Source of the DNA: a phage
Sequence record: NC_101837.1
Length of the DNA stretch: 64,000 bases
Reading direction: 5' to 3' (one strand)
Shown: in pieces, positions 1 through 64,000 of the stretch
Position numbering within the stretch: position 1 is the first letter of the stretch
How the letters are laid out: the number at the start of each line of letters is the position of its first letter
The notes under the pieces: generated by a model
The model's input: only the letters and a program-made list of their open reading frames with translations
Told to the model about the DNA's origin: nothing
Databases searched by the model: none
Translations under genes and position numbers: made by a program

Positions 1-9626: not shown

Positions 9627-10630
9627 TATACCTCCTCAGTTTTGTCAACAACTCCACCCACTGTTTCCCCAAGGCCAAGCTCTGTAGTGTAATCACCACC
9701 TTCTATGGTGCCCTTATGATGCACCGTGATCACCTTATAGAAGCCTGTATATTGCTTGCTTTTAAGATAAATAGTGGACTCTGGGAGGATAGCTCCGTTA
9801 AGGCATGTGGTTACAGTAAGGCCAACATCCTCTCTCGGGTTTTTCTTTTTCTTTTTAGATGTCGAACCACCTTTGGCAGCAGCTTTAGCTTTTCGTTTTT
9901 TAGCAGGTTCTGGGTTTTTAGGGGTAGGAGATCCGTGCATCCCAGACTCTGCACTTATTTCAAACACAGAGTCTTTGAACCTTTTTCCAACCTTGGTCCA
10001 ATACAAAGCCCCATCCTGAACGCTAAATGTTGAGTTGGTCAGCCTTGCAAACCTGCGGAGGTTCTCTGCAGTGTTTCCAGAGAAAGCCATAGAGTATTGC
10101 AAAGTCTGGTTTCCAAAACCAACAACCCTACCTTTTGGCAAGTTCATATCCTTCAGTAGGTCATTAAGCACAGAGTTCAGAGGTGTACCTTTCTGATAAG
10201 ATCTTGTGCTTTGGCACTTAATGATGTTCTCAGTGCCATCCCCAAAGATGAACTTAGTTTTTCTGGTCGGACCTTCCCACCTGTCTTCAACAAACTCCAC
10301 AGTTCCGGAGAATATCAACTGGTTCTCATTATCATAGCCAGCTTCAAACATAACTGCAAGGGCATCAGCCTGATGCATATCCAGATAGTTAACTGTATCG
10401 TCAGACAGGTTGTAAACTGTCACATAACCTTTGTTTGGCTCTTTGGTATTGTCCTTTTGTATGTCAAACTCTATATTGGCAGCACCAGTGTCTGAGCTAA
10501 CTTCATAAACTCCGGAATCACTCTCCCCTTTCTTTTCAACAGATTTTGGGATATTGGTTTTTGATTTACCGCCATGTTCTACAGGACGACCAAACAATAA
10601 TCGCCATGTTCTACGTCTGTACTCTGCCAT
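9626..10630 (-). CDS. hypothetical baseplate/tail protein with poly-Lys/Ala low-complexity segment
   Basis: 334 aa; contains KKRKAKAAAKGGSTSKKKKK encoded by a (TTTTTC)n-like tract near 9840-9900. Confidence 0.45.
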   Translation of the reverse strand: MAEYRRRTWRLLFGRPVEHGGKSKTNIPKSVEKKGESDSGVYEVSSDTGAANIEFDIQKDNTKEPNKGYVTVYNLSDDTVNYLDMHQADALAVMFEAGYDNENQLIFSGTVEFVEDRWEGPTRKTKFIFGDGTENIIKCQSTRSYQKGTPLNSVLNDLLKDMNLPKGRVVGFGNQTLQYSMAFSGNTAENLRRFARLTNSTFSVQDGALYWTKVGKRFKDSVFEISAESGMHGSPTPKNPEPAKKRKAKAAAKGGSTSKKKKKNPREDVGLTVTTCLNGAILPESTIYLKSKQYTGFYKVITVHHKGTIEGGDYTTELGLGETVGGVVDKTEEV

Positions 10631-11010
10631 TATTCTAACCCTTGCTGTTCCTTGTAAAGATCAACCGGGGTGCCGTATACAAGTTGTAGCTCAGATCTCG
10701 CCCCAAGGTTATATCTTCCAACCCTGCCCCAATATTGATCGTCTTTAAACGACAGCGCCATCAATCTACCTTTCGGTAAATCGTCTCTGTAATGCAATCC
10801 GTCTAAAATATCTTGACAAGCTGTTACTTTTCTGGTTACTAAAGGGCTGTCACCTACCGGACCAAGAGATAACCACCAGGACTCATCCCTCTCATTCCAT
10901 TGCATACGCATTTCATACGTCTCATTGTCTAAAACAACACGCATGGTTTGATCAGGAAAGCCGTCAATGTCCCACACAAAGGTGATTATGCACCAATCTT
11001 TAAGTTCCAT
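10630..11010 (-). CDS. hypothetical tail protein
   Basis: 126-aa ORF translationally coupled in tail module. Confidence 0.4.
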   Translation of the reverse strand: MELKDWCIITFVWDIDGFPDQTMRVVLDNETYEMRMQWNERDESWWLSLGPVGDSPLVTRKVTACQDILDGLHYRDDLPKGRLMALSFKDDQYWGRVGRYNLGARSELQLVYGTPVDLYKEQQGLE

Positions 11011-11022
11011 TACACGCTCCCC

Positions 11023-11934
11023 TTATTTTCCGTTAACTTTGTTGTAGTTTCCCTGCTCAGATGGGACTATGGTAGAAGGTCTTCCATATTCCTGATAATA
11101 CCAATCCGCAGCAGATTGAGTAACACCGTTTTCATCCGTCCACATCATAGATTTGTAGGGCTGCCACTCTTCTGCGGCATTTGTGGATGCAGTGTCTGCA
11201 AATGCCCCTGTGTCCCTCTTGTTACCTACGTTACTGCCATTCTTACAGTCGTTGACAGCACCTTTTTGCTGGGTCTTGCCTACTTTCTTAGGGTTGCTGT
11301 ATACAGTTGCATTAACAACCTTGTTCAAGTAGAATGTGCGGAACTCTGTAAGTTCTACATCAAACACCATCGCAGCACCTTCACCAACAGACTTGTTGGC
11401 AGAAAGGCTGGTTATGATGTAGTTCTCAAGGAGTCTCTCCTCGGTAACCAAAGAAACCAACTGGCGCTTATTAATGATCTCAGTCAAAGCCTCCAGTGCA
11501 GCGCCTGGTCGCATAGACGCTGCAGGGTTTTTAGAGTCAGTATTCCTGTCAATGTAGTTTTGCTCATAGATTATATGTGGTGATGTATTTACCCTACCAG
11601 TAAAAGAAAATACACCATCTTTAATTACAGCGTGGTCTGACAGGGTAGATTTATCTTCCACCGCAAACCCAGTCTTATCAACAGAATGTTTGAAAGAGTA
11701 ATTCTCAACCTGATCGAAGATGATGGCAAGATCGTTAGTAAAGTTTTTACCCTTCATCTCCGTATTGCGACCACCATAGTTAAGACCGCTGACAAACATA
11801 GTGTACTTTACATCGCTTTCAGTTTGCTGTTCTGCCTTTTCAGCCTTTGGAGATTTAACCTCTTGAGGCTTGTACAGGTCTTTTTCATCAACTATATTGC
11901 TTGGCATAACCTCTCCAGGACACTCCGATACCAT
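11023..11934 (-). CDS. hypothetical tail protein
   Basis: 303-aa ORF immediately downstream of tape measure gene and its terminator. Confidence 0.45.
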   Translation of the reverse strand: MVSECPGEVMPSNIVDEKDLYKPQEVKSPKAEKAEQQTESDVKYTMFVSGLNYGGRNTEMKGKNFTNDLAIIFDQVENYSFKHSVDKTGFAVEDKSTLSDHAVIKDGVFSFTGRVNTSPHIIYEQNYIDRNTDSKNPAASMRPGAALEALTEIINKRQLVSLVTEERLLENYIITSLSANKSVGEGAAMVFDVELTEFRTFYLNKVVNATVYSNPKKVGKTQQKGAVNDCKNGSNVGNKRDTGAFADTASTNAAEEWQPYKSMMWTDENGVTQSAADWYYQEYGRPSTIVPSEQGNYNKVNGK

Positions 11935-11974
11935 CTAGATATTGTATCATAAAATAGCCGTTTTTACAACACCG

Positions 11975-12001
11975 ATAAAATAAAGGGGGCCGGAGCCCCC
12001 T
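11975..12001 (-). terminator. rho-independent terminator after tape measure gene
   Basis: Perfect GGGGGC-CGGA-GCCCCC hairpin followed on reverse strand by UUUUAUUUUAU. Confidence 0.6.
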
Positions 12002-12011
12002 GCACAGTTTA

Positions 12012-14348
12012 TTACCAAAGGTCGGTAGACATGAAGTTGATATCTTTATTGTTCTCCCACTCAAGTTTTGCATCAAATATTTTGTTAAACTCACCCTCAT
12101 CTATTGAAATCGTGATTTTCCCATCACTGATCTCTAAAGGTAGCATTTCCATAGTTCTTAATTGAGAGGCAAAACCAGGGCCACCTGGCAACGGAAGAGT
12201 CCCGCCCGGTAAGGTGTCCAAAGGATTAACAAATCCGTTACCTCCCGATATGATATCTTTGCGAATCATATCGCTGATAGTATCCAGCTGCTGATTTCTT
12301 TCACTTAGTGGGTTGTAACGGTCATTAAATAATTCCCCGGCGCTTAGTATTGTACCGATAATGCCCAGCTTACCGAGCAGACCAACTTTGCCACCAGGTG
12401 TCTTGAGGCCACCCCCACCTTTTCCTGCCGGAGCTCCACCACCAGATCCTTCTGTAGTAGCGGCACCTGCTACTCCAGCTGCACCCCTTAGAGAGCTAAG
12501 GAATTTAAAGGTTTTTACAAGCATAGATGCCATGACAAAACCTTTTGTTAGGGCGTTGACGACCAGCATGATGGCAGCAGCAAACCCTGCCCATTTAGCA
12601 TAGCTAAAGGTGTCATGAAGCTCTTCAGAATATTCCTTCGTCTTAGCTGTTATGAACCCCCATTTAATCCCCCATTCAAGGAAAAACATGCGGATCTTGA
12701 CTATAGTGTTGTTCAGTTCACCAACTACCCAGTTAAGGCCTCTCACAAACCCGCTAACAAAATCACCAGAGGCATCCCACACAAATTGCAGAGTCTCACC
12801 AGTGCGGATTAGTGTATAATAGAACTCTGTTAGTTCGTCAGACCAACGGGTGAACAGTTTCTGACGAGTCAGTTCGATAAAGGTTTTCAGTCTGTTTTCT
12901 GCCAGCACGTTAGACTTCTGCATTCTTTCATAACCAGCTGCAGATGCCTCGTTCATGTACTTAGCCACATACTTCATGATCTTGGCTGTTTTAACCTCAC
13001 CTTTCTTCATCATGTCCATGAACTGATCCATGGAGAGTTCAGAAAGACCAAAAGCCTCTTTGGTGGCCTTAATAAAAGGTTCGTATGCACCAGGCAATGC
13101 TTCAGCAAGTTGTTGCTTCAGTTCTTCGGACATTACCTGTCCTTTCCCGAGCATCTGTTGGATTGCCATAATACCGCGCTGGTATTTTACCTCATCGGCA
13201 CCATAAGCAGCAGCATACTGGGAGTATGCAGAAAACAGCTCATGCACTTCCTGATTTGTCATCTGGTTTTTGGCGTTTACCGACATCTGGGCGTAACCTT
13301 GAAGACCAGATTTGAGATCAAAACCAAGACGCATAGCCTCTTGCTGGACAAACGCAACCTCACTGTTGGCTTTGTTTGGATCTCCAGTGACAGCAGTAAG
13401 AGCAGCACTTGCCCCCTCCATCATGTGACCGGATCTGTTAACCGCAGCAAATCCAGAAAAAGCTGTATACGCAGCTGTTGCATTAATAACAGATCTACGT
13501 AAGTCTCTCATGGCATCGCCTAGTGTAAGCGTTTGGCTGGTGGCGCTTTTAAACCCAGACTGCAGCGCTGACAGGTGGGCGTTAAAGGTTGACTTCTTCA
13601 TCTCCCCGCGAGCAAACCTGGACTCTAACTCTGAGTATCCTGGCAAGCTTCCACGGAATCCGGCCCCATACTTGGCAGAAAGTCTTATCGCGGAGTTGTA
13701 GAGGTGGGTTCTCCTTGCCTCACGATCCGACATAAGCCTATTATCCATACCAGCTTTACTGTCTCTTCTTAGCTGTCTATGATAACGATTCATAGCGGCT
13801 GTCTGAGCTTTCACAAGGTTAGGGTCGGAAGCCACACCACCCATATTAGGGTTACCTGGGATATATTTGAAAGATTTGGCATTAGCCAAAACTCTTGCCT
13901 TAGGTGCCTTATAACCGCCGTAAGACACTGGTGCAGATTTGGCAGCCTTTTTGGCCTCTTTAGCTTGCTGCTGGTAGAACTTACGCATCCTAGCCATTTC
14001 TGGATTTTTAGCGGTAAGATTACCTACAGCTTGTTTACGTCTCGCATTCTCCCTACGTTCTATTGCAGCCCTTACTGCAGCCTCTTTCTTGGCCTGTGCT
14101 ACGCTCTCTCTGTGCAGTTTAGCATTTGCCTGAGATTGCTGTCTGGCAACCCGCTGCATTGTCTGCTGGGTTTTAACAGCTACCGCCTGCCATCTACTCA
14201 TGGGGTTGGCTGAGTTAAAATCCTCGCCCAGTTTCCTGAACTCCCTCCCAATACTGCGAATTTTCTCTACAGCTTTTTTGTAGGAGGAGTTCTCTATCTC
14301 AAAGCCAATCTTGTTGACTGTTGTGGCAACTATTTTGTTTGTAGCCAT
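12012..14348 (-). CDS. tail tape measure protein
   Basis: 778 aa, long predicted coiled-coil N-terminal half, Gly-rich segment (GAAGVAGAATTEGSGGGAPAGKGGGG), positioned after chaperone pair. Confidence 0.7.
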   Translation of the reverse strand: MATNKIVATTVNKIGFEIENSSYKKAVEKIRSIGREFRKLGEDFNSANPMSRWQAVAVKTQQTMQRVARQQSQANAKLHRESVAQAKKEAAVRAAIERRENARRKQAVGNLTAKNPEMARMRKFYQQQAKEAKKAAKSAPVSYGGYKAPKARVLANAKSFKYIPGNPNMGGVASDPNLVKAQTAAMNRYHRQLRRDSKAGMDNRLMSDREARRTHLYNSAIRLSAKYGAGFRGSLPGYSELESRFARGEMKKSTFNAHLSALQSGFKSATSQTLTLGDAMRDLRRSVINATAAYTAFSGFAAVNRSGHMMEGASAALTAVTGDPNKANSEVAFVQQEAMRLGFDLKSGLQGYAQMSVNAKNQMTNQEVHELFSAYSQYAAAYGADEVKYQRGIMAIQQMLGKGQVMSEELKQQLAEALPGAYEPFIKATKEAFGLSELSMDQFMDMMKKGEVKTAKIMKYVAKYMNEASAAGYERMQKSNVLAENRLKTFIELTRQKLFTRWSDELTEFYYTLIRTGETLQFVWDASGDFVSGFVRGLNWVVGELNNTIVKIRMFFLEWGIKWGFITAKTKEYSEELHDTFSYAKWAGFAAAIMLVVNALTKGFVMASMLVKTFKFLSSLRGAAGVAGAATTEGSGGGAPAGKGGGGLKTPGGKVGLLGKLGIIGTILSAGELFNDRYNPLSERNQQLDTISDMIRKDIISGGNGFVNPLDTLPGGTLPLPGGPGFASQLRTMEMLPLEISDGKITISIDEGEFNKIFDAKLEWENNKDINFMSTDLW

Positions 14349-14402
14349 GGTTTCCTCATAATAAAAAGGGCCAGATCCCAGAAAAGGAATCCGGCCCTTA
14401 GA

Positions 14403-14651
14403 TTATCCTCTCCTGCGCTTAGCTTTCGCAGCAGCTGCGGCAGCCTTCTGCTCCCGCTCCATTTCCCTGTTTTGGACGGTATCTAGGAATTCTTCGATAT
14501 CAAGATACTCACAGAGCTTCAGGAAATACGCCATATCTGCAAGATTTAGCGATTCAAAATTTTCCCCTTTGAAATTCTTGAGCACCCTACACCAAAGAAA
14601 GTCGAACCAGTTGAGTGAACTGTTCTTGGCTGCCCACTCACTGGCCCTCAC
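14403..14651 (-). CDS. tail assembly chaperone, downstream (-1 frame) segment
   Basis: Lies in -1 frame relative to 14663..15136 and that frame is open across the junction; position between tube gene and tape measure gene matches G/GT paradigm. Confidence 0.45.
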   Translation of the reverse strand: MRASEWAAKNSSLNWFDFLWCRVLKNFKGENFESLNLADMAYFLKLCEYLDIEEFLDTVQNREMEREQKAAAAAAKAKRRRG

Positions 14652-14662
14652 AACAACCTTGC

Positions 14663-15136
14663 TTATTCCTGCTCTTCCGGAGTCTGATCCAGGTTGTTCA
14701 CCTGCTGAATCATACCCATCTGCTGTAACATCTCCAGAAGGCTTCCTAAACCGTCTTGTGTGAAAAAACAGCCGTAGTTAACCTCCAGAACCTTACCTGC
14801 CAGCTTAATCATCTCCAGCAGATGCCCTGCAAACACAACATCTGGGTTAAGCTTATCCACACCATCTACGGTAATATCTTCGAACAAGATTTTAAATAAC
14901 TCTTCAATAGAGCTATCATCAAGTTCTTGGAACAGGTAAGCCAGAGCAGTAGGAAGGACCTCTGCCATATTCTGACCACCAGAGATAATAGATCCACCGA
15001 TAGCACCTAGCGGGACAGCCACAATCTTACCGATTTTAGGCATGTTTTTCATTGCTTTCATCGGTCCCCAGTGGGTGATCACAAAGTTGTGCCCTGCTAA
15101 ATCAATCTCTGTTGTAGGTCTAAAGTTTATAGCCAT
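14663..15136 (-). CDS. tail assembly chaperone (G-like)
   Basis: 157 aa, acidic C-terminus, immediately upstream of tape measure gene. Confidence 0.5.
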   Translation of the reverse strand: MAINFRPTTEIDLAGHNFVITHWGPMKAMKNMPKIGKIVAVPLGAIGGSIISGGQNMAEVLPTALAYLFQELDDSSIEELFKILFEDITVDGVDKLNPDVVFAGHLLEMIKLAGKVLEVNYGCFFTQDGLGSLLEMLQQMGMIQQVNNLDQTPEEQE

Positions 15137-15249
15137 TTTATAGCATCCTTATTAGTCATGTTGTGCACCATATTTGTGTATTTTACCATGATTATGGTGC
15201 ATTGTCAATTTAACCTTTCAAGCAATTCAAGAACGTGTGTCAAAACCAT

Positions 15250-15281
15250 AAAAGCAAAAAGCCTCACCCGAAGGTGAGGCT
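15250..15281 (-). terminator. rho-independent terminator after tail tube gene
   Basis: AGCCUCACC-CGAA-GGUGAGGCU hairpin followed on reverse strand by UUUUUGCUUUUAU. Confidence 0.6.
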
Positions 15282-15298
15282 TATGCTAAAGTGTGCCC

Positions 15299-15772
15299 TT
15301 AGATAATACCTGCAAGACCTGCGAGGCCAGTAAGAGCACCAGTGATGTTATCACGGTTGAGCCATGCATCCAGAATACCGATATCCCAGTCCAGCTGACC
15401 TACTTCGGTTCCGTAAGTCAGGTCAGGCTGTTTCTGGATCCAACCAATTGTGGAAATACCAGGACCCTGGCTACCTTCCAGCAGAACTGGGAAGAATACC
15501 AGACCAGTAATCGATGCCTGTTTCTGCCAGTCAGAAAGGTAAGCGTTCCATACAGAAGTGTTCTGCAAAGATACAGTCATAACACCAGATTGGTTACGAG
15601 ACAGGGCCGCAGACATTTCGCCATCCACACCAACGTGAGGGTAGATGTTGTCTTCGTTTCTTGAAACAACGATCTTGGTGTCAGCAGCGAAGCCAGTGAC
15701 ACGCTGCTGCATCAGGTACAGTTTGACCTTTTTAGGGTCATACGCATAAGGAGTTAAAATTTGAGTTTCCAT
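15299..15772 (-). CDS. tail tube protein
   Basis: 157 aa directly downstream of sheath-sized gene; order sheath-tube-chaperone-tape measure. Confidence 0.5.
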   Translation of the reverse strand: METQILTPYAYDPKKVKLYLMQQRVTGFAADTKIVVSRNEDNIYPHVGVDGEMSAALSRNQSGVMTVSLQNTSVWNAYLSDWQKQASITGLVFFPVLLEGSQGPGISTIGWIQKQPDLTYGTEVGQLDWDIGILDAWLNRDNITGALTGLAGLAGII

Positions 15773-15782
15773 CTAGTCTTCC

Positions 15783-17159
15783 TTATTCAGTCATTGCAAC
15801 AGCATTGGTGGATTTAGAACCAACTTTGTCCAGAAGGACGTTGATCCGGATACGAACGAAGTGCAGGGCGTTGTTATACACCAGTTCTACTTTCACACCT
15901 TCCAGAACACGAGCAGCCAACTGATTGGTTGGGATTTCTGCACGTTTAGGAACTGTGATGATCGGGTCGTAGAATACATTATTGTCTTCGTCAAAACCTG
16001 TCAGGATCGCACCATTCTTAATGCCAGTATTGATCGGGTTGTTCATCAGAACAGACTTGATAACCGGAAGATCATCATCAGACATCTTCATGCTTAAACC
16101 CATGTTGGAGCGACGATGCATGTACCCAAACATAGATTCTTCAGATCTGAACTTGATCCAGTGTGCAAAACGAATAGCGTCTGCATACTGACCTGAAGCA
16201 CACTTACCTTCCCAGAAAGCGCCAACACCGTTAATCATTCTGTAGAAGTTAACGTGGTTTTCCCAAATAGCCATACGCTGAGTTAAAGTCAGAGACGGTG
16301 CAATCACACCTGGCATCTGTTTTAAGTGCAAGCTGTCGCCGTAAGACGGATCGTTGGATGCCATAGCACCTATGATACCACCCTCCGGGAAGTCCTTATC
16401 TGCACGAGGATCGTACATGCCGACACTGTCATATTGTGCAGCTTTCAGTTTGGTGGCGATGTTATTATCTTTACCAGTCACATCTTCTGCAGTAGAGTAG
16501 ACATGCAGCTTGTAGTTAGCCTGAGCCCACTTAGCACATGCTTCAATGTCGGTGTGGTCTTCATGGCACAGGAAGTACCAATTGTCACGCTCAGCATTGA
16601 TCTTATCAACTACTGTAGAAGGTTTTTCAGCATTGGCGATATTTTTGATTGTATAGTTACCAGTATGGTAACCAACAGTACAGTCACCAGTGATGGTGAT
16701 AACACCATCAGCAGCCTCTACAGTGATATCGTCCAAGTTATCATCTGCTTCGATTTTAGTCTTCATTGACTCTGCAATCTGAGTTGCAGCTGTTCCACCA
16801 GAGATAGGGACTATCAAAGAGGTATTGTAGCTACCTTTTGCAATAGTCATTACGACATCGGTATCAGCTGCGGCAGCAATACCTTTAAAATCTACAGTGG
16901 TCTTTTCTTTGGCCTGTCTGCCGATCATAACGTATTGTGGAGGGAATACACCACCAAAAGCTTTTGCTGCAAACTCATACGCTGCAGAGCCTTGTGCGAA
17001 ACCATCTTCCACCATCTGATCCAGCTCTGCATATACGCGAGCTCGCTCAGTAAAGTTGTTGTGGATAGCGATGAACAGGGGAGTTTCGAAACCTACAGTG
17101 TCAATAGGCTGGGTTCCGAGGTTAACTGTAACATCTACCACTTTATCTAAATATGGCAT
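15783..17159 (-). CDS. tail sheath protein
   Basis: 458 aa, size and position typical of contractile-tail sheath; no motif confirmation. Confidence 0.5.
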   Translation of the reverse strand: MPYLDKVVDVTVNLGTQPIDTVGFETPLFIAIHNNFTERARVYAELDQMVEDGFAQGSAAYEFAAKAFGGVFPPQYVMIGRQAKEKTTVDFKGIAAAADTDVVMTIAKGSYNTSLIVPISGGTAATQIAESMKTKIEADDNLDDITVEAADGVITITGDCTVGYHTGNYTIKNIANAEKPSTVVDKINAERDNWYFLCHEDHTDIEACAKWAQANYKLHVYSTAEDVTGKDNNIATKLKAAQYDSVGMYDPRADKDFPEGGIIGAMASNDPSYGDSLHLKQMPGVIAPSLTLTQRMAIWENHVNFYRMINGVGAFWEGKCASGQYADAIRFAHWIKFRSEESMFGYMHRRSNMGLSMKMSDDDLPVIKSVLMNNPINTGIKNGAILTGFDEDNNVFYDPIITVPKRAEIPTNQLAARVLEGVKVELVYNNALHFVRIRINVLLDKVGSKSTNAVAMTE

Positions 17160-17231
17160 TTGTTTCCTCTTAATATCTGTGCACGGATATCAAACACGCA
17201 GTGTAATCATTACACTACACAATTATAACGA

Positions 17232-17783
17232 TTACTGACCACTGTCTGTAACCGCTTTACCAGAATTGGGTGAAGGGAAGTGTGTGGTTATTTCAGCCTT
17301 AATTCCCTGAAGATCCTCAAAAGCCCCAATGTCTGTTTCAACAAACCTTACGTTAAATGTCAGCATCACAGTGGCTCTATTTTCATACGTCTGCTTATTC
17401 AACGGCACTCTTTGAGGTGAGATTGTTGAATTGTTAGAGTAGGCAAAGCACGATCCCAGAGGGAAATACTTGTCATAAAACATTGGAAGGTTTATTGCTT
17501 GCAATACTCTGCTAAGTGCAGCATATGCCCTGCCACGATAAGCTGTTAACAGATAAGTAACAGTGTAGCTGTGGGTGACGTAAGCATTACCCTCCGCATC
17601 TTGAAACTCATTATCTTCCCAAGTGGTGGGATTGATCGCCAAGGTTTGTAAAAGCACAAACTCACCTTCCGGCTTCGGTATGGTAGAGCTTTCTGCCAGA
17701 ACTACAGTTCTTCCTGTGGCAACCTTGACAAGCTTAGCAATGGTTGTTTCAAGATCAGAAAAAACTTTTTCGAAAGCTTCCAT
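17232..17783 (-). CDS. hypothetical tail completion/terminator-region protein
   Basis: 183-aa ORF between head and sheath genes. Confidence 0.4.
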   Translation of the reverse strand: MEAFEKVFSDLETTIAKLVKVATGRTVVLAESSTIPKPEGEFVLLQTLAINPTTWEDNEFQDAEGNAYVTHSYTVTYLLTAYRGRAYAALSRVLQAINLPMFYDKYFPLGSCFAYSNNSTISPQRVPLNKQTYENRATVMLTFNVRFVETDIGAFEDLQGIKAEITTHFPSPNSGKAVTDSGQ

Positions 17784-18208
17784 CAGTCTTCTCCTTCAGG
17801 CTCTTCTACCACAAAAAATCTATATCTCCCACCACCAGAGGTAACATATGCATCGCATTTTAAAACGGTAAACCATTTCAAGTCACCACGGATGTCAGGC
17901 AGCTGAATTTGATCAGCCATTGCATATGTTCCTTCATCTGGACTATACAACTTGGTTGAGGAGTAGACTGTAAAAGCCTCGTACTGTCTGTCACCTTCTG
18001 GATTTATTTGAGAGGAGTAATCTTTAGCTGCCCTTCCTGTCAACGGCTGCACAACACACTCTAAGACATCAAACTCTTCATACTCAAGTTCTAACCCCTC
18101 GTTAGCAAAAGGACCACCAACTGTTTTGTTATACACTCTGTGGCGACCTTTGAATGTTTTACGGGGTATTAGCCTGTTCTTTCCTATCAGCTTATAACCT
18201 GCTGCCAC
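17783..18208 (-). CDS. hypothetical head-tail joining region protein
   Basis: 141-aa ORF, start/stop overlap with neighbour. Confidence 0.4.
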   Translation of the reverse strand: MAAGYKLIGKNRLIPRKTFKGRHRVYNKTVGGPFANEGLELEYEEFDVLECVVQPLTGRAAKDYSSQINPEGDRQYEAFTVYSSTKLYSPDEGTYAMADQIQLPDIRGDLKWFTVLKCDAYVTSGGGRYRFFVVEEPEGED

Positions 18209-18217
18209 TCAACCCCC

Positions 18218-18694
18218 TTATTTTTGCTGTCCAATTTTAAAGGTTGCAGATTCCAGCAGCACATCGTAATGCCGCATAGCCTCGTTGAAGCCCTTCTCTT
18301 GTGCCCACTGCTCACTAACAGTAGGGTTACTAAACTGACCAGCCTCAATAACAAACTGGATAGCTTTGGCCCCTGTGTCCCCCATCTGCTTAAGAATAGC
18401 CTCTGCACTTGATCCTCTAGCCATAGCTCTCAACAATTTTTCTGTCAAGGTCTGTAGTTGAGTGCTGTGAAATGCAAAAGCTGTCTCCATGAAATTGCGA
18501 ACAGGCAGCCCGTTCCAACCGAAGTTGTGAATGGCTGCCAATGTTGCCATATTTAAGCCTGACGGGTGAGGTTCGTCATAAAAGCCGTAGGTTATTGTTT
18601 TACTTTCAAGTCTCACAAGTTCTTTGTAGAAGCGATCTAAACGCTTTAGGTTGAACCTTGTTTGACATTTAACCTTTAGCATTATATCCCTCAC
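18218..18694 (-). CDS. hypothetical head-tail joining region protein
   Basis: 158-aa ORF in structural block. Confidence 0.4.
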   Translation of the reverse strand: MRDIMLKVKCQTRFNLKRLDRFYKELVRLESKTITYGFYDEPHPSGLNMATLAAIHNFGWNGLPVRNFMETAFAFHSTQLQTLTEKLLRAMARGSSAEAILKQMGDTGAKAIQFVIEAGQFSNPTVSEQWAQEKGFNEAMRHYDVLLESATFKIGQQK

Positions 18695-18735
18695 TAATGT
18701 ATTTTACCACAAAGATACATCAAAAGCAACAATTT

Positions 18736-19413
18736 TTAAAAACTGCGTTTGCGTCTTGGGTGGCGAGGAGGTTGGTTATTTAGACCGCTGATAGGTGTAA
18801 TCCCCTGGACATCGAACGGTCCGTTGCTGTTTTCATTAAATTTAACCCGAATTCCTTCGTCTACACGAACACCACCAATGATAATCATTCTGCTGTAAGC
18901 ATCTAGCTCAGAATCTACATAGTCTGGGTGTGCCAGCAGCCAATCAAGGAAATCCTTCCATTGGGCGTAGGAAGATCCACCACGAATCTCTATGGTCTCA
19001 TCACCTATTTTTTCCAGACGGGAAGTTATACTTGCATTACCGCTGGACACTTCCTGCATCATCAGCCACCGCACAAGCTGCACAAGCACATTGTACTTAA
19101 GTAGAGGTAGCTTATCAGGATCTGCCGGATAATTTAGTTTCAACTTCTCCATGTCAAGGAATGTTTTAATTACCTCATCAGGGAGGGTTTCCTCATCAAC
19201 ATTGCCAAGCAACAACCTCATAATATTAATAAGAGGTTGGTCTGGATCAGGTTCCGGAGGTACAGGATCTTCTTTTGGTGGTTCTTCTGGGGTATCGACT
19301 ACACCATCATGGTTAGGCGGTGACGGGATAATCTCTTCATCTTCATACCATGCCATTTGAAAATACCTCGTAAAAATAAAGCCCCATTCCTGATTTGGAA
19401 GGGGCCTTAACAA
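18736..19413 (-). CDS. hypothetical structural protein with Pro/Glu-rich segment
   Basis: 225 aa; PEEPPKEDPVPPEPDPDQP low-complexity tract. Confidence 0.4.
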   Translation of the reverse strand: MLRPLPNQEWGFIFTRYFQMAWYEDEEIIPSPPNHDGVVDTPEEPPKEDPVPPEPDPDQPLINIMRLLLGNVDEETLPDEVIKTFLDMEKLKLNYPADPDKLPLLKYNVLVQLVRWLMMQEVSSGNASITSRLEKIGDETIEIRGGSSYAQWKDFLDWLLAHPDYVDSELDAYSRMIIIGGVRVDEGIRVKFNENSNGPFDVQGITPISGLNNQPPRHPRRKRSF

Positions 19414-19415
19414 AA

Positions 19416-28828: not shown

Positions 28829-29174
28829 GTTTCCTCCATTATCACGTGATAGGTGGATTTTATCATAGCAAATACTGATTGTCAAGTTCGCCGCAGGGTG
28901 GTATTCCCTGCGACTTGTCCAGCGTCCTGGACCAGCAAGACCCAACAAGTGGGTTACCAGAGGCCTATTACCCGCGCTTCGGCTCGACCTTGTTACAGGT
29001 TGGCTGGGGTCACATCGTCATGTGCTGGCTGCCCCTACCATTTTAAGTGTGGTGCACTATCAAGCCCTCTAAGGGGAACTCAGCCTTCTCCGAACCCTGT
29101 TTCAAAGCATCCAGAGATAAAGCCATCAAATTCATCTTTAAATTGGATATTCATCATGATACACGAAAACAACC

Positions 29175-29417
29175 TCATTGTAAAGCACAAATAAATAAAA
29201 CATACTTAATTTGTTTGTTATCAGGCTCAGGGTAGAAGTAGAAGATCTTGCTATCACCGATCTGAACACCACCATCCCAACAACATAGCCCATAACCTGT
29301 ATTCATACAAGCTAAGTCGTTGGCAAAATCTATTGCATCATCCAGTGCACGAAATTCACCTTCATCTTCTAAATAATCCTCATTCATGGAACGAAAAACG
29401 AGCTTAACCTTAAACAT
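29175..29417 (-). CDS. hypothetical protein
   Basis: 80-aa ORF, minus-strand small-gene array. Confidence 0.35.
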   Translation of the reverse strand: MFKVKLVFRSMNEDYLEDEGEFRALDDAIDFANDLACMNTGYGLCCWDGGVQIGDSKIFYFYPEPDNKQIKYVLFICALQ

Positions 29418-29493
29418 AGCATTACCTGTAGACCTCGTAAGTTAAAATTGCATCACATCATATTGCAGATCTTATCAGGTAACACTATTTTTG

Positions 29494-29703
29494 TCAACAG
29501 ATTCCGGCCTTATCCTTCCTGTCTGCGTATTCTTTAATCGCAACCTCATCTGCATTAGTGACCAGGTCTTCAAAGTAACTCTCAAGCTCCTCGTCAATGT
29601 CAGGAGACCAGCCCTTTTTCCTGTCAGTGTGAATCGCAGACTTGTTAAACTTAGTACAGTTCTTTGCTACCGGATTGTTCATTAAGCACCCCTCAGCGTT
29701 CAT
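29494..29703 (-). CDS. hypothetical protein
   Basis: 69-aa ORF overlapping stop of upstream gene. Confidence 0.35.
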   Translation of the reverse strand: MNAEGCLMNNPVAKNCTKFNKSAIHTDRKKGWSPDIDEELESYFEDLVTNADEVAIKEYADRKDKAGIC

Positions 29704-30271
29704 AGTAAATCTTATTTAACATTACCTCATCCTTTGCAGAAAGGATATCTAGATATGCATCACCGAATCTACCTGCAACAACCTCTGCATGATACATCAC
29801 TTCGTTAATATCGTCAAGAGTGATAACTGGATGACCGTATCTCTCTGAGTATTGTCTCAGAGTGCGATGTAGGGAGTCATCATCATAGGCAGACTTTTTA
29901 ATATCGCAAACACGACGAATAGCCTTGATGTCGAAAAACCCTGTACGATACCAACCAAGAAAAAGGTTTCGTGCAGTGTCAACATCTACATCAATACCAT
30001 TAAGAACCTTATCTACAAGATAGCTGTCATCCTTTGGACCAGCTTCCTTAGTGCGAATGTAGTTGCCATCTTTTCCAGGTGACATCTCCTTCTCATCACC
30101 AACCTGCATGCCATCATTTGGCGGTGTTAGCCACTTATCCGGATGCTTACGATCACGAGCGTTAGAATGATTACGCTGGAAACCGGGCTTCCACTTGAAA
30201 GTTTTCTCCATCTGTTCTTCATTCTGATAACGTTTTGCAATCTTTTCACGGTCATCTTTGCGTGAACCCAT
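29693..30271 (-). CDS. hypothetical protein
   Basis: 192-aa ORF; first gene downstream of the long noncoding region 30272-30931. Confidence 0.45.
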   Translation of the reverse strand: MGSRKDDREKIAKRYQNEEQMEKTFKWKPGFQRNHSNARDRKHPDKWLTPPNDGMQVGDEKEMSPGKDGNYIRTKEAGPKDDSYLVDKVLNGIDVDVDTARNLFLGWYRTGFFDIKAIRRVCDIKKSAYDDDSLHRTLRQYSERYGHPVITLDDINEVMYHAEVVAGRFGDAYLDILSAKDEVMLNKIYYER

Positions 30272-30774
30272 AGCTGCCTCCTCTTCAAGTTATAGAAAAA
30301 CTCACTGTATCGCTTTGTAACGAGCTTTTCTATCAAACTGGTGCGATTGCATTACCTGGTATAGTTTATATAGCTGTGGAGCGATTTAGGGGCCTTCTTG
30401 TCAGTTTCCACACATAAACTTCATCCAAGCTCGCGCGGGAGACTCTCAACCGACTCCTTACGGCGCTGGCAAGCTTTCGTCGGTGGTCCACATCAGTGCT
30501 CGGCCTTTGGCCTGCGCTATCGCTTCGCTCCCACACATGTTAACAGACCTGCATGTATGAACTTCTGTTATTGTGTGCACCAAGGAGGCCCGGCATCTCG
30601 CCCCTCGTAGGCGAGTGCCAATGAAGGGCCGACACTGCCCATAGTAAGTAATAAATTTAAAACATGGTACTTAGGATCTAGTATATTCTACATAAGTTAA
30701 GTATATGTACTTAGTACCATAAGTACTAGATCTTTTATTTTTTATTATTTAGTTATTTTAGTTATATTCTTTAT

Positions 30775-30857
30775 GTGTCCGTATCACGGACAGTTAGTGT
30801 CCGTATTACGGGCAGATGTGTCCGCGTGACGGACAGTAGTGTCCGTATCACGGACAG
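30775..30857. repeat. array of four tandem 19-bp palindromic iterons (GTGTCCGTATCACGGACAG consensus), 21-22 bp period
   Basis: Copies at 30775, 30797, 30818, 30839; each an inverted repeat TGTCCGT-N3-ACGGACA; flanked upstream by AT-rich palindrome-containing tract 30651-30774. Confidence 0.85.
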
Positions 30858-30931
30858 TTAATAGTATCCGTTCCATGACGAACATAAAACATACGAATCC
30901 TTATAGTACAGATATTTAAGTTTTTACTGGT

Positions 30932-31282
30932 CTAACCAGTTGTTGACATCCGAATAACTTCTTCTGGTGGCAAAACTTTGGAAAATGTGCATCTTTTACC
31001 TCTCCCTTGTGTGGATGTTTCAACCACTCCTGCACATTCTAAAGTTTTAACGCACGCTGCTGCTTTTGTTTTCTTTATCCCAACATCTGCTGCAATTTTC
31101 CTTGTGCTTGGTGTGAAGCGTGAATTTCCTCCAAGCTTATACCAGTTGTGCAGGTAGCAGTATACGATCTTGTCATACAAGTCAAGAACAACAACCTCTC
31201 CAGTTGTGTCATTCAAAACTTTTGACATAGATAGTATTTCAAGGGGGACTTTAAGATATAGCAGCTTATCCCCATCTTTCAT
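30932..31282 (-). CDS. putative helix-turn-helix DNA-binding protein
   Basis: 116 aa; HTH-like segment TRKIAADVGIKKTKAAACVKTLECAGVV; stop lies ~75 bp from iteron array. Confidence 0.45.
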   Translation of the reverse strand: MKDGDKLLYLKVPLEILSMSKVLNDTTGEVVVLDLYDKIVYCYLHNWYKLGGNSRFTPSTRKIAADVGIKKTKAAACVKTLECAGVVETSTQGRGKRCTFSKVLPPEEVIRMSTTG

Positions 31283-31329
31283 ATCTCCTGATTCTCCTTG
31301 TGTGGCAATTTTCTTTAAAATAGCAGGGA

Positions 31330-31884
31330 TTACTCCCTGCTGTCAATATCAAAACTCATTGCAATACGGTATGCCTCTTCTAATGGTAAGAGTCTTCCCC
31401 ACACATCCCAACCGACATCAAGCTGCCTGCCAAACAACTGTTGTGTGGTTCCGTGAGCATGACCGAACAGTTGGACTGATCCGTGAGGCTTTCTGTTCCA
31501 CTTTGCAAACTGGTAATGGCTCATACAGATCAAATTCTTGTTGTGGCGAAGCTCGTAATAATCTACAACCTCATGACCGAACTCTTTCACAATTCTGACA
31601 GTCGTCCTTGTGTCATGGTTGCCACGAACAAGAATAATATGTCCGTTCAACATATTTAGAATATCTGGAAGTAAGTTGTTGATATTCTTATCATTAGTGC
31701 ACGCAATATCTCCCAAGTGGAACACAGTGTCTGCAGGTGACACAACAGAGTTCCACTCGGCGATGATTCCCGCATTCATACTGTCAAGATTGTGATCATA
31801 CTGAGATCTGTGTTTTTGACATGAATCAAACTCCATGACCCGCTGGTGGAGAAAGTGTGTGTCGCTTGTTACAAAGTATTTCAT
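31330..31884 (-). CDS. calcineurin-like metallophosphoesterase (candidate RNA 3'-phosphatase/cyclic phosphodiesterase)
   Basis: Motifs SDTHF (DxH), GDIA (GDxx), GNHD (GNH[DE]); start at internal ATG 31884 with GAGGA RBS just after stop of upstream gene. Confidence 0.6.
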   Translation of the reverse strand: MKYFVTSDTHFLHQRVMEFDSCQKHRSQYDHNLDSMNAGIIAEWNSVVSPADTVFHLGDIACTNDKNINNLLPDILNMLNGHIILVRGNHDTRTTVRIVKEFGHEVVDYYELRHNKNLICMSHYQFAKWNRKPHGSVQLFGHAHGTTQQLFGRQLDVGWDVWGRLLPLEEAYRIAMSFDIDSRE

Positions 31885-31891
31885 ACATTCC

Positions 31892-32302
31892 TCATTTAAG
31901 TTTAATGCAGTTTTTAAGCTGGCGTTCCATACGATCCACAACCTTGTCTGGAACATCATGAATGCTTTTATTACCGTGGCGGTTTTCAACCACGATCACG
32001 GTATAACTATACCCATGACTGATTGCCATGTCAACATATTCCTGCACATGTTTTTCTTTTGTAAACGTATTACTTACCACGATACGGTCGTATCCCATAC
32101 GCATCATATCTTCTACGTTATCTTTGCACCATTTTGCTGCGAGTGTTACTTTACTTGCATCCCAGTTGTAATTGCCGTCATCGTCATACCAGAACATGTC
32201 GTTCTCAAAATGTGGATACAGACCCTCTAAAGATAGCGCATTTGCCAGTGTTGATTTGCCAGACCCTGGTAGACCACGCACGATATATAGCATTTTAGAC
32301 AT
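31892..32302 (-). CDS. P-loop polynucleotide kinase-like protein
   Basis: Walker A GLPGSGKST; start at ATG 32302 preceded by GGAGGG; kinase-domain-sized; adjacent to phosphoesterase and divergent from RNA ligase. Confidence 0.55.
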   Translation of the reverse strand: MSKMLYIVRGLPGSGKSTLANALSLEGLYPHFENDMFWYDDDGNYNWDASKVTLAAKWCKDNVEDMMRMGYDRIVVSNTFTKEKHVQEYVDMAISHGYSYTVIVVENRHGNKSIHDVPDKVVDRMERQLKNCIKLK

Positions 32303-32402
32303 AGTGACCCTCCGTTTTAATTTCAACGGTAGTATACCTAACTGTTTTGTTAATTTCAAGTGTTGACACTAGGTTATTTGTGTGGCAGGATAGACTGACA
32401 AA

Positions 32403-33338
32403 ATGACAAATGAGGAACATATAATGAAGTATTTTAATGCAGACGACCTAGTTGACAAAGGTCTTGTAACCAGTAGGTATTACCCAGATCTCGGGTTAAA
32501 GATCTATAAATATGCTAGAAAAGTATTTTACAACAATTTATGGCATTTGTCCCCTCGTTTACTGGAGTGCCGAGGCATTGTTGTAGGTAATGAAGGAAAT
32601 GTTGTGGCATGGCCCTTCACAAAAGTGTTTAACTTGGGAGAAAACTCCACCAACCTGCCTGACAATAAGCTTGTGACTGCGGTAGAGAAAAAGAACGGAT
32701 TCCTTGGTGTGGTATCATCTCATAAAGGTGACCTATTGTTCTCAACAACCGGGTCTCTTGATTCTCCATATTGTAACCTTGCAAAGGAAACCATCCAAGA
32801 GCAATGTGGTAATTTAGATCTTATCAAGAAGGTTATGGGCAATGAAAACATGACATTCATGTTTGAAATTTGTCACCCTTCAGATCCGCATATTGTTCAA
32901 GAAGACCATGGCGCATATTTGATAGGTTGCAGATATAATGATTCTGGAATAATGCTACCAGAAGCAGCTTTAGATGGGATTGCCAAATACCTTGGTGCAA
33001 AACGTCCTCACACTGTGCGTGAAATCCCGTTCAGCTATGCAAAAGAATTAGCCGCAGAAACAAGGGGCGAAGGGTATATGATCCGTAAGCCTTACTACCC
33101 TTATGACCTGCAGCTGAAGATCAAGTCTCCATACTACCTGGCACGGAAGGCCGTAATGAGGGGTAAAGCTTGGAAGATTTGGGATGATGATATCTTTAAA
33201 CGTGTTGACGAAGAGTTTTACGGCATGGTAAACTTCATTCGTAACAATTACACAGAAGATGTGTGGAACTGCCTCCTGGAGCAGGAACGCCGTGAGATAC
33301 TTGACTGCTATTTCCACAACGAGGACTATATGCAATGA
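32403..33338 (+). CDS. RNA ligase, T4 Rnl1-like
   Basis: Segments LLECRGIVV, KVFNLGEN and VEKKNGFLG (Kx[DN]G nucleotidyl-transferase motif I) match my recollection of T4 RnlA; 311 aa. Confidence 0.65.
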   Translation: MTNEEHIMKYFNADDLVDKGLVTSRYYPDLGLKIYKYARKVFYNNLWHLSPRLLECRGIVVGNEGNVVAWPFTKVFNLGENSTNLPDNKLVTAVEKKNGFLGVVSSHKGDLLFSTTGSLDSPYCNLAKETIQEQCGNLDLIKKVMGNENMTFMFEICHPSDPHIVQEDHGAYLIGCRYNDSGIMLPEAALDGIAKYLGAKRPHTVREIPFSYAKELAAETRGEGYMIRKPYYPYDLQLKIKSPYYLARKAVMRGKAWKIWDDDIFKRVDEEFYGMVNFIRNNYTEDVWNCLLEQERREILDCYFHNEDYMQ

Positions 33339-33685
33339 AGAAGTTGATTGTGTGGCTGGATGACTTGAGAGATCCGTCAAATTACGGGCTCCAAGACGCT
33401 GTTTGGCTAAAGAATTCCTCCGAGTTTATAGATTTTATTAACGATAATAGAAAGCTCTACAGACGCGTTTCTGAGTGGCATATGGACAACGACCTTGGAG
33501 AGGTATTCGAAGGGTACGATTGCCTATCTATGTTGGAGGAAAAGTTTGTATTTGGTAAGCCTCCTGTAGTTGACAACGTGAAGATTTTCGTGCATACTTC
33601 TAACCCATCAGCGGCTCGTAAATTCATGCTTGCGGCTGACTCGTTTAAAAAGTTTGGAATAGAGATTAAACAAAACATCTACTGA
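33335..33685 (+). CDS. hypothetical protein, possibly flavodoxin/receiver-like fold
   Basis: 116 aa; start overlaps Rnl1 stop (ATGA); weak pattern similarity to CheY-like receiver (KKLIVWLDD...VHTSN...K) - speculative. Confidence 0.35.
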   Translation: MKKLIVWLDDLRDPSNYGLQDAVWLKNSSEFIDFINDNRKLYRRVSEWHMDNDLGEVFEGYDCLSMLEEKFVFGKPPVVDNVKIFVHTSNPSAARKFMLAADSFKKFGIEIKQNIY

Positions 33686-33693
33686 GGACACTT

Positions 33694-34455
33694 ATGCGAC
33701 GACTGATTGTTATCTCCGGTGCTGGTTTGAGTGCTGAATCTGGTATTCCCACTTTCCGATCTGGTAGCACTGCAATGTGGGAGAATTTCAGCATCGATGA
33801 GGTGTGCAACATCCACACCTTTGCCAAGAACTACTATAAGGTGCATGACTTTTACAATGCACGTCGTGTAGCTTTAGGCAGTGTTGAGCCTAACCTTGCA
33901 CATCTTCGGATCGCTGAGTGGTATTCCCGCTGGTCTGGTCGTGTGATCAACCTTACCACCAATGTAGATGATTTGCTGGAGCGTGCTGGTGTAAAACATG
34001 AAGATATTTTACATGTCCACGGGTATTTGCCAGAAATAGTCTATGAGGACGATGAAGGAAGTGACGTCATTAAGGACATTGGATACTCTGAGGTAGACGC
34101 AGGAAAGTATACCTGGGTTAAGCCTAATGTGGTGTTCTTCGGAGAAGTAGCTCCGAAGTATACAGACATGTATGACCTGTTGACTTCTCTTACGAGCAAT
34201 GATATGGTTATCCTTGTAGGGTGCTCCAACACAGTTATCAATTTTAACTGGGAGCTATTCCCTGCCTGCAATAAGGGAACAAAACTGCTGATCGTTAACA
34301 AATACGACTCACAGCAGCTAGGGGAGAATGGCATTTCACGTAGTGATATTTACCAATATGAGGATCGCGGCATCCCAGTTTGGTTTAACGGGGCGGTTGA
34401 TGCTTTCTCTGATAAAACATTCATTGAGACCGTAGAAAACTTTATGGAATTTTAA
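33694..34455 (+). CDS. Sir2-family (sirtuin-like) NAD-dependent enzyme
   Basis: Signature GAGLSAESGIPTFRSG, TTNVDDLLERAG, HVHG (catalytic His), KPNVVFFGE; no zinc-ribbon CxxC pairs. Confidence 0.8.
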   Translation: MRRLIVISGAGLSAESGIPTFRSGSTAMWENFSIDEVCNIHTFAKNYYKVHDFYNARRVALGSVEPNLAHLRIAEWYSRWSGRVINLTTNVDDLLERAGVKHEDILHVHGYLPEIVYEDDEGSDVIKDIGYSEVDAGKYTWVKPNVVFFGEVAPKYTDMYDLLTSLTSNDMVILVGCSNTVINFNWELFPACNKGTKLLIVNKYDSQQLGENGISRSDIYQYEDRGIPVWFNGAVDAFSDKTFIETVENFMEF

Positions 34456-34468
34456 AAGGAGACCTTTA

Positions 34469-35182
34469 ATGCTGAATACCAAATTAATTGACAACCTGGA
34501 AAAACTGTCCCAACCTGAAAACTACCTTTGGTCTGCCAACTGGGTGGAGAACTGGAACCGTGTGGCAGCTAAAGTGAAAAAATCATACACACCGTTCGAA
34601 TTACAGCTTAGCTTCATTGAGGAAGAGTTCAATGAAGTTTTGGAAGAGCTGGAGAAAGGTGATGGTGGAGATCACCTGCTAAAAGAGGCCTGCGATCTTC
34701 ACGTTGTCACAAGTTATGCCACTTATCTTGTTAATGACAATCACGAAAAGTGGTCAAGCCTGTTTGATAATCCACAGGGTCTTAAGTTCAAGATCGGTGA
34801 GTTCTATGATACCCTGATCGCTGCGAAAAACACACCTAAGCAAAGAGCGTCAGCTTACCGCTTAGCGGAGTTGTCAACAGCTTTGCTGTTCCAGCTTCGC
34901 GGCGATGTGTGCGGGATGATGCGTAAGGTTCTCAAATCGAATGACAGTAAGTTTGCACGGGTCAACCATCTACGGTATTCACACGGTGCCGGTGCAGATA
35001 TGCCTGCTGAACAACTCATCGAGTTGGAGATTAAAGATCTTGAGCGACGCTTTGATGGTAGATATGAAGGTTTTGTTGCTAAGGAAGAGTTCTACAACGG
35101 TAATAAAGTTATCATATTCCTTGACAGTAAAGGTAAGATCATGAAGCCTTCGAGCTTCAAGGATGTAACAGAGTATATTTAA
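34469..35182 (+). CDS. putative MazG-like all-alpha NTP pyrophosphohydrolase
   Basis: EEEFNEVLEELEKGDGGDHLLKEACDL resembles MazG E-x-x-E/D metal-binding helix pattern; 237 aa. Confidence 0.4.
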   Translation: MLNTKLIDNLEKLSQPENYLWSANWVENWNRVAAKVKKSYTPFELQLSFIEEEFNEVLEELEKGDGGDHLLKEACDLHVVTSYATYLVNDNHEKWSSLFDNPQGLKFKIGEFYDTLIAAKNTPKQRASAYRLAELSTALLFQLRGDVCGMMRKVLKSNDSKFARVNHLRYSHGAGADMPAEQLIELEIKDLERRFDGRYEGFVAKEEFYNGNKVIIFLDSKGKIMKPSSFKDVTEYI

Positions 35183-35215
35183 CAACATAGCCGGGATTAC
35201 CCGGCTTTACTTGTT

Positions 35216-35554
35216 GTGGAAAGTATGCAAGTGAGGCAGATAGTTATGTACAAGCACTCTAGAGATCTTGAAAACGATGCTGTGTTTGGGGATCAGATGA
35301 AAGAGTTGGTTAAACTCATAGGCAGGATAGAGGATAAGTTTGACACTAAGATCTACATCGACAGCAAAGTCTTCAACCACAAAATATGGACAAATCTGTG
35401 TGTTGGACTACATGGAGATAAAGATGTGGTAAATTTAGTTGTAATTAAGTTCATAGTGTGGCAGAATAAAACTATAAATTATTACGATCCACACCTGCTT
35501 GTTTACCCGATAAAAGACCTATTAGATAAGGAGGACTGCAATGCCGTTATTTAA
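35216..35554 (+). CDS. hypothetical protein
   Basis: 112-aa ORF in co-directional array. Confidence 0.4.
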   Translation: MESMQVRQIVMYKHSRDLENDAVFGDQMKELVKLIGRIEDKFDTKIYIDSKVFNHKIWTNLCVGLHGDKDVVNLVVIKFIVWQNKTINYYDPHLLVYPIKDLLDKEDCNAVI

Positions 35555-35810
35555 TCTTGCTAAACCTGTAGAAGCACACCAGTTTGACGGAAGCTCTTCA
35601 TCAGTATCTGATCTGCAACGGTGGATTGATACAGGTGTGTTTACATCGTCACCTGTTCGGACCAGAGATCTTCGTCGCATGTGTGAGCTTGTAGAGCCGT
35701 TTGGTAACCTAGTCTTGTACCAGGGAGATTGGTTAGTTGACTTTATGGGAGACTGGTTGGTAATGAGTAAAGAAGAGATGTTTAAAATTTTTAAGGAAGA
35801 GGCCGAGTAA
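35541..35810 (+). CDS. hypothetical protein
   Basis: 89-aa ORF; stop overlaps ligase start. Confidence 0.4.
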   Translation: MPLFNLAKPVEAHQFDGSSSSVSDLQRWIDTGVFTSSPVRTRDLRRMCELVEPFGNLVLYQGDWLVDFMGDWLVMSKEEMFKIFKEEAE

Positions 35811-37093
35811 TGCATCAAATCAAAACAACACTGTACGCACTGAATAAAGATGGCAGCTACCAACAGTGGAAAGTATTCACGGATGGTGATAAGGTTATCG
35901 TAGAGTTTGGCAAGCTTGATGGTAAACTGCAATACAAAGAGACGATCTGCACACCTAAGAACGTTGGTCGCGCCAATGAAACTACAGCTGAGCAACAGGC
36001 CGAGCTGGAAGCGATCAGTAAGTGGGAAAAACAGGTCCGACTTGGGTACGTGGAGAGTATGGAAGATTGTGAGCAAGGTGTTGATCTTCTACCCATGTTG
36101 GTGCATGACTACCTGAAGCGTGGCAAGGCACTTAAATTACCTTGCTGGATCTTGCGTAAGTTAGATGGCCTTCGTCTACTTGTTGTTTTCCAGAATGGTG
36201 AGCCTAAATTTATTTCCCGTGGTAATAAGTCCTACCCTATTCAAGGAAAGCTTCTGGAGCAACTTCGCTCTTTCCACCTAACCACCGGGATTAAACAGCT
36301 CGACGGAGAGCTCTATATTCATGGTCTTCCTCTGCAGAAAATAGTGTCTCTTGCTAAACGGTGGCGCACACAGGAAGAAATTCAGGCCGAGATCGATAAA
36401 GACTACAAGGCAGATAAAAAACGCCGTCAGGCTGCGATTAAGGCAGGTTTAGCAACATACAAAAACTTCAACAAGATGGACATTCCTGTTGATGTTGAGC
36501 CTGTTCGTGATGATTTGCGTTACGGAGGGTACTGCAGCTACGACTTGGAGTATCATATTTTCGATATTCCTAGCGATAAGGTGTGGTGGGATCCTGAAAC
36601 AGAGTCTGGACGCTGTAAGGATCTTATGGAGGCAAATGGTGCTATTGCTTCTTTGATGCTTGATCATATTAAGGTTGTTGATGCAGAGCTTGCATACACA
36701 GTTGATCGGTGCGAAGAGTCTGTTGGTATATTTATGTCTGAGGGATATGAAGGTACCATTATGCGTAACTTCTGTGGTAAATATGAGTATGGTCAGCGAA
36801 CATCTGAAGCATTGAAATGGAAAAAGTTCAACGACGCAGAGGTGAAAGTTATTGACGTTGAGAAAGATAAGAATGATGAAGGTGTTCTTATCTGTGTTGA
36901 CAAGGAAGGTGTTGTTGTTAAAATGAAGATGAAAGGCACGCACGAGGAGCGTAGCTATGACAGGATGCAGGAAATGATCGGCAAGTTTGTCACCTTCAAA
37001 TATCAAGCAAGGACAGAAGACAACAACTACCAATTCCCTGTCGGTATCTGCGTCCGAAATGTTAACCCAGACACTTGGGAGGTGCTGGAATGA
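35810..37093 (+). CDS. ATP-dependent DNA ligase
   Basis: 427 aa; motif I KLDGLR (KxDGxR) and OB-fold-sized C-terminal region. Confidence 0.8.
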   Translation: MHQIKTTLYALNKDGSYQQWKVFTDGDKVIVEFGKLDGKLQYKETICTPKNVGRANETTAEQQAELEAISKWEKQVRLGYVESMEDCEQGVDLLPMLVHDYLKRGKALKLPCWILRKLDGLRLLVVFQNGEPKFISRGNKSYPIQGKLLEQLRSFHLTTGIKQLDGELYIHGLPLQKIVSLAKRWRTQEEIQAEIDKDYKADKKRRQAAIKAGLATYKNFNKMDIPVDVEPVRDDLRYGGYCSYDLEYHIFDIPSDKVWWDPETESGRCKDLMEANGAIASLMLDHIKVVDAELAYTVDRCEESVGIFMSEGYEGTIMRNFCGKYEYGQRTSEALKWKKFNDAEVKVIDVEKDKNDEGVLICVDKEGVVVKMKMKGTHEERSYDRMQEMIGKFVTFKYQARTEDNNYQFPVGICVRNVNPDTWEVLE

Positions 37094-37217
37094 TGTAGGG
37101 AGGTTCAGTAGGTAACGGTAGCCAATTGAATGATGGTTTTTCAATTGGCACCTACATAACCACACTATGCAGTGTTGTTGATCGGGTTAGTTATGAGTAA
37201 ACTGGAGAGTATGAAAA

Positions 37218-37706
37218 ATGAAACTTGATAAAAATGTTCAACGAAAAGCTTTCTTGGATATGATCGCATATTCGGAAGGCACAGATAATGGTAGACAACC
37301 TACCAAGGATCGGGGGTACGATGTCATAGTCGGAGGCAAGCTGTTCAGCGATTACAGCAAGCATCCCGGTGTTTACGTTAAGCTAAATGCTAAGCTTACC
37401 TCCTCCGCTGCTGGGCGTTACCAGGTTTTGGAGAAGTTTGCTAAACACTACATGAAACAGTTAGGATTACCAGATTTTGGCCCTGACAGTCAGGACAAGA
37501 TTGCGTTGCAACTGATCCGTGAGTGCAAGGCTCTCGCCGACATTGATGAAGGGCGTATTCATCAGGCCATTTATAAATGCCGCAGCCGCTGGGCAAGCTT
37601 CCCACCACCGCCAGGGGCTGGAAAGCTGTACAATCAGCGAGCAGAAAGTATAGACAAGATGCTGGAGATCTTTAAGAAGGCAGGTGGAGTTGTTACAGAT
37701 GAGTAA
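37218..37706 (+). CDS. endolysin, lambda R-type lytic transglycosylase
   Basis: Near-colinear similarity to lambda R as recalled (QRKAFLDMIAYSEGTDNGRQ...GYDVIVGG...AGRYQ...); GGAGAG RBS. Confidence 0.85.
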   Translation: MKLDKNVQRKAFLDMIAYSEGTDNGRQPTKDRGYDVIVGGKLFSDYSKHPGVYVKLNAKLTSSAAGRYQVLEKFAKHYMKQLGLPDFGPDSQDKIALQLIRECKALADIDEGRIHQAIYKCRSRWASFPPPPGAGKLYNQRAESIDKMLEIFKKAGGVVTDE

Positions 37707-38382
37707 CGGGATTGACTGGTGGAGTGTCTTTAGATACGATACAGGCACTGGAAGGTTGTTTTGGAAGTCCCCACCAAAAAACAAACCTCAACTGATGGGA
37801 AAGGAGGCTGGATGTACTAACATGGACGGGTACAGGGATATAATCTATCGCGGCGTGCATTACTACAGGCATAGATTGGTGTGGGAGATGCATTATGGAC
37901 CAATTCCAGAAGGGTACGAAGTTGATCACATAAAGCCACTTTTCTATTCCGATGGTGTTGCTGATGACAGGATAGAAAACCTACAACTGTTAACACCAGA
38001 AGAAAACGCAAAAAAGGCGGCAGATGACGGATGCCTGGCACGCAAGATACCTAAATCTAACACTGGACACTTGGGTGTATATTTTCATGCTAGAACTGGA
38101 AGGTATGCTGCTTTTGGTAAGGTAGGTCATTACTATAAGAAAGACCTAGGAGAATACGATACCTTAGAAGAGGCCCTTGCTGCTCAAAAGTCTTTTGAAA
38201 GTGGCACGTTTGTCAGGGAATATCGTGGACAGCCTTTAGGGAGGGATAAATCTAGAGGTGTCAGATTTGAAGCAGATAGGGGCAAATGGAAAGTAACTTT
38301 CAGAGGAAAAACGCTAGGCAGGTTTGACACCAAAGAGTCTGCTGAAGCGTGTTACGCAAAGGCTCTTGCTGAAAGATTGTAA
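37699..38382 (+). CDS. HNH homing-endonuclease-like protein with AP2-type DNA-binding repeats
   Basis: HNH core YRHRLVWEMHYGPIPEGYEVDHIKP...NLQLLTPEEN; two AP2-like segments (GVYFHARTGRYAAFG; GVRFEADRGKWKVTFRGK); alternative GTG start 37684. Confidence 0.75.
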   Translation: MSNGIDWWSVFRYDTGTGRLFWKSPPKNKPQLMGKEAGCTNMDGYRDIIYRGVHYYRHRLVWEMHYGPIPEGYEVDHIKPLFYSDGVADDRIENLQLLTPEENAKKAADDGCLARKIPKSNTGHLGVYFHARTGRYAAFGKVGHYYKKDLGEYDTLEEALAAQKSFESGTFVREYRGQPLGRDKSRGVRFEADRGKWKVTFRGKTLGRFDTKESAEACYAKALAERL

Positions 38383-38450
38383 CAGTATCATTGACATGAC
38401 CACACGGACGTGGTATTGTTACCTCATACAATGTTAGGGAGGGTTTAACC

Positions 38451-38657
38451 ATGAAAGATTTTCTGTTGGCAATTTTGTTCATGGCAGCATGTCTGGCCTG
38501 TGGTGTCGTGTTTGCAGGTGAAACAGCGTATCTTGTCGATGTATATCGGGACAATGGTAAACGTATTTGCCTTTATGAGACAAGCCAAGGTGAGCTCTAC
38601 GAGCTTGTGAAACAAGGCGAGGCAGGTTCCTGCCCTCGCACCCATTTCTTTGAATAA
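38451..38657 (+). CDS. small secreted/lipoprotein-like protein
   Basis: 68 aa; N-terminal hydrophobic signal with Cys (LFMAACLACGVVFA). Confidence 0.35.
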   Translation: MKDFLLAILFMAACLACGVVFAGETAYLVDVYRDNGKRICLYETSQGELYELVKQGEAGSCPRTHFFE

Positions 38658-38666
38658 GGGGGATAC

Positions 38667-39131
38667 GTGGAAGACGGACGTTTAATGAAGTCTGAACGCA
38701 GGCTTATTGTGCAACTGATCCCAGAAACAGCTTGGTATAATAACCTCCGAAACGCTGTAAAGAAGAGTGAGTGGGATAAGATCCGCAAGAAGTGCTATAG
38801 AGAAGCCAACTACACCTGTGAGGTGTGCGGCGGTAAAGGCAGCAAACACCCAGTGGAGTGTCATGAACTTTACACTTTCGAAGAGGGAGTGATCCGGCTT
38901 GTCGGACTGATAGCGTTGTGCCCAGATTGTCACACATCTGTGCATCCTGGGTTAGCAAATATCCGTGGAAAGTATGCTCAGGCAGTTAGTCAGTTGGCTA
39001 AGGTGAATAAGATCACCAAGGGTATGGCAGAGGCGTATTACCGAGACTGCTTTGCAGAGTGGCGTGAGCTTAGTAAAGTTCCAGAATGGAAGACTGACTT
39101 TTCGTGGATAGAGGGTTACCTTGATGGCTAA
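38667..39131 (+). CDS. putative zinc-finger His-Me (HNH-like) nuclease
   Basis: CEVCG...HPVECHELY...CPDCH arrangement typical of HNH/zinc-ribbon nucleases. Confidence 0.4.
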   Translation: MEDGRLMKSERRLIVQLIPETAWYNNLRNAVKKSEWDKIRKKCYREANYTCEVCGGKGSKHPVECHELYTFEEGVIRLVGLIALCPDCHTSVHPGLANIRGKYAQAVSQLAKVNKITKGMAEAYYRDCFAEWRELSKVPEWKTDFSWIEGYLDG

Positions 39132-39414
39132 GAAACCTTTAAAAGAGAAATTTGATAAGACAGCTTTTGTATTCGATACACCTCTGGACGACATCATCAG
39201 AGGTATGCAATCCTTGTATCGGAAGGCTGAATCTGAGCAGTTGTCTGAATCAGAACTTTACTGGCTTGGTTGGTGGGAGTTAAACCTGCCTAAAGCTGAA
39301 AGTTCTTGTCTGAGAACTGTTAAAACGTGCGCCCAAGAAAACGCTGCACTTGGAATCTACCACAAAAGGAAAAGATCAACAAAAAGCTCTCCAAGAAAGA
39401 CCAAAAAGTCTTGA
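39121..39414 (+). CDS. hypothetical protein
   Basis: 97-aa ORF overlapping upstream stop. Confidence 0.35.
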   Translation: MMAKKPLKEKFDKTAFVFDTPLDDIIRGMQSLYRKAESEQLSESELYWLGWWELNLPKAESSCLRTVKTCAQENAALGIYHKRKRSTKSSPRKTKKS

Positions 39415-39440
39415 CAAAAGTGTTATTAATCTGATATTAT
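39411..39440 (+). promoter_or_regulatory. sigma70-type promoter candidate
   Basis: TTGACA (39411-39416), 18-bp spacer, TATTAT (39435-39440), then ATCGG; upstream of 39474 gene with AGGAGA RBS. Confidence 0.45.
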
Positions 39441-39473
39441 CGGTCAGATATCTATAAACTAGGAGAACTAGAT

Positions 39474-39782
39474 ATGCTTAAAATTTTTATTGTTGAAGAT
39501 AAAGATATTGTCCAGTTGTATGCAAACGAGAATCATAAAGGTATGATTCTGAAGAAGGCAAGCAACCTTCATGAAAACACAATTCAACCTGGCGATGTAA
39601 TTAAGATCTGTGGTTATATGATATCAGACTCCTTGATGAAAATAACCCACCACTGGGGGTCTAATCCGTTCCTTTTTGAAAAGTATTGGGATGTTGAGTC
39701 ACTTATTGCAGAGAGTGATGATGCATTCCATTACAGCATCCAACCATCTTGCAGAATAACTAACAGGAGGGTCTTTGAGTAG
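39474..39782 (+). CDS. hypothetical protein
   Basis: 102-aa ORF with promoter and RBS. Confidence 0.4.
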   Translation: MLKIFIVEDKDIVQLYANENHKGMILKKASNLHENTIQPGDVIKICGYMISDSLMKITHHWGSNPFLFEKYWDVESLIAESDDAFHYSIQPSCRITNRRVFE

Positions 39783-40914
39783 AGAATATCCACTTATTGA
39801 GTCCATAGATTGTCTGGCTGATCTTCTTGAACCTGACGCTATAGTTTATTATGACTTCGATCAGGTTGCATATCAAGCTGCAGCAAGTTGTGAAAAAAGG
39901 ACAATTGAGGTAACACACAAAGCCTCCGGACGTAAGAAGATGTTTAAAACACGAACAGAGTTCTGGGGGCGGCAGAAGAACACCGTTGGTGGTTGGTTAA
40001 AAGCTGAGAATACCAACCGTGAAGCTGCATGTAAAAAGGCTGGCAAGGAGTTTATTCCGTGGACACGAGAAGATTTCGATGTCTTGGATATCCAAACCCC
40101 TGATCCTGTAGAGAACTGCTTGCACACAATTAAGTGTAAAGCTAATGCAGTCCTTAATTATCTCGGTATTCCGGAAGATCGGTGCGTGGGGGTACTTGGA
40201 GGCACAGGTAATTTCAGACTAGATCTTCCCATGCCGGAAAGATATAAAGCCAACCGTAACAATACTCTTCGACCACTGCTGCTTGGAGATGCAAGACAGT
40301 ATCTCCAAAAGCAGTATAATGCTCAAGTGATCAACGGTATCGAGGCTGACGACTGGTTAGCTATCCAGCAATTTGAAGGTTGGAACCACTACCAAAAAAC
40401 AGGTAAGTTCAACAAGTTTATTATCTCTATTGATAAGGACCAAAGAACACTACCGGGGCTTGTGTTCGATCCCATGCGAAACGATAAGGGAGATTTTGTA
40501 AGAGAAACCCCTATGCTGATCGATAACGGTATGGGGAACATCTTCATGAAGCCTAATGGAGAGGTTGGTGGTTACGGAATGCTGTTCTTCGGATACCAAA
40601 TGCTGTGTGGTGACTCTGCTGACAACATTAAGCCGTATCAAGGACTTATCGGTAAGGGTAAGTTCGGAGATGCCTCAGCATTCTACCTACTGTCTCAGTG
40701 CAGCACTCCAAAGGAGATGTGGGTGGCTATTATTGATCAGTACAAGAAGTGGTTCCCAAAAGGTGTTGTTAAGTATACTGACTTCAATGGTATTGATCGT
40801 AGAATTTCCGTAGGTCAGTGGATGAGTATAATTTTTGACTGTTTGTATATGAAGCGAACATTCAATGATCAAACAAAACTTGTTAACGTTCTTAGAAATG
40901 TTGGAGCAATTTGA
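39775..40914 (+). CDS. 5'-3' exonuclease / flap endonuclease (T5 D15 / RNase H-like)
   Basis: Colinear motifs RYKANRNN, GIEADDWLAI, SIDKDQRTL, MLCGDSADNIKPYQGLIGKGKFG matching FEN family signature order. Confidence 0.7.
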   Translation: MSREYPLIESIDCLADLLEPDAIVYYDFDQVAYQAAASCEKRTIEVTHKASGRKKMFKTRTEFWGRQKNTVGGWLKAENTNREAACKKAGKEFIPWTREDFDVLDIQTPDPVENCLHTIKCKANAVLNYLGIPEDRCVGVLGGTGNFRLDLPMPERYKANRNNTLRPLLLGDARQYLQKQYNAQVINGIEADDWLAIQQFEGWNHYQKTGKFNKFIISIDKDQRTLPGLVFDPMRNDKGDFVRETPMLIDNGMGNIFMKPNGEVGGYGMLFFGYQMLCGDSADNIKPYQGLIGKGKFGDASAFYLLSQCSTPKEMWVAIIDQYKKWFPKGVVKYTDFNGIDRRISVGQWMSIIFDCLYMKRTFNDQTKLVNVLRNVGAI

Positions 40915-41246
40915 TGACTAAAAATTCTGTAGATAACGCAATTATGGAAGCTGTTTTTGAGGATGATCACACAACAGGGGCACTTAAAACAAAAAATACA
41001 TTCGTTGTTGCCACAGGTATGTGGCGGTTGTATGAAGATGACACCATTTCATACATCCTGTACACGGATGATTACGCAGATGACCGTGTATGGTCTGCTG
41101 TTTTAAAAGAGGATTGTGAGCTGATTGAGGGCGAGCGGTTATGCATGTTCACCAGTGTGGAAACAGATGTTAAGCTTTGCTCTCTCGTCTTGTTCAAAGA
41201 TAAGGCTTATGCTCCTGATGAAGGAGAGGAGGACGAGGAAGCATGA
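40911..41246 (+). CDS. hypothetical protein
   Basis: 111-aa acidic ORF. Confidence 0.4.
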   Translation: MMTKNSVDNAIMEAVFEDDHTTGALKTKNTFVVATGMWRLYEDDTISYILYTDDYADDRVWSAVLKEDCELIEGERLCMFTSVETDVKLCSLVLFKDKAYAPDEGEEDEEA

Positions 41247-41872
41247 GAGAGCGTCTATTATCCATAGACCAGTCGTTGACACACACAGCTTGCGTTGTAT
41301 GGGACGATGGAAAGCCTGTTCATAAGGTTGTGTTACGAACTCAAAGCTCATCTGCAAAAGAGAAGAAACCAGGGACGGTTTCTTTTGCAACAGCTGCTGA
41401 GCGTATTGACTGGATCTGCAAACAGGTCAGGTATTATATCCACACGTACGGCGTTGACACCGTAGTTATGGAAGGGCTTTCCTTTGGATCACGCGGAGAT
41501 GCCACACGTGAACTGGCTGGGTTGTTTTACGGTCTTGAAGTTATGCTTTGGGATGCTTTAGCTGATTGTGAAAATGACGGCCTGTTTAAGGTCCACACAG
41601 TGACACCAACAACTGCCAAAAAGTTTGCTCGTAGTCATCTTCCTGAGGAACTTGCTTTCGAGGAGAAGAAAAAGCTTGACAAAAAGACAGGTAAAGAGCA
41701 TACTGTGAAGAAACCTGTTACGATGGATAAAAAGTTGATGGTTAAGGCCTGCGAAGTATCTGAACCTGGGTTCCTAGATGGGATCAATTTGGTACAAGGT
41801 AAGGCCGATCTCGCAGATGCTTATTGGATAGGCAGGGCGCATCTGGAGGGATTATCGCAAAGCGTAAAATAA
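41243..41872 (+). CDS. putative RuvC-fold Holliday junction resolvase
   Basis: N-terminal LSIDQSLTHTACVVWD, mid VVMEGLSFGSRG, C-terminal ADLADAYWIG resemble RuvC-like resolvase pattern. Confidence 0.4.
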   Translation: MRERLLSIDQSLTHTACVVWDDGKPVHKVVLRTQSSSAKEKKPGTVSFATAAERIDWICKQVRYYIHTYGVDTVVMEGLSFGSRGDATRELAGLFYGLEVMLWDALADCENDGLFKVHTVTPTTAKKFARSHLPEELAFEEKKKLDKKTGKEHTVKKPVTMDKKLMVKACEVSEPGFLDGINLVQGKADLADAYWIGRAHLEGLSQSVK

Positions 41873-42429
41873 GAAAGAGAGCTGTCAAAGCCCCCGTTCA
41901 TAACGGGTGGTTAAAAGATTCTAAGGACATAGCCAACTTTCGAAAAGAATTGTCAGAGGAGCAGGATGGTCTTGATCCGATCTTGTGCGAGCCACTTCGT
42001 AAGCCTTGTTTGGATCATGACCATCTGACTGGTCGTTGCAGGGGTGTTTTGTCACAATGCACTAATACCTTTGAGGGGTATGTGCTTAAATACTGGATGA
42101 AATACTGTAACGAGTATACAGATTGCAGTTTATCAGAGGCGTTGCGCCGGATGGCTGACTATTTGGAGAAAGACTACAGCGACTTCCCGCTCCACAAAAA
42201 CTACAGAGATGATATGACAAAGTTCTTGAGGAGATGCTCTAAAGCTACGATCATTGCACGAGCAGAATCAGATCTCAATCTTGTCATTAATCCAGAGTGC
42301 ACCAAGCATGAGGCTATTGAGTTCTACATGCAAGAGTTTATAAAGAAAACTGAGGAGAGAGATTTCTATGGGGATGAAAAAGGTATTCAATCCTTGCGAC
42401 TCAGTCCTGATCAGGATGAAATACCGTAA
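41824..42429 (+). CDS. endonuclease VII-family (His-Me finger) nuclease
   Basis: CLDHDHLTGRCRGVLSQCTNTFEG matches T4 endo VII core (CLDHDH...RGxLCxxCNxxEG); ORF-track start is TTG overlapping upstream gene by 49 nt, true start uncertain. Confidence 0.65.
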   Translation: MDRQGASGGIIAKRKIRKRAVKAPVHNGWLKDSKDIANFRKELSEEQDGLDPILCEPLRKPCLDHDHLTGRCRGVLSQCTNTFEGYVLKYWMKYCNEYTDCSLSEALRRMADYLEKDYSDFPLHKNYRDDMTKFLRRCSKATIIARAESDLNLVINPECTKHEAIEFYMQEFIKKTEERDFYGDEKGIQSLRLSPDQDEIP

Positions 42430-42589
42430 CTGGAAAGGTGTTGTTGCAGATCGCTGCGTTACTGAGCCTAATTTATGGTTTGGCTCTACAGAGTATCATA
42501 AAGAAGAGCAGTGGTTGATGCGTGCCTTCGATGTAGACAAGGGCGAATATCGTGACTTCGCTTTAAAAGACATTCTTCAGTTTTACTAA
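42368..42589 (+). CDS. hypothetical protein
   Basis: 73-aa ORF overlapping 3' end of previous gene. Confidence 0.3.
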   Translation: MGMKKVFNPCDSVLIRMKYRNWKGVVADRCVTEPNLWFGSTEYHKEEQWLMRAFDVDKGEYRDFALKDILQFY

Positions 42590-42601
42590 GGAATCTTAAC
42601 G

Positions 42602-43585
42602 ATGATGACAAAGTTAACTCTTGAGCAAATTTTAACACTAAAGCAACAGGGATACACTAATAGACAAATTGCTCGTGAATTTTTAGGCCGTGAGTCACGT
42701 GAGAGCTGGATCCGACTACAGCTTAAACGTGCACAGGAGAATATGTCAGAGATTGTAGGAGAAGCAACGGAGCGCTTCCTTGAAGAGCACAAAGGTGCTA
42801 AAGTTTGGGTGTATGATACAGAGACATCTCCAACAAACGGCTGGTTCTTTGGGCACTATAAGACCAACATTCAAACCTGCGGTATTGAAATTATGCCCTA
42901 CATGCTAACTTTCGCAGGTAAGTGGTTAGACAGTCCTAGTGTGGTTGACTGCGCTCTTCCCGATTACAAAATGTGGGATGAGGATATTCACAATGATCTC
43001 GAATTGATTCAGGATTTGTGGTATTATCTAGATAAATGTGATGTCGCAGTAGCCCACAATTCAGGTTTTGACTGTGGGTGGGCCAACCAACGATTTGCAT
43101 TTCACGGGTTGCCTCCAACAAGCCCCTACAAAGAGGTTGACACCCTTAAAATGATCAAGAAGGCATTCCGTTTGAATGCAAACACTTTGGAGTATGCATG
43201 CAAATACTTCCAACTGGCCCGACAGAAACTGATTGATCACACATTTGAAATGTGGATCAAGTGTGTCCATGGTGATCTTGAGGCATTTAAACAGATGCGG
43301 GAGTATAATGTTGGTGATATCCTGTCTCTGGAAGGACTGTATTTGCTGGCTCGCCCGTTTGCTAAGCAGCACCCAAACATGTCATTGTACTATCAAGACG
43401 AGGAGCCAAAAGTTCGTTGTCCACGCTGTGGTGGAGAACACCTTCACGAGGAAGAAGCTTTGGCGTATACTCAACTGAGTGCATTTAAAACATACCGCTG
43501 CGAAGGTTGTGGATCTGTTGTTCGTGACCGTAACAACATCCGCACCAGAGAAGAAATGAAAAACACCCTGATTCAGATAATCTAA
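42602..43585 (+). CDS. DnaQ-like (DEDD) 3'-5' exonuclease with N-terminal HTH and C-terminal zinc ribbon
   Basis: Exo I VYDTETS, Exo II VAHNSGFDCGW, Exo III YNVGD; N-terminal LKQQGYTNRQIAREF HTH-like; C-terminal CPRCG...CEGCG. Confidence 0.55.
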   Translation: MMTKLTLEQILTLKQQGYTNRQIAREFLGRESRESWIRLQLKRAQENMSEIVGEATERFLEEHKGAKVWVYDTETSPTNGWFFGHYKTNIQTCGIEIMPYMLTFAGKWLDSPSVVDCALPDYKMWDEDIHNDLELIQDLWYYLDKCDVAVAHNSGFDCGWANQRFAFHGLPPTSPYKEVDTLKMIKKAFRLNANTLEYACKYFQLARQKLIDHTFEMWIKCVHGDLEAFKQMREYNVGDILSLEGLYLLARPFAKQHPNMSLYYQDEEPKVRCPRCGGEHLHEEEALAYTQLSAFKTYRCEGCGSVVRDRNNIRTREEMKNTLIQII

Positions 43586-43600
43586 CAATTATAGGGAGGC

Positions 43601-44449
43601 TTGCGCCTCCCTTTTCCTCTTGGAGGCACTTTGAGCAAGAAAGAGTCCAACGACAAATACTACACAAACCCTGAGTATGCAGAATATCTTGTTGGTAAAG
43701 TAAAAGATAAGTATGGGAATTGTGCATACGTTGAGCCTTCTGCTGGAAGGGGTTCTTTTTCAAAACTATTTTCAGAGATACTGTCGTACGATTTAGTACC
43801 AGATCCTGAATTTGAAGGACCAACACCGTGCATTCAGGCAAACTTCTTGGAGGTGCATCCCAAGGCAGATGTCTTCATAGGTAACCCACCATTTGGCAAG
43901 AATTCATCCTTAGCTTGCAAATTCTTTAACCATTGTGCATCATTGCTAGAGCTTGGAGGGGCTATAGCCTTCATCTTGCCACGGACATTTGAAAAAATAT
44001 TTTTTGCAAACAAACTGGACATGTCGATGCACCTTGTCTACAGCGAAAGGTGCCCTAAGAATTCGTTTTTACTTAATGGCAAACCTTATGACGTGCCATG
44101 TGTTTTCCAAATTTGGGAGAAAAAGGCGTGCAATAGGGATCCTGTAGAGATTGGAGAGAATAAGTTATTTTCTTTTAGCACACCAGATGACTACGACTTC
44201 TGTGTAAGACGTGTTGGGTATAATGCTGGAAAAGTATTGGGGGATGATGACCCAAAATCTGAAGAATCAACATATTTCATAAAATCTTTAGTTGACGGTG
44301 TTGACAGAGTGTTTGCTGAATGCTATTCTTCTTTTCAAGAAGAAGCAGGTAAGACTGCTGGAATGAAGAGTATAGGTAAGAAAGAACTACAATACATTTT
44401 GGAGACCAGGTATGATCAAAAGCATAGACTTGACCAAAGAACTTACTGA
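43601..44449 (+). CDS. DNA N6-adenine methyltransferase
   Basis: Motif I YVEPSAGRGSF and motif IV GNPPFG. Confidence 0.65.
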   Translation: MRLPFPLGGTLSKKESNDKYYTNPEYAEYLVGKVKDKYGNCAYVEPSAGRGSFSKLFSEILSYDLVPDPEFEGPTPCIQANFLEVHPKADVFIGNPPFGKNSSLACKFFNHCASLLELGGAIAFILPRTFEKIFFANKLDMSMHLVYSERCPKNSFLLNGKPYDVPCVFQIWEKKACNRDPVEIGENKLFSFSTPDDYDFCVRRVGYNAGKVLGDDDPKSEESTYFIKSLVDGVDRVFAECYSSFQEEAGKTAGMKSIGKKELQYILETRYDQKHRLDQRTY

Positions 44450-44870
44450 TGCAAAAGCTTTTGGTGAGACAGCGGTACAAAGAGGACAGGCGATGGGACT
44501 GGCACTACCTTTCGTCTTAAAAGAGCACTTTACAGATTTTCAACTTATCAAAGGTGATAAGGGAATGCTTATCCTGGAGCATAAGTTGAGTAAGAAACGC
44601 TATAAAGTCGTTTTTAATTCTAAAGCTCCAACAAAACTGGGATTCAGAACTTACAATCTTAACCCATCCTACACTAAGGGTGTTGGAAGGGTAGAACAAC
44701 AGCATTTCAGTGCCAGAGCTTCTTTAGCCCCTTTGATGCTAAATTTCTCAGGGGTGGCTTTAGGATACCTTGATAAGAAAAGGGTTCTTCATGTTCGTTT
44801 CACAGACTTTGTAACGCTTTTAGCTAACAACGAGGTTGATGAGAAGGGACGTGTAAAAACAAACTTCTAA
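44412..44870 (+). CDS. hypothetical protein
   Basis: 152-aa ORF. Confidence 0.4.
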   Translation: MIKSIDLTKELTDAKAFGETAVQRGQAMGLALPFVLKEHFTDFQLIKGDKGMLILEHKLSKKRYKVVFNSKAPTKLGFRTYNLNPSYTKGVGRVEQQHFSARASLAPLMLNFSGVALGYLDKKRVLHVRFTDFVTLLANNEVDEKGRVKTNF

Positions 44871-44885
44871 TAACGCATAGTATGA

Positions 44886-45089
44886 TTGGAGACCGAAATG
44901 ACACTAGAGTTAACAATTCCAGACAGCTTTTCAGAAAACTTTATCCCAGAAATGATGAGTAAGATGCGATCATTGCTTGATCAGATTGAGGAGGCTGTTT
45001 GGGAAGACGATGCTGTAGTGGCTAACGAGCTGGTAGATAAGTGTAAAAGTATTATTGATGCAGTTGAAGAATACCACGGAGGTTTTTAA
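44886..45089 (+). CDS. hypothetical protein
   Basis: 67-aa acidic ORF, coupled to downstream gene. Confidence 0.35.
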   Translation: METEMTLELTIPDSFSENFIPEMMSKMRSLLDQIEEAVWEDDAVVANELVDKCKSIIDAVEEYHGGF

Positions 45090-45703
45090 TGGATATTATT
45101 GTTCTTAACGCCCCACCCAGCAGTGGTAAGGATCACATTGCAGATCTCTTGTTGGAAGCTATTCCTAACTCACACCACCGTGAGGTTAAGGAAATGCTCT
45201 TCAGTGTGGCAATTAAGGCAGCTGGTGTAACTCCTCAACTCTGGAATGCACTTTATGACCGCCACTACAAAGAAGAGCCTTGCCCTTTCTTAATGATAGA
45301 CGGCAAGCATGTTTCTCCGCGAGAATGGATGATCCATTGTAGTGAAGATCTGATTAAACCTATCTTTGGTGAAGATGCTTTCGGTAAAGCCGCAGTCGCA
45401 TCTTTGAAGAAAGATTTTCCTGAAAGTAAAGGGGTTATTGTTTACTCCGATGGTGGATTTAAAGAGGAGCTGGCATGCCTTAGCGAGTACGCATACAGCA
45501 CAGGTGGAGATCTGTTGTTGTTCCGTATTCACCGTGTAGGATATGACTGGGGAAATGATTCCAGAACCTATCTAAGTCTGGAAAAGAACGGAATAAAAGG
45601 GGTTGAGTTTGATGTTGTAAACCCTGAAGGTGCACCTTGGGAGTGTGCATCGGAGATTGTGTGCAAGTATATTGATGCTAAAGAGGCCCAAGAAGAATGT
45701 TAA
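45089..45703 (+). CDS. putative deoxynucleoside monophosphate kinase
   Basis: P-loop-like LNAPPSSGKD near N-terminus; sits in nucleotide-metabolism block. Confidence 0.45.
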   Translation: MDIIVLNAPPSSGKDHIADLLLEAIPNSHHREVKEMLFSVAIKAAGVTPQLWNALYDRHYKEEPCPFLMIDGKHVSPREWMIHCSEDLIKPIFGEDAFGKAAVASLKKDFPESKGVIVYSDGGFKEELACLSEYAYSTGGDLLLFRIHRVGYDWGNDSRTYLSLEKNGIKGVEFDVVNPEGAPWECASEIVCKYIDAKEAQEEC

Positions 45704-46290
45704 TCGGAATTGATGTAGATTTGACACTGGTAGATTCAGGAACAGCATGGTGGGAGTGGTTGGAGCGTTTGTATGGTCCAGCCAGTAAGACAGTCGCTAA
45801 ACCTTCTAACGGACTGATGTATTACGATCTGTCAAAGTATTGGCCTGATCGCCCCAAAGAAAACATCATAGGGCCTTTTGATTTCTGGAGTGACCCGTTC
45901 CTTTACGACTTTCTTAAGCCTGAAGAGGGGGCTATTGAGGTTATGAAAGATTTGGTGGCTCGTGGTCACAAGCTTGCGTTTATCTCGGTATGCAAGAAAG
46001 GTCACCTTGCATCTAAATCAAGGTTCTTAAAGCGTTGGACCAGTGATTTTATGGATCTGGACGATCACACCCAGGGCCACGGATTCTACGCCACACATTT
46101 CAAAGGGAATGTGGCTGTAGATGTTATAATTGACGACAGGCATGAATACCTGAACCAATTCGCTTCACGACCTGAAGTTATTAAAATCCTAAAAGATACG
46201 CCTTATGAGCAATTCGAGGAGTTAAAGGTCAGTATTGACTATGCCGCTAATAGCTGGTATAAAATAGGAAAGTTTTTAGAAGGTATTTGA
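45697..46290 (+). CDS. HAD-family 5'(3')-deoxyribonucleotidase-like hydrolase
   Basis: N-terminal IGIDVDLTLVDS (DxDxT motif), later VIIDDR. Confidence 0.55.
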   Translation: MLIGIDVDLTLVDSGTAWWEWLERLYGPASKTVAKPSNGLMYYDLSKYWPDRPKENIIGPFDFWSDPFLYDFLKPEEGAIEVMKDLVARGHKLAFISVCKKGHLASKSRFLKRWTSDFMDLDDHTQGHGFYATHFKGNVAVDVIIDDRHEYLNQFASRPEVIKILKDTPYEQFEELKVSIDYAANSWYKIGKFLEGI

Positions 46291-46291
46291 A

Positions 46292-46492
46292 ATGGGCAGA
46301 TGTTCTAAAGGTGGCGATCCTGTAGTCAGATACGGAGACTGGCTAGAGGTATATAATCTGGAGGGAAAGCTAGTGTATGCTTCCAGGATCACCCAGGATA
46401 TGTGCTCTGATATGTTTAACAGGTACCTTGCATTTAAGGCCAACATAAACCCAGACGAAATTTCCAAAATTAAAACAAGGAGAGCTAAATAA
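46292..46492 (+). CDS. hypothetical protein
   Basis: 66-aa ORF. Confidence 0.35.
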   Translation: MGRCSKGGDPVVRYGDWLEVYNLEGKLVYASRITQDMCSDMFNRYLAFKANINPDEISKIKTRRAK

Positions 46493-47475
46493 TGCTAAAA
46501 CTGTGCACTGCAAAGATTATTGCTGACAGCATTTCCGAGAAAGGTAAGCGTATAACCACTTTTGAGCTAGAGTATCCTAGAATCATTCACTCTGAACTCA
46601 TGACACACCGAGTTTTCAGCAGAAACGCCATGTCCTCTCGTGCAGTACCTGTTAACAAAATGCTGCAGCAGGTTGTGGAAAATCCTGCAATGCCAGTTCG
46701 TTTTGGTGTAAACCAGCGAGGTATGGAGGATGGTGGCGATCACGATCAGAAGATCCGTGTAGAGTATACTGATCTTGAGTTCTCTCCTGAAGAGTTCTGG
46801 AAAGAAGCTGCCAAAAATGCAGCCTGGCATGCAGAGAAGTTCGCACTTGCTGGTTACCATAAGCAAGTATGTAACCGCTTAGTGGAGCCTTTTCAGCGCA
46901 TGAAAACAGTTGTAACAAGCACCGAGTGGAATAATTTTTTCCACCTCCGTTGCTGGCACGATGCGGATCCTACGATTCAGATGTTGGCTAATTGTATGTG
47001 GGAGGCTCTTGGGAATAGCACTCCTGAAATCCTTAAACCGGGTCAATGGCACACCCCATATGTAGAGCACGTTTATTTGGACGGAGAGTTTAACTACGCT
47101 GTGCGTGACACAGAAGGAAAGCTCTGCATTCTCGATACTAAAGAAGCTCTGTCTATCAGTGCTAGTTGCTGTGCACAAGTATCTTATCGAAATATTGACA
47201 GCACGTTTGAAAAGGCAGACAGCGTGGCTAAAAAATTGATTGGTGGGGATCGTATTCATGCAAGCCCTTACGAGCACCAGGCAACACCCATGGATCACGA
47301 TAACGCAATGGAACGTTTAAACTACTACCTGTCTTCATGTGAAATCACACAAGACATCAGTACTTGGCAGGAAGGTGTAACCCATCAAGACCGTGATGGT
47401 AAATTCTGGTCTGCCAACTTTTGTGGGTGGGTTCAGCACAGACAACTGCTTAATAACCACTTCGTGAAAGGTTAA
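46492..47475 (+). CDS. thyX: putative flavin-dependent thymidylate synthase (ThyX-like)
   Basis: ThyX-like motif THRVFSRNAMSSRA (RHR-x7-S pattern with T for first R); 327 aa is longer than typical ThyX. Confidence 0.5.
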   Translation: MLKLCTAKIIADSISEKGKRITTFELEYPRIIHSELMTHRVFSRNAMSSRAVPVNKMLQQVVENPAMPVRFGVNQRGMEDGGDHDQKIRVEYTDLEFSPEEFWKEAAKNAAWHAEKFALAGYHKQVCNRLVEPFQRMKTVVTSTEWNNFFHLRCWHDADPTIQMLANCMWEALGNSTPEILKPGQWHTPYVEHVYLDGEFNYAVRDTEGKLCILDTKEALSISASCCAQVSYRNIDSTFEKADSVAKKLIGGDRIHASPYEHQATPMDHDNAMERLNYYLSSCEITQDISTWQEGVTHQDRDGKFWSANFCGWVQHRQLLNNHFVKG

Positions 47476-47504
47476 TCCTATCACAGCGATAGGTAACTTT
47501 TGTG

Positions 47505-47533
47505 TTGACTAATAGTATTAGATAATCTATAAT
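47505..47533 (+). promoter_or_regulatory. sigma70-type promoter
   Basis: TTGACT (47505-47510), 17-bp spacer, TATAAT (47528-47533); followed by 7-bp stem-loop GGCUCAC/GUGAGCC at transcript 5' end. Confidence 0.55.
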
Positions 47534-47573
47534 AATGGCTCACTTTGTTAGTGAGCCAGAAATGGAGACAGAT

Positions 47574-48035
47574 ATGAGTAATGTTATGATTCCTAAAAAG
47601 ACATTTATTTCAGTTACTTTGGATTTCCTATCTACCGTTCCCGGGTTTAACGTTCGCACACGAAACGGTCTCCGAGCTGCACTCTTTGCCGTAGGGTTTG
47701 ATTTAAAAAGTATTGATGTTCTTCGTGGAAAAAACGTTCGATGCAAAAATAAGCCAACACATTATCGAAAGGCAGATGTATTTGCTGGTGTCATGCGTGC
47801 AGACTTTAGATACCCGCAAATGTATAACGGTGTAGATATTTTAGACGTAGATAAAGCACCCGGTGAGGCAATGCTTGTGCAAGATCTTCCGTATGATATC
47901 CCTGTAGAGGATCGTGTTAATGTAAGAAAGTATACAAAACAATCTGAAAAGGCTGAAGATATTCATATTGTTGATGAACCTTTCAATTTTGAAGATCTGC
48001 ATCGCCTGGAAAAATTATTCGGTATTGAAAGCTAA
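47574..48035 (+). CDS. hypothetical protein
   Basis: Start moved to ATG 47574 (GGAG RBS) because track start 47535 sits immediately after the -10 box. Confidence 0.4.
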   Translation: MSNVMIPKKTFISVTLDFLSTVPGFNVRTRNGLRAALFAVGFDLKSIDVLRGKNVRCKNKPTHYRKADVFAGVMRADFRYPQMYNGVDILDVDKAPGEAMLVQDLPYDIPVEDRVNVRKYTKQSEKAEDIHIVDEPFNFEDLHRLEKLFGIES

Positions 48036-48045
48036 GGTGGTGAAG

Positions 48046-48276
48046 ATGAGTCATAACTCCAAGTGGAAGGATCTTGGTTTTGCAAGTCGGGCAGAGTATG
48101 TTGGTTGGCTTTGGTTCAATGGCCTGACAAACGATATTAAAATGTATGATGATGTCTATTATGACGAGTATACAGGTAAAATTATAAATATCTCTGTAGA
48201 AGAGGATACTTTTATCCAGCAAGATACTGATACCTGCCTTGATAAATACGTTAGTGAAGTGGAGGAAGCAAATTGA
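48046..48276 (+). CDS. hypothetical protein
   Basis: ATG 48046 preceded by AAGGTGG; stop overlaps nrdA start. Confidence 0.4.
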   Translation: MSHNSKWKDLGFASRAEYVGWLWFNGLTNDIKMYDDVYYDEYTGKIINISVEEDTFIQQDTDTCLDKYVSEVEEAN

Positions 48277-50588
48277 TCACCAAGGTAATTAAAAGCAACG
48301 GATGTGAAGTGGCATTCGATCCAGAACGTTTAAATAAGGCAGCTATTTTCGGTGACGACGGTAACGGCAATTGGTCACATATTGCACTGGATGCCTACAA
48401 GCGGTTGTATGATGGATGTACAACCAAAGAAGTTAACCAAGCTATTATAGACTCTTGTGTTAGCCGTAAAGACGAAGCACATTCCCGTATGGCTGGTCGT
48501 GTTCTTATTGGTCAGATTTATAAAGAGGCTTTTGGAGGGTTTACAAAGATCCCTTCCTTACCATCATTTTACAATACCATGGTTGAGAAAGGGTATTGGG
48601 AGGATATGGGCTATAGCTTTACCGAGCTAAACACTTTAGACGCTGTTATTGACCACAGTAAAGATCTCGGTTATGGCTATGCAGTCCTTAAACAGTTTCG
48701 CGACAAATACGGGATCAAGGATACTCTTAAAGACACCCTGTTTGAATCTCCCCAGATGATGTTTATGGGGATAGCAATGGCTGTCATGAAGAATATGCCG
48801 AAAGAACGTCGTATCAACGATGTTGTAAAATTATACACTTATCTGTCCGACTTAAAGATCAATGCCCCGACACCGTACTTAAACGGGCTGCGCACAGGTA
48901 AGACAGGGTATGCATCTTGTTGTGTAATAAAAGCTGACGATACAGCAAAATCTATTGGTGTGGCACGTGAAGTTGCGTACACAATGACGGTTAACCAAGC
49001 AGGTATCGGCTACTACTTATCCTCAAGATCTGCAGGCGATGGTGTTCGTGGTAACACTATTAAACATATGGGTAAGATTCCATATTATCGAGGTATTGAT
49101 GCTGGTGTTAAGGAGAACAGACAACAATCACGTGGCGGTTCTGCAACAGTATCATTCCTTGCACTGGACCCGCAGATTGATGAGCTAATCCGTTTGAGAA
49201 ACCCTATGACTGTTGCTTCAAAAAGAATCAACACCATGGACTACTCCATCGGTATTAATAGGTCGTTTATCAACCGTGTGGCTAAGAATTTAGATTGGAT
49301 GCTTGTTTCTTATAAGCACGCTCCTCAACTGCATGAGGGTATCTTCACCATGTCTATGGAGGAGTTCGATGCAGAGGTTGAGCGTATTGCTAAAGATGAC
49401 AGTATTCCTAAAACATGGATCCGAGCCAGAGATCTTGCTGTTGAACTGATCACGCAGCGTACTGAGGTGGGAAGGCTGTATGTATACTGGACAGATGAGA
49501 TGAATAGACATACACCTTTTAAAGATGTGATCTATTCAAGTAACCTGTGTGCAGAAATAGCCCTCCCGACAAAAGGCTATTCAGATATGCGTAATATCTT
49601 CAAGTACGATGCTGATGATGGAGAGGTTGCATTGTGCTTCCTGTCATCTCTTGTAGCTGGAAGGGTTACTCCAGAGGAGTATGAGGATGTTGCATACTAC
49701 ACGGTGCTTATGATTGACAATGTTATGGAAATCATGACATATCCGTATGAAAATATGGAAAGCACAGTTAAAAAACGCAGATCCATCGGGGTTGGCCTTA
49801 CCAATGTTGCACATTTTATTGCCAGCCACAAGGTTACTTACGGGTCTCCTGAAAGTAAACAGCTCGTTCACGATCTTGCAGAACTTCACAGCTACAGCTT
49901 GCATAAGGCAAGTTTACGGTTGGCAAAAGAGCGTGGTGTCTGCGAGTGGATGCATAAAACAAAATATCCAGAAGGTTGGTTACCAATCGACACCTATAAC
50001 AAAGAGGTCGATAGCGTGGTGAAAGATCCTTCTCTTAAACAGGATTGGGAAGGGTTACGTAAAGAAATCATTGAGAATGGTGGGCTACGTAATAGCGTTC
50101 TTGAAGCATATATGCCTAATGAAAGCTCTTCGCTGGCAACAAACACCACTAACGGGGTTTATCCTGTCCGTGAGCACATTATCTTTAAAAAGTCGCCACA
50201 AGGGCAGGTGCTGTTTATCGTTCCTGACTATGATGAGTTGAAAGAGTATTACACCTCGGCTTGGGACGTTGATACTAACGACATGATCGATATGTATGCC
50301 GTGATTCAAAAATTCACAGGTCAGGCAATCAGCGCGGATTTATACATAGACTACACCAAGTTGAAAGATGGTAAAATTTCAATGAAGGAGCAGTTAGGGT
50401 ACCTTATCCGTGCCACTAAATTCGGGATGAAGACATGGTATTATTTAAACTCTAGGGTTGGTGCTGGTGACTCCTTGGCAGAGGAACTTCATGCCAAGAA
50501 ACAGGCTGAAGATGAAACCAGAAAGAACTATCCTTTGATTGCAGATAGTTCAGTTGAAGATCCGTATTGCGAAAGCTGTGCACTATAA
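48273..50588 (+). CDS. nrdA: ribonucleoside-diphosphate reductase large subunit (class Ia)
   Basis: N-terminal ATP-cone (VIKSNGCEVAFDPERL), active-site NLCAEIALPT, C-terminal redox Cys pair (YCESCAL); TTG start with GGAGGAAG RBS. Confidence 0.9.
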   Translation: MITKVIKSNGCEVAFDPERLNKAAIFGDDGNGNWSHIALDAYKRLYDGCTTKEVNQAIIDSCVSRKDEAHSRMAGRVLIGQIYKEAFGGFTKIPSLPSFYNTMVEKGYWEDMGYSFTELNTLDAVIDHSKDLGYGYAVLKQFRDKYGIKDTLKDTLFESPQMMFMGIAMAVMKNMPKERRINDVVKLYTYLSDLKINAPTPYLNGLRTGKTGYASCCVIKADDTAKSIGVAREVAYTMTVNQAGIGYYLSSRSAGDGVRGNTIKHMGKIPYYRGIDAGVKENRQQSRGGSATVSFLALDPQIDELIRLRNPMTVASKRINTMDYSIGINRSFINRVAKNLDWMLVSYKHAPQLHEGIFTMSMEEFDAEVERIAKDDSIPKTWIRARDLAVELITQRTEVGRLYVYWTDEMNRHTPFKDVIYSSNLCAEIALPTKGYSDMRNIFKYDADDGEVALCFLSSLVAGRVTPEEYEDVAYYTVLMIDNVMEIMTYPYENMESTVKKRRSIGVGLTNVAHFIASHKVTYGSPESKQLVHDLAELHSYSLHKASLRLAKERGVCEWMHKTKYPEGWLPIDTYNKEVDSVVKDPSLKQDWEGLRKEIIENGGLRNSVLEAYMPNESSSLATNTTNGVYPVREHIIFKKSPQGQVLFIVPDYDELKEYYTSAWDVDTNDMIDMYAVIQKFTGQAISADLYIDYTKLKDGKISMKEQLGYLIRATKFGMKTWYYLNSRVGAGDSLAEELHAKKQAEDETRKNYPLIADSSVEDPYCESCAL

Positions 50589-50595
50589 TTTTAAA

Positions 50596-50614
50596 GGGGC
50601 TTCGGCCCCATTTT
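50596..50614 (+). terminator. hairpin/attenuator-like terminator between nrdA and nrdB
   Basis: GGGGC-UUCG-GCCCC hairpin followed by AUUUU. Confidence 0.45.
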
Positions 50615-50626
50615 AGAGGTAGAATA

Positions 50627-51715
50627 ATGGCTGTATTTAATGCTGAGAACACCGCTCATAAAACTGGTGACTATCCGCTGTTTCTGGGACAGCAAATGGG
50701 TATGTACGACTCTATCAACAAAAAATATCCACAACTGTTTGAACTATACAAAAAACAAAAAGAGCAAGATTGGGCAGAGGATGAAGTGGATTTGTCGCAA
50801 TCTATTTCAGATTTTGTAACATGCTCAAAGTCAACTTATGACGTGATGGTGCAGACCTTGATGTGGCAATGGGAGGCTGATAGCGTTGCGGCAAGATCGA
50901 TCATCTGCCTCTTTTCACCATTCATCACTAATAGTGAGCTTTTCACTCTATTGATGAAACAGTCAGAGATTGAAGTTCTTCACGCACTAACTTACTCAGA
51001 GATTGTTAGACAATGCCTCCCTAATGCCCGTGAGATTATAGAAGAGATTCAGGAAAACCAAAACGTTCTGAGCAGATCCGGAGTTATTGTCAAATACATG
51101 CAAGAGCTTGAGGTTATTGGTGCAAAATACCGACTGGATCCTTCTAGTGTTGAAGAAGATGTTGTGCGGAAATGCATTCTTAGAGCGCTTTTTGCACTTT
51201 TAGCTCTGGAAAGTATTGAGTTTATTGCAAGTTTTGCATGCACTTTCGCAGTAGCTGAACAGGGTATCTTTGTTCAGGTGGCGCAGCTTGTTCAAAAAAT
51301 CATGCTTGACGAAATGCTACATTCGAAAGGTGATTTTGCCATCATTGATATCTTGCTTAATGATCCCGCATGGGAGAAAAGCTTCCTTGAGATAAAGGGG
51401 GAGTTAAAAGAGATTCTTGATGAAGTACGAACCAAAGAGTACGGTTGGAGTGACTATATTTTCAGCGAAGGAAGAGCGATTATAGGTCTTAACTCACCGT
51501 TGCTTAAAGAGTGGGTTGACTATAACTGCTCACCGATTTATGATTACTACGACATCGACAAAGACTTTGTGCCGCCAACAAAGGACCCGCTACCGTTTAT
51601 GCAGGTGTGGATGAAACCTTCATTGCAACAGACGGCGAACCAAGAAATGTCGAACACTGACTACCGCGTCAACACAACTGTTAACGACGCTGAAGAAGAA
51701 ATTTGGGAGTTTTAA
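50627..51715 (+). CDS. nrdB: ribonucleoside-diphosphate reductase small subunit
   Basis: Start at ATG 50627 (MAVFNAEN...) with GAGG RBS; ferritin-like diiron protein size; adjacent to nrdA. Confidence 0.8.
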   Translation: MAVFNAENTAHKTGDYPLFLGQQMGMYDSINKKYPQLFELYKKQKEQDWAEDEVDLSQSISDFVTCSKSTYDVMVQTLMWQWEADSVAARSIICLFSPFITNSELFTLLMKQSEIEVLHALTYSEIVRQCLPNAREIIEEIQENQNVLSRSGVIVKYMQELEVIGAKYRLDPSSVEEDVVRKCILRALFALLALESIEFIASFACTFAVAEQGIFVQVAQLVQKIMLDEMLHSKGDFAIIDILLNDPAWEKSFLEIKGELKEILDEVRTKEYGWSDYIFSEGRAIIGLNSPLLKEWVDYNCSPIYDYYDIDKDFVPPTKDPLPFMQVWMKPSLQQTANQEMSNTDYRVNTTVNDAEEEIWEF

Positions 51716-51718
51716 TAT

Positions 51719-51997
51719 ATGAGCTGCGAAAAATCTTTTTTCATCATCATTTACGGTAAGGATAACTGCCCACATTGTGTCAGAGCAAAAGAATTTGCAA
51801 TCAGCAAAGGTCTGCCTTTTGTATATAAGACACTTGGCGAGGGCTACACAAAAGAAGAGCTTATTGAGAAGTGTAGTCCAATCGTCCCCAGAACGTTGCC
51901 GCAGATCTTCTTAGAAAGCGATCTTGACAGTGTCCATATAGGCGGTGCAGACGATTTCATCTCTTTTGTTAAGAATGGTTTTGGAGAGAAAAAGTGA
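51719..51997 (+). CDS. glutaredoxin/NrdH-like redoxin
   Basis: 92 aa; CPHC active-site motif (YGKDNCPHCVRAKEF). Confidence 0.7.
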   Translation: MSCEKSFFIIIYGKDNCPHCVRAKEFAISKGLPFVYKTLGEGYTKEELIEKCSPIVPRTLPQIFLESDLDSVHIGGADDFISFVKNGFGEKK

Positions 51998-52854
51998 AAG
52001 TTGTAAAACGGGACGGTAGAGAAGAGTTTTATAACGGAATTAAGGTGATCAAGGCGGCAGAGTCCGCCTTACTTGAGTCTGGACATACTGAAGAAGAAGC
52101 TTACCGGATAGCTTGTGCAGTTAATGAAGTTGTTGCTAACAATCTACCAACCGACCAGTGCACGATCTCTGTAAAAAATATCCATATCCTTGTTGAAGAT
52201 GCTCTTATGGATATGGGTTTAAAATGTGCAGCCAGAGAATACATCCAGTATAGACAGACAAGAGATAATAACAGAGAGGCAGGTGGAAAACTGCTTGCAG
52301 ATATTAGTGGCTTCTTGGATCGAACTTGTGATGAATTTACAAAAGAAAACGCAAATAAGCCTACTAATCATGTACACACTCATCGCGACCTGCTTGCAGG
52401 CATCCTTAGCAAACACCTTGCATCAACACAGATCCTGCCAGACCGTGTTTCAGAAGAGCACAATAAAGGCTTCATCCATGTGCATGATCTTGACTACTTG
52501 ATCAGTCCGTTAACAAACTGTTGTTTGGTAAATTATCCAGATATGTTGGAAAACGGATTCAACATTGGCAACGCCCATGTCAGTAAGCCGAAGTCAATAG
52601 GGGTTGCAACAACAATCCTTAGTCAAATCTCTAGCGCGGTAGCTAGTGCTCAATATGGTGGTCAGACTATGAGCCATATTGATCATTATCTGGCACAGTA
52701 TGCTGAAGCAACCTATGAGAAGAACCTTAAATTTTGCCAGGAACATTGGTTGCCGGATGCTGAAACTGTTGCAATGCAAATGACAGATAAAGACGTGTTT
52801 GACAGCATGCAGACGTTGCTTTATCAGATCAACACACTAACCTCGGTAAACGGT
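51994..52854 (+). CDS. nrdD: anaerobic ribonucleoside-triphosphate reductase NrdD, exon 1
   Basis: GTG start; ATP-cone (VVKRDGREEF), conserved class III RNR segments; frame hits stop only because intron begins at 52855. Confidence 0.8.
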
Positions 52855-53111
52855 TAACAAACTGGCCGTTTTAAAACTCTGCTAACCTCAGTATGAGGGG
52901 TCAGCTGATCGCTGGCTAACGGGGAACGCTAAGGCGAAAGCTATGCCAATCCCGTGACTAGCTTCACAAGGAGTGAGGCGGTTGTAACGACTAACCTTTT
53001 GGTGTAGGGATTATGGAAGATTCCGAAACGCAGGGGTCTGATTAAGAATCACACGGTGTGATTTCAGGCAAGAGATAGTCTGGCCTTGTGGAAACATAAG
53101 GGTGGGGACCG
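52855..53111 (+). other. group I self-splicing intron (ORF-less) interrupting nrdD
   Basis: 5' exon ends in U (52854); intron ends in G (53111); internal guide GCCGUU (52865-52870) pairs with exon AACGGU including U.G; P7-like GACUAG/CUAGUC-type elements; NrdD sequence ...NTLTSVNG|QTPFITLS... continuous after removal. Confidence 0.75.
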
Positions 53112-54374
53112 CAAACCCCTTTTATCACATTAAGTTTAGGTTTGGACACTTCGGTCTTTGGTAGAATGATTACCAAAAATTACTTGAAAGTCCACAAAAT
53201 GGGTCTTGGTGAAGAACGTATCACACCTGTGTTCCCTAAAGTGCTGTTCTTCCTGGAAGAGGGTGTCAACATGAACCCTGGGGATCCTAACTATGATTTG
53301 AAACGATTAGCTCTGGAATGCTGTGCAGAACGTATCTATCCTGACTTCGTATCTGTACCACTAAATAGAAAAGTGACAGGCTCGACAGATGGCAAAGTAA
53401 CTAGCATGGGTTGCAGGAGTTTTCTTAGCAAATACAATGACTTGGAAACAGGCGAGGAGAAATACCTTGGCAGATTTAACTTAGGCGTTGTTAGCCTTAA
53501 CCTGCCAATGATTGCGGCAAAAGCTAAGACGGAAGGTGTTGATTTCTTTGCAGTTCTTGACGAATACTTGGATCTTGCATATGAGGCTCACCTTGTAAGG
53601 GTTAACCGTCTAAAAGGAACAAAGGCAGGGCAGAACCCCATCATGTGGTGTGAAGGCGCTCTTGCTCGCCTGGATCCTGAAGAGAGTATTGATAAACTCT
53701 TCTATGACGGGTACGCTTCCATCAGTATTGGGTATATTGGTGTGTATGAAACCTGTCAGATTTTGGGCAGAGAGGGTGACAAGGCTTTAGCTCTTGGAAT
53801 CCTTCAGCACATGAGAGATGCTTGTGAGCGATACAAGAAGGAAAGTAGACTAGCATTTAGCTTGTACGGCACTCCTTCTGAGAGTCTATGCTATAAAGCT
53901 GCAACCTGTCTGGATCGTGAATATCCGGAAGTGTTGAAGCACGAGCATGAATATCTCACCAACAGTTTCCATCAGCCAGTGTGGATAAATAGCTCTCCTT
54001 TTGATAAGTGGGAGTATGAGGAAGGTTTTGCTATGATCTCCTCTGGTGGCAACATTGGATACGTAGAGACACCTAACCTGAAAAACAACCTGGATGCTTT
54101 AGAGGCTCTTGTTGACTTCGGGTATAAACATATTATGTATTTTGGTATTAACCAACCTGTGGATAAATGTCTCAAGTGTGGTTTCTCTGGTGAGTTCAGT
54201 GCAACAGCTAAAGGGTTCTGCTGCCCTGCGTGCGGATGCCACGATGAACAATATATCTCAGTGATCCGAAGAGTGTCTGGATATCTTTCCAGTCCTAACT
54301 CCCGTCCTTACAATAAAGGTAAGCAAGCGGAAGTTATCGAGCGAGTTAAGCACTACGGAAGTTGTGGTTGCTGA
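53112..54374 (+). CDS. nrdD: anaerobic ribonucleoside-triphosphate reductase NrdD, exon 2
   Basis: Frame open from 53100; ITPVFPK...EEGVN..., C-terminal zinc-ribbon CLKCG...CPACG and glycyl-radical region. Confidence 0.8.
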   Translation, partial: QTPFITLSLGLDTSVFGRMITKNYLKVHKMGLGEERITPVFPKVLFFLEEGVNMNPGDPNYDLKRLALECCAERIYPDFVSVPLNRKVTGSTDGKVTSMGCRSFLSKYNDLETGEEKYLGRFNLGVVSLNLPMIAAKAKTEGVDFFAVLDEYLDLAYEAHLVRVNRLKGTKAGQNPIMWCEGALARLDPEESIDKLFYDGYASISIGYIGVYETCQILGREGDKALALGILQHMRDACERYKKESRLAFSLYGTPSESLCYKAATCLDREYPEVLKHEHEYLTNSFHQPVWINSSPFDKWEYEEGFAMISSGGNIGYVETPNLKNNLDALEALVDFGYKHIMYFGINQPVDKCLKCGFSGEFSATAKGFCCPACGCHDEQYISVIRRVSGYLSSPNSRPYNKGKQAEVIERVKHYGSCGC

Positions 54375-54438
54375 TACTTGACAAAAGCCACAAGGATGTG
54401 GCACTATACAGATGTTTAGGGAAGTTAGGAAACAAGAA

Positions 54439-55404
54439 ATGGCTAAATTATCAACAGAAGAGTTTATAGAGAAGGCGAAAATCATTCACGGTTATAAATA
54501 CGATTACACGAAAACAGTGTACGTGGATTGCTATGCGAAGGTTTGCATTACCTGCCAAATCCATGGGGATTTTATGCAAGCACCTTGTAAACACTTGCAA
54601 GGTCGTGGTTGTCCTTTTTGTGCAAAACTTTCTCGTGCTGCAAAGTGTAATAAAGGTCTTAAATTTGTAGAAAGGGCCAAAGAAATCCATGGAGATAAAT
54701 ATGACTACTCTCTCGTATACTACAAGACTTGCAAAGACAGGGTAGAAATAATCTGCAACACTTGTGGAAATCACTTTACACAGACACCTGATAACCATAT
54801 AAATTTGAAAAGAGGTTGTCCAGTTTGCAAGGGGTCAAGAATCTCACAAAGTAAAACATCACCACACGAAAAGTGGGTTGAGTCCATAAGAAGTAGAAAT
54901 CCTTATGTTGAGATATTGGAAGAAATTATTGGGTGGGATAAGAAAGTCCTGTGCTGCTGTAAAGGTTGTAGCCACACATGGTTAACCGTACCAAGCAGTC
55001 TTAAGCAGGGACATGCTTGCCCTAGATGCGCTAAAACAGGATTTTTATCACACGATAACGGAAAACTCTACATTATGGTTGATGATCCAGAAGTACCTAC
55101 ATTTATGAAAATAGGGGTCAGTCATAATGAAAGTAAGCGAAGAGACCAGATACTTAAAAGTGCACAAAGATCTAGAGCTGGTATCCGCGATCTTCACATA
55201 GTGAAAACGTTGGAAGGATCAACTGAAAACATGCTGGCTGTAGAAAAATCTATGCACAAAGCCTTCAGTAAATATAAAATAAACTTCCCTGTAAAATTTG
55301 ATGGTAGTACCGAATTCTTTAACTACAGACCTGAAGTGTTCAGTATGGTAGAATCAGCGCACAGAGAGATTTGTTGTAAACATAGGACAGGTAATAACCT
55401 GTAG
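54439..55404 (+). CDS. GIY-YIG-superfamily (T5orf172-like) nuclease with N-terminal zinc-finger repeats; putative free-standing homing endonuclease
   Basis: C-terminal GKLYIMVDDPEVPTFMKIGVSHNESKRRDQIL resembles T5orf172/MUG113 motif; N-terminal repeated IHGxKYDY...CxxC...GCPxC units; start at ATG 54439 (AGGA RBS). Confidence 0.55.
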   Translation: MAKLSTEEFIEKAKIIHGYKYDYTKTVYVDCYAKVCITCQIHGDFMQAPCKHLQGRGCPFCAKLSRAAKCNKGLKFVERAKEIHGDKYDYSLVYYKTCKDRVEIICNTCGNHFTQTPDNHINLKRGCPVCKGSRISQSKTSPHEKWVESIRSRNPYVEILEEIIGWDKKVLCCCKGCSHTWLTVPSSLKQGHACPRCAKTGFLSHDNGKLYIMVDDPEVPTFMKIGVSHNESKRRDQILKSAQRSRAGIRDLHIVKTLEGSTENMLAVEKSMHKAFSKYKINFPVKFDGSTEFFNYRPEVFSMVESAHREICCKHRTGNNL

Positions 55405-55452
55405 AGCCATATATCAACCTTTAAACATGTTATAAACTAAAGGAGGTGCAGC

Positions 55453-55569
55453 ATGTCATCAGGCATTTATAAAATTTGCAAGTGTGGTTGTCGTTGCAAT
55501 CTTCGTTGGTGCAAGGCACTGGACGATTTTATTTGGCATTGCCCTGAATGTGATACGGAGTATCTATGA
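55453..55569 (+). CDS. small cysteine-rich (zinc-ribbon-like) peptide
   Basis: 38 codons, strong AAAGGAGGTG RBS, 8 Cys (CKCGCRC...WHCPEC), stop overlaps nrdG start (ATGA); below ORF-track size cutoff. Confidence 0.4.
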   Translation: MSSGIYKICKCGCRCNLRWCKALDDFIWHCPECDTEYL

Positions 55570-56039
55570 ACATTGTCGGATACACAGAAGTATCTTACAC
55601 AGAAGGGCCAGGTATTAGAACTGCCTTGTGGGTATCTGGGTGCCCACACGCTTGCCCTGGTTGCTTTAATCAGGCATTTTGGTCAAAAGATAAGGGGAGG
55701 GAGTTCACTGAAGAAGATTTGCAAAAAATCTTGTCAGATCTGGATAACCCGTCTGTGTGCGGTATCTCTCTGCTGGGTGGAGAACCCTTAGCATACTATA
55801 ATGAGCCAGGTATTATTAGCCTGATGGAGAAAATTAAGGAAAAATTTGGTGACAAGAAAACTATTCTTGTATATACTGGGTTCACATTTGACCATATCTC
55901 TAGTGATGTTCTTAAACTGGCTGATATCATCATTGACGGTAAGTATGTAAAAGATTTACCAACCAAGAAACCGTTCCGAGGCAGTGATAACCAAAGAATG
56001 TTTAAAAAAGTATCAGGCGGTTGGGTTCAGGTAGACTAG
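55566..56039 (+). CDS. nrdG: anaerobic ribonucleotide reductase activating protein
   Basis: Radical-SAM cluster motif CPHACPGC (CxxxCxxC) near N-terminus; 157 aa; adjacent to nrdD. Confidence 0.85.
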   Translation: MNIVGYTEVSYTEGPGIRTALWVSGCPHACPGCFNQAFWSKDKGREFTEEDLQKILSDLDNPSVCGISLLGGEPLAYYNEPGIISLMEKIKEKFGDKKTILVYTGFTFDHISSDVLKLADIIIDGKYVKDLPTKKPFRGSDNQRMFKKVSGGWVQVD

Positions 56040-56042
56040 TTG

Positions 56043-56072
56043 TTGACAAAGCTTTGTTTAGATAGGTATAAT
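56043..56072 (+). promoter_or_regulatory. sigma70-type promoter (AGTTGTTGACA family)
   Basis: TTGACA (56043-56048), 18-bp spacer, TATAAT (56067-56072), then TATCG; drives small basic ORF and downstream genes. Confidence 0.5.
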
Positions 56073-56103
56073 TATCGTAAAATGAAAGCAGAGGAGGTGC
56101 CAA

Positions 56104-56217
56104 ATGGCTAAAAAAGCCTTGAAGAAGGCGTACAAGAAAGAGATTGCGCTTGAGCTTAAGAAAAAACACAAGCGTGAAAAGAAACATCATGAAGATGAAG
56201 AGGGGGTGCAACAGTGA
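56104..56217 (+). CDS. small highly basic peptide
   Basis: 37 codons (MAKKALKKAYKKEIALELKKKHKREKKHHEDEEGVQQ), GAGGAGGTG RBS, stop overlaps GTG start of next ORF. Confidence 0.35.
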   Translation: MAKKALKKAYKKEIALELKKKHKREKKHHEDEEGVQQ

Positions 56218-56564
56218 CACAAGAACGTATCGATTTGGCTAATAAGTTTGTAGACCTCATTTTGCCACGGTTAGTTACTCAACATGCAGATGCTATTTCT
56301 ACTAATCTTGATGGCTTACGCCTAATGCTGAATCGCACAGATGACCCTCGTATTCGGGCTGATTTAGAAGCCTCTGCCAACAAACTGGAAAAGTTCTTGC
56401 AAGTAGACACGCAAGAAGCCTTGCACAAGATTATGGTGGAAGGTTTCTCTAAAGAATTTACCATTAAAGAGCTTAAGGAGCTGATCCACCAAGAAGAGAT
56501 GAATATCCGAGTTCAGGCTGTTGCAAGCAGCATGGAAGCGGCTATTGAAAAACTGTTGCAGTAA
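56214..56564 (+). CDS. hypothetical protein
   Basis: 116-aa ORF (GTG start), predicted helical. Confidence 0.4.
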   Translation: MTQERIDLANKFVDLILPRLVTQHADAISTNLDGLRLMLNRTDDPRIRADLEASANKLEKFLQVDTQEALHKIMVEGFSKEFTIKELKELIHQEEMNIRVQAVASSMEAAIEKLLQ

Positions 56565-56602
56565 AAGTACTTGGCACATCTCAATCTGAAAGGAGTCCCA
56601 AC

Positions 56603-57391
56603 ATGGGTCGAGCTAAAGAAACAAAACGCATGCGTGATGAAGCTAGAGAGGCTCGCAAATCTGATCGCCTGCGTAAGGCTGCTGAGAAATTTGCTGACGA
56701 AAGAGAGCACACCGCTCCAGCTCTCCGACCAATGAATAAGAAGCAGCAAAAGTATCTTGATTATCTAGGGTCACGTAAGATTATTATTGTAAACGGCGTG
56801 TTTGGATCCGGTAAGACATTTATGGCATCTGCATATGCAGGTGATCTTCTGCGTAAGAACGAGATTGATAAGATCATTGTTGCACGTCCTTACGTCCAGA
56901 CAGGAAAGACTTCAGGATTTAAACCCGGAAATGCAATGCAGAAACTGTGGCCCTATCTTCGAAGCATGATGGACACGATTTGTCGTCGTGTTGGCAAAGG
57001 TGCTTTTGCCGCAATGCTGGGAGACGGTCAGAACAGTCGTATCGAGATTTGTGAAGTTGAAAGCATTCGTGGTCGTAGTTTCGATGAGCGATGCTTTGTC
57101 CTGATTGACGAGGCACAGCAAACTAACCCTGAAGAAATGTTGTCAATTATCACAAGGATCTCTGATCAAGCCACCCTTGTAATTATGGGTGATAATAGCC
57201 AACGTGACATCCCTGGTAAATCTGGCCTTGCATGGGTGACGGATTTCTTTACTCGTCATCCAGATCCTGAGGTTGGAATGATCAGCTTTGATAGTCCAGA
57301 CGATGTCGTTCGTTCCGGGTTGGGTCGTCAAATCGCACTCAATCTTATTGAGGATCGTGCAAATCATATTTGGACCCCTGTTTCCGAGTAA
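56603..57391 (+). CDS. phoH: PhoH-like ATPase
   Basis: Walker A GVFGSGKTF, Walker B-like VLIDEAQ, PhoH-family length (262 aa). Confidence 0.75.
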   Translation: MGRAKETKRMRDEAREARKSDRLRKAAEKFADEREHTAPALRPMNKKQQKYLDYLGSRKIIIVNGVFGSGKTFMASAYAGDLLRKNEIDKIIVARPYVQTGKTSGFKPGNAMQKLWPYLRSMMDTICRRVGKGAFAAMLGDGQNSRIEICEVESIRGRSFDERCFVLIDEAQQTNPEEMLSIITRISDQATLVIMGDNSQRDIPGKSGLAWVTDFFTRHPDPEVGMISFDSPDDVVRSGLGRQIALNLIEDRANHIWTPVSE

Positions 57392-57435
57392 TACAGAAGG
57401 GTGGTTATTCCACCCTTAAATATCTAAAACAGTTG

Positions 57436-57464
57436 TTGACAAACAGGTAAGCTTTAGATATTAT
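57436..57464 (+). promoter_or_regulatory. sigma70-type promoter (AGTTGTTGACA family)
   Basis: TTGACA (57436-57441), 17-bp spacer, TATTAT (57459-57464), then TATCGG; preceded by hairpin AAGGGUGG/CCACCCUU after phoH. Confidence 0.5.
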
Positions 57465-57494
57465 TATCGGACAAGACAAGGAGAAGGAGATAGT

Positions 57495-57806
57495 ATGGCT
57501 ACAATACAAGAGAGACTGAATAAAATATACTGCCTGTTTGTCTATAACGGCGAGACAATTTTGGCAAATAAAGGATCCAAGAATGTGTGGATCAAGGACA
57601 GCGGTGGTAATATAATCAACTTAGCGTTGCTACGTGAGCGCCGACACAGATTCTTTATCGAGTCTCGAATTATTGAAAGCAGCACTTGCTACAGAACAGG
57701 CGATAAAGTAATTGTTGACAATGATACGTGGTATGTGGTAGATTGGCAATCATTGAGTTGTGATGCTTCTGACAATCGTAAGTACTCCATAGTGATTGCT
57801 AAATAA
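57495..57806 (+). CDS. hypothetical protein
   Basis: 103-aa ORF with GGAGAAGGAG RBS. Confidence 0.4.
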   Translation: MATIQERLNKIYCLFVYNGETILANKGSKNVWIKDSGGNIINLALLRERRHRFFIESRIIESSTCYRTGDKVIVDNDTWYVVDWQSLSCDASDNRKYSIVIAK

Positions 57807-57866
57807 AGGTAAATGTGAATCAGGTTTAAATAAATAGCTTTCAACTTCCAATATTAAGGATTTCTC

Positions 57867-58916
57867 ATGAATTTAACACCTCGCAGCACCATGGTACACG
57901 GCATGAAAGAAAAACAGAACGGTTTCGAACCTATGAGTAATAAAATGTTTGGTATGCCGGGCGGTATCATGGAAACATACAGCTACCCAACACCTGTTGT
58001 TGACCACGTTCTTTATATCGACGATTTGGAGGACCTGCAGGATCATATGTCTCGTCTGCAGACGATCCGTATGGCTCAGCCGGAAGAAAGCATTCGTGTG
58101 ATCATCAATAGCCCTGGTGGTTGCGTGCACATTGCAATGGCCTATCTGCAGGCATTCCGCGAGTCTCAGGCAAGCGTTGTTGCACATGCTGAAGGGATGT
58201 GCTGCTCTGCTGGAACAATCTTATGGCTTGGTTGCAAAGAACGTACTGTGGCTCCGGACACAGAATTTATGTTCCACTACTATCAAGGTGGCACTTATGG
58301 TAACGGTGTTAACATGAATACTCAGGTCAGCTACTGGAAAAAACGTTTTGAACACCTGATCGAAAAATACTACGGTGGGGTGCTGACAGAAGATGAGATC
58401 GCATCCATCACAGCTGGTGGCGAAGTGTGGTTGGACGGAGAAGAGTTGGCAGCACGCACTGGAGCTATTATTCTGGATGAAGGCAACATACAACGCATCC
58501 AGAACGGACAAAAACCGAAAAAGCTTCTGGCAAAAGGTGATGAAGAAGGCGTGTTAGGTGAAGCAGGTCTTCCGGAGATTCATCAGTGCACATCTTTAGA
58601 TGAGTTAGTTCATGCTGTTGAATCTGCAAAAGCGGGTGGTTCGAAAGGTGATGTTCACACTGTGTTCCTGAATCTGCAGATGGAAAGTGGCGAGACCGTC
58701 CGAATTGCCCTGGGTGAGATTACTTCAGAAGATCTGCAGAGATTCTCTGTCGTTGAACTTCAGGATATTCTGTCTCAATTGAAGACTACTCTGAACGGCG
58801 GTGAAGAGGTTAAGGTGAAAGATAAGACTCGCAAGCGTCTTGTGGACAATATTATTAAAACAGCAAAAGAGCTCAATGAAAAAATCCTTGGTGCAGGAAT
58901 TGTCGAAGAAGCTTAA
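57867..58916 (+). CDS. ClpP/S14-family serine peptidase (possible prohead protease) with C-terminal extension
   Basis: ClpP-like motifs INSPGG, GMCCSAG (Ser), MFHYYQGG (His); AAGGA RBS; followed by strong terminator. Confidence 0.6.
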   Translation: MNLTPRSTMVHGMKEKQNGFEPMSNKMFGMPGGIMETYSYPTPVVDHVLYIDDLEDLQDHMSRLQTIRMAQPEESIRVIINSPGGCVHIAMAYLQAFRESQASVVAHAEGMCCSAGTILWLGCKERTVAPDTEFMFHYYQGGTYGNGVNMNTQVSYWKKRFEHLIEKYYGGVLTEDEIASITAGGEVWLDGEELAARTGAIILDEGNIQRIQNGQKPKKLLAKGDEEGVLGEAGLPEIHQCTSLDELVHAVESAKAGGSKGDVHTVFLNLQMESGETVRIALGEITSEDLQRFSVVELQDILSQLKTTLNGGEEVKVKDKTRKRLVDNIIKTAKELNEKILGAGIVEEA

Positions 58917-58929
58917 ACATTAATTCTAA

Positions 58930-58950
58930 AGCCCTCTTCGGAGGGCTTTT
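58930..58950 (+). terminator. rho-independent terminator
   Basis: AGCCCUC-UUCG-GAGGGCU hairpin followed by UUUUAU. Confidence 0.6.
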
Positions 58951-58967
58951 ATGATCTGGAGATTTGC

Positions 58968-59501
58968 ATGACTTGTGCTAGAAAACCTGATGAACAACGT
59001 AACGCCTACGATGAGTATGTGACACCGGAATGGTGTGCAGAAGGGCTGTATGACCTTATTCCGTTCCCAGAAGACTGGACCTACTTAGAGCCTTGCAGGA
59101 ATAGTGCCTCAGGTGTGTTCTACTCCCGTATGCCGTTAGGATCTGCATGGGGAGAAATCCAAGAAGGTGTTGACTATCTGAATACAGAATACAACCATGT
59201 TGACTGTATTATCACCAACCCGCCGTACAGCCTGGCTCGTGAGTTTGTGAACAAGGCGTTGAAAGATGCCGACGTAGTTATTATGCTTTTGCGTCTTAAT
59301 TTTCTGGAAAGCAAAGCCAGATTTGAATGGTGGCTTGATAATGCACCTACTACTGTGATCACAATATCTAAGCGTCCATCATTTCAATCAAACGGCAGAA
59401 CTGACGGGCAAGCATATGCATATTTTGTGTGGGATAAGAAAAACCGTTTAGACTTGCCGCCGTTTATGTGGTTGGCACCCCCAGAGGTAGACCTGAAATG
59501 A
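58968..59501 (+). CDS. DNA N6-adenine methyltransferase (small)
   Basis: Motif IV ITNPPYS; N-terminal YVTPEW; 177 aa. Confidence 0.6.
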   Translation: MTCARKPDEQRNAYDEYVTPEWCAEGLYDLIPFPEDWTYLEPCRNSASGVFYSRMPLGSAWGEIQEGVDYLNTEYNHVDCIITNPPYSLAREFVNKALKDADVVIMLLRLNFLESKARFEWWLDNAPTTVITISKRPSFQSNGRTDGQAYAYFVWDKKNRLDLPPFMWLAPPEVDLK

Positions 59502-59782
59502 AAATGAGTGCTAAGGACAAATTACACCAGCTAGCGCTAAAACGCCCTGTAACGCTCCCTGACGAGCTTAACTCCATTTATGATGCGATTGTAGGGGAGA
59601 TACAAAATAAAGCGTTAGCAGGCTTTCTGGGGTGCGGATTTTCGATAAATCTACCCTCGCATCTCTCAGATTACTTCCCGCACATTGTTGGAGATTTAAG
59701 GGCAGGAGGTCTGCAGGTAGATGTTGTTGGCATCTCCCCAGAGAAAAATAATACGGTTGCCTACTTGACAGTAACCTGGTAG
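59498..59782 (+). CDS. hypothetical protein
   Basis: ATG 59498 overlaps MTase stop (ATGA); track frame 59468..59782. Confidence 0.35.
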   Translation: MKMSAKDKLHQLALKRPVTLPDELNSIYDAIVGEIQNKALAGFLGCGFSINLPSHLSDYFPHIVGDLRAGGLQVDVVGISPEKNNTVAYLTVTW

Positions 59783-59818
59783 TTGTGTATTGTTGTTTTC
59801 AACAAGAGGGGGTCATTT

Positions 59819-60058
59819 ATGTACAAGTCATTTTCAATCTACTCAAGACAGGCGAAACACTACACAGAGATCCTGATCACTCAGAAAAAATCTGTGGAAG
59901 GTGAGTGGGAATATCACCATAAAATGTTGCGTCCAGACTGGGTTTTTGATAGACTTATTGCTATGATCCCTCTCGGAGAAGTATACCCTCTGACAGCCCA
60001 TCGCGATGCTTGGGATTTAATTGATTACATAGATTCATTTAAGGAGCCTAGATTATGA
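59819..60058 (+). CDS. hypothetical protein
   Basis: ATG 59819 with AGAGGGGG RBS; track frame 59783..60058. Confidence 0.35.
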   Translation: MYKSFSIYSRQAKHYTEILITQKKSVEGEWEYHHKMLRPDWVFDRLIAMIPLGEVYPLTAHRDAWDLIDYIDSFKEPRL

Positions 60059-60453
60059 AGATTGAGATTACTAAAGAAGGTAAGAAAGTGTCCGGCAACT
60101 ATGCAACAGTAATTCGGGATTTAATGTTTGAAGCCACCAAGATCGGTACATCTAAAGTTGGTCAAACTGTTAGTGTGAAAAGTAATATCTCCACAGGAGA
60201 GAAGGTATTCATTGTGGTCAAAGGGCAGGATCCCGTGGAAGGAACAGTGGGCCGAGGTGGCTACCTGTGCATTTCTGAAGAGCCGCGTATGTTAGTGGCT
60301 GACGCTACTATGGGTGGGAAACGTGTGTGCGAGGCGGATGAGGTAATGATTATCCAACCTGTTGATCCAGATGACCCAGCAACTTGGGTGGTAGGAAATG
60401 AAATCTTCTCTTTAGAAGAGTTATCCTTCCCAGCACCGCGCTCTGTTCAGTAA
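60055..60453 (+). CDS. hypothetical protein
   Basis: 132-aa ORF, start overlaps upstream stop. Confidence 0.4.
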   Translation: MKIEITKEGKKVSGNYATVIRDLMFEATKIGTSKVGQTVSVKSNISTGEKVFIVVKGQDPVEGTVGRGGYLCISEEPRMLVADATMGGKRVCEADEVMIIQPVDPDDPATWVVGNEIFSLEELSFPAPRSVQ

Positions 60454-60490
60454 TAATTTATCTTACCAGGGACGGTAGGTAGGAGGTAGC

Positions 60491-60724
60491 ATGAAAGTTA
60501 AATTTCTTACAGATTTAGGGTACCCTTCCTTGGTTGACTGTGTTGGTAAAATTGTGGAAGCAAAACGGCTATCTGCAAACGAGAATGTTGTCCTGGTTAA
60601 AGGGAAGGATTTACTAGCTGCAGGTGCAGAGTCTGGCAGGATCTCTCCTGATTATATGTATTACCTATCTTTAAGTAATCTGCCAGAGCGAGGCGGTAAA
60701 GGCCTTGAAGTTGTGGAGGAGTGA
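60491..60724 (+). CDS. hypothetical protein
   Basis: 77-aa ORF with GGAGG RBS. Confidence 0.4.
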   Translation: MKVKFLTDLGYPSLVDCVGKIVEAKRLSANENVVLVKGKDLLAAGAESGRISPDYMYYLSLSNLPERGGKGLEVVEE

Positions 60725-61254
60725 CAGGTATGCTTCTGATTAACTGGGAAGACCTCTATGGGGACAAAGACCCTGTTGCGTTTGTTGATCGTAGGTGGAG
60801 ATACACTGAAGAACAACTGGCGGCAAAAAATCTAACTGCAAAACGCAGAAAGATCATCCAGTGCAAGTACAAATACGCACAGTTTGCTGCAAAAGTGTCT
60901 CCACAAATCGAGAGCTTTGTGCTTAAATTGTATGACGAGTACCTCAAATCCAAATTGGATTTTGTGCAGGTGTACCGTGCACAGGTACGACCAGATACCA
61001 ACATGTGTAGATGGAAGGTTGTTTGTGAAGGTAAAGATTTGCCGCTCAGCTTGACAATTGAGTGGCGTTATGGGTATCATGAGTGTGGTCTGTATGATAT
61101 TTGGGATGTCATTGTAGATCCTGCTAAGCATCTGAACACAGAGGAGCTGGAATATATCAATAAGGTTATTCTCGATATGTTTTTCAGCTACACACATGAA
61201 AACTCTGAGAAAGAACGGGATAATTTTCTTGACACCCTCAGCGACCATTTGTAG
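60721..61254 (+). CDS. hypothetical protein
   Basis: 177-aa ORF, start overlaps upstream stop. Confidence 0.4.
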   Translation: MTGMLLINWEDLYGDKDPVAFVDRRWRYTEEQLAAKNLTAKRRKIIQCKYKYAQFAAKVSPQIESFVLKLYDEYLKSKLDFVQVYRAQVRPDTNMCRWKVVCEGKDLPLSLTIEWRYGYHECGLYDIWDVIVDPAKHLNTEELEYINKVILDMFFSYTHENSEKERDNFLDTLSDHL

Positions 61255-61257
61255 TAT
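61229..61257 (+). promoter_or_regulatory. sigma70-type promoter candidate
   Basis: TTGACA (61229-61234), 17-bp spacer, TAGTAT (61252-61257), upstream of 61285 gene with GGGAGG RBS. Confidence 0.4.
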
Positions 61258-61284
61258 ACAATTTAACCTACAAAGGGAGGACCA

Positions 61285-61512
61285 ATGAGTATAAATGTTG
61301 TGCTAATAGGTTACCTGGTAATGTCCGTTATAACAGCGGTATTCTTGACAGGTGTATGCATCGTGTCCAGACGAAGGGTGAAGTTTGATGATTTTATCAC
61401 CATCATCACTGCTGCACCTTTTTGGCCTGTTGTTATCTTCATCGTAATAATGTGCCTAGTTGATTACTACAAGAATATCAGGAAGGAGAGTAGGGATGGA
61501 GACCGCACCTAA
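61285..61512 (+). CDS. small membrane protein (two predicted TM helices)
   Basis: 75 aa; hydrophobic segments VVLIGYLVMSVITAVFLTGVCIV and IITAAPFWPVVIFIVIMCLV. Confidence 0.45.
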   Translation: MSINVVLIGYLVMSVITAVFLTGVCIVSRRRVKFDDFITIITAAPFWPVVIFIVIMCLVDYYKNIRKESRDGDRT

Positions 61513-61648
61513 AACTATCTATACTGTTCTTAAAGAGATTGCGTTCTACGCAGATCTTAGCCAGGCACCTTTATGGGAAAAGAGCATGTATTTAAAATGG
61601 TGCGTTAATTTAGGGAGACCTTCCAGTGTTTCAAGCCATGTTTATTGA
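61496..61648 (+). CDS. hypothetical protein
   Basis: ATG 61496 with AGGAG RBS, overlaps end of membrane-protein gene; track frame 61460..61648. Confidence 0.3.
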   Translation: METAPKTIYTVLKEIAFYADLSQAPLWEKSMYLKWCVNLGRPSSVSSHVY

Positions 61649-61713
61649 GATGCTATCTGGGATATTGTTACTGGTAGCCATCTTAGGTGGTGCAGTTCTG
61701 ATGTATAACTATC

Positions 61714-61917
61714 TTGAAAAAGGAGACAGCAATGGTAAAAAATAAATCTTTAGAGCAGGCTGAAAACCTTCTCCACGAGCTGGTAAAGGAGTGGAAAGTT
61801 GAATACTCAGATTTTAATGCACGAGAGGGTGAAGATTATTGGCCTACGGAGCGCTCAGAGGGCGAATGGTATCAAGATTTTATAGAGTGGTTATATCAGA
61901 CGTGCGATGAGGGGTGA
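61714..61917 (+). CDS. hypothetical protein
   Basis: 67-aa ORF. Confidence 0.35.
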   Translation: MKKETAMVKNKSLEQAENLLHELVKEWKVEYSDFNAREGEDYWPTERSEGEWYQDFIEWLYQTCDEG

Positions 61918-62384
61918 CGATGTTTGTTAAATATGTAAAAACGTGCCTCAACAGTCTTGGCAGAGAGCATTGGTACACCTTGCTTGAAAAAGGGGAAATT
62001 TTAACAAAATCTGGAAAGATAACTTTGATACCTCTTGATAGTAAAGGTAAAGACCCGTCACGACTTGTTATAGATGATTACGTTACAGGTGTGACGTTCG
62101 AGGTCTCTGTGGAGAGGTTAATACGCAGAGCTGGCGGCCCTTATGACCGAAGAGAGTATGTTTTCGATTCCGTTACAGAGATGGGGGAGCATCCGTCTTT
62201 AATGTTCAGGATGGTAATCAGAGATATGAGGTCATCTATAGATAGGATCGTAAAGGACATTAAGGAACCTTTTAGAGTAAAAGTTAAGAAGTTTTTCGAT
62301 TCTAAGATTAACATACTCGCCGTTGCACTAGGTGTAGTTCAACTTCTGTTAATTTTGCACTATTTTGAACTACTATTTAAGTAG
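61914..62384 (+). CDS. hypothetical protein with C-terminal hydrophobic segment
   Basis: 156 aa; C-terminal ILAVALGVVQLLLILHYF. Confidence 0.4.
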   Translation: MTMFVKYVKTCLNSLGREHWYTLLEKGEILTKSGKITLIPLDSKGKDPSRLVIDDYVTGVTFEVSVERLIRRAGGPYDRREYVFDSVTEMGEHPSLMFRMVIRDMRSSIDRIVKDIKEPFRVKVKKFFDSKINILAVALGVVQLLLILHYFELLFK

Positions 62385-62446
62385 TAGTTGAGATATGGCA
62401 CAAAGGATGTGCCATAGTGAAATAAACTAAGAAAGAGGTAGAGAGA

Positions 62447-62794
62447 ATGCCAAAGATTAAAACGTTATTACTGTGGGTAGCTGTTTTAGCTTTTATAGGG
62501 TACTGGACTTGGGAAACTGAATTAAAAGATATCGGATATACCAGTCTTGAGAGCAAGGCGTGCATTGGCATAACCGATGCGTTCAGGCAAAATGCTATGG
62601 ATCATGAATGTGTTGATGCAGATATAGATGAGAAACTGTCTAAGGACAAAGATTTTTACCATGGGCATGCTTTACTTGATAGTGGTGACACTGTAGAGTT
62701 CTGGTCGTGGTTTCGTGAAGATGGAACAATAAAAACAGCAGTAAAGATCTCTAACAAAGAGTTAATGCTGTTGCAGCAAAAGGAGGCTCAATGA
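62447..62794 (+). CDS. hypothetical protein with N-terminal signal/TM segment
   Basis: 115 aa; N-terminal LLLWVAVLAFIGYWTW. Confidence 0.4.
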   Translation: MPKIKTLLLWVAVLAFIGYWTWETELKDIGYTSLESKACIGITDAFRQNAMDHECVDADIDEKLSKDKDFYHGHALLDSGDTVEFWSWFREDGTIKTAVKISNKELMLLQQKEAQ

Positions 62795-63078
62795 TCTGGA
62801 TATCCTATGCTGATGGTACCATGCTGTATACTGCAGGTACCAGATATGAAGTTCAGGAGAACGATAAAAAATTTATCGTAAAAACATTTGACAAGGACGA
62901 CAACCTTTTGCTAGAATTGACTTACAAAGTTGGAGAGGTATCCAATATCCAGTTGGATTGTGGTCATAAAGATAATCCACTCAAAAAACCTGGAGTAGGT
63001 AAGGCTTCAGAAGAACGTCTGTCTCGTATTGCAGAAAGCGTTTCTCCCCAAAAATCTAAGAAGAGGACTAGAAAATGA
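62791..63078 (+). CDS. hypothetical protein
   Basis: 95-aa ORF, overlapping start/stop. Confidence 0.35.
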   Translation: MIWISYADGTMLYTAGTRYEVQENDKKFIVKTFDKDDNLLLELTYKVGEVSNIQLDCGHKDNPLKKPGVGKASEERLSRIAESVSPQKSKKRTRK

Positions 63079-63269
63079 AAAACTTACGTTTTAACACTTA
63101 TTACTACAACACATTGAATGATTTGTATTATATTGTTCGAAGTAAAAGTCCTGAAACAGTCCTATTCTGCCGCGAACCTTTCAAAGGGGAGGAAGTAGAG
63201 TCTGAGATGAATGTTAGCCAGATCACCTCTTTGTTGCTCTCAGGCGCAATGGAAGAAGCAATATTCTAA
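63075..63269 (+). CDS. hypothetical protein
   Basis: 64-aa ORF, overlapping start/stop. Confidence 0.35.
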   Translation: MKNLRFNTYYYNTLNDLYYIVRSKSPETVLFCREPFKGEEVESEMNVSQITSLLLSGAMEEAIF

Positions 63270-63287
63270 ACCAGGCAGGAGGGTTTT

Positions 63288-63476
63288 ATGAAGCACTATT
63301 GCCTGTCTGGTAGAATGGGTGCAGATTGTGATTGGGTTTTCTTAAAACTTGTCAGCATTCGAGAGTTCATCCCAGAGGAAGAGCAAGAAAGCGAGCTGAT
63401 GTCATGGATCAACCATTACGGTAACACTTTTCGGCATGTTAAGGTAGAAGAGTTGCCAAGCGAGGCTGAATTATGA
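63288..63476 (+). CDS. hypothetical protein
   Basis: 62-aa ORF. Confidence 0.35.
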   Translation: MKHYCLSGRMGADCDWVFLKLVSIREFIPEEEQESELMSWINHYGNTFRHVKVEELPSEAEL

Positions 63477-63769
63477 AACTTTTTGAGTGGTTTAAAAAGT
63501 TTAAATATAAAGCTGTAGCCATCGTGCCGTGGTCCATTCAGTGGGTTGATGAAGGTGGTCTACCGATACCTGGTGACAAAGATACTGGGTACTGGATTAT
63601 GATGGAGAACGGGTTTGGAAAGCGAAAGTATACGTGCACAAACTCTACTCGATCTGCACTTAATAGAGTGCCTGGTTACAAACTTATGGTTGTGTGGAAA
63701 ATGTCAGGCGTGCCTCCAGCCAATGCTCAATTTCTTACTGACAATCCGACCACGGTAGAGGGAGATTGA
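63473..63769 (+). CDS. hypothetical protein
   Basis: 98-aa ORF, overlapping start/stop. Confidence 0.35.
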   Translation: MKLFEWFKKFKYKAVAIVPWSIQWVDEGGLPIPGDKDTGYWIMMENGFGKRKYTCTNSTRSALNRVPGYKLMVVWKMSGVPPANAQFLTDNPTTVEGD

Positions 63770-63771
63770 TA

Positions 63772-64000
63772 ATGAAAAAGATTAACAGTAGTGAAGTAGA
63801 GTTTAAACTTGTCGGAAAAGGCACTTACTGGGAAGTTCGTCAAAAGGTATATTTGTTCGGTCTTATTCCCTACTGGTCTAAATTCTACTGGGGAGCTAAC
63901 GAGTTGGGAAGATACGCCACCAAATCAATGGCACTTATTGGTATAGCAGAGTACATTGCAGCCCGAGACAGGGTTGGAACCACTTATTACTACACTGCTG
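63772..64000 (+). CDS. hypothetical protein, 5' part only (runs off right edge)
   Basis: ATG 63772 with GAGGGAG RBS; frame open to end of window. Confidence 0.35.
   Translation, partial: MKKINSSEVEFKLVGKGTYWEVRQKVYLFGLIPYWSKFYWGANELGRYATKSMALIGIAEYIAARDRVGTTYYYTA

What the first reader, a model, noticed from the sequence alone, without database searches (positions are those of the whole stretch)
14403..15136. Tail assembly chaperone pair arranged for a possible -1 programmed frameshift
The 82-codon ORF (14403..14651) lies in the -1 frame relative to the 157-codon ORF (14663..15136), and that -1 frame stays open for at least about 25 codons upstream of the first ORF's stop. Both sit directly upstream of the tape measure gene, which is the conserved G/GT frameshift position in tailed phages. 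I could not find a textbook XXXYYYZ slippery heptamer in the overlap, so the site would have to be non-canonical or further upstream.
Basis: partly seen in the sequence, partly recalled or inferred. Interest (0 to 1): 0.45.

Follow-up and report, generated by a model that had tools for sequence, protein, structure and literature searches.

The report
Unannotated tail-chaperone frameshift in rV5-like phage

Summary
The window is Escherichia phage nomine (Vequintavirus, rV5-like). All genes here are on the minus strand, in the order sheath, tube, ORF1 (15136..14663, 157 aa, Pfam Phage_TAC_15), ORF2 (14651..14403, 82 aa), tape measure.

The geometry holds. ORF2 is in the -1 frame of ORF1, and that frame is open for 124 codons, 37 of them overlapping ORF1.

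An in-frame T TTT TTC lies at 14768..14762 (ORF1 codons 123-125), three codons after the -1 frame opens.

The same heptamer at the same position occurs in all 44 related loci that keep the Phe-Phe pair (25 distinct nucleotide contexts, down to about 30% protein identity). It also marks the annotated frameshift of Citrobacter phage Moogle. Barba5A has lost it but carries G GGA AAG two codons downstream.

Three relatives have no start codon ahead of the conserved ORF2 motif.

The predicted products are TAC-N (157 aa) and a TAC-NC fusion (244 aa, 27.1 kDa). I found no conserved stimulatory RNA structure.

No sampled record or database protein carries the fusion for this subfamily.

Verdict: a new, unannotated member of the known lambda G/GT type. 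Interest is low.

The parts
14663..15136 (-). ORF1, the TAC-N gene (157 aa, 17.2 kDa, pI 4.5). This is the product of standard translation.
   Evidence: ORF listing. Pfam PF21822 Phage_TAC_15, E 3.3e-23; phrog_3840 'tail assembly chaperone', E 6.5e-69. The AF2 model matches viral tail assembly chaperones in BFVD.
14762..14768 (-). Slippery heptamer T TTT TTC in X XXY YYZ phase of ORF1 (third base of Cys123, then Phe124, Phe125). This is the proposed -1 shift site.
   Evidence: Sequence and frame. Identical heptamer in 44 of 44 related loci that keep x-F-F, covering 25 distinct nucleotide contexts. Codon -2 varies (TGT, CCT, AGT) but always ends in T, while neighbouring codons vary synonymously. 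It is homologous to the site of the annotated Moogle frameshift.
14778..14780 (-). TAA stop in the -1 frame. It marks the upstream limit of the open -1 frame, three codons before the heptamer.
14782..14786 (-). Shine-Dalgarno-like GGAGG, 13 nt upstream of the heptamer. Possible dnaX-type upstream stimulator (inferred only).
   Evidence: Sequence. GGAG, GAGG or GGAGG is present in most relatives but not all. It is confounded by the conserved L-E-V codons.
14666..14761 (-). Dual-coding overlap. In the 0 frame it encodes the 32-residue C-terminal tail of TAC-N. In the -1 frame it encodes the start of the TAC-NC extension: the HTRRFRKPSG motif followed by a Gly/Ser/Asp-rich linker.
   Evidence: The 0-frame Gly codon that overlaps the -1-frame Phe of 'RFR' is GGT in 16 of 16 contexts. 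In nomine, TTC to TTA changes the 0-frame F to L but keeps Arg (CGN to AGG) in the -1 frame.
14403..14762 (-). The -1 frame part of the predicted fusion TAC-NC: 119 codons plus stop. The whole fusion is ORF1 residues 1-125 plus these 119 residues, giving 244 aa and 27.1 kDa.
   Evidence: The -1 frame is open from the heptamer to the ORF2 stop in every relative examined.
14403..14651 (-). ORF2 as annotated in GenBank (82 aa, GTG start, AAGG 5 nt upstream). It is the conserved C-terminal domain (TAC-C, phrog_10409, no assigned function).
   Evidence: The GTG start is not conserved. K54_rec2, pEa_SNUABM_55 and PBES02 have no ATG/GTG/TTG until after the conserved KNSSLxWxDYL motif. Gene callers give homologues of 43-102 aa.
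14366..14399 (-). Intrinsic-terminator-like hairpin plus T-run between the chaperone unit and the tape measure gene.
   Evidence: Annotated as a terminator in phage Murica. A hairpin plus T-run is present at the same place in six other Vequintavirinae.
15180..15208 (-). Near-consensus sigma-70-type promoter-like site (TTGACA, 17 nt spacer, TAAAAT, with TG upstream) ahead of ORF1.
   Evidence: 11 of 12 matches. Absent from the shorter intergenic region of PVP-SE1-like relatives. Function not shown.
15259..15282 (-). Terminator-like hairpin after the tube gene.
   Evidence: Annotated as a terminator in Murica.
12012..14348 (-). Tape measure protein gene (778 aa), the presumed client of the chaperones.
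   Evidence: Pfam TMP_3 E 1.6e-18; phrog_5255 E 0.
15299..15772 (-). Tail tube gene (157 aa), the presumed partner of the TAC-C domain by analogy with lambda gpV.
   Evidence: Pfam KPP10_Orf10, phrog_280. Annotated as 'tail tube protein' in phage WalterGehring.

Best explanation
ORF1 and ORF2 are one tail assembly chaperone locus of the lambda G/GT type.

Most ribosomes translate ORF1 to its stop and make TAC-N (157 aa). A minority, with tRNA-Phe in both the P and A sites on UUU UUC, slip back one base on U UUU UUC (14768..14762, minus strand), re-pair with UUU UUU, and continue in the -1 frame through the region annotated as intergenic and through ORF2. This gives TAC-NC (244 aa). TAC-NC shares residues 1-125 with TAC-N, then has a short conserved HxRRFRxPSG segment, a Gly/Ser-rich linker and the conserved helical TAC-C domain.

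By analogy with lambda gpG/gpGT (Atkins et al. review, PMC5009743), the shared N domain coats the tape measure protein and the rare C domain recruits the tube protein. A fixed slippage rate therefore sets a fixed ratio of the two proteins.

What is shown here: the frame geometry, the heptamer, its nucleotide-level conservation, the lack of a conserved ORF2 start, and the homology of ORF1 to tail assembly chaperones.

What is inferred: that slippage happens at all, its efficiency, the binding partners, and any role for the upstream GGAGG.
For: 1. In-frame T TTT TTC lies three codons after the -1 frame opens.
2. The same heptamer, in the same phase and at the homologous N-[YF]-G-x-F-F position, occurs in:
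   - 10 of 11 diverse GenBank relatives: Vequintavirinae such as PVP-SE1, W70, PBES02 and pEa_SNUABM_55; Stephanstirmvirinae such as phAPEC8, Eryne and FKP3; and Aeromonas phiA009;
   - all 33 IMG/VR loci.
3. Among 25 distinct nucleotide contexts, codon -2 changes amino acid (Cys, Pro, Ser) yet always ends in T. Phe-Phe is TTT TTC in 25 of 25, while flanking codons vary synonymously (TAC/TAT 18:7, four Val codons). From this phage's codon usage, C-F-F would be TGT TTT TTC about 11% of the time, and only 2 of 24 x-F-F sites in the window's long ORFs are T TTT TTY.
4. Barba5A has lost FF at this position but has lambda's own heptamer G GGA AAG in frame two codons downstream.
5. The -1 frame is open from the heptamer to the ORF2 stop in every locus. 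The background is about one -1 stop per 10 codons, with a longest run of 58 codons elsewhere in the window.
6. K54_rec2, pEa_SNUABM_55 and PBES02 have no ATG/GTG/TTG in the -1 frame until after the conserved KNSSLxWxDYL motif. ORF2 homologues are called at 43-102 aa, or not called at all ('none' in several records).
7. There is -1-frame coding constraint directly after the heptamer: the RFR motif, and GGT in 16 of 16 contexts.
8. ORF1 is a tail assembly chaperone by Pfam, PHROG and fold. AF2 confidence collapses at residue 124, which places the shift site at the end of the folded N domain.
9. Citrobacter phage Moogle has a fold-related chaperone (BFVD E 5.5e-5) carrying an annotated joined CDS of 212 aa. 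That length equals a shift at its own T TTT TTC in the motif NFGSFF.
10. A -1 frameshift with a GTTTTT motif was proposed in 2025 for the related Vandenendeviridae and Andersonviridae (PMC12846349).
Against: - There is no direct evidence that the fusion protein exists.
- No significant or conserved downstream RNA structure was found: z-scores -0.88 and +1.04, and a consensus fold of -1.73 kcal/mol with no covariation term. Efficiency may therefore be low. Lambda-type sites are not known to need such a structure (own knowledge).
- In nomine itself ORF2 has a plausible own start (GTG with AAGG 5 nt upstream), so frameshifting is not logically required in this genus.
- No fusion-length protein appears among 73 database homologues (all 149-159 aa) or in the 1.84-billion-protein representative library. 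There is therefore no in-frame natural fusion to corroborate the domain linkage.
- The IMG/VR loci were retrieved with a peptide pattern that required FF. They test codon choice, not the presence of FF.
Confidence: 0.86

Rival explanations
1. Two independent genes. ORF2 is translated only from its own GTG at 14651 (AAGG Shine-Dalgarno 5 nt upstream) as a free 82-aa protein, and the open -1 frame and heptamer upstream are incidental.
For: A GTG start with an AAGG motif is present in nomine. Every GenBank record sampled annotates two separate CDSs, and Murica even annotates a ribosome binding site. No fusion-length protein is in the databases.
Against: The start is not conserved. Three relatives have no possible start before the conserved N-terminal motif of the domain, and annotated starts scatter widely. 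The residues ISKVV upstream of the GTG are conserved as protein in PVP-SE1-like phages. Nucleotide-level conservation of the heptamer and the uninterrupted -1 frame in all loci are left unexplained. This model may still coexist with frameshifting within the genus Vequintavirus.
Confidence: 0.07
2. Transcriptional slippage. RNA polymerase adds one extra U while copying the T6 run, producing a minority of mRNAs in which ORF1 and ORF2 are in frame. The protein product is the same as for ribosomal slippage.
For: The conserved element is a homopolymeric run of six T. The 2025 description of related families stresses a 'GTTTTT' motif rather than a phased heptamer. The protein outcome is indistinguishable by sequence analysis.
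Against: Six residues is shorter than the runs of about eight to nine or more that give productive slippage by bacterial RNA polymerase (own knowledge; the review is PMC5009743). Barba5A replaces the run with G GGA AAG, which is not a homopolymer but is a classic ribosomal tandem-slippage site. The base after the run is C in all 25 contexts, and the run always sits in X XXY YYZ phase.
Confidence: 0.05
3. Chance arrangement or degenerate remnant. ORF2 is a decaying or non-functional reading frame and nothing is recoded.
For: ORF2 has no Pfam or NCBIfam match and only unnamed PHROG families.
Against: The ORF2 domain is conserved as protein across at least three phage subfamilies. The 124-codon open -1 frame is far beyond the window's background.
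Confidence: 0.01

Closest known systems
Phage lambda gpG / gpGT tail assembly chaperones (-1 frameshift at G GGA AAG; Levin 1993; Xu, Hendrix & Duda 2004, 2013, 2014, as summarised in PMC5009743)
   Same: Two overlapping ORFs directly upstream of the tape measure gene. The second ORF is in the -1 frame. [quoted passage not shown] The predicted products are a short abundant protein and a long rare protein that share an N-terminal domain. One relative (Barba5A) uses lambda's exact heptamer.
   Different: The heptamer is T TTT TTC. The phage is a contractile-tailed, roughly 138 kb virulent myovirus. There is no detectable sequence similarity to gpG or gpT. The overlap is longer (37 codons) and includes a Gly/Ser-rich linker. 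Neither the fusion protein nor its ratio to the short form has been measured.
Citrobacter phage Moogle (Ounavirinae, Felix O1-like) 'tape measure chaperone' with annotated translational frameshift (KM236239; PMC4319497)
   Same: The same heptamer T TTT TTC at the same protein motif (NFGSFF versus NYGCFF), at the end of a fold-related N domain. The annotated 212-aa joined CDS equals a shift at that heptamer. The gene order is the same: tube, chaperone, tape measure.
   Different: Sequence identity is about 21% and detectable only by fold. Homology of the C-terminal domains was not demonstrated (hhalign probability 5.6%). Moogle's overlap is shorter (28 codons) and its fusion is shorter.
Conserved -1 frameshift with a GTTTTT motif in tail chaperone loci of Vandenendeviridae (Pakpunavirus) and Andersonviridae (PMC12846349, December 2025)
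   Same: The downstream ORF is routinely mis-annotated as a hypothetical protein. The -1 frame is uninterrupted in all genomes. A conserved poly-T motif lies at the 3' end of TAC-N. The authors state that these clades are related to Vequintavirinae. The nomine site reads G TTT TTT C.
   Different: The passages I read describe alignments of Vandenendeviridae and Andersonviridae only, not Vequintavirinae or Stephanstirmvirinae. In Stephanstirmvirinae the base before the run is C, not G (CCT TTT TTC).
Bacillus phage SPP1 gp17.5 / gp17.5* (putative -1 frameshift at UUUUUUC; PMC6316719)
   Same: An identical slippery heptamer in a tail chaperone gene upstream of the tape measure gene.
   Different: SPP1 is a siphovirus of a Gram-positive host. 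No homology was tested here. That case also rests on bioinformatics.

Membership tests
G/GT-type tail assembly chaperone pair with -1 programmed ribosomal frameshift | Located between the major tail (tube) gene and the tape measure gene, on the same strand | tested here: met
   Minus-strand order: sheath 17159..15783, tube 15772..15299, ORF1, ORF2, tape measure 14348..12012.
G/GT-type tail assembly chaperone pair with -1 programmed ribosomal frameshift | The upstream ORF belongs to a tail assembly chaperone family | tested here: met
   PF21822 Phage_TAC_15, E 3.3e-23 (83 bits against a cut-off of 22); phrog_3840, E 6.5e-69. The AF2 model matches viral chaperones in BFVD. There is no solved-structure relative by sequence, and only a weak PDB fold match (5ir0, E 0.27).
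G/GT-type tail assembly chaperone pair with -1 programmed ribosomal frameshift | The downstream ORF is in the -1 frame, and that frame is open across the 3' end of the upstream ORF | tested here: met
   124 codons open, 37 of them overlapping ORF1. The same holds in all 45 related loci.
G/GT-type tail assembly chaperone pair with -1 programmed ribosomal frameshift | Slippery heptamer X XXY YYZ in the 0 frame inside the overlap | tested here: met
   T TTT TTC at 14768..14762.
G/GT-type tail assembly chaperone pair with -1 programmed ribosomal frameshift | Heptamer and frame arrangement conserved beyond what the amino-acid sequence requires | tested here: met
   25 of 25 distinct contexts read NNT TTT TTC despite Cys/Pro/Ser changes and synonymous variation nearby. 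Barba5A carries a compensating G GGA AAG. The codon-usage expectation is about 0.11 per lineage.
G/GT-type tail assembly chaperone pair with -1 programmed ribosomal frameshift | The downstream ORF lacks a conserved initiation site of its own | tested here: inconclusive
   Nomine has GTG plus AAGG. Three relatives have no possible start before the conserved motif, and annotated starts scatter widely.
G/GT-type tail assembly chaperone pair with -1 programmed ribosomal frameshift | The fusion protein is made at a low fixed ratio and is required for tail assembly | not testable with these tools
   This needs a western blot, mass spectrometry, a reporter assay and genetics. The rV5 genomics and proteomics paper does not contain the words 'chaperone' or 'tape measure' or the gene names I searched.
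dnaX-type stimulated -1 frameshift (upstream Shine-Dalgarno-like element plus downstream hairpin) | Shine-Dalgarno-like sequence about 10-14 nt 5' of the heptamer | tested here: inconclusive
   GGAGG at 14786..14782, 13 nt upstream. It is only partly conserved and coincides with the conserved L-E-V codons.
dnaX-type stimulated -1 frameshift (upstream Shine-Dalgarno-like element plus downstream hairpin) | Stable, conserved hairpin or pseudoknot 5-9 nt 3' of the heptamer | tested here: not met
   z-scores -0.88 and +1.04 against shuffles. RNAalifold consensus -1.73 kcal/mol with covariation term 0. No Rfam family reached threshold.
Programmed transcriptional slippage | Homopolymeric run long enough for RNA polymerase realignment (about 8-9 or more A/T in bacteria; own knowledge) | tested here: not met
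   The run is 6 T. Barba5A has no homopolymer at all.

The most novel reading that the evidence does not exclude
In the genus Vequintavirus proper, ORF2 has gained its own GTG start and AAGG ribosome binding site just after the ORF1 stop. The C-terminal domain could then be made both as a free 9.7 kDa protein and as the frameshift fusion. That would make this lineage an intermediate between frameshift-dependent expression and separate-gene expression of tail chaperone domains. I know of a non-frameshift route proposed for T4-like phages only from the title of Vladimirov et al. 2022, cited in PMC12846349; I could not read that paper.

A second, weaker possibility: the invariant CGGUUUCG 6-9 nt after the heptamer acts at the RNA level rather than only as dual coding.
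Probability: 0.12. Interest if true: 0.4.

Novelty: new member of a known kind. Interest (0 to 1): 0.2.

Why it matters
The main value is for annotation.
- More than 100 Vequintavirus genomes, and several hundred genomes of related Vequintavirinae and Stephanstirmvirinae, include many phage-therapy and biocontrol candidates. In every record I sampled the region carries two 'hypothetical' or separate genes, or no gene at all, instead of a short and a long chaperone isoform joined by ribosomal slippage.
- The exact site and product can now be stated: 14768..14762, and a 244-aa fusion.
- The same T TTT TTC at the same N-[YF]-G-x-F-F motif links rV5-like, phi92/phAPEC8-like, Aeromonas, Felix O1-like (Moogle) and probably Pakpunavirus chaperones. 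That supports a single ancient origin of this recoding site in one large myovirus lineage.
- It adds nothing new mechanistically to what lambda G/GT already teaches.

Tried and rejected
- **Downstream stimulatory structure.** Single-sequence folds of 107 nt and 60 nt after the heptamer were no better than shuffles. The consensus fold of seven Vequintavirinae showed no covariation. Rejected as a supported feature.
- **Rfam scan of 14300..15350.** Only a chance-level GcvB match, E 0.53 and far below the gathering score.
- **Already annotated or published for this subfamily?**
  - About 75 sampled GenBank records show no joined CDS.
  - The rV5 paper does not contain the words 'chaperone' or 'tape measure' or the gene names I searched.
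  - Literature searches on Vequintavirinae or Stephanstirmvirinae plus 'frameshift' gave nothing specific.
  - Searches for 'TTTTTTC' plus 'tail assembly chaperone', and for the E. coli heptamer-efficiency paper, found nothing in the held library.
- **Natural in-frame fusion ('Rosetta stone').** A fusion query against 5.8 billion proteins returned only 149-159 aa ORF1-like proteins. The -1 frame peptide against 1.84 billion representatives returned only short ORFs, plus a few long repetitive proteins that look spurious.
- **Homology of the C-terminal domain to Moogle's.** hhalign probability 5.6%, not demonstrated. There were no Pfam or NCBIfam hits for the C domain.
- **Structure prediction of the fusion.** Only ORF1 was modelled.
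- **Solved structures.** There is no sequence relative. The best fold match is an uncharacterised Vibrio PLE ORF19, which is not significant.
- **Vladimirov et al. 2022** (the T4-like alternative mechanism) is not held in the library.
Full report
**What the window is**

The region 12000..17200 is 100% identical to Escherichia phage nomine (MN850649; Vequintavirus, rV5-like) and 95-99% identical to about 115 other records.

All genes discussed here are on the minus strand. In transcription order they are:
- sheath, 17159..15783 (phrog_205)
- tube, 15772..15299 (Pfam KPP10_Orf10)
- ORF1, 15136..14663 (157 aa)
- ORF2, 14651..14403 (82 aa)
- tape measure protein, 14348..12012 (Pfam TMP_3, phrog_5255)

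ORF1 is a tail assembly chaperone: PF21822 Phage_TAC_15 at E 3.3e-23, and phrog_3840 at E 6.5e-69. ORF2 matches only PHROGs with no assigned function (phrog_10409) and no Pfam or NCBIfam family.

**Checking the observation**

The coordinates, lengths and frame relation are correct.
- ORF2 is in the -1 frame of ORF1.
- That frame is open from 14777, just after a TAA at 14780..14778, to the ORF2 stop. This is 124 codons, of which 37 overlap ORF1 and 42 lie upstream of the GTG that opens ORF2.
- In 51 long ORFs of the window, the -1 frame carries a stop about every 10 codons. P(37 codons open) is about 0.02, and the longest -1 open run elsewhere is 58 codons.

The ORF1 codons TGT TTT TTC (Cys123, Phe124, Phe125) form T TTT TTC at 14768..14762. 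This is a canonical X XXY YYZ heptamer in the correct phase, three codons after the -1 frame opens. A single heptamer is not rare: they occur about once per 313 codons, so the chance of one in 37 codons is about 0.11. The case therefore rests on comparison with relatives.

**Comparative evidence**

tblastn with ORF1 found 490 phage records. I fetched 12 diverse loci and analysed 11 of them; POP18 was fetched but not analysed. I also obtained 33 IMG/VR loci.

*The heptamer is conserved.* T TTT TTC is present in phase, at the homologous N-[YF]-G-x-F-F position, in:
- PVP-SE1, K54_rec2, pEa_SNUABM_55, 18-1-2, W70 and PBES02 (Vequintavirinae)
- phAPEC8, Eryne and FKP3 (Stephanstirmvirinae)
- Aeromonas phiA009
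- all 33 IMG/VR loci

ORF1 identity in this set falls to about 30%.

*The conservation is at the nucleotide level.* Across 25 distinct nucleotide contexts:
- The codon before Phe-Phe changes amino acid (TGT Cys, CCT Pro, AGT Ser) yet always ends in T.
- Phe-Phe is TTT TTC in 25 of 25.
- Adjacent codons vary synonymously.

From this phage's own codon usage, C-F-F would be TGT TTT TTC about 11% of the time, and only 2 of 24 x-F-F sites in the window's long ORFs are T TTT TTY.

One caveat applies. The IMG/VR loci were retrieved with a peptide pattern that required FF, so they test codon choice only. The GenBank loci have no such bias.

*One relative has a replacement site.* Rheinheimera phage Barba5A has lost FF at this position (YGCLTSGKSF) but carries G GGA AAG, lambda's own G/GT heptamer, in phase two codons downstream.

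*The -1 frame stays open.* In every locus it is uninterrupted from the heptamer to the end of the ORF2 homologue.

**ORF2 has no conserved start of its own**

- In K54_rec2, pEa_SNUABM_55 and PBES02 there is no ATG, GTG or TTG in the -1 frame until after the conserved KNSSLxWxDYL motif.
- Annotated ORF2 starts scatter widely, leaving apparent 'intergenic' gaps.
- Several records annotate nothing there.
- In a 1.84-billion-protein library the homologues are called at 43, 44, 51, 59-61, 74, 81, 84 and 102 aa.
- Nomine does have GTG with AAGG 5 nt upstream. However, the residues ISKVV encoded just upstream of that GTG are conserved as protein in PVP-SE1-like phages.

**The -1 frame is under coding constraint directly after the heptamer**

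- The motif H/R/Q-x-(R)-R-F-R is conserved.
- The 0-frame Gly codon that overlaps the -1-frame Phe is GGT in 16 of 16 contexts.
- In nomine, a TTC to TTA change alters the 0-frame residue (F to L) while CGN to AGG keeps Arg in the -1 frame.

**Predicted products**

- TAC-N: 157 aa, 17.2 kDa.
- TAC-NC: 244 aa, 27.1 kDa, made of ORF1 residues 1-125 plus 119 residues from the -1 frame.

An AF2 model of ORF1 (mean pLDDT 66) is confident for the core, and confidence drops below 50 from residue 124 to the end. The shift site therefore sits at the C-terminal boundary of the folded N domain. The model matches viral tail assembly chaperones in BFVD, including the 'tape measure chaperone' of Citrobacter phage Moogle (E 5.5e-5).

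**Stimulators**

I found no significant downstream structure.
- z-scores were -0.88 and +1.04.
- The alignment consensus fold was -1.73 kcal/mol with no covariation.
- Nothing in Rfam reached threshold.

A GGAGG lies 13 nt upstream of the heptamer, at 14786..14782, which resembles the dnaX upstream stimulator (own knowledge). It is only partly conserved and coincides with the conserved L-E-V codons, so it remains an inference.

**Mechanism**

Ribosomal tandem slippage of two tRNA-Phe from UUU UUC to UUU UUU is the simplest reading.

Transcriptional slippage on the T6 run would give the same protein. It is disfavoured for three reasons: the run is short; Barba5A's substitute site is not a homopolymer; and the base after the run is always C, with the run always in phase.

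Exclusive independent initiation of ORF2 is disfavoured by the comparative data, although it may coexist with frameshifting in Vequintavirus.

The functional model is taken by analogy from lambda (PMC5009743): the N domain coats the tape measure protein, and the C domain of the rare fusion recruits the tube protein. It is not tested here.

**Comparison with what is known**

- *Lambda G/GT.* This locus belongs to the same class, and all sequence-testable defining features are met.
- *Moogle.* This is the closest annotated example. It has a joined CDS of 212 aa, which equals a shift at its own T TTT TTC in NFGSFF.
- *Vandenendeviridae and Andersonviridae.* A December 2025 paper argues for the same -1 frameshift with a GTTTTT motif in these families, which it relates to Vequintavirinae. 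It notes the same habitual mis-annotation (PMC12846349).
- *SPP1.* gp17.5/17.5* is proposed to use UUUUUUC (PMC6316719).
- *Vequintavirinae and Stephanstirmvirinae themselves.* I found no annotation in about 75 sampled records. I found no fusion-length protein among 73 database homologues and no paper describing it.

**Verdict**

The 'missing' slippery site is a canonical one that was overlooked. This is an unannotated but ordinary member of a well-known recoding class, useful for correcting annotation and of low novelty. My confidence that a -1 ribosomal frameshift at 14768..14762 produces a 244-aa TAC-NC is about 0.86. Direct protein evidence is still lacking.

Noticed in passing
window 15282..15259, 15208..15180 and 14399..14366 (all minus strand): The chaperone pair is bracketed by two terminator-like hairpins. 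In nomine it is also preceded by a near-consensus sigma-70 promoter-like site (TTGACA, 17 nt spacer, TAAAAT with TG; 11 of 12 matches), so it may form its own small transcription unit inside the tail gene cluster. The hairpin plus T-run between the chaperone and the tape measure gene recurs in six other Vequintavirinae. The promoter-like insert is absent from PVP-SE1-like phages.
   Followed up: partly
GenBank records MG0656xx (e.g. MG065655, MG065652, MG065635), found: About 20 records named 'Campylobacter phage' with host Campylobacter jejuni are 98-100% identical to E. coli rV5-like phages across this locus, and most are unannotated. The host label looks doubtful (contamination or mis-assignment).
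   Followed up: no
window 46935..46941 (+ strand), inside ORF 46492..47475: This is the only other in-frame T TTT TTC in the window's long ORFs. The gene looks ThyX-like by my reading of the translation; I ran no domain search on it. The -1 frame closes after 16 codons, so the site is probably incidental.
   Followed up: partly
window 14666..14761 (minus strand) and homologous positions in L004-L014: The octamer CGGTTTCG (CGGTTTAG in nomine) lies 6-9 nt after the heptamer and is nearly invariant across subfamilies. It encodes G-F-G/A in the 0 frame and R-F-R in the -1 frame. The spacing differs by 3 nt in Stephanstirmvirinae, which favours protein-level dual-coding constraint, but an RNA-level role was not excluded.
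   Followed up: partly
ORF1 model, residues 124-157 (window 14767..14666, minus strand): AF2 confidence falls below 50 exactly from the frameshift residue onward. The 0-frame tail of TAC-N is predicted to be disordered yet is moderately conserved (…VNxLDQ…).
   Followed up: no
PDB 5ir0 (Vibrio cholerae PICI-like element ORF19): This is the best solved-structure fold match of the chaperone N domain, and the protein is of unknown function (Foldseek E 0.27, probability 0.94, target TM-score 0.62). The match is not significant, but it hints that this satellite protein could be chaperone-like.
   Followed up: no
PQ520352.1 'Enterococcus phage IME_EF3', a 2,019-bp record: A short record labelled as an Enterococcus phage encodes an ORF2-like domain (40% identity) typical of enterobacterial Vequintavirinae. 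It is possibly a mislabelled fragment.
   Followed up: no
(protein database search with the fusion): The word-indexed search returned 73 ORF1-like proteins but no ORF2-like protein, although near-identical ORF2 sequences exist in GenBank. About 40 proteins at 71-75% identity come from roughly 140 kb contigs and appear to be a Vequintavirus-related group not represented among the GenBank relatives I examined.
   Followed up: no

Follow-up and report, generated by a model that had tools for sequence, protein, structure and literature searches.

The DNA analysed here (the window, 64 kb in length) comes from an rV5-like coliphage, and the island under study adjoins the tRNA genes of this phage. 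Windowed GC content is 57.5% at 28886-29085, compared with a window mean of 43.5% (SD 3.7% for 200-nt windows). It represents the third-highest 200-nt value across the whole 64 kb, bearing out the original prediction of an island GC-richer than its surroundings. All neighbouring genes and tRNAs lie on the minus strand according to the ORF list and ARAGORN. Relative to transcription, the island therefore lies on the upstream side of the tRNA cluster, and its earlier placement downstream of the cluster was wrong. A 112-aa gene separates the two. It encodes a basic protein, was found in 226 records by tblastn, and is conserved across the Vequintavirinae; in other genera its homologue is located within the tRNA cluster. 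The cluster comprises Arg-tct, Tyr, Ser, an odd 99-nt call, Thr, Met/Ile2-cat, and Pro. Host-derived DNA was excluded as the origin of the island, as blastn returned zero matches in 5,426 complete E. coli genomes. A second GC island (island B, 30380-30640) is restricted to Vequintavirus and shows no similarity to the first, so that kinship between them was rejected.

Table 1. Features at the island and in its neighbourhood, in order of position.
Feature	Position	Strand	Basis and remarks
tRNA cluster	27580..28392	-	ARAGORN and Rfam; downstream of the island, same strand
112-aa gene, MADTTKKRRRRGRP...	28493..28831	-	tblastn, phrog_3330 match; context of the RNA
Near-consensus sigma-70 promoter (predicted), TTGACA-17-TAAAAT, extended -10 TG	28857..28885	-	Consensus scan, 11/12 matches
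Proposed structured RNA body, 194 nt	28886..29079	-	Alignment; no conserved ORF
H6 hairpin, GUCGCAGGG-AAUACCA-CCCUGCGGC	28890..28914	-	Folds; the hairpin of the original prediction
H5 hairpin, GUCCAG-GACG-CUGGAC	28917..28932	-	Folds
H4 hairpin, ACCCA-CUUGU-UGGGU	28940..28954	-	Folds
Hypervariable patch	28957..28980	-	P3 loop dinucleotide, P0 3' strand, and bases beyond
Core module	28963..29003	-	Read as a three-way junction; model R1
P1 two-part hairpin, GGGG-CAGCCAG-CACAU-GACG-AUGUG-A-CCCC	29006..29035	-	Read from the sequences
5' block H1, GUUCCCCUUAGAGGGCUUGAUAGUGCACCACAC	29047..29079	-	With small hairpin CCC-UUAGA-GGG
32-aa ORF, MRLFSCIMMNIQFKDEFDGFISGCFETGFGEG	29080..29178	-	ORF list; annotated in some GenBank records
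Sigma-70-like promoter candidate, TTTACA-17-TATCAT	29156..29184	-	Consensus scan, 10/12 matches

Promoters were called by consensus matching only. The near-consensus promoter, which begins 4 nt past hairpin H6 and is also predicted in the Gotham record, is predicted to serve the 112-aa gene and the tRNA operon. The TTTACA-17-TATCAT candidate on the other side of the island falls within the end of an 80-aa ORF and could start a transcript of ~260 nt through the island; equally good sites number 10 in the region against 5.7 expected from shuffles, which makes it weak evidence.

The coding capacity of the island was then evaluated. The original prediction described about 345 bp without a credible ORF and dismissed a 113-aa plus-strand ORF as unsupported. 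The dismissal was justified: this ORF is intact in 3 of the 13 close relatives and frameshifted in 10, where indels shorten it to 61-73 aa, and Pfam and PHROG scans of the 113-aa, 55-aa, 62-aa, and 39-aa ORFs returned zero families. However, the upper 98 nt carry a 32-aa ORF, and the genuinely ORF-free stretch is 29079-28832. The 32-aa ORF overlaps the stop of the preceding 80-aa ORF (ATGA coupling) and matches phrog_6828 at 5.5e-9. In a sister lineage (L087, L089, and L092) it is cut to 8 codons with a promoter in its place, a truncation that argues against a conserved gene. Within the ORF lies a hairpin, UCUCUGGAU...GUUCGGAGA, in which four substitutions (alignment columns 186, 204, 207, and 208) all retain pairing; the region probably lies outside the conserved RNA.

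Aligning 13 rV5-like copies with 3 sister-lineage copies delineated the body of a proposed structured RNA on the minus strand. Its layout, from 5' to 3', comprises a 33-nt block, P1, a three-way-junction core, and three further hairpins. Conservation of this stretch equals or exceeds that of the coding DNA on its flanks, with 5 of 87 columns varying at 29079-28993 across the 13 genomes and 8 of 83 in the adjacent segment of the 80-aa ORF. The 5' block H1 is the same in the window and in L089, though the neighbouring P1 differs completely, and 29 of its 33 columns are invariant over 11 aligned copies (four sequences have one to two changes each). A second CCCAUAGAGGGCUUGAAAGUGC copy occurs 3' of the core in L087 and L089. 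The core is read as P0 (CCA/UGG type), P2 (ACCU-GUAANA-AGGU), P3 (CGAGC-CNRA-GYGCG), and the joining strand GUAAU. Model R1 has one match only in the window, at 29004-28958 (60.2 bits, E = 2e-16); neither R1 nor blastn of the island found a second core copy within the 64 kb. A possible degenerate module in the tRNA spacer 28021-27924 was discarded as not significant (32/500 shuffles).

The 3' half of H4 (10 nt, 28949-28940) is deleted in L054, and the counterpart of H4 in L089 is CCCAUAGAGGG. In H5, an A-to-G change at 28918 in 6 of the 13 copies converts U-A into U-G, a pair allowed on the minus strand only; the L089 counterpart is GCUGG-AGACGGA-CCAGC. H6 corresponds to the imperfect hairpin of about 16 bp proposed near 28886-28922. 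The location was correct but the 16 pairs were not, since H6 has 9 contiguous pairs (GUCGCAGGG/CCCUGCGGC) and a 7-nt loop, or ~12 pairs in our own reading if a 4-nt bulge is allowed. A C-to-U change at 28912 in L049 yields a U-G pair. H6 is the least conserved part of the RNA and is absent from the sister lineage. It was not scored as an intrinsic terminator and has no U-tract 3' of it. No intrinsic terminator closes the RNA, and it may exist only within longer transcripts.

Folding with shuffled-sequence controls, one of the checks proposed with the original prediction, recovered the hairpins but no exceptional energy. The z-score of the 199-nt core region is -1.8 on the minus strand, where 5 of 200 shuffles fold equally well, and -1.6 on the plus strand; the full 345 nt gave -1.5 and -0.8. 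The case for structure therefore rests on the comparison with other phages and not on thermodynamics. An RNAalifold fold of the whole-island MAFFT alignment was rejected because it misplaced P1, the two lineages being offset by one column, and P1 was consequently read directly from the sequences.

The comparison with related phages, also proposed at the outset, revealed both conservation and covariation, the latter in P1 and in core pair 3/36. The stems of P1 are GGGG/CCCC and CACAU/AUGUG in rV5-like phages, and GGAAC/GUUCC and CUACG/CGUAG in L089. The sister P1 (GGAAC-AGGAGGG-CUACG-GACG-CGUAG-G-GUUCC) has the same architecture and the same GACG loop, and all ten of its base pairs are changed with pairing retained. 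P1 variants in T4-like phages include CCUCAU/AUGAGG, CCUCAC/GUGAGG, CCUUAU/AUAAGG, and GGGAA/UUCCC versus GGGAG/CUCCC. The stems at the P1 position are UGAAUG/CAUUCA in T1-like phages and UGUGUAU/AUACACA in L057. Beyond the rV5-like and sister-lineage forms, other phage families show at least five different, unrelated hairpins here. Core pair 3/36 is AU in 23 cases, UG in 4, CG in 3, and UA in 3, and is never unpaired. Across the core pairing, 97.4% of cells are paired, against 13-47% with the partner slid, and the covariation score was reached by 0 of 500 shuffles. The two outer P0 pairs flip from C-G to G-C and from C-G to U-A, as judged by eye in a shifted register, and these flips count as unpaired in the register used for the covariation test. 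P2 and most of P3 never vary, and covariation thus neither supports nor refutes them. G-U pairs occur in P1, P0, P3, H5, and H6, all of which would be A-C mismatches if read on the plus strand. The sister lineage has a promoter motif of its own for the RNA, TTGACA-17-TATACT, whose end is 7 nt ahead of the first base (GUUCCCC), and another TTGACA-17 promoter is present 3' of the RNA.

The core is widely distributed among phages. Its consensus, CCAACCUGUAANAAGGUCGAGCCNRAGYGCGGUAAUGGG (~40-41 nt), is near-invariant and unannotated, and a blastn search of 50,697 phage records recovered about 940 carriers, T4 among them. These belong to at least four unrelated groups, namely T4-like Straboviridae, Vequintavirus, T1-like siphoviruses of ~46 kb, and a 151-kb Pseudomonas phage. 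The core was found in none of the 5,426 complete E. coli genomes and in none of 185,579 species-representative genomes. A search of IMG/VR with the loose pattern AAGGTCGAGCCNARNGCGG gave chance matches only, in GC-rich coding DNA. In T4-like phages (about 800 genomes) the module is always in the 5' leader of vs.8, away from the tRNAs; in T4 itself it occupies the denV-vs.8 spacer, outside the tRNA cluster. In every context outside the T4-likes, the module and tRNA genes are on the same strand, with the module in or beside the tRNA operon and the nearest tRNA 45-560 nt off (rV5-like phages, the sister lineage, T1-like loci, L057, and Pseudomonas phage PsgM04F). The hairpin preceding the core differs between contexts, and the module is part of larger putative RNAs in T1-like phages (~450 nt) and in the Pseudomonas phage (~490 nt). 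A possible link to a downstream protein was discarded, as no homologue of T4 Vs.8 occurs in the window or in the vicinity of the other copies. The literature searched mentions neither the sequence nor an RNA from rV5-like phages or from the spacer between denV and vs.8 of T4; denV does come up in a RegB paper, but in connection with another site.

One part of the RNA is hypervariable. Among 13 near-identical genomes, 15 of the 27 columns of this patch vary, compared with 22 of 170 elsewhere along the RNA (Fisher p = 3e-6). The patch alleles of rV5-like genomes are identical to those of T4-like and T1-like copies.

We also compared the island with known RNA families. Rfam 15 (4,227 models, covering tRNA, tmRNA, RNase P, SRP, 6S, GOLLD, ROOL, self-cleaving ribozymes, and riboswitches) detected, at gathering thresholds, five tRNAs and nothing else in the whole window. 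When 28300-31000 and 28850-29160 were searched at E up to 10, only two chance snoRNA matches (10-16 bits) fell in the RNA body, and at E up to 5 the module was unmatched at the T4, T1-like, L057, and L010 loci. The Rfam scan suggested earlier thus identified no family for the island RNA. Neither ARAGORN nor Rfam called a tRNA or tRNA pseudogene in the island. Local alignment to about 60 tRNA genes of the window and relatives reached a top score of 22, which 63 of 200 shuffles equalled, and blastn and nhmmer revealed zero similarity to the tRNA regions of relatives. Decayed tRNAs, suggested by synteny, therefore failed the alignment, blastn, and nhmmer tests. With respect to mimicry or antisense pairing, the longest words shared with the host 16S, 23S, and 5S rRNA, RNase P RNA, and tmRNA region are 8-10 nt, which is typical of 300 shuffled queries (8-10, at most 13). 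The segment GAGUUCCCC at 29081-29073 appears to match the opening 9 nt of the E. coli type I-E CRISPR repeat. RNA anti-CRISPRs are characterized by a repeat-like hairpin with a 6-bp G+C stem and the 3' handle of the host repeat. In contrast to such solitary I-E repeat mimics, the island stem has only 3-4 bp and its 3' handle differs. Other possible resemblances, which we do not count as evidence, are to RNase P specificity-domain T-loops, the SRP Alu UGUAAU turn, the twister CCCAAGC loop, the tRNA-Tyr anticodon loop CUGUAA, and a hairpin-NCCA minihelix.

Of the readings considered, we favour, with a probability of about 0.5, that in which the island encodes a small structured RNA on the minus strand, either as a gene or as a processed part of a transcript, and this RNA is likely stable and trans-acting. 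It would span ~194 nt (29079-28886), or ~260 nt with a start at the promoter candidate upstream. It would be an early product of host RNA polymerase, encoded just ahead of the promoter of the 112-aa gene and the tRNA operon. In its fold, successive hairpins would flank a ~41-nt three-way junction with near-invariant unpaired bases, and this junction may be a docking surface for one partner shared by all these hosts. The RNA would thus act as a stable product, as tRNAs do, rather than as DNA or as a peptide. What the data show directly is the sequence anatomy, the absence of coding capacity, conservation and covariation, the strand-specific G-U pairs, the promoter motifs, and the occurrence across phages; we infer its transcription, stability, and trans action, as well as the identity of its partner. 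Given the tRNA context, a component of tRNA processing or translation is the most likely partner. The phage families sharing the core have no obvious RNA-binding protein in common, and the T1-like genomes are only about 46 kb, which together suggest a host partner. The original prediction had left open a stable small RNA, a processing signal, or a decayed gene remnant. The comparative sequence evidence, with its pairing-preserving changes, sister promoter, and shared core, favours a small RNA, putatively stable, or a processing signal. It speaks against a remnant, as there is no conserved ORF, no protein family, and no similarity to about 60 tRNA genes.

More tentatively, the 40-nt junction might be a portable RNA module of a new class, exchanged among unrelated virulent gamma-proteobacterial phages and acting on a core host machine or a host defence. 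It would have been grafted into the vs.8 leader in T4, the ~190-nt RNA of rV5-type phages, and the ~450-nt RNAs of T1-like and Pseudomonas phages, where it could function as an aptamer, as a small ribozyme, or as a decoy or sponge. On this view, an arms race would have left its mark in the loop and patch that are hypervariable between near-identical rV5-like genomes.

The main rival to a stable RNA is a cis-acting leader, which appears somewhat doubtful. The junction would be an aptamer or protein-binding operator controlling the downstream genes of the same transcript (the 112-aa gene and tRNAs here, vs.8 in T4-likes), in the form of a riboswitch, a translational operator, or a processive-antitermination signal. 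The T4-like module always lies 60-70 nt upstream of vs.8 whatever the upstream gene, which fits a cis-regulator better. Between it and the vs.8 start, a conserved block, AUG(C/U)GCCAYGGAAUGGCCC, resembles the 3' half of the core and could act as an alternative pairing partner. The rV5-like, sister-lineage, and T1-like modules are likewise situated between a promoter and downstream tRNAs, and such a compact three-way junction, its joining bases invariant, is a typical aptamer design. However, the downstream genes are unrelated (the P-loop protein Vs.8, phrog_1488; the 112-aa protein, phrog_3330; tRNAs), no Vs.8 homologue is found near non-T4 copies, and no Rfam riboswitch or leader family matches. 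Moreover, in both L089 and the window the RNA is followed by a strong predicted promoter ahead of the next gene, so most downstream transcripts would be without the element. In L057, the module comes after the tRNAs, in an RNA ending at a terminator.

Alternatively, the conserved 40 bp could be a DNA-level feature with no RNA function, such as a recombination or exchange point, the scar of a mobile cassette like the PeSLs (promoter-early stem-loops) of T4-type phages, or a protein-binding site, its likeness being kept by exchange between co-infecting phages. We regard this as unlikely. The similarity is indeed sharp-edged with unrelated flanks, the rV5-like patch shares its alleles with distant copies, and the T4-like element sits at the border of a variable internal-protein region. 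T1-like phages exchange whole 5' domains with the module present or absent, and the island ends 3' in a stem-loop with an early promoter immediately after it, the arrangement of a PeSL (PMC4122927). Against this, PeSLs form series within a genome (PMC4122927) whereas the core has one copy per genome, keeps the same orientation to transcription in every context, and has no promoter or terminator consensus. The compensatory changes and single-strand-compatible G-U pairs point to selection on an RNA fold. A protein-coding element or decayed gene, be it a micro-ORF, the 113-aa ORF, or a tRNA-gene remnant, is very improbable and already largely refuted. The variable core positions 3, 12, 24, and 36 are spaced every third base in one reading frame, as third codon positions, which speaks for coding and against the structured RNA. 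The frame, which reads ...P-T-C-N-K-V-E-P-K-R-G-N-G, is open in all copies, and T1-like copies have a complete ORF of 23-24 codons from ATG or GTG. But in 34 of 43 distinct contexts, T4 and the window included, no ATG, GTG, or TTG occurs between the upstream in-frame stop and the core, for which reason the micro-ORF was dropped, and the base-pair covariation between positions 3 and 36 would not be expected of a coding sequence. The frameshifts in 10 of 13 relatives and the lack of Pfam and PHROG matches weigh against the 113-aa ORF. Mydovirus, Seunavirus, and Henunavirus do have tRNA-Cys and other tRNAs ahead of the 112-aa homologue, as a tRNA remnant would suggest, but the island itself gave no tRNA signal in the ARAGORN and Rfam calls, the shuffle-controlled alignment, or the blastn and nhmmer searches described above.

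Several known systems resemble the element in part. RNAC and RNAD of T4 are RNAs of yet unknown function and are classed as late RNAs (PMC9697503). Also termed species 1 and 2 RNAs, they are small non-coding RNAs encoded in the tRNA gene cluster of this virulent coliphage, and they set the best precedent for a phage tRNA region yielding something other than tRNAs. Unlike them, the island has early promoter motifs of the sigma-70 type, and no sequence relation to RNAC was found, its best local alignment to partial RNAC (PMC9697503) being equalled by 88 of 500 shuffles. PeSLs are series of composite terminator/promoter motifs within a genome (PMC4122927). At its 3' end only, the island is similar, with H6 (28914-28890) ending 4 nt before TTGACA-17-TAAAAT, and the element likewise lies at mosaic borders and is apparently exchanged between genomes (PMC4122927). 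Unlike a PeSL, the core is single-copy, lacks terminator and promoter signals, and covaries as an RNA does.

The element shares its closing helix, two short hairpins, and near-invariant joining strands within about 45 nt with purine-type riboswitch aptamers, along with a 5'-leader position in T4-likes. Its hairpins are much shorter, however, with no Rfam match and no consistent downstream gene, and in our own reading of the aligned copies no covariation was seen between the two core loops. GOLLD and ROOL are large, ornate structured RNAs that are often carried by phages or prophages, often next to tRNA genes, and occur mainly in Firmicutes and relatives. They are closer in size to the ~450-nt T1-like and ~490-nt Pseudomonas-phage RNAs; the window RNA differs in being only about 190 nt, in having no Rfam match even at E up to 10, and in belonging to phages of gamma-proteobacteria. 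The put RNA of HK022 consists of short stacked stem-loops just downstream of early promoters and acts in cis on host RNA polymerase. Antitermination of this type, compared here by position and size only, would suit an element ahead of highly structured tRNA genes, but in several contexts a new promoter intervenes before the genes to be protected.

The near-invariance of the core over at least four phage groups, together with its absence from the bacterial genomes searched, points to a strongly constrained interaction with a shared host component. If this reading is correct, T4, the most studied phage, and about 940 genomes in all would carry an unrecognised conserved RNA element, which would constitute a new family among the few structured RNAs of virulent phages. 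T4 and the rV5-like BASEL phages are genetically tractable, so the idea is directly testable. As this case shows, GC-rich gaps in AT-rich phage genomes are productive places to search for such RNAs, and the element would offer a handle on the role of non-tRNA RNAs in phage tRNA regions.

Every ORF and each of the seven tRNA calls near the island lies on the minus strand, with the island preceding the tRNAs in reading direction; it is thus upstream of the tRNA cluster, and the original prediction had its order reversed. The window phage is an rV5-like Vequintavirus, and the 1.1-kb stretch around the island matches 118 phage records at 95-100% identity. The predicted GC-richness was confirmed: 28886-29085 has 57.5% GC against a window mean of 43.5% (sd 3.7%), ranking third-highest within the 64 kb. 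The hairpin described as about 16 bp is present at 28914-28890 (H6), but with 9 contiguous pairs. The 199-nt core region folds only mildly better than shuffles (minus strand z = -1.8, plus strand -1.6). The signal scan detected no intrinsic terminator at the island; promoter-like sites were about twice as many as in shuffles, and promoter calls are read as hints only.

Features of the island and its surroundings
Feature	Coordinates	Strand	Remarks
192-aa, 69-aa, 80-aa ORFs		minus	First in transcription order, ahead of the island
32-aa ORF	29178-29080	minus	ATGA overlap with stop of 80-aa ORF (coupled)
ORF-free island	29079-28832	minus	After 32-aa ORF
Weaker promoter candidate	29184-29156		TTTACA-17-TATCAT; consensus scan
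Sigma-70 promoter candidate			TTGACA-17-TAAAAT, near-consensus; begins 4 nt past last hairpin, facing 112-aa gene and tRNAs
112-aa gene	28831-28493	minus	After island
tRNA cluster	28392-27580	minus	After 112-aa gene
tRNA-like call	27825-27923		ARAGORN: 99-nt "tRNA-???", four-base anticodon; Gotham record: 97-nt tRNA-Lys-TTT
tRNA-sized spacer	27924-28021		98 nt, within tRNA cluster; 7-bp closing stem GUUGACC/GGUCAAC; no tRNA call
3'-phosphatase/5'-polynucleotide kinase	31283 onward	minus	Annotated in Gotham record (locus L001); about 2.5 kb upstream of island
116-aa helix-turn-helix protein	30935-31282	minus	phrog_12838 "replication initiation protein" (PHROG), E = 5e-80
Four direct repeats	30775-30860		21-22 nt, after 116-aa gene; palindrome GTGTCCGTATCACGGACA in each
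AT-rich palindromic stretch	30640-30760		After direct repeats
Island B	30380-30640		GC-rich, ORF-free; 59.5% GC, top 200-nt value of the window

Hundreds of T4-like phages, T4 included, gave a 44-48-nt match (85-90% identity) in a blastn search with the island; it lies in the unannotated denV-vs.8 spacer, oriented to the genes as it is in the window. Additional blastn searches and pattern scans located this core in about 940 of 50,697 phage records, of which about 60 copies were actually read. It occurs in two T4-like leader types (Tequatrovirus, Dhakavirus, Gaprivervirus, Jiaodavirus, Marfavirus); in the rV5-type RNA; in T1-like phages of about 46 kb, within the 5' portion of a noncoding unit of about 450 nt that is read from a promoter and precedes tRNA-Arg(tct) and tRNA-Met(cat); in the metagenomic contig L057, after four tRNAs, where the RNA ends at a terminator; and in Pseudomonas phage PsgM04F, filling a 495-nt gap within a tRNA cluster. 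No core was found in 5,426 complete E. coli genomes or in 185,579 species-representative bacterial and archaeal genomes. Other Vequintavirinae genera lack it in the corresponding tRNA regions, so it looks acquired in Vequintavirus.

The core consensus, N-CCA-ACCU-GUAANA-AGGU-CGAGC-CNRA-GYGCG-GUAAU-GGG, can be read as two hairpins, P2 and P3, and a joining strand, enclosed by the helix P0. In an alignment fitted to this model, 97.4% of cells pair across 33 distinct copies, compared with 13-47% when the 3' partner is slid, and the covariation score was reached by 0 of 500 shuffles. Pair 3/36 is AU in 23 copies, UG in 4, CG in 3 and UA in 3, and never unpaired; one P3 pair switches between G-C and G-U. 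C-G at the outer two P0 pairs is replaced by G-C in two lineages (L087/L089/L092 and L082/L093) and by U-A in the T1-like L076 and L084 and the Pseudomonas phage copy L058, flips that were read by eye in a shifted register, the tested register scoring the same sequences as unpaired. The T4-like contig L082 carries a diverged tandem copy, in which the first P2 pair is G-C instead of A-U and the P3 hairpin is rebuilt; this second copy (5091-5134, minus strand) lies between the first copy and vs.8, and scores 37.7 bits with R1, the search model of the core. Few lineages contribute the covariation within the core, where the main signal is the invariance of about 30 bases; since most of P2 and P3 never varies, the interior fold rests on few events. 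A hairpin always stands immediately 5' of the core, in a slot filled by at least six unrelated sequences, with compensatory changes between closely related T4-likes.

Among 13 rV5-like copies, 5 columns vary in the 87 nt of 29079-28993, compared with 8 of 83 in the adjoining segment of the 80-aa ORF. Substitutions within predicted helices retain pairing, and several create G-U pairs (e.g., 28918 in hairpin H5, 28912 in H6), which fit the minus strand only, because the opposite strand would give A-C mismatches. Variation is concentrated in a patch at 28980-28957 (15 of 27 columns vs 22 of 170 elsewhere, p = 3e-6).

A diverged lineage, sister to that of the window and absent from the GenBank phage collection, is represented by three metagenomic contigs (L087, L089, L092). 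These carry homologues of the 80-aa and 112-aa genes, share the tRNA-Arg/Tyr pair with the window and hold a 170-nt version of the island. Its first 33 nt are identical between the window and L089, and 29 of 33 columns of this 5' block are invariant over all 11 aligned copies. The hairpin P1 differs at all ten pairs with pairing kept (GGGG-CAGCCAG-CACAU-GACG-AUGUG-A-CCCC in rV5, GGAAC-AGGAGGG-CUACG-GACG-CGUAG-G-GUUCC in L089). The 32-aa ORF, which has a phrog_6828 match and an annotation in some records, is shortened to 8 codons in these contigs. In its place stands a promoter motif, TTGACA-17-TATACT, that stops 7 nt ahead of the first conserved base (GUUCCCC); a further TTGACA-17 motif lies 3' of the RNA. 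This arrangement is the best evidence that the island may be its own transcription unit, and the truncation the best evidence that the 32-aa ORF is not a conserved gene.

Rfam returned no family for the window copy, even at E up to 10, or for the copies at the T4, T1-like, L057 and L010 loci (E up to 5). A tRNA remnant was ruled out by sequence tests against tRNA genes and regions, and resemblance or complementarity to E. coli rRNAs, RNase P RNA and the tmRNA region was within chance. The nearest precedents are T4 RNAC and RNAD, non-tRNA RNAs of the phage tRNA region, and the large RNAs GOLLD and ROOL; the published part of RNAC has no similarity to the island. Most of the inspected GenBank records, phage rV5 (NC_011041) and T4 strain GT7 (KJ477686) among them, carry no annotation at the site, and any feature annotated under the match is a hypothetical protein. 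The literature searched contains no mention of the core sequence or the island RNA. As the tests for membership of Rfam families, tRNAs, protein-coding genes, host stable RNAs and RNAC relatives came back negative, the RNA is filed as a putative new family.

Several further elements were recorded. The T1-like phages and PsgM04F carry promoter-driven noncoding units of about 450-490 nt (L047 7650-8115, L059 1500-1930, L062 900-1350, L058 1914-2408) built of long hairpins, with conserved bases CACAACAGGUAAGAGCAUUG ... CAGUGCUCUUUCCGUUGUG, no Rfam match and interchangeable 5' domains, only some including the module; annotation there consists of spurious-looking short opposite-strand ORFs. The segment 30640-31282 looks like an iteron-type replication origin. 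Island B, confined to Vequintavirus (118 records, 88-100% identity, mostly unannotated), gave no hit in Rfam and shares no similarity with the first island; it may belong to the origin or represent a further noncoding RNA. The annotated kinase/phosphatase places a tRNA-repair enzyme in the early region that also holds the tRNA cluster. The 27825-27923 call falls below threshold with the Rfam tRNA model; it could be a tRNA of unusual form or one with an insertion. The 27924-28021 spacer was rejected as a second core module, its gapped resemblance being not significant (32 of 500 shuffles).

We favour, at a probability of about 0.5, a small structured minus-strand RNA made early, whose junction would be a docking site for a partner shared by Enterobacteria and Pseudomonas. 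The main rival, a cis-acting leader, is less likely: in its favour, the position ahead of vs.8 is fixed in T4-likes, where a second core-like block also precedes vs.8; against it, downstream genes are unrelated between contexts and a promoter intervenes in the window and in L089. That second block, AUG(C/U)GCCAYGGAAUGGCCC, is conserved at the nucleotide level and not at the protein level, because the reading frame differs between phages. In T4 GT7 (L002 1440-1580) the spacer lies in one open frame with vs.8 (216-aa ORF), which is broken in other T4-likes.

A purely DNA-level exchange point would account for the mosaic alleles in the hypervariable patch but leaves the strand-specific pairing unexplained, and we consider it improbable. 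Coding or decayed-gene readings are the least credible, at very long odds. The plus-strand 113-aa ORF, already dismissed in the original prediction, is intact in 3 of 13 close relatives and broken in the others by indels of 1 to 10 nt, and Pfam and PHROGs gave no match for any ORF in the island. Variable core positions 3, 12, 24 and 36 all fall on the third codon base in a single open frame. Despite this periodicity a coding frame through the core was rejected, as a start codon is lacking in 34 of 43 contexts, T4 and the window included, and there is paired covariation between positions 3 and 36.

Sequence comparison shows the anatomy of the element, its non-coding status, the covariation, the strand and the distribution. 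The favoured structured RNA would be transcribed early from the minus strand, be stable and act in trans, its near-invariant junction docking a partner found in both Enterobacteria and Pseudomonas. As all non-T4 copies have tRNA-operon surroundings, this partner may come from the tRNA-processing or translation apparatus.

Follow-up and report, generated by a model that had tools for sequence, protein, structure and literature searches.

What is the function of four near-identical palindromes that lie beside an extremely AT-rich tract in the genome of a large coliphage? The palindromes belong to an intergenic region of 660 bp (positions 30272-30931 of the 64,000-nucleotide stretch of record NC_101837.1 that was analysed here and is called the window). 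This region is 100% identical to the corresponding DNA of Escherichia phage vB_EcoM_HdK5 and is matched at 90-100% identity in 118 GenBank records, essentially all from Vequintavirus. Members of this genus are rV5-like myophages of E. coli with genomes of about 137 kb. In a few GenBank records the palindromes are entered as a bare 'repeat_region'; a function is given in none. In the rV5 genome paper no origin could be located, and the literature searched describes none for an rV5-like phage. Judging from sequence and homology, we lean towards interpreting the region as a Vequintavirus replication origin module of the iteron type, most likely an auxiliary one among several initiation routes.

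The array (30775-30860, no strand assigned) consists of four 17-bp copies of TGTCCGT-N3-ACGGACA at 30776-30792, 30798-30814, 30819-30835 and 30840-30856, which deviate from the motif by 0, 1, 1 and 0 mismatches, respectively. The first-pass annotation, which had noted these copies, was also correct with respect to their phasing: the 22-nt units begin at 30775, 30797, 30818 and 30839, and the start-to-start spacing of 22, 21 and 21 bp corresponds to about two helical turns. With up to three mismatches allowed, seven matches to the palindrome were observed versus 1.55 expected per window; outside the array, there is no match with fewer than three mismatches in the 64-kb window and none with at most one mismatch in the complete 139-kb HdK5 genome. 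In a comparison of seven relatives from across the genus, array and AT-rich tract proved to be the best-conserved parts of the intergenic region (7% and 5.4% variable columns); the corresponding values are 31% for the spacer, 21% for the GC-rich block, and 18% for the leader. Changes in the array affect mainly the central bases or the base beside them, and the core that is invariant in the relatives compared is TGTCCG-N5-CGGACA. A proposed degenerate fifth copy, TATCCGT-N6-ACGAACA (30864-30883, no strand assigned), has to be dismissed: its halves are separated by 6 bp instead of 3 bp, and it is located in the spacer, the most variable stretch, which explains its absence from most relatives (it is missing in rV5, Aya, SYGMH1, ECP26 and JEP1). 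It is probably not a binding site. Two metagenome contigs with variants of the neighbouring 116-aa gene (L019 and L020) end 168 bp and 113 bp past the gene, inside or just beyond the array; short-read assemblies are probably broken by the tandem palindromes.

The adjoining AT-rich tract, a candidate DNA-unwinding element, covers 130 bp (30645-30774, no strand assigned; about 19% GC). Both the tract and its own inverted repeats (I2, I9 and I10), which had been reported before, are real. It contains the short repeats TTTTATT and TAGTTAT(T/A)T, twice each, together with interleaved inverted repeats in which GTAC and TAAGTA are frequent. Its equivalent in HdK5 is the lowest-GC window of that genome at 100 bp as well as at 130 bp (19% GC; next lowest 23-25%). 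On the plus strand, the 13-mer GATCTTTTATTTT at 30729-30741 agrees exactly with GATCTnTTnTTTT, which we take to be the consensus of the E. coli oriC 13-mers; it is the sole exact match in 64 kb (0.11 expected), and a second copy with 2 mismatches is found at 30675. This match is a lead and not a proof; moreover it is a post hoc motif, which counts against the weight of the origin reading. The order of iterons, AT-rich tract with GATCTnTTnTTTT, and GC-rich segment agrees with that of iteron plasmid origins such as RK2 oriV, which have an AT-rich 13-mer region and a GC-rich flank, and recalls the unwinding element of E. coli oriC; however, the initiator family of the phage is unrelated (neither Rep_3 nor TrfA), and its GC-rich segment is a conserved hairpin block that recurs in satellite-like plasmids. 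A bacterial oriC-like origin was considered and rejected: no cluster of DnaA boxes lies beside the 13-mer, and the region contains no perfect copy of the box, the best site being a single 8/9 match at a distance of 320 bp.

In rV5 numbering, the flanking genes are ORF79 (31282→30932, 116 aa) and ORF77 (30271→29693). Both are encoded on the minus strand, within a leftward block that extends from a divergent strand switch at about 32360-32400 to the seven tRNA genes and on to the lysis and terminase genes. The region had been placed at the boundary between leftward and rightward genes, which is incompatible with this arrangement. It had also been called the longest noncoding region: it is indeed a long noncoding stretch within the window, but the genome has one of about 2.5 kb outside it. 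The array is not situated upstream of the 116-aa gene; it is found 72-157 bp downstream of the stop codon of this gene. An analysis of GC skew, which had been suggested as a check, gave a cumulative minimum at about 32360-32400, i.e. 1.5 kb from the array. Genome-wide, the skew tracks gene orientation, as was likewise found in the rV5 genome paper; because it follows the direction of transcription, it cannot discriminate an origin and is not usable as evidence.

The best indication of what might bind the array comes from the neighbouring gene (30932-31282, minus strand). Its 116-aa winged-helix product, the orthologue of rV5 ORF79, is homologous to the RepA_N-type N-terminal domain for DNA binding and dimerisation of Vibrio PLE RepA, and we infer that it binds the palindromes. 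In a search of PDB sequences the sole significant match was 4RO3, the N-terminal domain of RepA from the Vibrio cholerae PLE, a RepA_N-family initiator (E 3e-6; 9.9e-12 with a small profile). Foldseek detected the full-length fold in the staphylococcal RepA_N proteins 4PQL, 4PT7 and 5KBJ (E 2e-4 to 2e-3, 114 columns), to which the sequence similarity is not significant (E about 0.8). The AlphaFold model had a pLDDT of 39 and was unusable when computed from the single sequence; with an alignment of 7 sequences, the pLDDT was 80. Pfam gave sub-threshold matches to DUF6945 and HTH_36 and none to RepA_N itself, and PHROG 12838, the family of this protein, carries the label 'replication initiation protein'. 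The family is nearly confined to Vequintavirus and almost an orphan; 5 relatives were found by word-index search and 8 by exhaustive protein search. The match to the initiator domain spans residues 8-110 of the 116, and no C-terminal domain follows.

This domain content determines how far the comparison with RepA_N replicons can be carried. In staphylococcal replicons of this class (pSK41, pTZ2162), the iterons are part of the rep gene itself, and the encoded proteins possess a host-specific C-terminal domain, whereas the phage array lies downstream of the gene and its protein ends after the shared N-terminal fold. Thus, as far as can be read from the sequence, two of three testable RepA_N-replicon features are present, namely the fold of the N-terminal domain and iterons near the gene; the C-terminal domain is missing. 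Staphylococcal RepA_N dimers bind inverted sub-repeats of the iterons (PMC7145576). For the PLE, EMSA and deletion experiments demonstrated that RepA binds semi-palindromic iterons at the origin and is needed for origin function (PMC7145576, PMC8263062). In both the PLE and the phage, tandem semi-palindromic repeats are located in a noncoding region. The systems differ in that the PLE is a satellite with three repeats of about 30 bp, the replication of which needs RepA and iterons; in contrast, the phage is a 137-kb lytic myophage with four 17-bp palindromes at a spacing of about 21 bp, its protein corresponds to the N-terminal domain alone, and according to Tn-seq data the module is non-essential. 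RepA_N initiators are thought to recruit the replisome via their C-terminal domain (PMC7145576). The lack of this domain counts against the origin reading; since the phage protein is a DNA-binding domain alone, recruitment would have to use another partner or a DNA structure.

A divergent relative of 137 kb (IMG/VR UViG_3300010279_000001, L027 in our collection) allows the elements of the locus to be followed separately. L027 keeps ORF77, the GC-rich block (83% identity) and a phosphoesterase gene. Its homologue of the 116-aa protein comprises 143 aa and is only distantly similar (28% identity, E 7e-7); its repeats are five different palindromes, ATCTGATRCA-N4-TGYATCAGAT, with spacings of 22, 34, 21 and 33 bp; and an AT-rich tract of 17% GC, which is non-homologous, occupies the same place as the tract at 30645-30774. 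Protein, palindromes and AT-rich tract are replaced together; therefore, the three travel as one cassette. Similarly, related PLEs exchange the RepA_N DNA-binding domain jointly with the repeats and origins (PMC8263062). A match to the L027-type protein is not found in any GenBank phage. Within the genus, co-variation of protein and repeats gives no information, since the half-sites do not change even where protein identity is 87%. When genome and metagenome collections were scanned with 18-mers, most matches were due to chance, and local BLAST retained few true homologues. The product of 30932-31282 had been named as the candidate binder of the array, and this guess is now well supported at the level of sequence comparison, because of the RepA homology, the joint exchange, the extreme AT-rich tract, and the lack of an overlapping sigma-70 promoter. 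In the sister genus Seunavirus, Salmonella phage SPLA5a (L009) encodes a distant homologue of 105 aa at a divergent strand switch (4036-4353, minus strand). Directly adjoining this gene, the interval 4367-4480 contains a 20-bp direct repeat in two copies (AGCCTATGCTCAAATTGATA) as well as an AT-rich tract; this may be an equivalent module.

A winged-helix protein acting on palindromes may also be a regulator, and such a function is the main rival to the origin reading. Bound to the array as an operator or roadblock, the protein would block or modulate leftward transcription into ORF77, the tRNA genes, and the lysis and terminase genes; the transcripts would originate in the operon of the 116-aa gene or at an unrecognised promoter in the AT-rich tract. 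In many records the protein is listed as a 'putative transcriptional regulator', its next-best fold and sequence matches are the generic winged-helix repressors LexA, MarR, CRP and CodY, and no nuclease or other effector domain was found in it. On the other hand, the full-length fold and the sole significant sequence match are those of initiator domains and not of regulators. The sole good promoter nearby is a sigma-70-like sequence, TTGACA-18-TATTTT with an upstream TG, on the minus strand in front of the 116-aa gene (31317-31346); at the equivalent place, the rV5 record has an annotated promoter of the sigma-70 type. Transcription starting there would pass through the array and the AT-rich tract. 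A scan of 30272-30960, limited to sigma-70 promoters, gave none scoring at least 9/12, and a scan of the same interval for intrinsic terminators found none. Phage promoters often occur in AT-rich DNA, and one record contains a PhagePromoter call at about 30746-30753. Against an operator speaks the position of the array, which is located downstream of the gene, is separated by about 500 bp from the next start codon, and is not overlapped by any sigma-70 promoter. Moreover, four phased sites beside the most AT-rich tract of the genome represent the layout of an origin, and in the swapped cassette of L027 the tract was re-created and not inherited. Weighing these points, we judge a regulatory role to be rather unlikely.

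With respect to the origin reading, the comparison with phage lambda had been the starting point of the first-pass annotation. The lambda origin contains four dyad-symmetric repeats that are bound by dimers of the O protein via a winged-helix N-terminal domain; an AT-rich tract adjoins, transcription occurs nearby, and both ori and O are essential. The phage module resembles it in layout, having four dyad-symmetric repeats next to an AT-rich tract. It does not belong to the lambda O/ori family: a Pfam scan of the 116-aa protein at E-values up to 1 gave no match to Phage_rep_O, and repeats and AT-rich tract are not contained in the initiator gene. A P-like helicase loader was not identified. 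Furthermore, in contrast to lambda ori and O, the phage module is dispensable in Tn-seq.

The latter data stem from a preprint on the near-identical Vequintavirus Bas54 (10.1101/2025.11.20.689424); in the genome of this phage, array and AT-rich tract are located at about 132.7 kb. The ORF79 orthologue bas54_0212 was classified as 'Intermediate', with 17 of 20 TA sites hit and a mean count of 13.6; the same class was assigned to bas54_0213, a small annotated ORF over the array (30784-30885 in the window), with four of seven sites hit and a mean of 18 (10.1101/2025.11.20.689424). Neighbouring genes are non-essential, among them ORF77, and reach mean counts of 140-190 (10.1101/2025.11.20.689424). 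The drop in insertions is thus roughly 10-fold and similar for the gene and the array; the similar, moderate defect fits one pathway. A moderate fitness cost of non-essential elements is also what a regulator would cause. Because both elements are classified as intermediate and not as essential, they cannot form the sole indispensable origin, which is why we favour an auxiliary one. In T4 (oriA, oriE, oriF and oriG) and in T7 (primary origin), the loss of an origin is tolerated via other initiation routes. Dispensable origins of this kind would fit the class 'Intermediate'; however, they depend on promoters and R-loops and not on an iteron-binding protein. Of the initial origin proposal, the origin-like character gained support, given the RepA homology, the joint exchange, the extreme AT content, and the missing promoter overlap; the affiliation to lambda and the place at a strand switch did not.

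In Bas54, no insertions were recovered in an intergenic region of about 2 kb between convergent units, which was called functionally important (10.1101/2025.11.20.689424). By annotated gene coordinates, the insertion-free region measures about 2.5 kb (Bas54 92785-95298); in HdK5 it comprises 137891-139328 plus 1-1504 and lies outside the window. It contains TTTACA repeats with a 16-bp period as well as several GGCAACTAT palindromes, and is a competing candidate for the role of main origin or of pac site.

On the far side of the AT-rich tract and directly next to it, a conserved GC-rich hairpin block was found (30380-30640, minus strand, 55-62% GC). Partial matches of 85% occur in noncoding DNA of circular E. 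coli 'plasmids', which measure about 13-14 kb (e.g. NZ_CP020521.1) except for one of 39.6 kb (L021 at 3003-3310; also L022, L024, L025, L148 and L168). In these 'plasmids', the block forms an array of hairpins set apart by TGTGTGTGG(G). A comparison of one 6-bp stem between phage and plasmid showed that three of the six pairs are changed on both sides with 100% pairing retained, and two more compensatory pairs were seen by eye in the 5' hairpin; such pairs are apparent only in the phage-versus-plasmid comparison. Within the genus, the covariation term of RNAalifold was positive, hence unfavourable, and one pair alone was compensated. The folding energy of the block is not exceptional (z = -1.4 and -1.6), and Rfam, at both gathering and E-value thresholds, reported no family for the region including the block. 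The same succession of block, AT-rich tract, and own or lineage-specific repeats is seen in L027 and in the plasmids; the latter have the GC-rich block in common with the phage and lack its palindromes.

The gene content of the plasmids suggests a relationship to the phage. They encode a major capsid protein, a relative of the tape-measure protein, a baseplate protein that shares 54% identity with a protein of HdK5, and another one with 48% identity; the 13-kb plasmids have no annotated terminase. Their 303-aa winged-helix protein has no detectable relation to the 116-aa protein. In addition, the 25-mer CTTNTAACAATTCTCAAATATCA matches at 96% between all satellite-like plasmids and the large noncoding region of the phage (HdK5 (L012) 27-51, corresponding to L014 38896-38920; plasmid L023 518-542); a role as promoter or as packaging signal is conceivable. 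Based on these similarities, the plasmids are probably satellites of Vequintavirus, and the GC-rich block looks like a cis element recognised by the helper, which may encode an ncRNA or serve as a signal for priming, replisome entry, or packaging.

The last possibility leads to an interpretation of the whole locus as a pac region, in which the small DNA-binding protein directs the terminase to the repeats, the AT-rich tract and the GC-rich block, and the plasmids have copied a part in order to be packaged. Lambda cosB and SPP1 pac have a similar layout, with repeats to which small (winged-)helix proteins bind next to bendable DNA. The DNA of rV5 is circularly permuted, which suggests headful packaging, and the block is common to 13-kb plasmids that have capsid and tail proteins and no annotated terminase. 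However, the initiation of packaging should be essential, yet both gene and array tolerate insertions in Bas54. The locus is separated from the large terminase gene by 4.3 kb with the lysis genes and seven tRNA genes in between, the 116-aa protein matches initiator domains and not small terminases, and it is the block and not the palindromes that the plasmids possess. We therefore consider a packaging function improbable. Still less probable, in our estimation, is another DNA-protein complex that does not initiate replication and serves the competition with, or defence against, satellites with RepA_N origins, or the local organisation of the genome. In Odn, phage ICP1 has turned a RepA_N-like domain into a module for targeting satellites (PMC8263062), and satellite-like relatives with neighbouring noncoding DNA in common do exist; but the candidate binding sites reside in the phage's own genome, beside the gene, which encodes no nuclease or effector domain, and the plasmids do not carry the palindrome.

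Starting from the anatomy of the region, the RepA homology, and the cassette swap, all of which were observed directly, the presumed course of binding, unwinding and replisome entry at the origin module can be outlined. The RepA_N-like protein would be made early from the promoter at 31346-31317. In accordance with its homology and the joint replacement in L027, dimers would bind the four phased palindromes downstream of their own gene. Four dimers on one face of the helix could bend or stress the DNA such that, assisted by read-through transcription, the AT-rich tract and its 13-mer open. The primase-helicase and polymerase of the phage would then enter at the opened tract, and the GC-rich hairpin block on the far side might, more speculatively, act as a priming or loading signal. 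A more extensive model, to which we assign a low probability, regards hairpin block, AT-rich tract, lineage-specific palindromes and RepA_N-like gene as one modular initiation cassette: an initiator reduced to its DNA-binding domain would mark the site, the block would be read by the replisome or primase of the phage (or by the packaging machinery), and an undescribed family of satellites of about 13 kb would have copied the block to exploit the helper.

rV5-like phages have been isolated widely and serve as agents against pathogenic E. coli; if our interpretation is true, this would be the first origin proposed for the therapeutically used group. An origin module with a protein of exchangeable specificity would then offer a handle for engineering, i.e. 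for replicons, copy-number control, and the interpretation of marker frequencies. Likewise, the RepA_N-type class, known from Gram-positive plasmids and Vibrio satellites, would gain a minimal form with a single domain in large lytic coliphages, which raises the mechanistic question of how replication can be started by a DNA-binding domain alone. The hairpin block common to phage and plasmids suggests that E. coli harbours an as yet unstudied helper-satellite system.

Several further observations concern the surroundings of the locus and the records compared. A second protein named in the first-pass annotation as a possible binder, the 111-aa product of 28493-28828 (minus strand, PHROG 3330), has a very basic N-terminus (KKRRRRGRP) and an acidic C-terminus; nothing was found that links it to the palindromes. 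Its orthologue bas54_0220 is essential, with one of 20 TA sites hit (10.1101/2025.11.20.689424); the protein is possibly a small terminase subunit or another DNA-binding factor. The large terminase gene of the window (24929-26476) is a single uninterrupted ORF of 515 aa. By annotation, its rV5 counterpart (28-2873) is composed of three joined pieces that surround an HNH homing-endonuclease gene, and in HdK5 several separate genes, including a putative recombination endonuclease, are annotated in the terminase region (40432-43841). A tRNA-like gene of 99 nt on the minus strand (27825-27923), for which ARAGORN gives a four-base anticodon (atcc), was not reported by the Rfam tRNA model at the gathering score and is labelled 'tRNA-OTHER' or 'tRNA-Lys' in other records. 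Finally, 18 GenBank records of 'Campylobacter phage' (MG0656xx, e.g. MG065635.1 and MG065652.1) are about 99% identical to E. coli Vequintavirus in the region studied here, and the 137.6-kb 'E. coli plasmid' CP057073.1 of PLSDB is a Vequintavirus genome; these entries are probably mislabelled, contaminant or carrier-state sequences.

Follow-up and report, generated by a model that had tools for sequence, protein, structure and literature searches.

Iterons, an AT-rich region and a GC-rich region make up oriV of RK2, and the origin of phage lambda contains four iterons, an AT-rich tract and a palindrome. The noncoding element of rV5-like coliphages described here lies in a setting of the same kind: direct repeats are followed by an AT-rich tract and then by a segment that is GC-rich or palindromic, and a candidate initiator gene is close by. 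Unlike the corresponding part of RK2 oriV and lambda ori, the phage flank is about 295 nt long, holds several hairpins that are kept by compensatory changes, and is common to replicons with unrelated iterons, beside which no DnaA boxes were found. The element has no sequence similarity to either origin, and origin activity in the phages is only putative.

RNA-primed origins include that of ColE1, with its RNA II preprimer, and those of T4, where oriF and oriG form R-loops and early transcripts prime beside the iterons of oriE, in the company of repEA and repEB. A structured transcript of several hundred nucleotides would likewise pass through the putative origin region of the rV5-like phages, and its RNA-like strand is G-rich; as in T4 oriE, iterons, small candidate rep genes and an early transcript would occur together. 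The element has, however, no similarity to RNA I or RNA II of ColE1 and no match in Rfam. In contrast to RNA-primed origins, it lies downstream of the AT-rich tract instead of ending in it, and no dedicated promoter was found.

The ssi or primosome-assembly signals of phage G4, phiX174 and many plasmids, about 50-150 nt long, act as DNA. By description they resemble the element as strand-specific clusters of stable hairpins beside an origin, recognized in single-stranded form. The likeness extends to the sequence GCGAAGC, which the element contains and which is known for very stable mini-hairpins. The element is longer than these signals, though, and includes UUCG loops typical of RNA, and a role of PriA or primase is only putative. 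Among satellites, P4 carries the cos site of P2, and PLE of Vibrio cholerae combines a RepA and iterons of its own with the replisome of ICP1. The satellite-like plasmids that share the element with the phages are comparable, having helper-related structural genes and a helper-like noncoding sequence beside their own iterons and putative initiator. In contrast to cos and pac sites, the element shared with the plasmids shows single-strand folding, and the helper/satellite relation is here deduced from genes alone. Finally, phage T7 has RNase III processing hairpins between its early genes, which resemble a long imperfect hairpin of about 20 bp (30286-30341) found upstream of a ribosome-binding site within a predicted polycistronic early transcript. 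This likeness covers the phage-specific 3' hairpin only, not the conserved core, and cleavage is putative. Neither by sequence nor by model does the element match any named origin or RNA system, and it appears not to be a member of a named family.

The window (the whole stretch of DNA that was analysed, 64,000 nucleotides of record NC_101837.1) is a Vequintavirus (rV5-like) genome. Over 751 bases around the locus it is 100% identical to Escherichia phage vB_EcoM_HdK5, and the same bases show 80-100% identity to 118 Vequintavirus (rV5-like) records. The surrounding genes are read from the minus strand (Table 1). A second GC-rich gap, at about 28886-29080, is another conserved structured island; paralogy between the two islands was rejected, the local alignment score being not above that of shuffles.

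Table 1. The conserved noncoding element and its surroundings in the window, listed in the direction of the minus-strand genes
Feature	Position	Strand	Remarks
Polynucleotide kinase, phosphoesterase and RNA ligase genes	31330-33338		Upstream of the 116-aa gene
Winged-helix (helix-turn-helix) protein, 116 aa	30932..31282	-	Candidate initiator, putative iteron binder
Iterons, four of 21-22 nt	30775..30860		Repeat family D1; each with palindrome TGTCCGTATCACGGACA
AT-rich tract with its own AGTAC-type repeats	30636..30774		Inverted repeats I2; candidate DNA-unwinding element
Conserved element proper, about 295 nt	30341..30635	-	Delimited by alignments and nhmmer hits; plasmid-shared sequence falls inside
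Hairpin A, 15 bp: GGCCC / GGCA / CUCGCC-loop-GGCGAG / UGCC / GGGCC	30587..30630	-	Contains the hairpin described previously
CCUCC, single-stranded, invariant	30584..30588	-	Adjacent to hairpin A on its 3' side; complement of GGAGG in the ribosome-binding site downstream
Variable hairpin 2, CACACA..AACAG-loop-CUGUU..UGUGUG	30532..30577	-	Sequence at about the neutral rate, hairpin potential kept
Core B: GUGUGGGAG ... AAUGUGGACC ... core helix ... GAGUCUCCCGCGCG	30431..30536	-	Most conserved block
Core helix ACCGAC/GUCGGU with 24-nt loop GAAAGCUUGCCAGCGCCGKAAGGA (30455-30478)	30449..30484	-	Compensatory changes
Variable spacer with invariant CCUAAAU (30384-30390) and second UGUGUGG copy	30345..30430	-	
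Long phage-specific hairpin, about 21 bp with bulge	30286..30341	-	Just 5' of the ribosome-binding site
Ribosome-binding site GAGGAGG of the 192-aa gene	30277..30283	-	Recognized from sequence
192-aa ORFan gene	29693..30271	-	Directly downstream of the element; ATG at 30271-30269
tRNA cluster	27580-28392		Beyond small genes and the second GC-rich gap

A preliminary description had singled out positions 30272-30650 as a GC-rich island without genes, part of a noncoding region of roughly 660 bp. The noncoding status holds, as no frame of 30272-30931 carries a coding signal, and this stretch does include the four iterons and the AT-rich tract (GC 0.21-0.26 over 30650-30799). The GC-richness applies to 30400-30650 (54-60% GC) but not to 30250-30400 (42-46%), the background being about 40%. 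Open reading frames within 30272-30650 are short, 31-70 aa (31 aa and 56 aa on the minus strand, 70 aa on the plus strand). An alignment of 15 homologues contains 21-33 synonymous and 86-100 nonsynonymous changes, with no synonymous excess in any frame on either strand, and each of the six frames over the element has at least three stops. Small hypothetical proteins are annotated here in some records (bas51_0223/0224), and the rV5 proteomics paper annotates no ORFs in the island. Covariance models of described RNA families, a comparison that the preliminary description had proposed, brought nothing from Rfam: with the 4227 models of Rfam 15 at gathering thresholds, only tRNAs pass in the whole window, and the best overlap in a permissive Rfam scan of 28800-31000, rli43, reaches 21.9 bits (threshold 100) and lies mostly within the AT-rich tract. 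Neither strand of 30272-30650 contains a called intrinsic terminator.

All 118 Vequintavirus records retrieved contain the element. A sister clade, L004/L019, for which metagenome and IMG/VR contigs are the only known sources, has a 192-aa protein with 83% identity to that of the window; its upstream protein (the putative initiator), iterons and AT-rich stretch are different ones. Similarity between the window and this clade begins sharply at GUGUCGGCCC (window 30635), where conservation has its 5' edge and beyond which all upstream sequence is replaced in L004/L019, and extends to the start codon. Between-clade identity reaches 94% in the hairpin A block, 92-93% in core B and 89-92% in the 3' hairpin with the ribosome-binding site; it is 64-66% in variable hairpin 2, 61-64% in the spacer and, in the next gene, 69% at third and 93-94% at second codon positions. 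The first three blocks are therefore about as constrained as protein-determining positions, their identities being close to those of second codon positions and above those of third positions. The comparison of relatives suggested in the preliminary description thus confirms strong conservation, with a core far above the neutral rate; the island is a genuine noncoding, hairpin-forming element of rV5-like coliphages. A hammerhead-like CUGAUG...GAAA was rejected, its core bases being changed in the L004 clade.

Searches beyond these phages led to a single further group of carriers. The syntenic regions of Mydovirus, Seunavirus, Justusliebigvirus and another member of Stephanstirmvirinae have a different gene order and gave no match with nhmmer or with the covariance model. 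Blastn with the phage or plasmid version against 50,697 phage records matched in Vequintavirus only, pattern scans of IMG/VR returned one contig only, and a metagenome pattern scan gave four further phage copies. A genome pattern scan returned only chance 20-mers in GC-rich bacteria; its pattern started with GAC and was therefore blind to the plasmid variant (GCC). In the searches made, no homologue appeared outside one phage genus and one plasmid family.

The blocks of the element differ in how they are preserved. Across 20 phage sequences, the stems of hairpin A are invariant and substitutions are confined to its loops. The hairpin quoted in the preliminary description (CTCGCC-CCTCGTA-GGCGAG) is present at 30598-30616 as the tip of this larger structure, whose MFE is -28.1 kcal/mol in the window and -25.0 in plasmid pCP020521 (z about -3.0 each). 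In variable hairpin 2, four of the 20 aligned phages lack 18 nt and retain a perfect hairpin of 8 bp; at the same position, an unrelated hairpin, GCCUAAAGAG...CUCUUUAGGC (about 10 bp), precedes the shared UGUGUGGG in four plasmids. Within the spacer, CCUAAAU is retained, as is GCAAU, in all phages and plasmids aligned. Fifteen base pairs of the long 3' hairpin are invariant or altered only via G.U/G-C switches; this hairpin has no repeat copies elsewhere in the window, is not called as an intrinsic terminator, and is represented at the equivalent position in the plasmids by a different AU-rich hairpin. It may constitute an RNase III-type processing site or a translational operator. An antisense extended -10 (TGGTATAGT) was discarded, as it is not conserved in the phage alignment.

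Sensitive blastn against E. coli genomes and plasmids gives matches of about 85% to parts of the element. The carriers are circular plasmids of 13.2-13.7 kb, plus one 39.6-kb trimer of such a unit. They encode a major capsid protein and helix-turn-helix proteins. Among their further products, a baseplate protein shares 50% identity with the protein encoded at window 11221-11844, another protein shares 45% with that of 18254-18676, and a tape-measure protein shares 25% with that of 12618-14336; their annotated gene products include no terminase. PLSDB typing of the two plasmids looked up gives no replicon, 'non-mobilizable' only, and a literature search found no description of these plasmids as satellites. 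Their gene content suggests a helper/satellite relation to the rV5-like phages. The element homologue sits in an unannotated plasmid stretch of 2.2-2.9 kb, the remaining 1.6 kb of which has no phage match. A covariance model of the part around the core helix (R1, 30427-30502) gives 100 bits for the window, 89.6-94.5 for five plasmids and 48.5 for pMB4926, and finds nothing in the loci from other genera.

For the phages, RNAalifold predicts hairpin A, a multi-hairpin core and the long 3' hairpin. None of the 62 proposed pairs has a two-sided change in the 20 phage sequences, the helices being invariant and devoid of covariation, and single isolates have uncompensated changes in two small hairpins. 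Phages alone neither support nor refute folding; all-against-all column covariation within the phages was swamped by the two-clade phylogeny and set aside. The core helix reads ACCGAC/GUCGGU in the phages and GCUGCC/GGCAGC in four plasmids, with three of six pairs doubly changed (A-U to C-G, C-G to U-A, A-U to G-C) and G.U intermediates in three phages (L004, L019 and Aya). Its cells are 95% paired, compared with 23-66% over all nine pairs with the partner columns slid, and its covariation score was reached by none of 500 shuffles. In pMB4926 (pMB4926_4), the flanks AAUGUGGA and GAGUCUCCCGCGCG are kept and the core helix is replaced by GUCCGGAU/AUCCGGAC with a different loop (z -4.1); as this plasmid lacks the otherwise invariant 24-nt loop, the loop is not essential everywhere. 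Hairpin A retains its fold in pCP020521 with two pairs doubly changed, each from G-C to U-A, and in the phage-plasmid comparison a small helix changes from GGCC/GGCC to AGCC/GGCU. Individual plasmids have insertions that fold into hairpins, in two cases with a C(UUCG)G closure. Taken together, the compensatory pairs in three helices, the helix swap, and the hairpin replacements and insertions indicate that base pairing within a single strand is under selection. The independent covariation events are few, because the signal derives for the most part from a single deep separation of phages and plasmids.

As to the strand, the G.U intermediates and the U.G pairs of a putative closing helix, GUGUGGG/CCCGCGC, are consistent with the minus (gene-sense) strand. 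In six of seven sequences the minus-sense MFE is the lower one, with z-scores ambiguous on strand; for the whole region these are modest (-2.2 for the minus strand, -1.3 for the plus strand). The plus-strand GC skew is -0.15 to -0.20 over 30400-30600, and the G-rich nature of the RNA-sense (minus) strand would favour R-loops. In the plasmids, terminator-like hairpins are found only antisense, at the upstream edge of the element; these hairpins and a weak promoter would suit an antisense transcript.

The upstream context is constant in layout and variable in sequence. The window, the L004/L019 clade and the four plasmids that were mapped closely all have iterons, AT-rich tract and element in this order. 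The iteron sequences differ from carrier to carrier and form arrays of 4-6 with a minimum spacing of 21-23 bp. L004 and the four plasmids have five or six iterons at 21-23-nt minimum spacing, some gaps being wider; each of the four plasmids has its own iteron sequence, at 23-bp spacing and directly upstream of the element. A fifth plasmid, pCP020521, contains three 23-nt iteron-like repeats about 320-610 nt from the element. AT-rich stretches separate iterons from the element in L004/L019 and the plasmids as well. The window iterons, annotated in related records only as 'repeat_region', agree with iteron-type origins in being tandem repeats at about two helical turns next to an AT-rich region. 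DnaA or IHF sites, sought as TTATCCACA (up to one mismatch), TTWTNCACA and WATCAANNNNTTR, are absent from the module in the window, L004 and two plasmids. The iterons could be plain operators.

Next to the iterons lies the gene of the 116-aa protein, which matches PHROG 12838 'replication initiation protein' (E 5e-80) and, weakly, PHROG 428; Pfam HTH_36 and DUF6945 fall just below cut-offs, and the annotation varies by record between 'replication initiation protein' and 'transcriptional regulator'. From the PHROG label and the sub-threshold Pfam hits, the protein can tentatively be regarded as a candidate initiator. The 303-aa winged-helix protein of the plasmids has weak matches to PHROG 428 and 391, and BLASTP detects no similarity between the two proteins.

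Downstream, the partner varies. The 192-aa protein belongs to PHROG 12226, where no function is assigned, has no Pfam or PDB match and only three relatives among 1.84 billion representatives, and gives a poor AlphaFold2 model (pLDDT 48.7). In the preliminary description, the island was proposed to be an ncRNA or a long structured leader of the 29693..30271 operon. The compensatory changes and the swap of a whole helix uphold the first half of this proposal, an ncRNA or structured element, but a dedicated leader is at odds with several observations. The conserved unit stops about 60 nt short of the gene's own hairpin and ribosome-binding site, which are conserved in the phages and follow the element there. 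A 50%-identical homologue of the 192-aa gene is preceded by a 59-nt gap without the element. In the plasmids, the homologues precede different genes, and a consensus-like sigma-70 promoter (TTGACA-17-TAAGAT) downstream of the element separates it from the next, unrelated small genes. The 192-aa gene is not a constant partner of the element, whose constant neighbour is the iteron/AT-rich block, which had been taken as merely adjacent. A riboswitch or dedicated leader would co-occur with its gene and have a promoter on its upstream side. A promoter search upstream of the element returned only weak, non-conserved matches. For the interval between P081 and P075, the rV5 paper lists neither promoters nor terminators, in agreement with the scans of the window, so that transcription of the element within the early leftward operon is expected. 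No Vequintavirus RNA-seq was found in a literature search.

As the core is also present in satellite-like plasmids, the element is probably a replication-linked signal, acting as RNA or as single-stranded DNA, and not spare DNA. Our preferred, though tentative, reading is that it constitutes the invariant folded module of an iteron-type origin and provides a primer or R-loop RNA or a priming signal. The module would consist of an initiator protein, iterons, an AT-rich unwinding tract as the opening site, and the element as the invariant third part; iterons and initiator would be exchangeable specificity parts, and the element the common part that meets the shared machinery. An early leftward transcript would pass through the iterons and the AT-rich tract, after which the G-rich, hairpin-rich element RNA would form hairpin A together with a core of several hairpins whose loops are invariant. 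This RNA might remain on the template as an R-loop or primer, or it might mark the start of priming or helicase loading beside the opened AT-rich DNA. Alternatively, the same strand could serve as a priming signal in the form of unwound single-stranded DNA. The satellite-like plasmids would combine their own iterons and initiator with the same core.

This reading is favoured because of the constraint, the selected folding, the constant upstream context and the initiator-like winged-helix proteins in phage and plasmid, and because the downstream gene varies, the RNA-sense strand is G-rich and early transcription is predicted. Origin function, RNA rather than DNA, and priming are what we infer from these observations. 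Several points count against it: no Vequintavirus origin is mapped (the rV5 authors could not place the replication origin), consensus DnaA boxes and IHF sites are missing, the initiator label is weak, pMB4926 is without the invariant loop, MFE does not settle the strand, the plasmids have antisense terminator-like hairpins and a weak promoter, and the phages alone show no covariation. A shared phage replisome is not required, because the plasmids persist without the phage.

As the main alternative, it is possible, if somewhat doubtful, that the element is a structured RNA for gene expression, namely a processed segment of the early polycistronic transcript. It might act as a stabilising 5' domain, as a platform for processive antitermination or protein binding, or in translational control with CCUCC as an anti-ribosome-binding site; RNase III could release it at the long 3' hairpin, and satellites would copy it to plug into helper regulation. 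Such a role accords with the position of the element directly upstream of a gene on its sense strand, followed by an invariant 21-bp hairpin and the ribosome-binding site, with the supported folding, and with predicted transcription from upstream promoters without a terminator between. The invariant CCUCC is paired with the ribosome-binding site in the whole-region MFE fold, the 5-mer match alone being not significant. The plasmids, however, have a promoter between the element and the next genes, the downstream genes differ, with one homologue of the 192-aa gene lacking the element, and no riboswitch, leader or antitermination family of Rfam matches. Under this reading, the constant position after iterons and an AT-rich tract would be left unexplained.

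Since the element is the only noncoding sequence found common to plasmids and phages, a double-stranded DNA site used by both helper and satellite is attractive, chiefly a pac signal for the small terminase with the TGTGTGG motifs as binding boxes. A satellite without a terminase must carry such a signal, and the plasmids, which have no terminase among their annotated products, encode Vequintavirus-like baseplate and tape-measure proteins; GTGTGG recurs two to three times on one strand. Compensatory changes, a helix swap and hairpin-only insertions nevertheless point to single-strand folding instead of duplex recognition, the spacing of the repeated motif varies by tens of bases between carriers, and a location beside iterons, far from any identified terminase gene, would be unusual, all of which makes a packaging site quite unlikely.

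A trans-acting ncRNA, e.g., a decoy against an RNA-targeting host defence or the RNA subunit of a phage ribonucleoprotein, would suit the neighbourhood of tRNA, polynucleotide kinase and RNA ligase genes, the second conserved structured island at about 28886-29080, and the invariant loops, which suggest protein recognition. Such a function is very unlikely for an element that has no promoter or terminator of its own among those found, whose homologues are limited to one phage genus and one plasmid family, and that shows no link to any defence system. That the island encodes small proteins (31 aa and 56 aa on the minus strand, 70 aa on the plus strand) is scarcely credible: such ORFs exist, records of the BASEL collection and others list them as hypothetical proteins, and several indels are multiples of three, but synonymous changes are not in excess, every frame is interrupted, the open-frame changes between L004 and L019 are almost all nonsynonymous, and ORF boundaries are not conserved.

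The rV5-like phages are widely isolated, used in phage typing and considered for therapy. For them, the origin reading supplies a three-part candidate origin, composed of a putative initiator with iterons, an AT-rich tract and a folded conserved element, in which specific base pairs are named. The element also represents a candidate structured-RNA family absent from Rfam. The finding of E. coli plasmids of about 13 kb that have this core as their only noncoding sequence in common with the phages points to a helper/satellite pair not described before, in which the element would be the cis site of the phage-plasmid interaction. It is unlikely, yet worth stating, that the element defines an undescribed class of RNA, an 'origin RNA' (or cis replication/packaging RNA) common to a virulent myovirus and plasmid-borne satellites. 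If an origin RNA of this kind exists, iterons and initiators would give replicon specificity, and one folded RNA would link different replicons to the same machinery. In that case, the small plasmids would represent extrachromosomal satellites of a new kind, associated with rV5-like phages and first picked out through this RNA.

Upstream of the conserved folded element, the sister clade represented by two phage contigs (L004 and L019) differs from the window in a whole set of parts. The 116-aa winged-helix protein is replaced by an unrelated 143-aa protein with a weak match to PHROG 8102, annotated as 'replication initiation protein', and new iterons, GATACATATTTGCATCAGAT, accompany it, matching the swap. 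The AT-rich tract of the window has its own direct and inverted repeats, which are based on AGTAC/TAAGTAC and are distinct from the iterons; the L004 clade lacks them and carries A/G-rich repeats instead. An additional hairpin-rich segment of ~140 nt precedes the AT-rich tract in the sister clade. The replacement is a clean module exchange whose boundary lies exactly at the 5' end of the element.

Two motifs lie inside the element (coordinates are collected in the table). GUGGACCAC is self-complementary about a single central base, so it cannot be a hairpin. In L004 it is replaced by GCGGGCCGC and the symmetry is retained, a pattern that would fit a dimer, with pairing between two molecules, or a pair of independent long-range helices. 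The (U)GUGUGG(G) motif recurs on the sense strand, with two to three copies in the phages and three to four or more in the plasmids. A protein could bind at each copy, or the copies could serve as alternatives to one another in partnering the single CCCGCGC.

Coordinates of the features discussed (window positions unless a contig or plasmid is named)
Feature	Position	Strand	Counterparts or setting
GUGGACCAC	30481-30489		within the element
(U)GUGUGG(G) motif	30532-30537, 30487-30491, 30409-30414	sense	between hairpins
First GC-rich island	28886-29080	minus	L019 4190-4400, L004 4520-4730
AGTAC/TAAGTAC repeats	30660-30745		AT-rich tract
Replacement module, sister clade	L004 1319-1750 and 1749-1878; L019 1807-2238		
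Conserved part of the plasmids' unannotated stretch	L037 3006-4500		equivalents in L035, L036, L038, L040
99-nt tRNA	27825-27923		

The first GC-rich island is a candidate for a second structured RNA. It is ~91% conserved between the clades (window versus L004 and L019), and it shows compensatory changes in hairpins (GUCCAG...CUGGAC to GCUCAG...CUGAGC, and ACCCA...UGGGU to UCCCA...UGGGA). A consensus-like promoter, TTGACA-17-TAAAAT (rV5 P074), is located directly downstream. The island has no match in Rfam and no similarity to the folded element. Elsewhere in the window, ARAGORN predicts a tRNA with a four-base anticodon; related records label it either tRNA-Lys (TTT) or tRNA-OTHER, and it may contain an intron or be otherwise unusual.

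The PLSDB record CP057073.1 was submitted as an E. coli plasmid and contains a 98.6% match to the full-length element (102129-102495); its size (137,565 bp) is that of a Vequintavirus genome, and it may derive from a phage that the culture carried or was contaminated with. Across the element locus, eighteen 'Campylobacter phage' records (MG0656xx) share 97-99% identity with Vequintavirus genomes of E. coli, and their host label is probably wrong.

The E. coli plasmids with the element core that are circular and 13.2-13.7 kb long form a family (L035, L037, L038, L039, and L040 whole, L036 as a trimer). Their genes include those for a major capsid protein, a tape-measure protein, winged-helix proteins, and a baseplate protein that shares 50% identity with the product of window 11221-11844; a terminase is absent among the annotated products, and PLSDB typing gave no replicon for the two members looked up. 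Each plasmid has 2.2-2.9 kb without annotated genes, of which ~1.4-1.5 kb is 85-96% conserved among L035, L036, L037, L038, and L040. This segment, matched by no phage record in blastn, may specify a large RNA, serve in packaging, or contain genes that the annotation missed. Our literature search found no paper on the family. Its members have the look of extrachromosomal satellites of rV5-like phages, of a kind not yet described.

Follow-up and report, generated by a model that had tools for sequence, protein, structure and literature searches.

Do the kinase, phosphoesterase and RNA ligase genes found near the tRNA genes of a coliphage belong to a single system for repairing broken RNA, and if so, which end chemistry does it use? 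Defences that cleave tRNA, including PrrC, RloC, PARIS and some retron and Cas13 effectors, form a major arm of bacterial immunity. Phage T4 repairs its tRNAs with Pnkp (pseT) and Rnl1 (rnlA) and thereby counters the PrrC anticodon nuclease, and to our knowledge this pair is the only phage repair answer that has been proven biochemically. The locus analysed here lies in a 64,000-nucleotide stretch of sequence record NC_101837.1 (hereafter the window), which comes from a Vequintavirus, an rV5-like coliphage with 98.7% identity to Bas55. The genes probably constitute a phage system for RNA break repair ("heal and seal"), by which tRNAs cleaved by anticodon nucleases of the host, or by other metal-independent RNases, are made whole again.

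Organization of the locus and prior descriptions

The initial annotation had reported three open reading frames, namely a kinase and a phosphoesterase on the minus strand and an Rnl1-like ligase on the plus strand. All three are located at the coordinates and on the strands that it gave, and profile searches assign them to the families it had named (Pfam AAA_33, Metallophos and RNA_lig_T4_1). Its right boundary at position 33338 cuts through an operon, and the co-transcribed cREC, sirtuin and MazG-like genes were missed. The features of the locus are as follows.

27580-28392, same strand as the phosphoesterase: seven tRNA genes
31330..31884, minus strand: binuclear metallophosphoesterase of the aq_1665-like clade (184 aa), candidate RNA 3'-end healer (2',3'-cyclic phosphate or 3'-phosphate)
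31892..32302, minus strand: P-loop mini-kinase (136 aa), candidate polynucleotide 5'-hydroxyl kinase
32303..32423, no strand: divergent intergenic region (~121 bp) with a sigma-70-like promoter on the kinase arm
32424..33338, plus strand: predicted ATP-dependent RNA ligase (304 aa from ATG 32424), with an Rnl1-type nucleotidyltransferase and a short four-helix C-domain
33335..33685, plus strand: cREC (cyclic-phosphate-processing receiver-like) protein (116 aa; Pfam cREC_REC, phrog_1479)
33694..34455, plus strand: CobB/SIRT5-like sirtuin (253 aa; Pfam SIR2, phrog_2162)
34469..35182, plus strand: homologue of MazG-like all-alpha nucleotide pyrophosphohydrolases (237 aa; phrog_671; weak assignment)
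35189..35206, plus strand: intrinsic-terminator hairpin (stem and T-run) closing the ligase-cREC-Sir2-MazG operon
35810-37093: ATP-dependent DNA ligase

The ligase is the first of four genes in an operon that continues with the cREC, zinc-less sirtuin and MazG-like genes, and the cREC start (33335) overlaps the ligase stop codon. This operon is delimited by a promoter-like site and a terminator. The terminator consists of a 7-bp stem (6 GC) followed by a T-run and is also annotated in MT682716 and MK373780; in the window, it and two small ORFs lie between the operon and the DNA ligase gene. The kinase-arm promoter (32359-32331, minus strand) reads TTGAAA-17-TATACT, with 10/12 matches, and MT682716 predicts a promoter at the same site. 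No canonical sigma-70 match for the ligase arm was found in the divergent region, where a TTGACA (32363-32368) has no properly spaced -10 element.

The kinase has a ribosome binding site (GGAGGG) located 5 nt before its ATG at 32302. For the ligase, the sequence signals indicate that ATG 32424, and not ATG 32403, is most likely the start: a GAGGA at 32412-32416 lies 7 nt 5' of ATG 32424, MK373780 starts the gene there, and ATG 32403 has no Shine-Dalgarno sequence upstream. A start at 32424 gives the divergent intergenic region its length of about 121 bp. The claim that the ligase diverges from the other two genes stands, but the proposed start at 32403 and the proposed gap of roughly 100 bp most likely do not. 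The trio had also been called adjacent to the tRNA cluster, which is indeed nearby and on the same strand as the phosphoesterase, but 2.9 kb and several small ORFs lie between the two. We counted this seven-gene cluster as supporting context.

The three genes of the trio are found in 121 phage records, with DNA identities of 90-99%, and are labelled in these records as phosphoesterase, polynucleotide kinase and RNA ligase. Furthermore, a sirtuin-centred RNA-repair neighbourhood has been predicted by Iyer, Burroughs, Anantharaman and Aravind (2022, Viruses 14:1977, section 3.7.3; PMC9503650). Its type 2, "prototyped by Escherichia phage V5 and Proteus phage Mydo", includes a sirtuin, a T4-like tRNA ligase, cREC, a nucleotide kinase, a MazG-family pyrophosphatase and a calcineurin-like phosphoesterase (PMC9503650). 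The window contains a member of this type, with all six genes located within 31330-35182 and a gene content that is no different. The existence and good conservation of the cluster are thus confirmed, but both its annotation and its description in print came earlier; as the result of a genome scan, it adds nothing to annotations already in place or to a prediction already published. Our literature search found no experimental study of the module in Vequintavirinae.

Protein families and catalytic residues

The ligase ORF (32403-33338) matches Pfam RNA_lig_T4_1 (1e-14; 55.4 bits versus a cut-off of 28.3) and phrog_562 (3e-66). When aligned to T4 Rnl1, residues R51, K68, F70 and K90 correspond to R54, K75, F77 and K99 (motif I being K90-x-N92-G93), E149 corresponds to E159, E217-G218 to E227-G228, and K233-x-K235 to K240/K242. 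The residues of nucleotidyltransferase motifs I, III, IV and V are therefore present, as are the Rnl1-specific upstream Arg, Lys and Phe, and all of these are invariant in 80 homologues except that F70 is Tyr in one. Calling the protein Rnl1-like is justified by these motifs and by the Pfam family, but the likeness does not extend to the C-terminal tRNA-binding domain. Profile alignment reveals no T4 Rnl1-type C-terminal tRNA-specificity domain (T4 residues ~255-374), a point against the repair reading, and the score against the RnlA equivalog model NCBIfam TIGR02308 (38.7 bits) is far below its cut-off of 242.25. The C-domain of the phage ligase comprises four helices in about 68 aa. Single-sequence searches of the PDB with the ligase and the kinase returned nothing useful, and family profiles were needed. 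A Foldseek search with the ligase ranked a Trl1 ligase at the top. The ligase family profile did not reach the Trl1 LIG domain even at E = 10, and the comparison of 2'-PO4 sites made below therefore relies solely on published residue spacings.

The kinase matches Pfam AAA_33 (1e-10, 42.5 bits), phrog_2071 (3e-58) and phrog_505 "polynucleotide kinase" (5e-10). Its Walker A motif, GLPGSGKS, spans residues 10-17, and D35 is invariant among 32 homologues. The other family invariants are G10, G13, G15, K16, T18, N78 and T79, with S17 nearly invariant, and the family has an invariant motif of its own, E106-N107-R108-H109 (ENRH), plus H115. Based on position and on background literature, we take D35 to be equivalent to the catalytic Asp35 of T4 Pnk and Asp38 of the Clostridium thermocellum (Cth) enzyme. 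In T4 Pnk, Arg38 lies three residues past the catalytic Asp and contacts the 5'-terminal nucleotide. A counterpart of this residue (Arg41 in Cth) is absent from the phage kinase, which counts against the repair reading; all members of the family have an aromatic residue (W, F, Y or H) at position 38.

Searching the PDB with the kinase profile gave weak E-values for the Rhizopus kinase (2.6e-6) and, with full-length matches, for Pnkp1 (7e-5), PSTK (1e-4), T4 Pnk (2e-4) and CthPnk (2e-3), whereas nucleotide kinases match through the P-loop only (E ~0.01 or weaker). These weak values suggest that the closest solved relatives are polynucleotide or tRNA kinases and not nucleotide kinases. Neither the kinase nor the phosphoesterase was placed in an unrelated family by these searches. 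The 136-aa kinase ORF contains AAA_33 only, with no C-terminal HAD (DxDxT acyl-phosphatase) domain, which bears out the earlier observation that the phosphatase is a separate protein here, unlike in the kinase-HAD fusion of T4.

The phosphoesterase scores above the cut-offs of Pfam Metallophos_2 and Metallophos and matches phrog_547 "phosphoesterase" (2e-51). When checked against the motif set of the superfamily (DxH, GD, GNH(D/E), H, GH, GHxH), its metal-ligand set is complete (D8-x-H10, G58-D59, G88-N89-H90-D91, H123, G141-H142, H144), and 36 homologues share these ligands with little or no variation. It belongs to the aq_1665 clade and not to the lambda-phosphatase/Pnkp clade, and the parallel to bacterial Pnkp drawn in the initial annotation is consequently a loose one. 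The namesake of the clade, Aquifex aeolicus aq_1665 (PDB 1xm7), is a cellular structural-genomics protein with no assigned substrate or context, and so it offers no function to transfer to the phage protein. Among characterised proteins, those closest to it in structure are LpxH, YfcE, MJ0936 and MPE, a DNA nuclease, which counts against a role in RNA repair.

Of the three operon partners, the cREC protein (Pfam cREC_REC, 56.5 bits, 4.7e-15; phrog_1479, 4e-35), whose gene adjoins the ligase in related 145-kb phages, is a predicted metal-independent cyclic phosphodiesterase (PMC9503650, PMC7824862). The sirtuin matches Pfam SIR2 (96.2 bits) and phrog_2162 (9e-109), and its matches to NCBIfam deacylase models are below their cut-offs. 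Alignment with E. coli CobB (1s5p; 1.5e-21) shows GAGLSAESGIPTFR and HVHG; the NAD pocket and the catalytic His are retained, and the zinc cysteines of CobB are replaced. PADLOC returned no defence-Sir2 match for the sirtuin and no informative match for any of the six proteins. The MazG-like protein matches phrog_671 "nucleotide pyrophosphohydrolase" (1.9e-21) and Pfam PRA-PH only at E = 0.1, and it has been placed in the MazG superfamily (PMC9503650). MazG-like and Sir2 genes co-occur in the same loci, and in the group of 145-kb phages both are found, together with cREC, in linkage with the ligase. Because these partners have been tied to the processing of cyclic phosphates and 2'-phosphates (PMC9503650), their presence may alter the repair chemistry.

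Conservation and dispensability across phages

We examined 32 ligase lineages, defined as clusters at 70% identity with at least 3 kb of flanking sequence on each side. In 28 of them a kinase gene, and in 27 a phosphoesterase gene, is found no more than 2 kb from the ligase; 24/32 have both. The linked genes are nearly all on the same strand, and their order differs among lineages. By comparison, cREC or Sir2 is near the ligase in only 3-4 of the 32 lineages. The association is even closer in 12 IMG/VR loci, where the kinase is fused N-terminally to the ligase (421-432 aa, AAA_33 plus RNA_lig_T4_1), and in one PHROG of 737-aa proteins with an N-terminal kinase and a C-terminal ligase. These fusions, and the kinase and phosphoesterase genes that flank most ligase lineages, agree with the earlier proposal that the trio forms one predicted RNA healing and sealing set.

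A survey of phosphoesterase lineages, seeded with a 10-sequence alignment, found an Rnl1-type ligase within 4 kb in 14 of 24 lineages. About 40% have no RNA ligase within 4 kb, which counts against the repair reading. At three loci (L109, L134 and L138), the phosphoesterase is accompanied by cREC or Sir2, MazG and a DNA ligase, with no RNA ligase or kinase. The module is present in many lineages of phages that infect Escherichia, Klebsiella, Pseudomonas and Vibrio, and the catalytic residues of the three proteins are invariant or nearly so in 35-80 homologues each. Kinase, phosphoesterase and ligase form a widespread core, to which the sirtuin, cREC and MazG genes are a lineage-restricted addition. 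This is the reverse of the published description, in which the sirtuin is central and the phosphoesterase occasional (PMC9503650), although both accounts are computational predictions.

In transposon data for Bas54, all six orthologues tolerate insertions and are dispensable on E. coli K-12, as expected of conditionally useful counter-defence genes. Among the HIDEN-SEQ comparison rows listed, for which the comparison host is not identified, insertions in these genes show no depletion (log2 fold change +0.1 to +0.4, q of at least 0.75), which counts against the repair reading. An essential role of the ligase in tail-fibre attachment was rejected because its Bas54 orthologue is dispensable, with a mean of 192 reads per TA site, and this tolerance of insertions likewise speaks against any essential morphogenesis role.

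Proposed repair chemistry and competing explanations

In the pathway that we favour, the mini-kinase would phosphorylate the 5'-OH end of the cut RNA, and the binuclear metallophosphoesterase would open and remove the 2',3'-cyclic phosphate or 3'-phosphate to leave a 3'-OH. The Rnl1-type ligase would then seal the ends by using ATP and Lys90 of motif I (KxNG). The most likely contribution of the cREC, zinc-less sirtuin and MazG-like proteins would be to make more kinds of RNA end repairable through the opening of cyclic phosphates and the NAD-dependent removal of 2'-phosphates, with nucleotide by-products being cleared. The enzymatic activities, the identity of the RNA substrate and the way in which phosphoesterase and cREC would share the work are all predictions. 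They build on what was observed here: the identities of the genes and their intact catalytic motifs, the structure of the operon, linkage that is conserved, and fusions of kinase to ligase.

This predicted pathway resembles that of T4 in having a phage-encoded 5' kinase, 3'-end healing and ATP-dependent sealing, and in being dispensable on ordinary laboratory hosts. Unlike in T4, the kinase stands alone, and the 3' end would be healed by an unrelated enzyme, the metallophosphoesterase. T4 Rnl1 also carries a 120-aa C-terminal tRNA-specificity domain that the window ligase lacks, and its motif I is KxDG rather than KxNG. We know of no counterpart to the cREC, sirtuin and MazG-like genes in the T4 pathway as characterised. 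The bacterial Pnkp-Hen1 systems (C. thermocellum Pnkp; Capnocytophaga Pnkp1-Rnl-Hen1) likewise combine a P-loop kinase with a binuclear metallophosphoesterase instead of a HAD enzyme and have the three kinds of activity predicted for the phage. However, Pnkp is a single trifunctional polypeptide, whereas the phage uses three genes on two strands, and no Hen1 or methyltransferase domain was found among the ORFs scanned from 29.7 to 37.1 kb.

If the predictions hold, the module would give phages a second heal-and-seal kit, one that is widespread and differs in structure from that of T4. It occurs in BASEL Vequintavirinae, which are genetically manipulable. Its characterisation would assign substrates to the aq_1665 phosphoesterase clade and to a very large mini-kinase family, and it would test the predicted activity of cREC and RNA 2'-phosphotransfer by the sirtuin.

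Yeast-type chemistry of the kind catalysed by Trl1 (LIG-KIN-CPD) and Tpt1 has several parallels here, but we consider it unlikely to take the place of T4-type chemistry. It would have cREC and/or the phosphoesterase open the cyclic phosphate to 3'-OH,2'-PO4, and the ligase would require the 2'-phosphate and leave a junction 2'-PO4. The sirtuin, or host KptA in phages without a sirtuin, would move this phosphate to NAD+, and the resulting ADP-ribose 1'',2''-cyclic phosphate would be disposed of by cREC and the MazG-like enzyme. As with Trl1, kinase and ligase are linked (the phage fusions being in KIN-LIG order), the ligase has a short helical C-domain, and an NAD-using enzyme is encoded alongside; a sirtuin has already been proposed as the KptA/Tpt1 analogue in this neighbourhood (Iyer et al., PMC9503650). 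In fungal Trl1, the 2'-PO4 (sulfate) site involves Asn150 of motif I (KxNG), His227 nine residues past the motif III Glu, and Arg334/Arg337 at +9/+12 from Lys325. Four invariant phage residues are placed similarly, as judged by motif spacing and not by structural superposition: N92 (KxNG), H157 (+8 from E149), and K243 and R247 (+8 and +12 from K235) are present in 80/80 sequences, and in T4 Rnl1 the first two of these positions are occupied by Asp and Ile. Against the parallel, the phage has a Lys where Trl1 has one of its Arg residues, and the spacing to its His is off by one residue. The four-helix, ~68-aa C-domain is nearer to that of Trl1 (79 aa, five helices) than to that of T4 (120 aa), Foldseek gave its top rank to a Trl1 ligase, and there is precedent in a Pnkp-type metallophosphoesterase mutant that gives only 2'-NMP from cyclic phosphates. 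Unlike the yeast system, the phage has no 2H cyclic phosphodiesterase, for which cREC or the metallophosphoesterase stands in, and it has a sirtuin in place of Tpt1/KptA. Given the rarity of cREC and Sir2 near the ligase, most phages would have to depend on a host 2'-phosphotransferase. That the ~300-aa ligase clade is the viral counterpart of the fungal and plant tRNA ligases in end specificity, with an Asn/His/Lys/Arg pocket, is a tentative suggestion that we consider unlikely; if true, KptA-type enzymes of E. coli would gain a natural substrate, and RNA 2'-phosphotransfer would be a new sirtuin reaction.

Two further explanations would remove RNA repair from its central place in the system. 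DNA and RNA are both substrates of T4 Pnkp, and the kinase and phosphoesterase could be general end-processing enzymes that serve mainly DNA repair or replication with the nearby DNA ligase, as PNKP-type enzymes do, leaving RNA repair secondary or absent. An ATP-dependent DNA ligase is encoded within 7 kb in 13 of the 32 ligase lineages (48/85 loci), some loci pair the phosphoesterase with a DNA ligase in the absence of an RNA ligase, and DNA nucleases (MPE/PdeM, Mre11 and SbcD) figure among the structural neighbours found for the phosphoesterase. Yet all kinase fusions at the loci examined involve the RNA ligase and none the DNA ligase, the spacing is 0-1 kb to the RNA ligase versus 1-4 kb to the DNA ligase, and in the window the terminator and two small ORFs set the DNA ligase apart, all of which makes this explanation improbable. 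Still further from likely is an absence of any shared repair function, with the ligase acting as a tail-fibre attachment factor like T4 gp63 and the phosphoesterase and sirtuin degrading immune nucleotide signals or NAD-derived molecules. Phage calcineurin-like phosphodiesterases and NAD-processing enzymes have been proposed in published work as counters to signalling defences, and the name "RNA ligase and tail fiber protein attachment catalyst" is given to the ligase by PHROG and in several GenBank entries. However, that label is carried over from T4, the catalytic residues of the ligase are invariant, and the tight three-gene linkage and kinase-ligase fusions point to a shared pathway.

Gene set and operon structure

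The 4.3-kb stretch around the gene set shares 98.7% identity with Escherichia phage JeffSchatz (Bas55) and matches 121 phage records at 90-99% identity, nearly all of them from rV5-like Vequintavirus. Gene coordinates in MK373780 (phage HdK5) agree with the window almost base for base, and matching phage records already label the three genes as phosphoesterase, polynucleotide kinase, and RNA ligase. All three open reading frames were recovered where the initial annotation had placed them, and Pfam and PHROG profiles assigned each product to the family named there. The ligase also leads a four-gene operon that includes genes for a cyclic-phosphate-processing receiver-like protein (cREC), a sirtuin (Sir2), and a MazG-like protein.

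Genes and terminator of the predicted repair locus
31330-31884, minus strand: phosphoesterase (Metallophos_2 and Metallophos above Pfam cut-offs; phrog_547, 2e-51)
31892-32302, minus strand: kinase (AAA_33, 1e-10; phrog_2071, 3e-58; phrog_505 “polynucleotide kinase,” 5e-10)
32424 (likely start), plus strand: RNA ligase (RNA_lig_T4_1, 1e-14; phrog_562, 3e-66)
33335-33685, plus strand: cREC (Pfam cREC_REC, 4.7e-15); start overlaps the ligase stop codon
33694-34455, plus strand: sirtuin (SIR2, 3e-27)
34469-35182, plus strand: MazG-like gene (phrog_671, 1.9e-21; Pfam PRA-PH only at E = 0.1)
35189-35206, plus strand: terminator hairpin at the operon end

The kinase gene has a ribosome-binding site (GGAGGG) 5 nt before its ATG, and a sigma-70-like promoter for this arm is predicted at 32359-32331, as it is in record MT682716. 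For the ligase, the gene itself stands, but the start at 32403 in the initial annotation lacks a Shine-Dalgarno sequence. Two in-frame ATGs lie within 32403-32426, and only the second, at 32424, has such a sequence (GAGGA at 32412-32416, 7 nt upstream). GenBank records disagree on this start; MK373780 uses 32424, which we consider more likely.

The sirtuin aligns with Escherichia coli CobB (1.5e-21) and keeps both the NAD-binding motif GAGxSxxSGIPxFR and the catalytic histidine of HxHG, and none of the four zinc-binding (zinc-ribbon) cysteines of CobB is left. The PADLOC defence-Sir2 models gave no match to this protein.

Ligase and kinase families

A ligase profile built from 35 homologues (about 300 aa each, 41-50% identity to the window protein) matched T4 Rnl1 at 1.7e-13 over T4 residues 51-250, which comprise the nucleotidyltransferase domain only. 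The phage ligase residues aligned with essential T4 Rnl1 residues (R51, K68, F70, K90, G93, E149, E217, G218, K233, and K235; the query began at 32421, and ligase residue numbers here and below are one above numbering from Met-32424) are invariant in 80 distinct homologues, the sole exception being F70, which is Tyr in one. Past motif V, the C-domain has about 68 residues in four helices, whereas T4 Rnl1 carries a 120-residue tRNA-specificity domain that the phage ligase lacks. Given this restricted match, the missing T4 domain, and a score far under the cut-off of the RnlA equivalog model, the ligase combines an Rnl1-type catalytic domain with a short C-domain of another kind. It belongs to a distinct, large phage clade, for which no characterised members were found in the literature searched.

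The kinase represents a very large family (at least 8000 relatives scored) of stand-alone P-loop proteins of about 130 aa, in which the Walker A motif, D35, and the SNTF and ENRH motifs are invariant. Among solved structures, its profile matched Pnkp1, L-seryl-tRNA(Sec) kinase, T4 Pnk, and CthPnk over the full length (E of about 1e-4 to 1e-3), and nucleotide kinases through the P-loop only. T4 Pnk and CthPnk have an arginine after the catalytic aspartate, whereas the phage kinase has an aromatic residue there.

Linkage of the three genes across phages

Linkage was assessed in 80 IMG/VR loci with ligase relatives down to 37% identity, whose ORFs were searched with profiles built iteratively from the window proteins. 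Ligases were grouped into lineages at 70% identity, and each lineage with 3 kb or more of sequence on each side was counted once, which gave 32 lineages. The kinase lies within 2 kb of the ligase in 28 of these 32, the phosphoesterase in 27, and both in 24. Within 7 kb, an ATP-dependent DNA ligase accompanies the RNA ligase in 13/32 lineages, a sirtuin in 4/32, a MazG-like gene in 4/32, and cREC in 3/32. These neighbours share the ligase strand in nearly all cases; the divergent layout of the triad is confined to the rV5 group, with the genes running in the same direction elsewhere. Triad order differs by lineage (phosphoesterase-ligase-kinase, kinase-ligase-phosphoesterase, or ligase-kinase-phosphoesterase); this points to selection that keeps the genes linked, not to common descent of one arrangement. 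The same triad appeared in three separate look-ups of distant ligases (a 148-kb phage-like contig, Vibrio phage 5P1c, and Pseudomonas phage PE09).

Kinase-ligase fusions of 421-432 aa, with both Pfam domains and the kinase N-terminal, occur at 12 loci: L046, L047, L051, L053, L054, L057, L058, L060, L063 (9527-10825), L064, L066, and L068. No phosphoesterase was found within 10 kb of any of them, so 3' healing there would have to be carried out by something else. In the reverse count, an Rnl1-type ligase lies within 4 kb in 14 of 24 phosphoesterase lineages, and the tie is therefore frequent rather than constant. In three phage contigs (L109, L134, and L138), the phosphoesterase is accompanied by an ATP-dependent DNA ligase, MazG, and either cREC or Sir2; neither an RNA ligase nor the kinase was found within 6 kb, and the accessory genes there may act independently of RNA sealing.

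Individual loci showed further features. In Pseudomonas phage PE09 (7001-12944 of locus L004), the ligase-kinase pair adjoins PRPP synthetase-like and NAPRTase-family genes, which encode NAD salvage enzymes and are a further link of the repair module to NAD metabolism. A 3.5-kb contig (L003) carries the ligase-kinase pair twice in inverted orientation, probably an assembly artefact. At 3402-6555 of L106, from a phage lineage with no RNA ligase close by, the neighbours of the phosphoesterase are a DUF2828/DUF7788 protein and a protein resembling dual-specificity phosphatases.

Proposed function and phage fitness

We consider it likely that the gene set is an RNA heal-and-seal system. The kinase would phosphorylate the 5'-OH end, the metallophosphoesterase would take off the 2',3'-cyclic or 3'-phosphate, and the ligase would seal the ends, with the rV5-specific operon partners widening the chemistry. 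Most lineages carry the triad but neither cREC nor a sirtuin, so the three genes probably suffice by themselves, and this favors T4-type chemistry. A yeast-type (Trl1-like) route seems unlikely, although the ligase offers some grounds for it. Papers on fungal Trl1 describe a 2'-phosphate (sulfate) site made of four residues: Asn150 in motif I, His227 nine residues past the motif III glutamate, and Arg334 and Arg337 at +9 and +12 from Lys325. Invariant in the phage clade are N92 in the KxNG motif I, H157 eight residues past E149, and K243 and R247 at +8 and +12 from K235; the first two of these positions are Asp and Ile in T4 Rnl1. However, this likeness is one of position and does not come from superposed structures, and by sequence profile the ligase is closer to T4 Rnl1 than to Trl1. 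The kinase-ligase fusions and the tight three-gene spacing argue against DNA-end processing beside the nearby DNA ligase, which we regard as very improbable, and also against functions that do not cooperate at all, which is scarcely credible.

The initial annotation described a real gene set with a reasonable main interpretation, but it missed the operon partners, and its comparison to bacterial Pnkp is superficial, holding for the kind of fold and not for the phosphoesterase clade. The system is already known, both from annotated records and as a published prediction. This exact neighbourhood was described by Iyer, Burroughs, Anantharaman and Aravind in 2022 (section 3.7.3; PMC9503650), who proposed that the sirtuin acts like KptA/Tpt1 in taking off 2'-phosphates and that cREC, calcineurin-like, and other enzymes either open the cyclic phosphate or act on ADP-ribose cyclic phosphate. 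A jumbo-phage survey by the same group gives the general logic of kinase, phosphoesterase, and ATP-grasp ligase (PMC7824862). The gene set would be of greater interest only if the chemistry proposed for the 2'-phosphate and the sirtuin is borne out.

No biochemical or genetic test of the six genes was found in the literature searched, and the closest experimental data come from the transposon maps of Bas54 in the HIDEN-SEQ preprint. There, bas54_0206 to bas54_0211 (MazG-like, sirtuin, cREC, RNA ligase, kinase, and phosphoesterase) average 88-405 reads per TA site, so the six genes are dispensable on E. coli K-12. They are also not depleted in the comparison rows retrieved, whose host is not identified (log2 fold change +0.1 to +0.4, q ≥ 0.75). 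These data fit conditionally useful counter-defence genes and exclude an essential T4-gp63-like morphogenesis role. Directly downstream of the phosphoesterase, 30932-31282 (minus strand) encodes an HTH protein (DUF6945/HTH_36; phrog_12838 “replication initiation protein,” 5e-80). Its orthologue bas54_0212 has a mean of 13.6 transposon reads, far below the six repair genes, and the protein may be important for growth.

The tRNA cluster, described initially as adjacent, is nearby: its seven genes (27580-28392) lie on the same strand, 2.9 kb beyond the phosphoesterase. It includes a 99-nt tRNA-like gene (27825-27923, minus strand) that ARAGORN reports as “tRNA-???” with a 4-base anticodon and that scores at the Rfam threshold (29.4 versus 29 bits). 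It folds as a cloverleaf with a 4-bp anticodon stem containing a G.G mismatch, a long hairpin variable arm, and the anticodon loop UUUUUAA, read as Lys-UUU; MZ501082 lists tRNA-Lys. PrrC and PARIS both target tRNA-Lys(UUU), so this gene could encode a nuclease-resistant replacement tRNA. A CAT-anticodon tRNA (27668-27742, minus strand) is tRNA-Met according to ARAGORN and MK373780 and tRNA-Ile in MZ501082 (ATA codon, implying lysidine modification).

Follow-up and report, generated by a model that had tools for sequence, protein, structure and literature searches.

Anticodon nucleases, as known from T4 and PrrC, and other metal-independent RNases leave 2',3'-cyclic-phosphate and 5'-OH ends. 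Bacteriophage T4 counters the PrrC anticodon nuclease by tRNA repair with Pnkp, which heals RNA ends to 3'-OH/2'-OH, and Rnl1. In the fungal and plant tRNA ligase pathway, Tpt1 (KptA in bacteria) removes a 2'-phosphate in an NAD-dependent reaction, yielding ADP-ribose 1'',2''-cyclic phosphate, which is opened by a cyclic phosphodiesterase of the 2H type. The described phage system closest to the locus analyzed here was reported by Iyer, Burroughs, Anantharaman, and Aravind (Viruses 2022; PMC9503650, section 3.7.3) as the sirtuin-centred NAD-utilising RNA-repair neighbourhood, type 2, with Escherichia phage V5 and Proteus phage Mydo as prototypes. From comparative genomics, these authors predicted NAD-dependent RNA repair in which the sirtuin acts in a Tpt1/KptA-like manner. 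The definition of one component, the cREC (cyclic-phosphate-processing receiver) domain, goes back to PMC7824862, and Pfam now lists it as a family; its cyclic-phosphate phosphodiesterase activity is a prediction made in both papers. We found no biochemical or genetic work on this sirtuin clade in the literature.

We analyzed a 64,000-nucleotide stretch of phage DNA (NC_101837.1; the window), which belongs to an rV5-like Vequintavirus. The features of interest are as follows.

About 31330-31884, minus strand: calcineurin-like metallophosphoesterase (the listed ORF extends to 31989; the likely ATG gives MKYFVTSDTHF)
About 31892-32302, minus strand: P-loop kinase, AAA_33 or polynucleotide-kinase-like (the likely ATG gives MSKMLYIVRGLPGSGKST; GGAGG site upstream)
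32403-33338, plus strand: Rnl1-family RNA ligase ORF, 311 aa
33335-33685, plus strand: cREC protein ORF, 116 aa
33694-34455, plus strand: sirtuin ORF, 253 aa
34469-35182, plus strand: MazG/dimeric-dUTPase-like protein ORF, 237 aa
35189-35206, plus strand: intrinsic-terminator-like hairpin, AGCCGGG-ATTA-CCCGGCT and then a T-rich tail
35810-37093, plus strand: ATP-dependent DNA ligase (Pfam DNA_ligase_A_M and DNA_ligase_OB_2; PHROG 114 at 2e-83)

The initial annotation, made by a model from the sequence, had pointed to four tightly packed plus-strand genes, and these were all present. The ligase and cREC genes overlap by ATGA (33335-33338), and the gaps of 8 nt between the cREC and sirtuin genes and 13 nt between the sirtuin and MazG-like genes come with the ribosome-binding sites GAGGA and AAGGAG, respectively. 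The terminator-like hairpin has a 7-pair stem (6 G-C) and a 4-nt loop and starts 7 nt past the stop of the MazG-like gene. Its location 3' of this gene, together with the gene coupling, supports one four-gene transcription unit that is closed at 35189-35206. The true start of the ligase is probably the ATG at 32424, 21 nt downstream of 32403, as indicated by a GAGGA site upstream of it and by agreement with the annotation of phage inoa. The kinase and phosphoesterase genes are divergent from the ligase unit and share one intergenic region with it; they also belong to the functional cluster, which exceeds the span first described. The DNA ligase, although a conserved downstream neighbour, probably lies outside the RNA module. 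Seven tRNA genes are located 4-5 kb from the cluster.

Comparison with the type 2 neighbourhood of V5 and Mydo revealed no difference of substance. Both contain a T4-like RNA ligase, cREC, a sirtuin, a nucleotide kinase, a predicted pyrophosphatase of the MazG superfamily, and a calcineurin-like phosphoesterase. The window and phage V5 sirtuins share 93% identity, and 120 phage records contain the entire four-gene block at 90-98% identity. The gene cluster is an already catalogued system, and the window comes from a further isolate of that genus. The initial annotation had presented it as a candidate undescribed module; this does not stand, as the same neighbourhood and the mechanism prediction appear in PMC9503650 and cREC in PMC7824862. 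Our analysis adds the class III (CobB/SIRT5-like) origin of the sirtuin with its YxxR pair retained, the limitation of zinc-ribbon loss to one subclade, the separability of the sirtuin from the ligase and cREC, and the T5 cREC protein T5.084.

The ligase matched Pfam RNA_lig_T4_1 (PF09511) with an E value of 1e-14 (55.4 bits; cut-off, 28.3) and PHROG 562 at 2.8e-66. Its translation contains EKKNG, a KxNG motif that we take to be nucleotidyltransferase motif I. The domain profile and the motif I lysine place it in the T4 Rnl1 (RnlA) family, outside the RnlA equivalog level: it scored 38.7 bits against TIGR02308 (cut-off, 242), and Pfam profile search detected no T4_Rnl1_C, the tRNA-specific C-terminal domain. 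The kinase matched Pfam AAA_33 (1.8e-10), PHROG 2071 (7e-59), and the polynucleotide kinase family PHROG 505 (7.6e-10), is syntenic with Rnl1 in related loci, and is predicted to be a 5'-OH RNA kinase. The phosphoesterase matched Pfam Metallophos_2 (1.9e-6) and Metallophos (9.9e-6) as well as PHROG 547 phosphoesterase (2e-52), and Vequintavirinae-type loci, as well as phage ZCKP1, have it alongside Rnl1. It is predicted to heal RNA 3' ends by removing a 2',3'-cyclic phosphate or 3'-phosphate. Like T4, the window represents a lytic coliphage with tRNA genes, and in both an Rnl1-family ligase is combined with a kinase for 5' ends and a phosphoesterase for 3' ends. However, T4 Pnkp has a HAD-type phosphatase, whereas the window encodes a separate AAA_33 kinase and calcineurin-like phosphoesterase; the window ligase scores far under the RnlA level; and in T4 neither cREC nor a sirtuin accompanies these enzymes.

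For the 116-aa protein, the by-eye guess of a receiver-like fold proved correct. It matched Pfam cREC_REC (PF20274) above the cut-off with an E value of 4.7e-15, and its structural model resembled response-regulator receiver domains in a fold search. It retains the conserved acidic pocket and has no histidine-kinase partner, in keeping with cREC membership. Its predicted activity is that of a phosphoesterase for 2',3'-cyclic RNA ends and/or ADP-ribose 1'',2''-cyclic phosphate. We consider it likely that the ligase, cREC, kinase, and phosphoesterase constitute an RNA-repair cassette.

The Sir2 assignment of 33694..34455 was confirmed by profile search, with matches to Pfam SIR2 (PF02146; E value of 3e-27, 96.2 bits, cut-off 24) and PHROG 2162 (9e-109). 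Each of the motifs quoted initially (GAGLSAESGIPTFR, TTNVDDLLERAG, HVHG, and VVFFGE) was found in the translation. Its profile, Rossmann motifs, and catalytic histidine in HG place the protein in the Sir2/sirtuin superfamily. The motifs GAGxS..SG..FR, FYxxRR, TxNxD, H109-G, FGE, and GxS are invariant, the NAD-binding motifs and His109 being unchanged across 18 phage homologues plus CobB, and the enzyme is predicted to consume NAD. Its best PDB sequence matches were E. coli CobB (1s5p; 1.5e-21) and SIRT5, and its NCBIfam matches were exclusively to CobB-type deacylase models. With these two enzymes it shares GAGxSxxSGIxxFR, FYxxRR, TxNxD, HG with the catalytic His, and FGE. The Y-x-x-R pair recognises acidic acyl-lysine in SIRT5 and CobB; FYNARR of the window sirtuin is the same as in CobB, and Y54 and R57 are invariant across the T5/rV5/phi92 clade. 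This pair and the closest similarity assign the sirtuin to class III (CobB/SIRT5). Unlike CobB and SIRT5, it lacks all four cysteines of the canonical zinc ribbon and continues at its C terminus in a phage-specific extension of about 70 residues. The absence of the ribbon, also recognized initially, was verified: residues 111-150, which align to the ribbon of CobB, contain no cysteine. No member of the T5/rV5/phi92/121Q clade has these cysteines, which more distant jumbo-phage homologues retain. Against the CobB equivalog (NF040867/PRK00481), the sirtuin reached 104-123 bits, below the cut-offs of 243-320.

The initial annotation had drawn an analogy to the NADases of Thoeris ThsA and DSR. With Thoeris ThsA, DSR1/2, Sir2-HerA, and SPARSA, the window sirtuin has only the Sir2 superfamily fold and NAD use in common. 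The sole hit among the PADLOC defence models had a negligible E value of 0.0064 with no matched stretch, and profile searches and neighbourhood comparison revealed no partner with a sensor, SLOG, TIR, HerA, or macro domain. With its 253 aa in one class III domain, the protein is nearer to housekeeping deacylases than to defence Sir2 effectors (ThsA, DSR, Sir2-HerA, and pAgo-associated), and the analogy was not upheld. Nor does it belong to the Tpt1/KptA family, which has the ADP-ribosyltransferase fold. The proposed logic is the same as in the fungal and plant pathway, but a Rossmann-fold sirtuin and a receiver-fold cREC would stand in for Tpt1 and the 2H enzyme; the relation to Tpt1 is at most a functional analogy.

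The 237-aa MazG-like protein had no Pfam match. It matched PHROG 671, annotated as nucleotide pyrophosphohydrolase, at 1.9e-21; three of its homologues carry PF01503, and the motifs EEExxE, ExxD, and SNDSK are conserved. The top matches in a PDB-sequence profile search were weak (PRA-PH 1yvw, E value of 0.015; MazG 3crc, E value of 0.14). Foldseek ranked phage dimeric dUTPases first with probabilities of 0.97-0.99, yet with E values of about 0.2 and from a model with a pLDDT of 69. These lines agree with one another, although each is weak or indirect. The product of 34469-35182 is predicted to be an all-alpha NTP pyrophosphohydrolase-like protein (MazG/HisE/dimeric dUTPase) with a small C-terminal beta domain. 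Because the MazG-like gene lies 2.9-4.1 kb from the sirtuin gene, midpoint to midpoint, in related genera, its adjacency to the sirtuin may be incidental.

We identified the sirtuin in 1010 phage records by tblastn, T5 gene T5.102 included; among virulent phages it is no rarity. T5-like and rV5-like phages are known to be strictly lytic. The full set of phosphoesterase, kinase, Rnl1, cREC, sirtuin, MazG-like protein, and DNA ligase was found in 10 Vequintavirinae-type loci and a partial set in 6 more, 3 of which lack cREC alone. In all of these loci the sirtuin lies between the RNA ligase and the ATP-dependent DNA ligase, with the midpoint of the latter at +1.0 to +2.5 kb from that of the sirtuin; the two genes are immediate neighbours in Mydovirus-type relatives, the DNA ligase following the sirtuin. 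Salmonella-phage records with the sirtuin numbered 289, versus 14 with this Rnl1. Many of the 1010 positive records, including most of these 289, appear to be T5-like, and no homologue of this Rnl1 was detectable in T5-like phages. T5 itself encodes a HAD_SAK_2 "Swiss-army-knife RNA repair" phosphatase (4e-20) about 350 bp downstream of T5.102 and a cREC protein, T5.084 (3.4e-15), which recurs in 25 of the 27 T5-like contigs that bear the sirtuin. Giant phage 121Q has the order sirtuin, Nudt16-like NUDIX, cREC, one unknown gene, and PIN-PhoH; in jumbo phages, the NUDIX pyrophosphatase takes a place equivalent to that of the MazG-like pyrophosphatase in the window. In one further jumbo-phage contig, Rnl1 lies 2.9 kb from the sirtuin, with a weak, sub-cut-off match to T4_Rnl1_C (4.8e-4). 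The sirtuin adjoins an NAD-salvage pair, Nampt and an NMNAT-NUDIX protein, in one jumbo-phage contig, and Nampt/NAPRTase occurs in 2 of 14 distant sirtuin neighbourhoods. In Klebsiella phage ZCKP1 (phi92-like), the cassette consists of cREC, one unknown gene, phosphoesterase, Rnl1, and kinase, and the sirtuin is 30.6 kb away. The genes that keep tightly together as a cassette are those for the ligase, cREC, kinase, and phosphoesterase. The sirtuin can part from this cassette, as seen from its distance in the phi92-like phage and its presence in T5-like phages without this ligase. Nevertheless, in several lineages it again lies beside enzymes that process RNA ends or ADP-ribose.

We favor the reading, with a probability of about 0.5, that the cluster represents rV5-like (Vequintavirus) RNA-repair genes with an attached NAD-consuming sirtuin, proposed to be a Tpt1-like RNA 2'-phosphotransferase or a deacylase. 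According to this model, tRNA or other RNA would be cut by host anticodon nucleases or metal-independent RNases. The divergently transcribed kinase would phosphorylate the 5'-OH, the metallophosphoesterase and/or cREC would open or remove the cyclic phosphate, and the ligase, judging from its family membership, would seal the break. A residual 2'-phosphate would then be removed with NAD by the zinc-less, CobB/SIRT5-derived sirtuin, as predicted in PMC9503650, where the Tpt1 analogy was drawn. The chemistry would parallel that of Tpt1: attack on C1'' of NAD by an oxygen nucleophile would be followed by capture of the acyl or phosphoryl moiety on the 2''-OH of ADP-ribose. This would yield ADP-ribose 1'',2''-cyclic phosphate, which cREC may linearise and the MazG-like pyrophosphatase may degrade. 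The parts of this model differ in strength. Gene content, coupling, family membership, catalytic residues, and recurring neighbourhoods were observed, and every enzymatic step is inferred. That the sirtuin functions in the RNA-repair pathway or in handling its ADP-ribose by-product is a tentative proposal. That it has specifically Tpt1-like 2'-phosphotransferase chemistry is less likely than not. Against the model speaks the separability of the sirtuin in ZCKP1 and T5-like phages. The sirtuin also keeps all lysine-deacylase motifs, among them FGE, the loop for peptide binding, and YxxR, the pair for acidic acyl groups, and healing by the kinase and metallophosphoesterase to 3'-OH/2'-OH, in the manner of T4 Pnkp, would leave no 2'-phosphate. 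Involvement of the MazG-like protein is weakened by its loose linkage to the sirtuin in related genera and by the moderate pLDDT of its model.

Alternatively, the sirtuin may be an ordinary CobB/SIRT5-type NAD-dependent lysine deacylase (deacetylase or desuccinylase) that remodels the acylation of host or phage proteins in the course of infection, with its proximity to the cassette reflecting early-gene clustering and no common pathway. The nearest solved relatives, the uniformly CobB-type NCBIfam matches, the motifs invariant across the clade (catalytic His109, FGE loop, class III YxxR), and the occurrence of the sirtuin without or far from the ligase cassette all fit this explanation. We nonetheless regard it as possible rather than probable. 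Loss of the zinc-ribbon cysteines throughout the clade suggests a change of the substrate cleft, even the best CobB equivalog score (123 bits) is far under the lowest cut-off, and the sirtuin recurs beside phosphate or ADP-ribose enzymes in unrelated lineages, namely HAD_SAK_2 in T5 and NUDIX, cREC, and PIN in 121Q. CobB deacylates the adenylating enzyme Acs, and in a variant of this explanation the sirtuin would keep the RNA and DNA ligases encoded on either side acyl-free at their catalytic lysines. Its position between the two ligases in Vequintavirinae-type loci, next to the DNA ligase in Mydovirus, agrees with such a role, as does the Sir2-DNA ligase link reported for mycobacterial NHEJ (PMC3102665); the ligase link is, however, confined to one lineage and so is not independent evidence.

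The initial annotation had suggested host takeover, interference with NAD-based immune signalling, or superinfection exclusion. The neighbouring RNA-end-healing and sealing enzymes favor RNA repair over all three. It is improbable that the sirtuin, cREC, and pyrophosphatase act instead in counter-defence by destroying or diverting ADP-ribose signals or toxic NAD breakdown products. The immune systems envisaged are Thoeris, TIR, or Sir2-type. Thoeris signals are glycocyclic ADP-ribose isomers, which carry no cyclic phosphates. NAD consumption by the sirtuin would worsen NAD depletion, and the protein carries no domain for ligand sensing and does not resemble Tad-type sponges. Translational coupling joins cREC to the RNA ligase near the kinase and phosphoesterase, and the ZCKP1 cassette is sirtuin-free. 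These points outweigh the predicted processing of ADP-ribose derivatives by cREC and NUDIX (PMC9503650), the NAD-salvage genes in the sirtuin neighbourhoods described above, and the precedent of phage NAD-reconstitution pathways, an established counter-defence theme (PMC13464706). Sir2 domains serve as NADase effectors in many defence systems (PMC9503650), but it is very improbable that the window sirtuin shuts off the host or excludes superinfecting phage as a toxic NADase or ADP-ribosyltransferase, like ThsA, DSR, or SirTM-type proteins: the PADLOC and partner-domain searches were negative, the nearest relatives are housekeeping deacylases, and the gene is conserved in early/metabolic regions across about 1000 records, mostly of T5-like and rV5-like phages.

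Within the RNA-repair reading, the most far-reaching version is that the zinc-less sirtuin is an NAD-dependent RNA phosphotransferase, a convergent analogue of Tpt1, rather than a lysine deacylase. In this case the Y-x-x-R pocket may be re-used for phosphate, and cREC and a pyrophosphatase (MazG-like or NUDIX) may clear the product. We consider this version unlikely, and the idea dates from 2022 as a published prediction. If true, the chemistry would be new to the sirtuin superfamily, and phage counter-defence against immunity based on tRNA cleavage would have a new branch.

The ORF listing contained all four plus-strand genes that the initial annotation had placed at 32403-35182. The features of this region are as follows.

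Features of the four-gene unit and its downstream flank (the four genes from the ORF listing).
32403-33338, plus strand: RNA ligase, 311 aa
33335-33685, plus strand: protein with a cyclic-phosphate-processing receiver domain (cREC), 116 aa
33694-34455, plus strand: sirtuin, 253 aa
34469-35182, plus strand: MazG-like protein, 237 aa
35189-35206: GC-rich hairpin with a T-rich tail, 7 nt past the final stop of the four-gene unit
35216-35810: two small conserved ORFs between the MazG-like and ATP-dependent DNA ligase genes (112 aa, PHROG 7684; 89 aa, PHROG 14585)

The ligase and cREC genes are tightly coupled by an ATGA overlap, as had been noted. The cREC and sirtuin genes are separated by 8 nt, with a GAGGA ribosome-binding site, and the sirtuin and MazG-like genes by 13 nt, with AAGGAG. 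Given these tight junctions and the hairpin after the last stop, the four genes look like one transcription unit. Ligase translation probably starts at the ATG at 32424, since a GAGGA site lies upstream and the same start is annotated in phage inoa. Upstream of the ligase, across an intergenic region of ~120 nt, lie the divergently transcribed genes for a P-loop kinase and a calcineurin-like phosphoesterase. A sigma-70 promoter scan of this region revealed no convincing promoter for the plus-strand operon, the number of hits being that of shuffled controls. Further downstream, the 89-aa ORF overlaps the beginning of the ATP-dependent DNA ligase gene by one base, and both small ORFs are kept in most Vequintavirinae-type loci.

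The four-gene block was 90 to 98% identical to 120 phage records, nearly all from rV5-like Vequintavirus phages, with Escherichia phage JohannBauhin ranking first (98.3%); the sirtuin shares 93% identity with that of Escherichia phage V5. A block ~97% identical to that of E. coli rV5-like phages is also carried by 18 to 25 "Campylobacter phage" records (e.g., MG065655), whose assignment to the host C. jejuni looks doubtful.

Other observations concern the DNA upstream of the unit. At 30775-30860 there are four head-to-tail copies of a 21- to 22-nt unit (GTGTCCGTATCACGGACAGTTA), each with an internal palindrome, TGTCCGT..ACGGACA. Their location is a noncoding gap of ~650 nt, just past the 3' end of the gene for a DUF6945/HTH "replication initiation protein" (30932-31282, minus strand), and repeat_regions are annotated at the equivalent place in phage inoa. 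These repeats are iteron-like and may mark a replication origin. The seven tRNA genes clustered at 27580-28392 include a tRNA-like gene of 99 nt (27825-27923, minus strand) called by ARAGORN, whose anticodon has four bases (atcc). It is labeled "tRNA-OTHER" in phage inoa and was absent from the Rfam matches at the gathering threshold. Candidate identities are an intron-containing tRNA, a pseudo-tRNA, and a frameshift-suppressor-like tRNA.

The ligase matched Pfam RNA_lig_T4_1 (1e-14), scored well under the T4 RnlA equivalog cutoff, and showed no T4_Rnl1_C domain in the Pfam scan. The 116-aa protein, which had been guessed by eye to be receiver-like, proved to have that fold. It matched Pfam cREC_REC (4.7e-15), its AlphaFold2 model reached a pLDDT of 91, and an alignment of 15 homologues kept a receiver-type acidic pocket (D9, D10, D51, and D53) together with HTSNP and K96. 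Sequence and profile searches of the PDB gave nothing significant, and the identity of the protein was resolved only by Pfam and the structure model. The cREC domain was defined previously (PMC7824862), and in one GenBank record the gene already bears the name "cyclic-phosphate processing domain-containing protein."

The sirtuin assignment of the 253-aa protein held (Pfam SIR2, 3e-27). Among proteins of solved structure, E. coli CobB (1.5e-21) and human SIRT5 are closest to it in sequence, and its NCBIfam matches are exclusively CobB-type deacylase models, all under their cutoffs. None of the PADLOC defense Sir2 models matched. A defense-type Sir2 identity was therefore rejected, and the analogy to defense Sir2 enzymes drawn in the initial annotation is wrong. 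The NAD-binding motifs, FYxxRR, TxNxD, the catalytic His109, and the FGE loop are invariant in 18 phage homologues and CobB. FYxxRR corresponds to the class III Y-x-x-R pair, the element of SIRT5 and CobB that recognizes acidic acyl groups. All of the zinc-ribbon cysteines are missing, bearing out the earlier remark that the ribbon is absent. In a wider alignment, more distant jumbo-phage homologues retain CxxC...CxxC, which marks the loss as derived within the T5/rV5/phi92/121Q clade. Both the loss of the ribbon and the presence of the YxxR pair are read from alignments. The sirtuin of Klebsiella phage KB57 has YIHG in place of HxHG and retains the catalytic His.

For the 237-aa protein, neither the Pfam scan nor a PDB sequence search gave a match of significance. 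It matched PHROG 671, some of its homologues carry PF01503, and its EExxE/ExxD motifs are conserved. PRA-PH and MazG were on top in a PDB profile search, and dimeric dUTPases in a fold search that is weak, since the model came from a shallow alignment (pLDDT 69). Although individually weaker, these results all point to the all-alpha NTP pyrophosphohydrolase superfamily.

To compare gene neighborhoods, we searched the ORFs within 8 kb on either side of the sirtuin gene in 80 viral contigs with the proteins of the window. The complete partner set was found at 10 loci, solely in Vequintavirinae-type genomes; six further loci of this type had a partial set, and half of them lacked only cREC. At Mydovirus-type loci (e.g., KB57, 5001-7090 of the fetched locus L003), the sirtuin gene abuts an ATP-dependent DNA ligase gene, the stop and start sharing one base, and the MazG-like gene lies ~3 kb further downstream. 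Single-sequence phmmer searches found no partners near T5-like and phi92-like sirtuins, and a Pfam scan of four ORFs around the phi92-like (anhysbys) sirtuin gave no informative family.

Pfam scans alone detected two partners in T5. A HAD_SAK_2 "Swiss-army-knife RNA repair" phosphatase (4e-20) is encoded ~350 bp downstream of the sirtuin T5.102, and T5.084 (42745-43062 of the T5 locus L085; annotated as hypothetical), 13 kb from T5.102, is a cREC_REC protein (3.4e-15). Of the 27 T5-like contigs with a sirtuin, 25 had a T5.084-type cREC. No RNA ligase was found in T5 with a ligase profile (bases 1-50000), a single-sequence search (48447-65232), or tblastn organism counts (the remainder); among Salmonella-phage records, tblastn gave 14 for the ligase versus 289 for the sirtuin. 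T5-like phages thus carry a sirtuin, a cREC, and a HAD_SAK_2 phosphatase and appear to be without this Rnl1-type ligase family. Conversely, Klebsiella phage ZCKP1 (Stephanstirmvirinae) has an intact array of cREC, one unknown gene, phosphoesterase, Rnl1, and kinase without a sirtuin, which is encoded 30.6 kb from this ligase-cREC cassette. Together, these patterns indicate that tight translational coupling joins the ligase and cREC, with the sirtuin often associated but separable.

Elsewhere, the neighbors of the sirtuin repeatedly include enzymes acting on phosphate ends or ADP-ribose derivatives. The gene order in giant phage 121Q is sirtuin, Nudt16-like NUDIX, cREC, one unknown gene, and PIN-PhoH, and one jumbo-phage contig has an Rnl1 with a weak T4_Rnl1_C match 2.9 kb from the sirtuin. 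In another jumbo-phage contig, IMG/VR 3300021127_000600 (L064, 4943-8711), a zinc-ribbon-bearing sirtuin relative directly follows genes for an NMNAT-NUDIX fusion and Nampt, a NAD-salvage (NARP2-like) pair, so that a NAD consumer adjoins nicotinamide recycling. The NARP3 paper was discarded as a link to this locus, its subject (NadR and PnuC) being unrelated.

The interpretation with the best support is that kinase, phosphoesterase, ligase, and cREC make up a tRNA/RNA repair cassette, accompanied by a NAD-consuming sirtuin. That these four proteins form a repair cassette has a probability of roughly 75%; whether the sirtuin belongs to the pathway is close to an even bet, leaning slightly against. 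Sirtuin and Tpt1 reactions are chemically parallel: nicotinamide is displaced from C1'' by an oxygen nucleophile, after which the acyl or phosphoryl group passes to the 2''-OH of ADP-ribose. This parallel makes the published proposal of a Tpt1 analogue (PMC9503650) reasonable. The ADP-ribose cyclic phosphate would be cleared by cREC and a pyrophosphatase, which fits the MazG-like enzyme here and the NUDIX proteins at equivalent positions in jumbo phages.

There are real arguments against Tpt1-like chemistry, which we consider somewhat unlikely. Pnkp-type healing would leave no 2'-phosphate for removal. Moreover, the sirtuin keeps every deacylase motif and is separable from the ligase cassette, features that also favor a plain deacylase. 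Its separability lowers the expectation of an RNA 2'-phosphotransferase and keeps the deacylase reading alive, as a tentative alternative about as doubtful as Tpt1-like chemistry itself. Counter-signaling, an idea of the initial annotation, is improbable, and the toxin or exclusion function also raised there is more improbable still.

The module already exists in the literature as a computational prediction. The neighborhood and a predicted mechanism were published (PMC9503650), as was cREC (PMC7824862); thus, the domain calls of the initial annotation were right, and its claim of an undescribed module, like the defense analogy, was not. Literature searches yielded two comparative-genomics papers (PMC9503650 and PMC7824862) and no experimental work on this sirtuin clade or cREC. 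With locus, domains, and mechanistic hypothesis already in the literature and Pfam, little is added as discovery. The locus is a clean, compact, and tractable test case for possible new sirtuin chemistry, with E. coli K-12 as the host and, in the BASEL collection, close relatives of the phage such as JohannBauhin. Sirtuin chemistry would reach nucleic-acid phosphates if this enzyme is an RNA 2'-phosphotransferase, and this would account for a gene found in ~1000 sequenced phages, T5 included.
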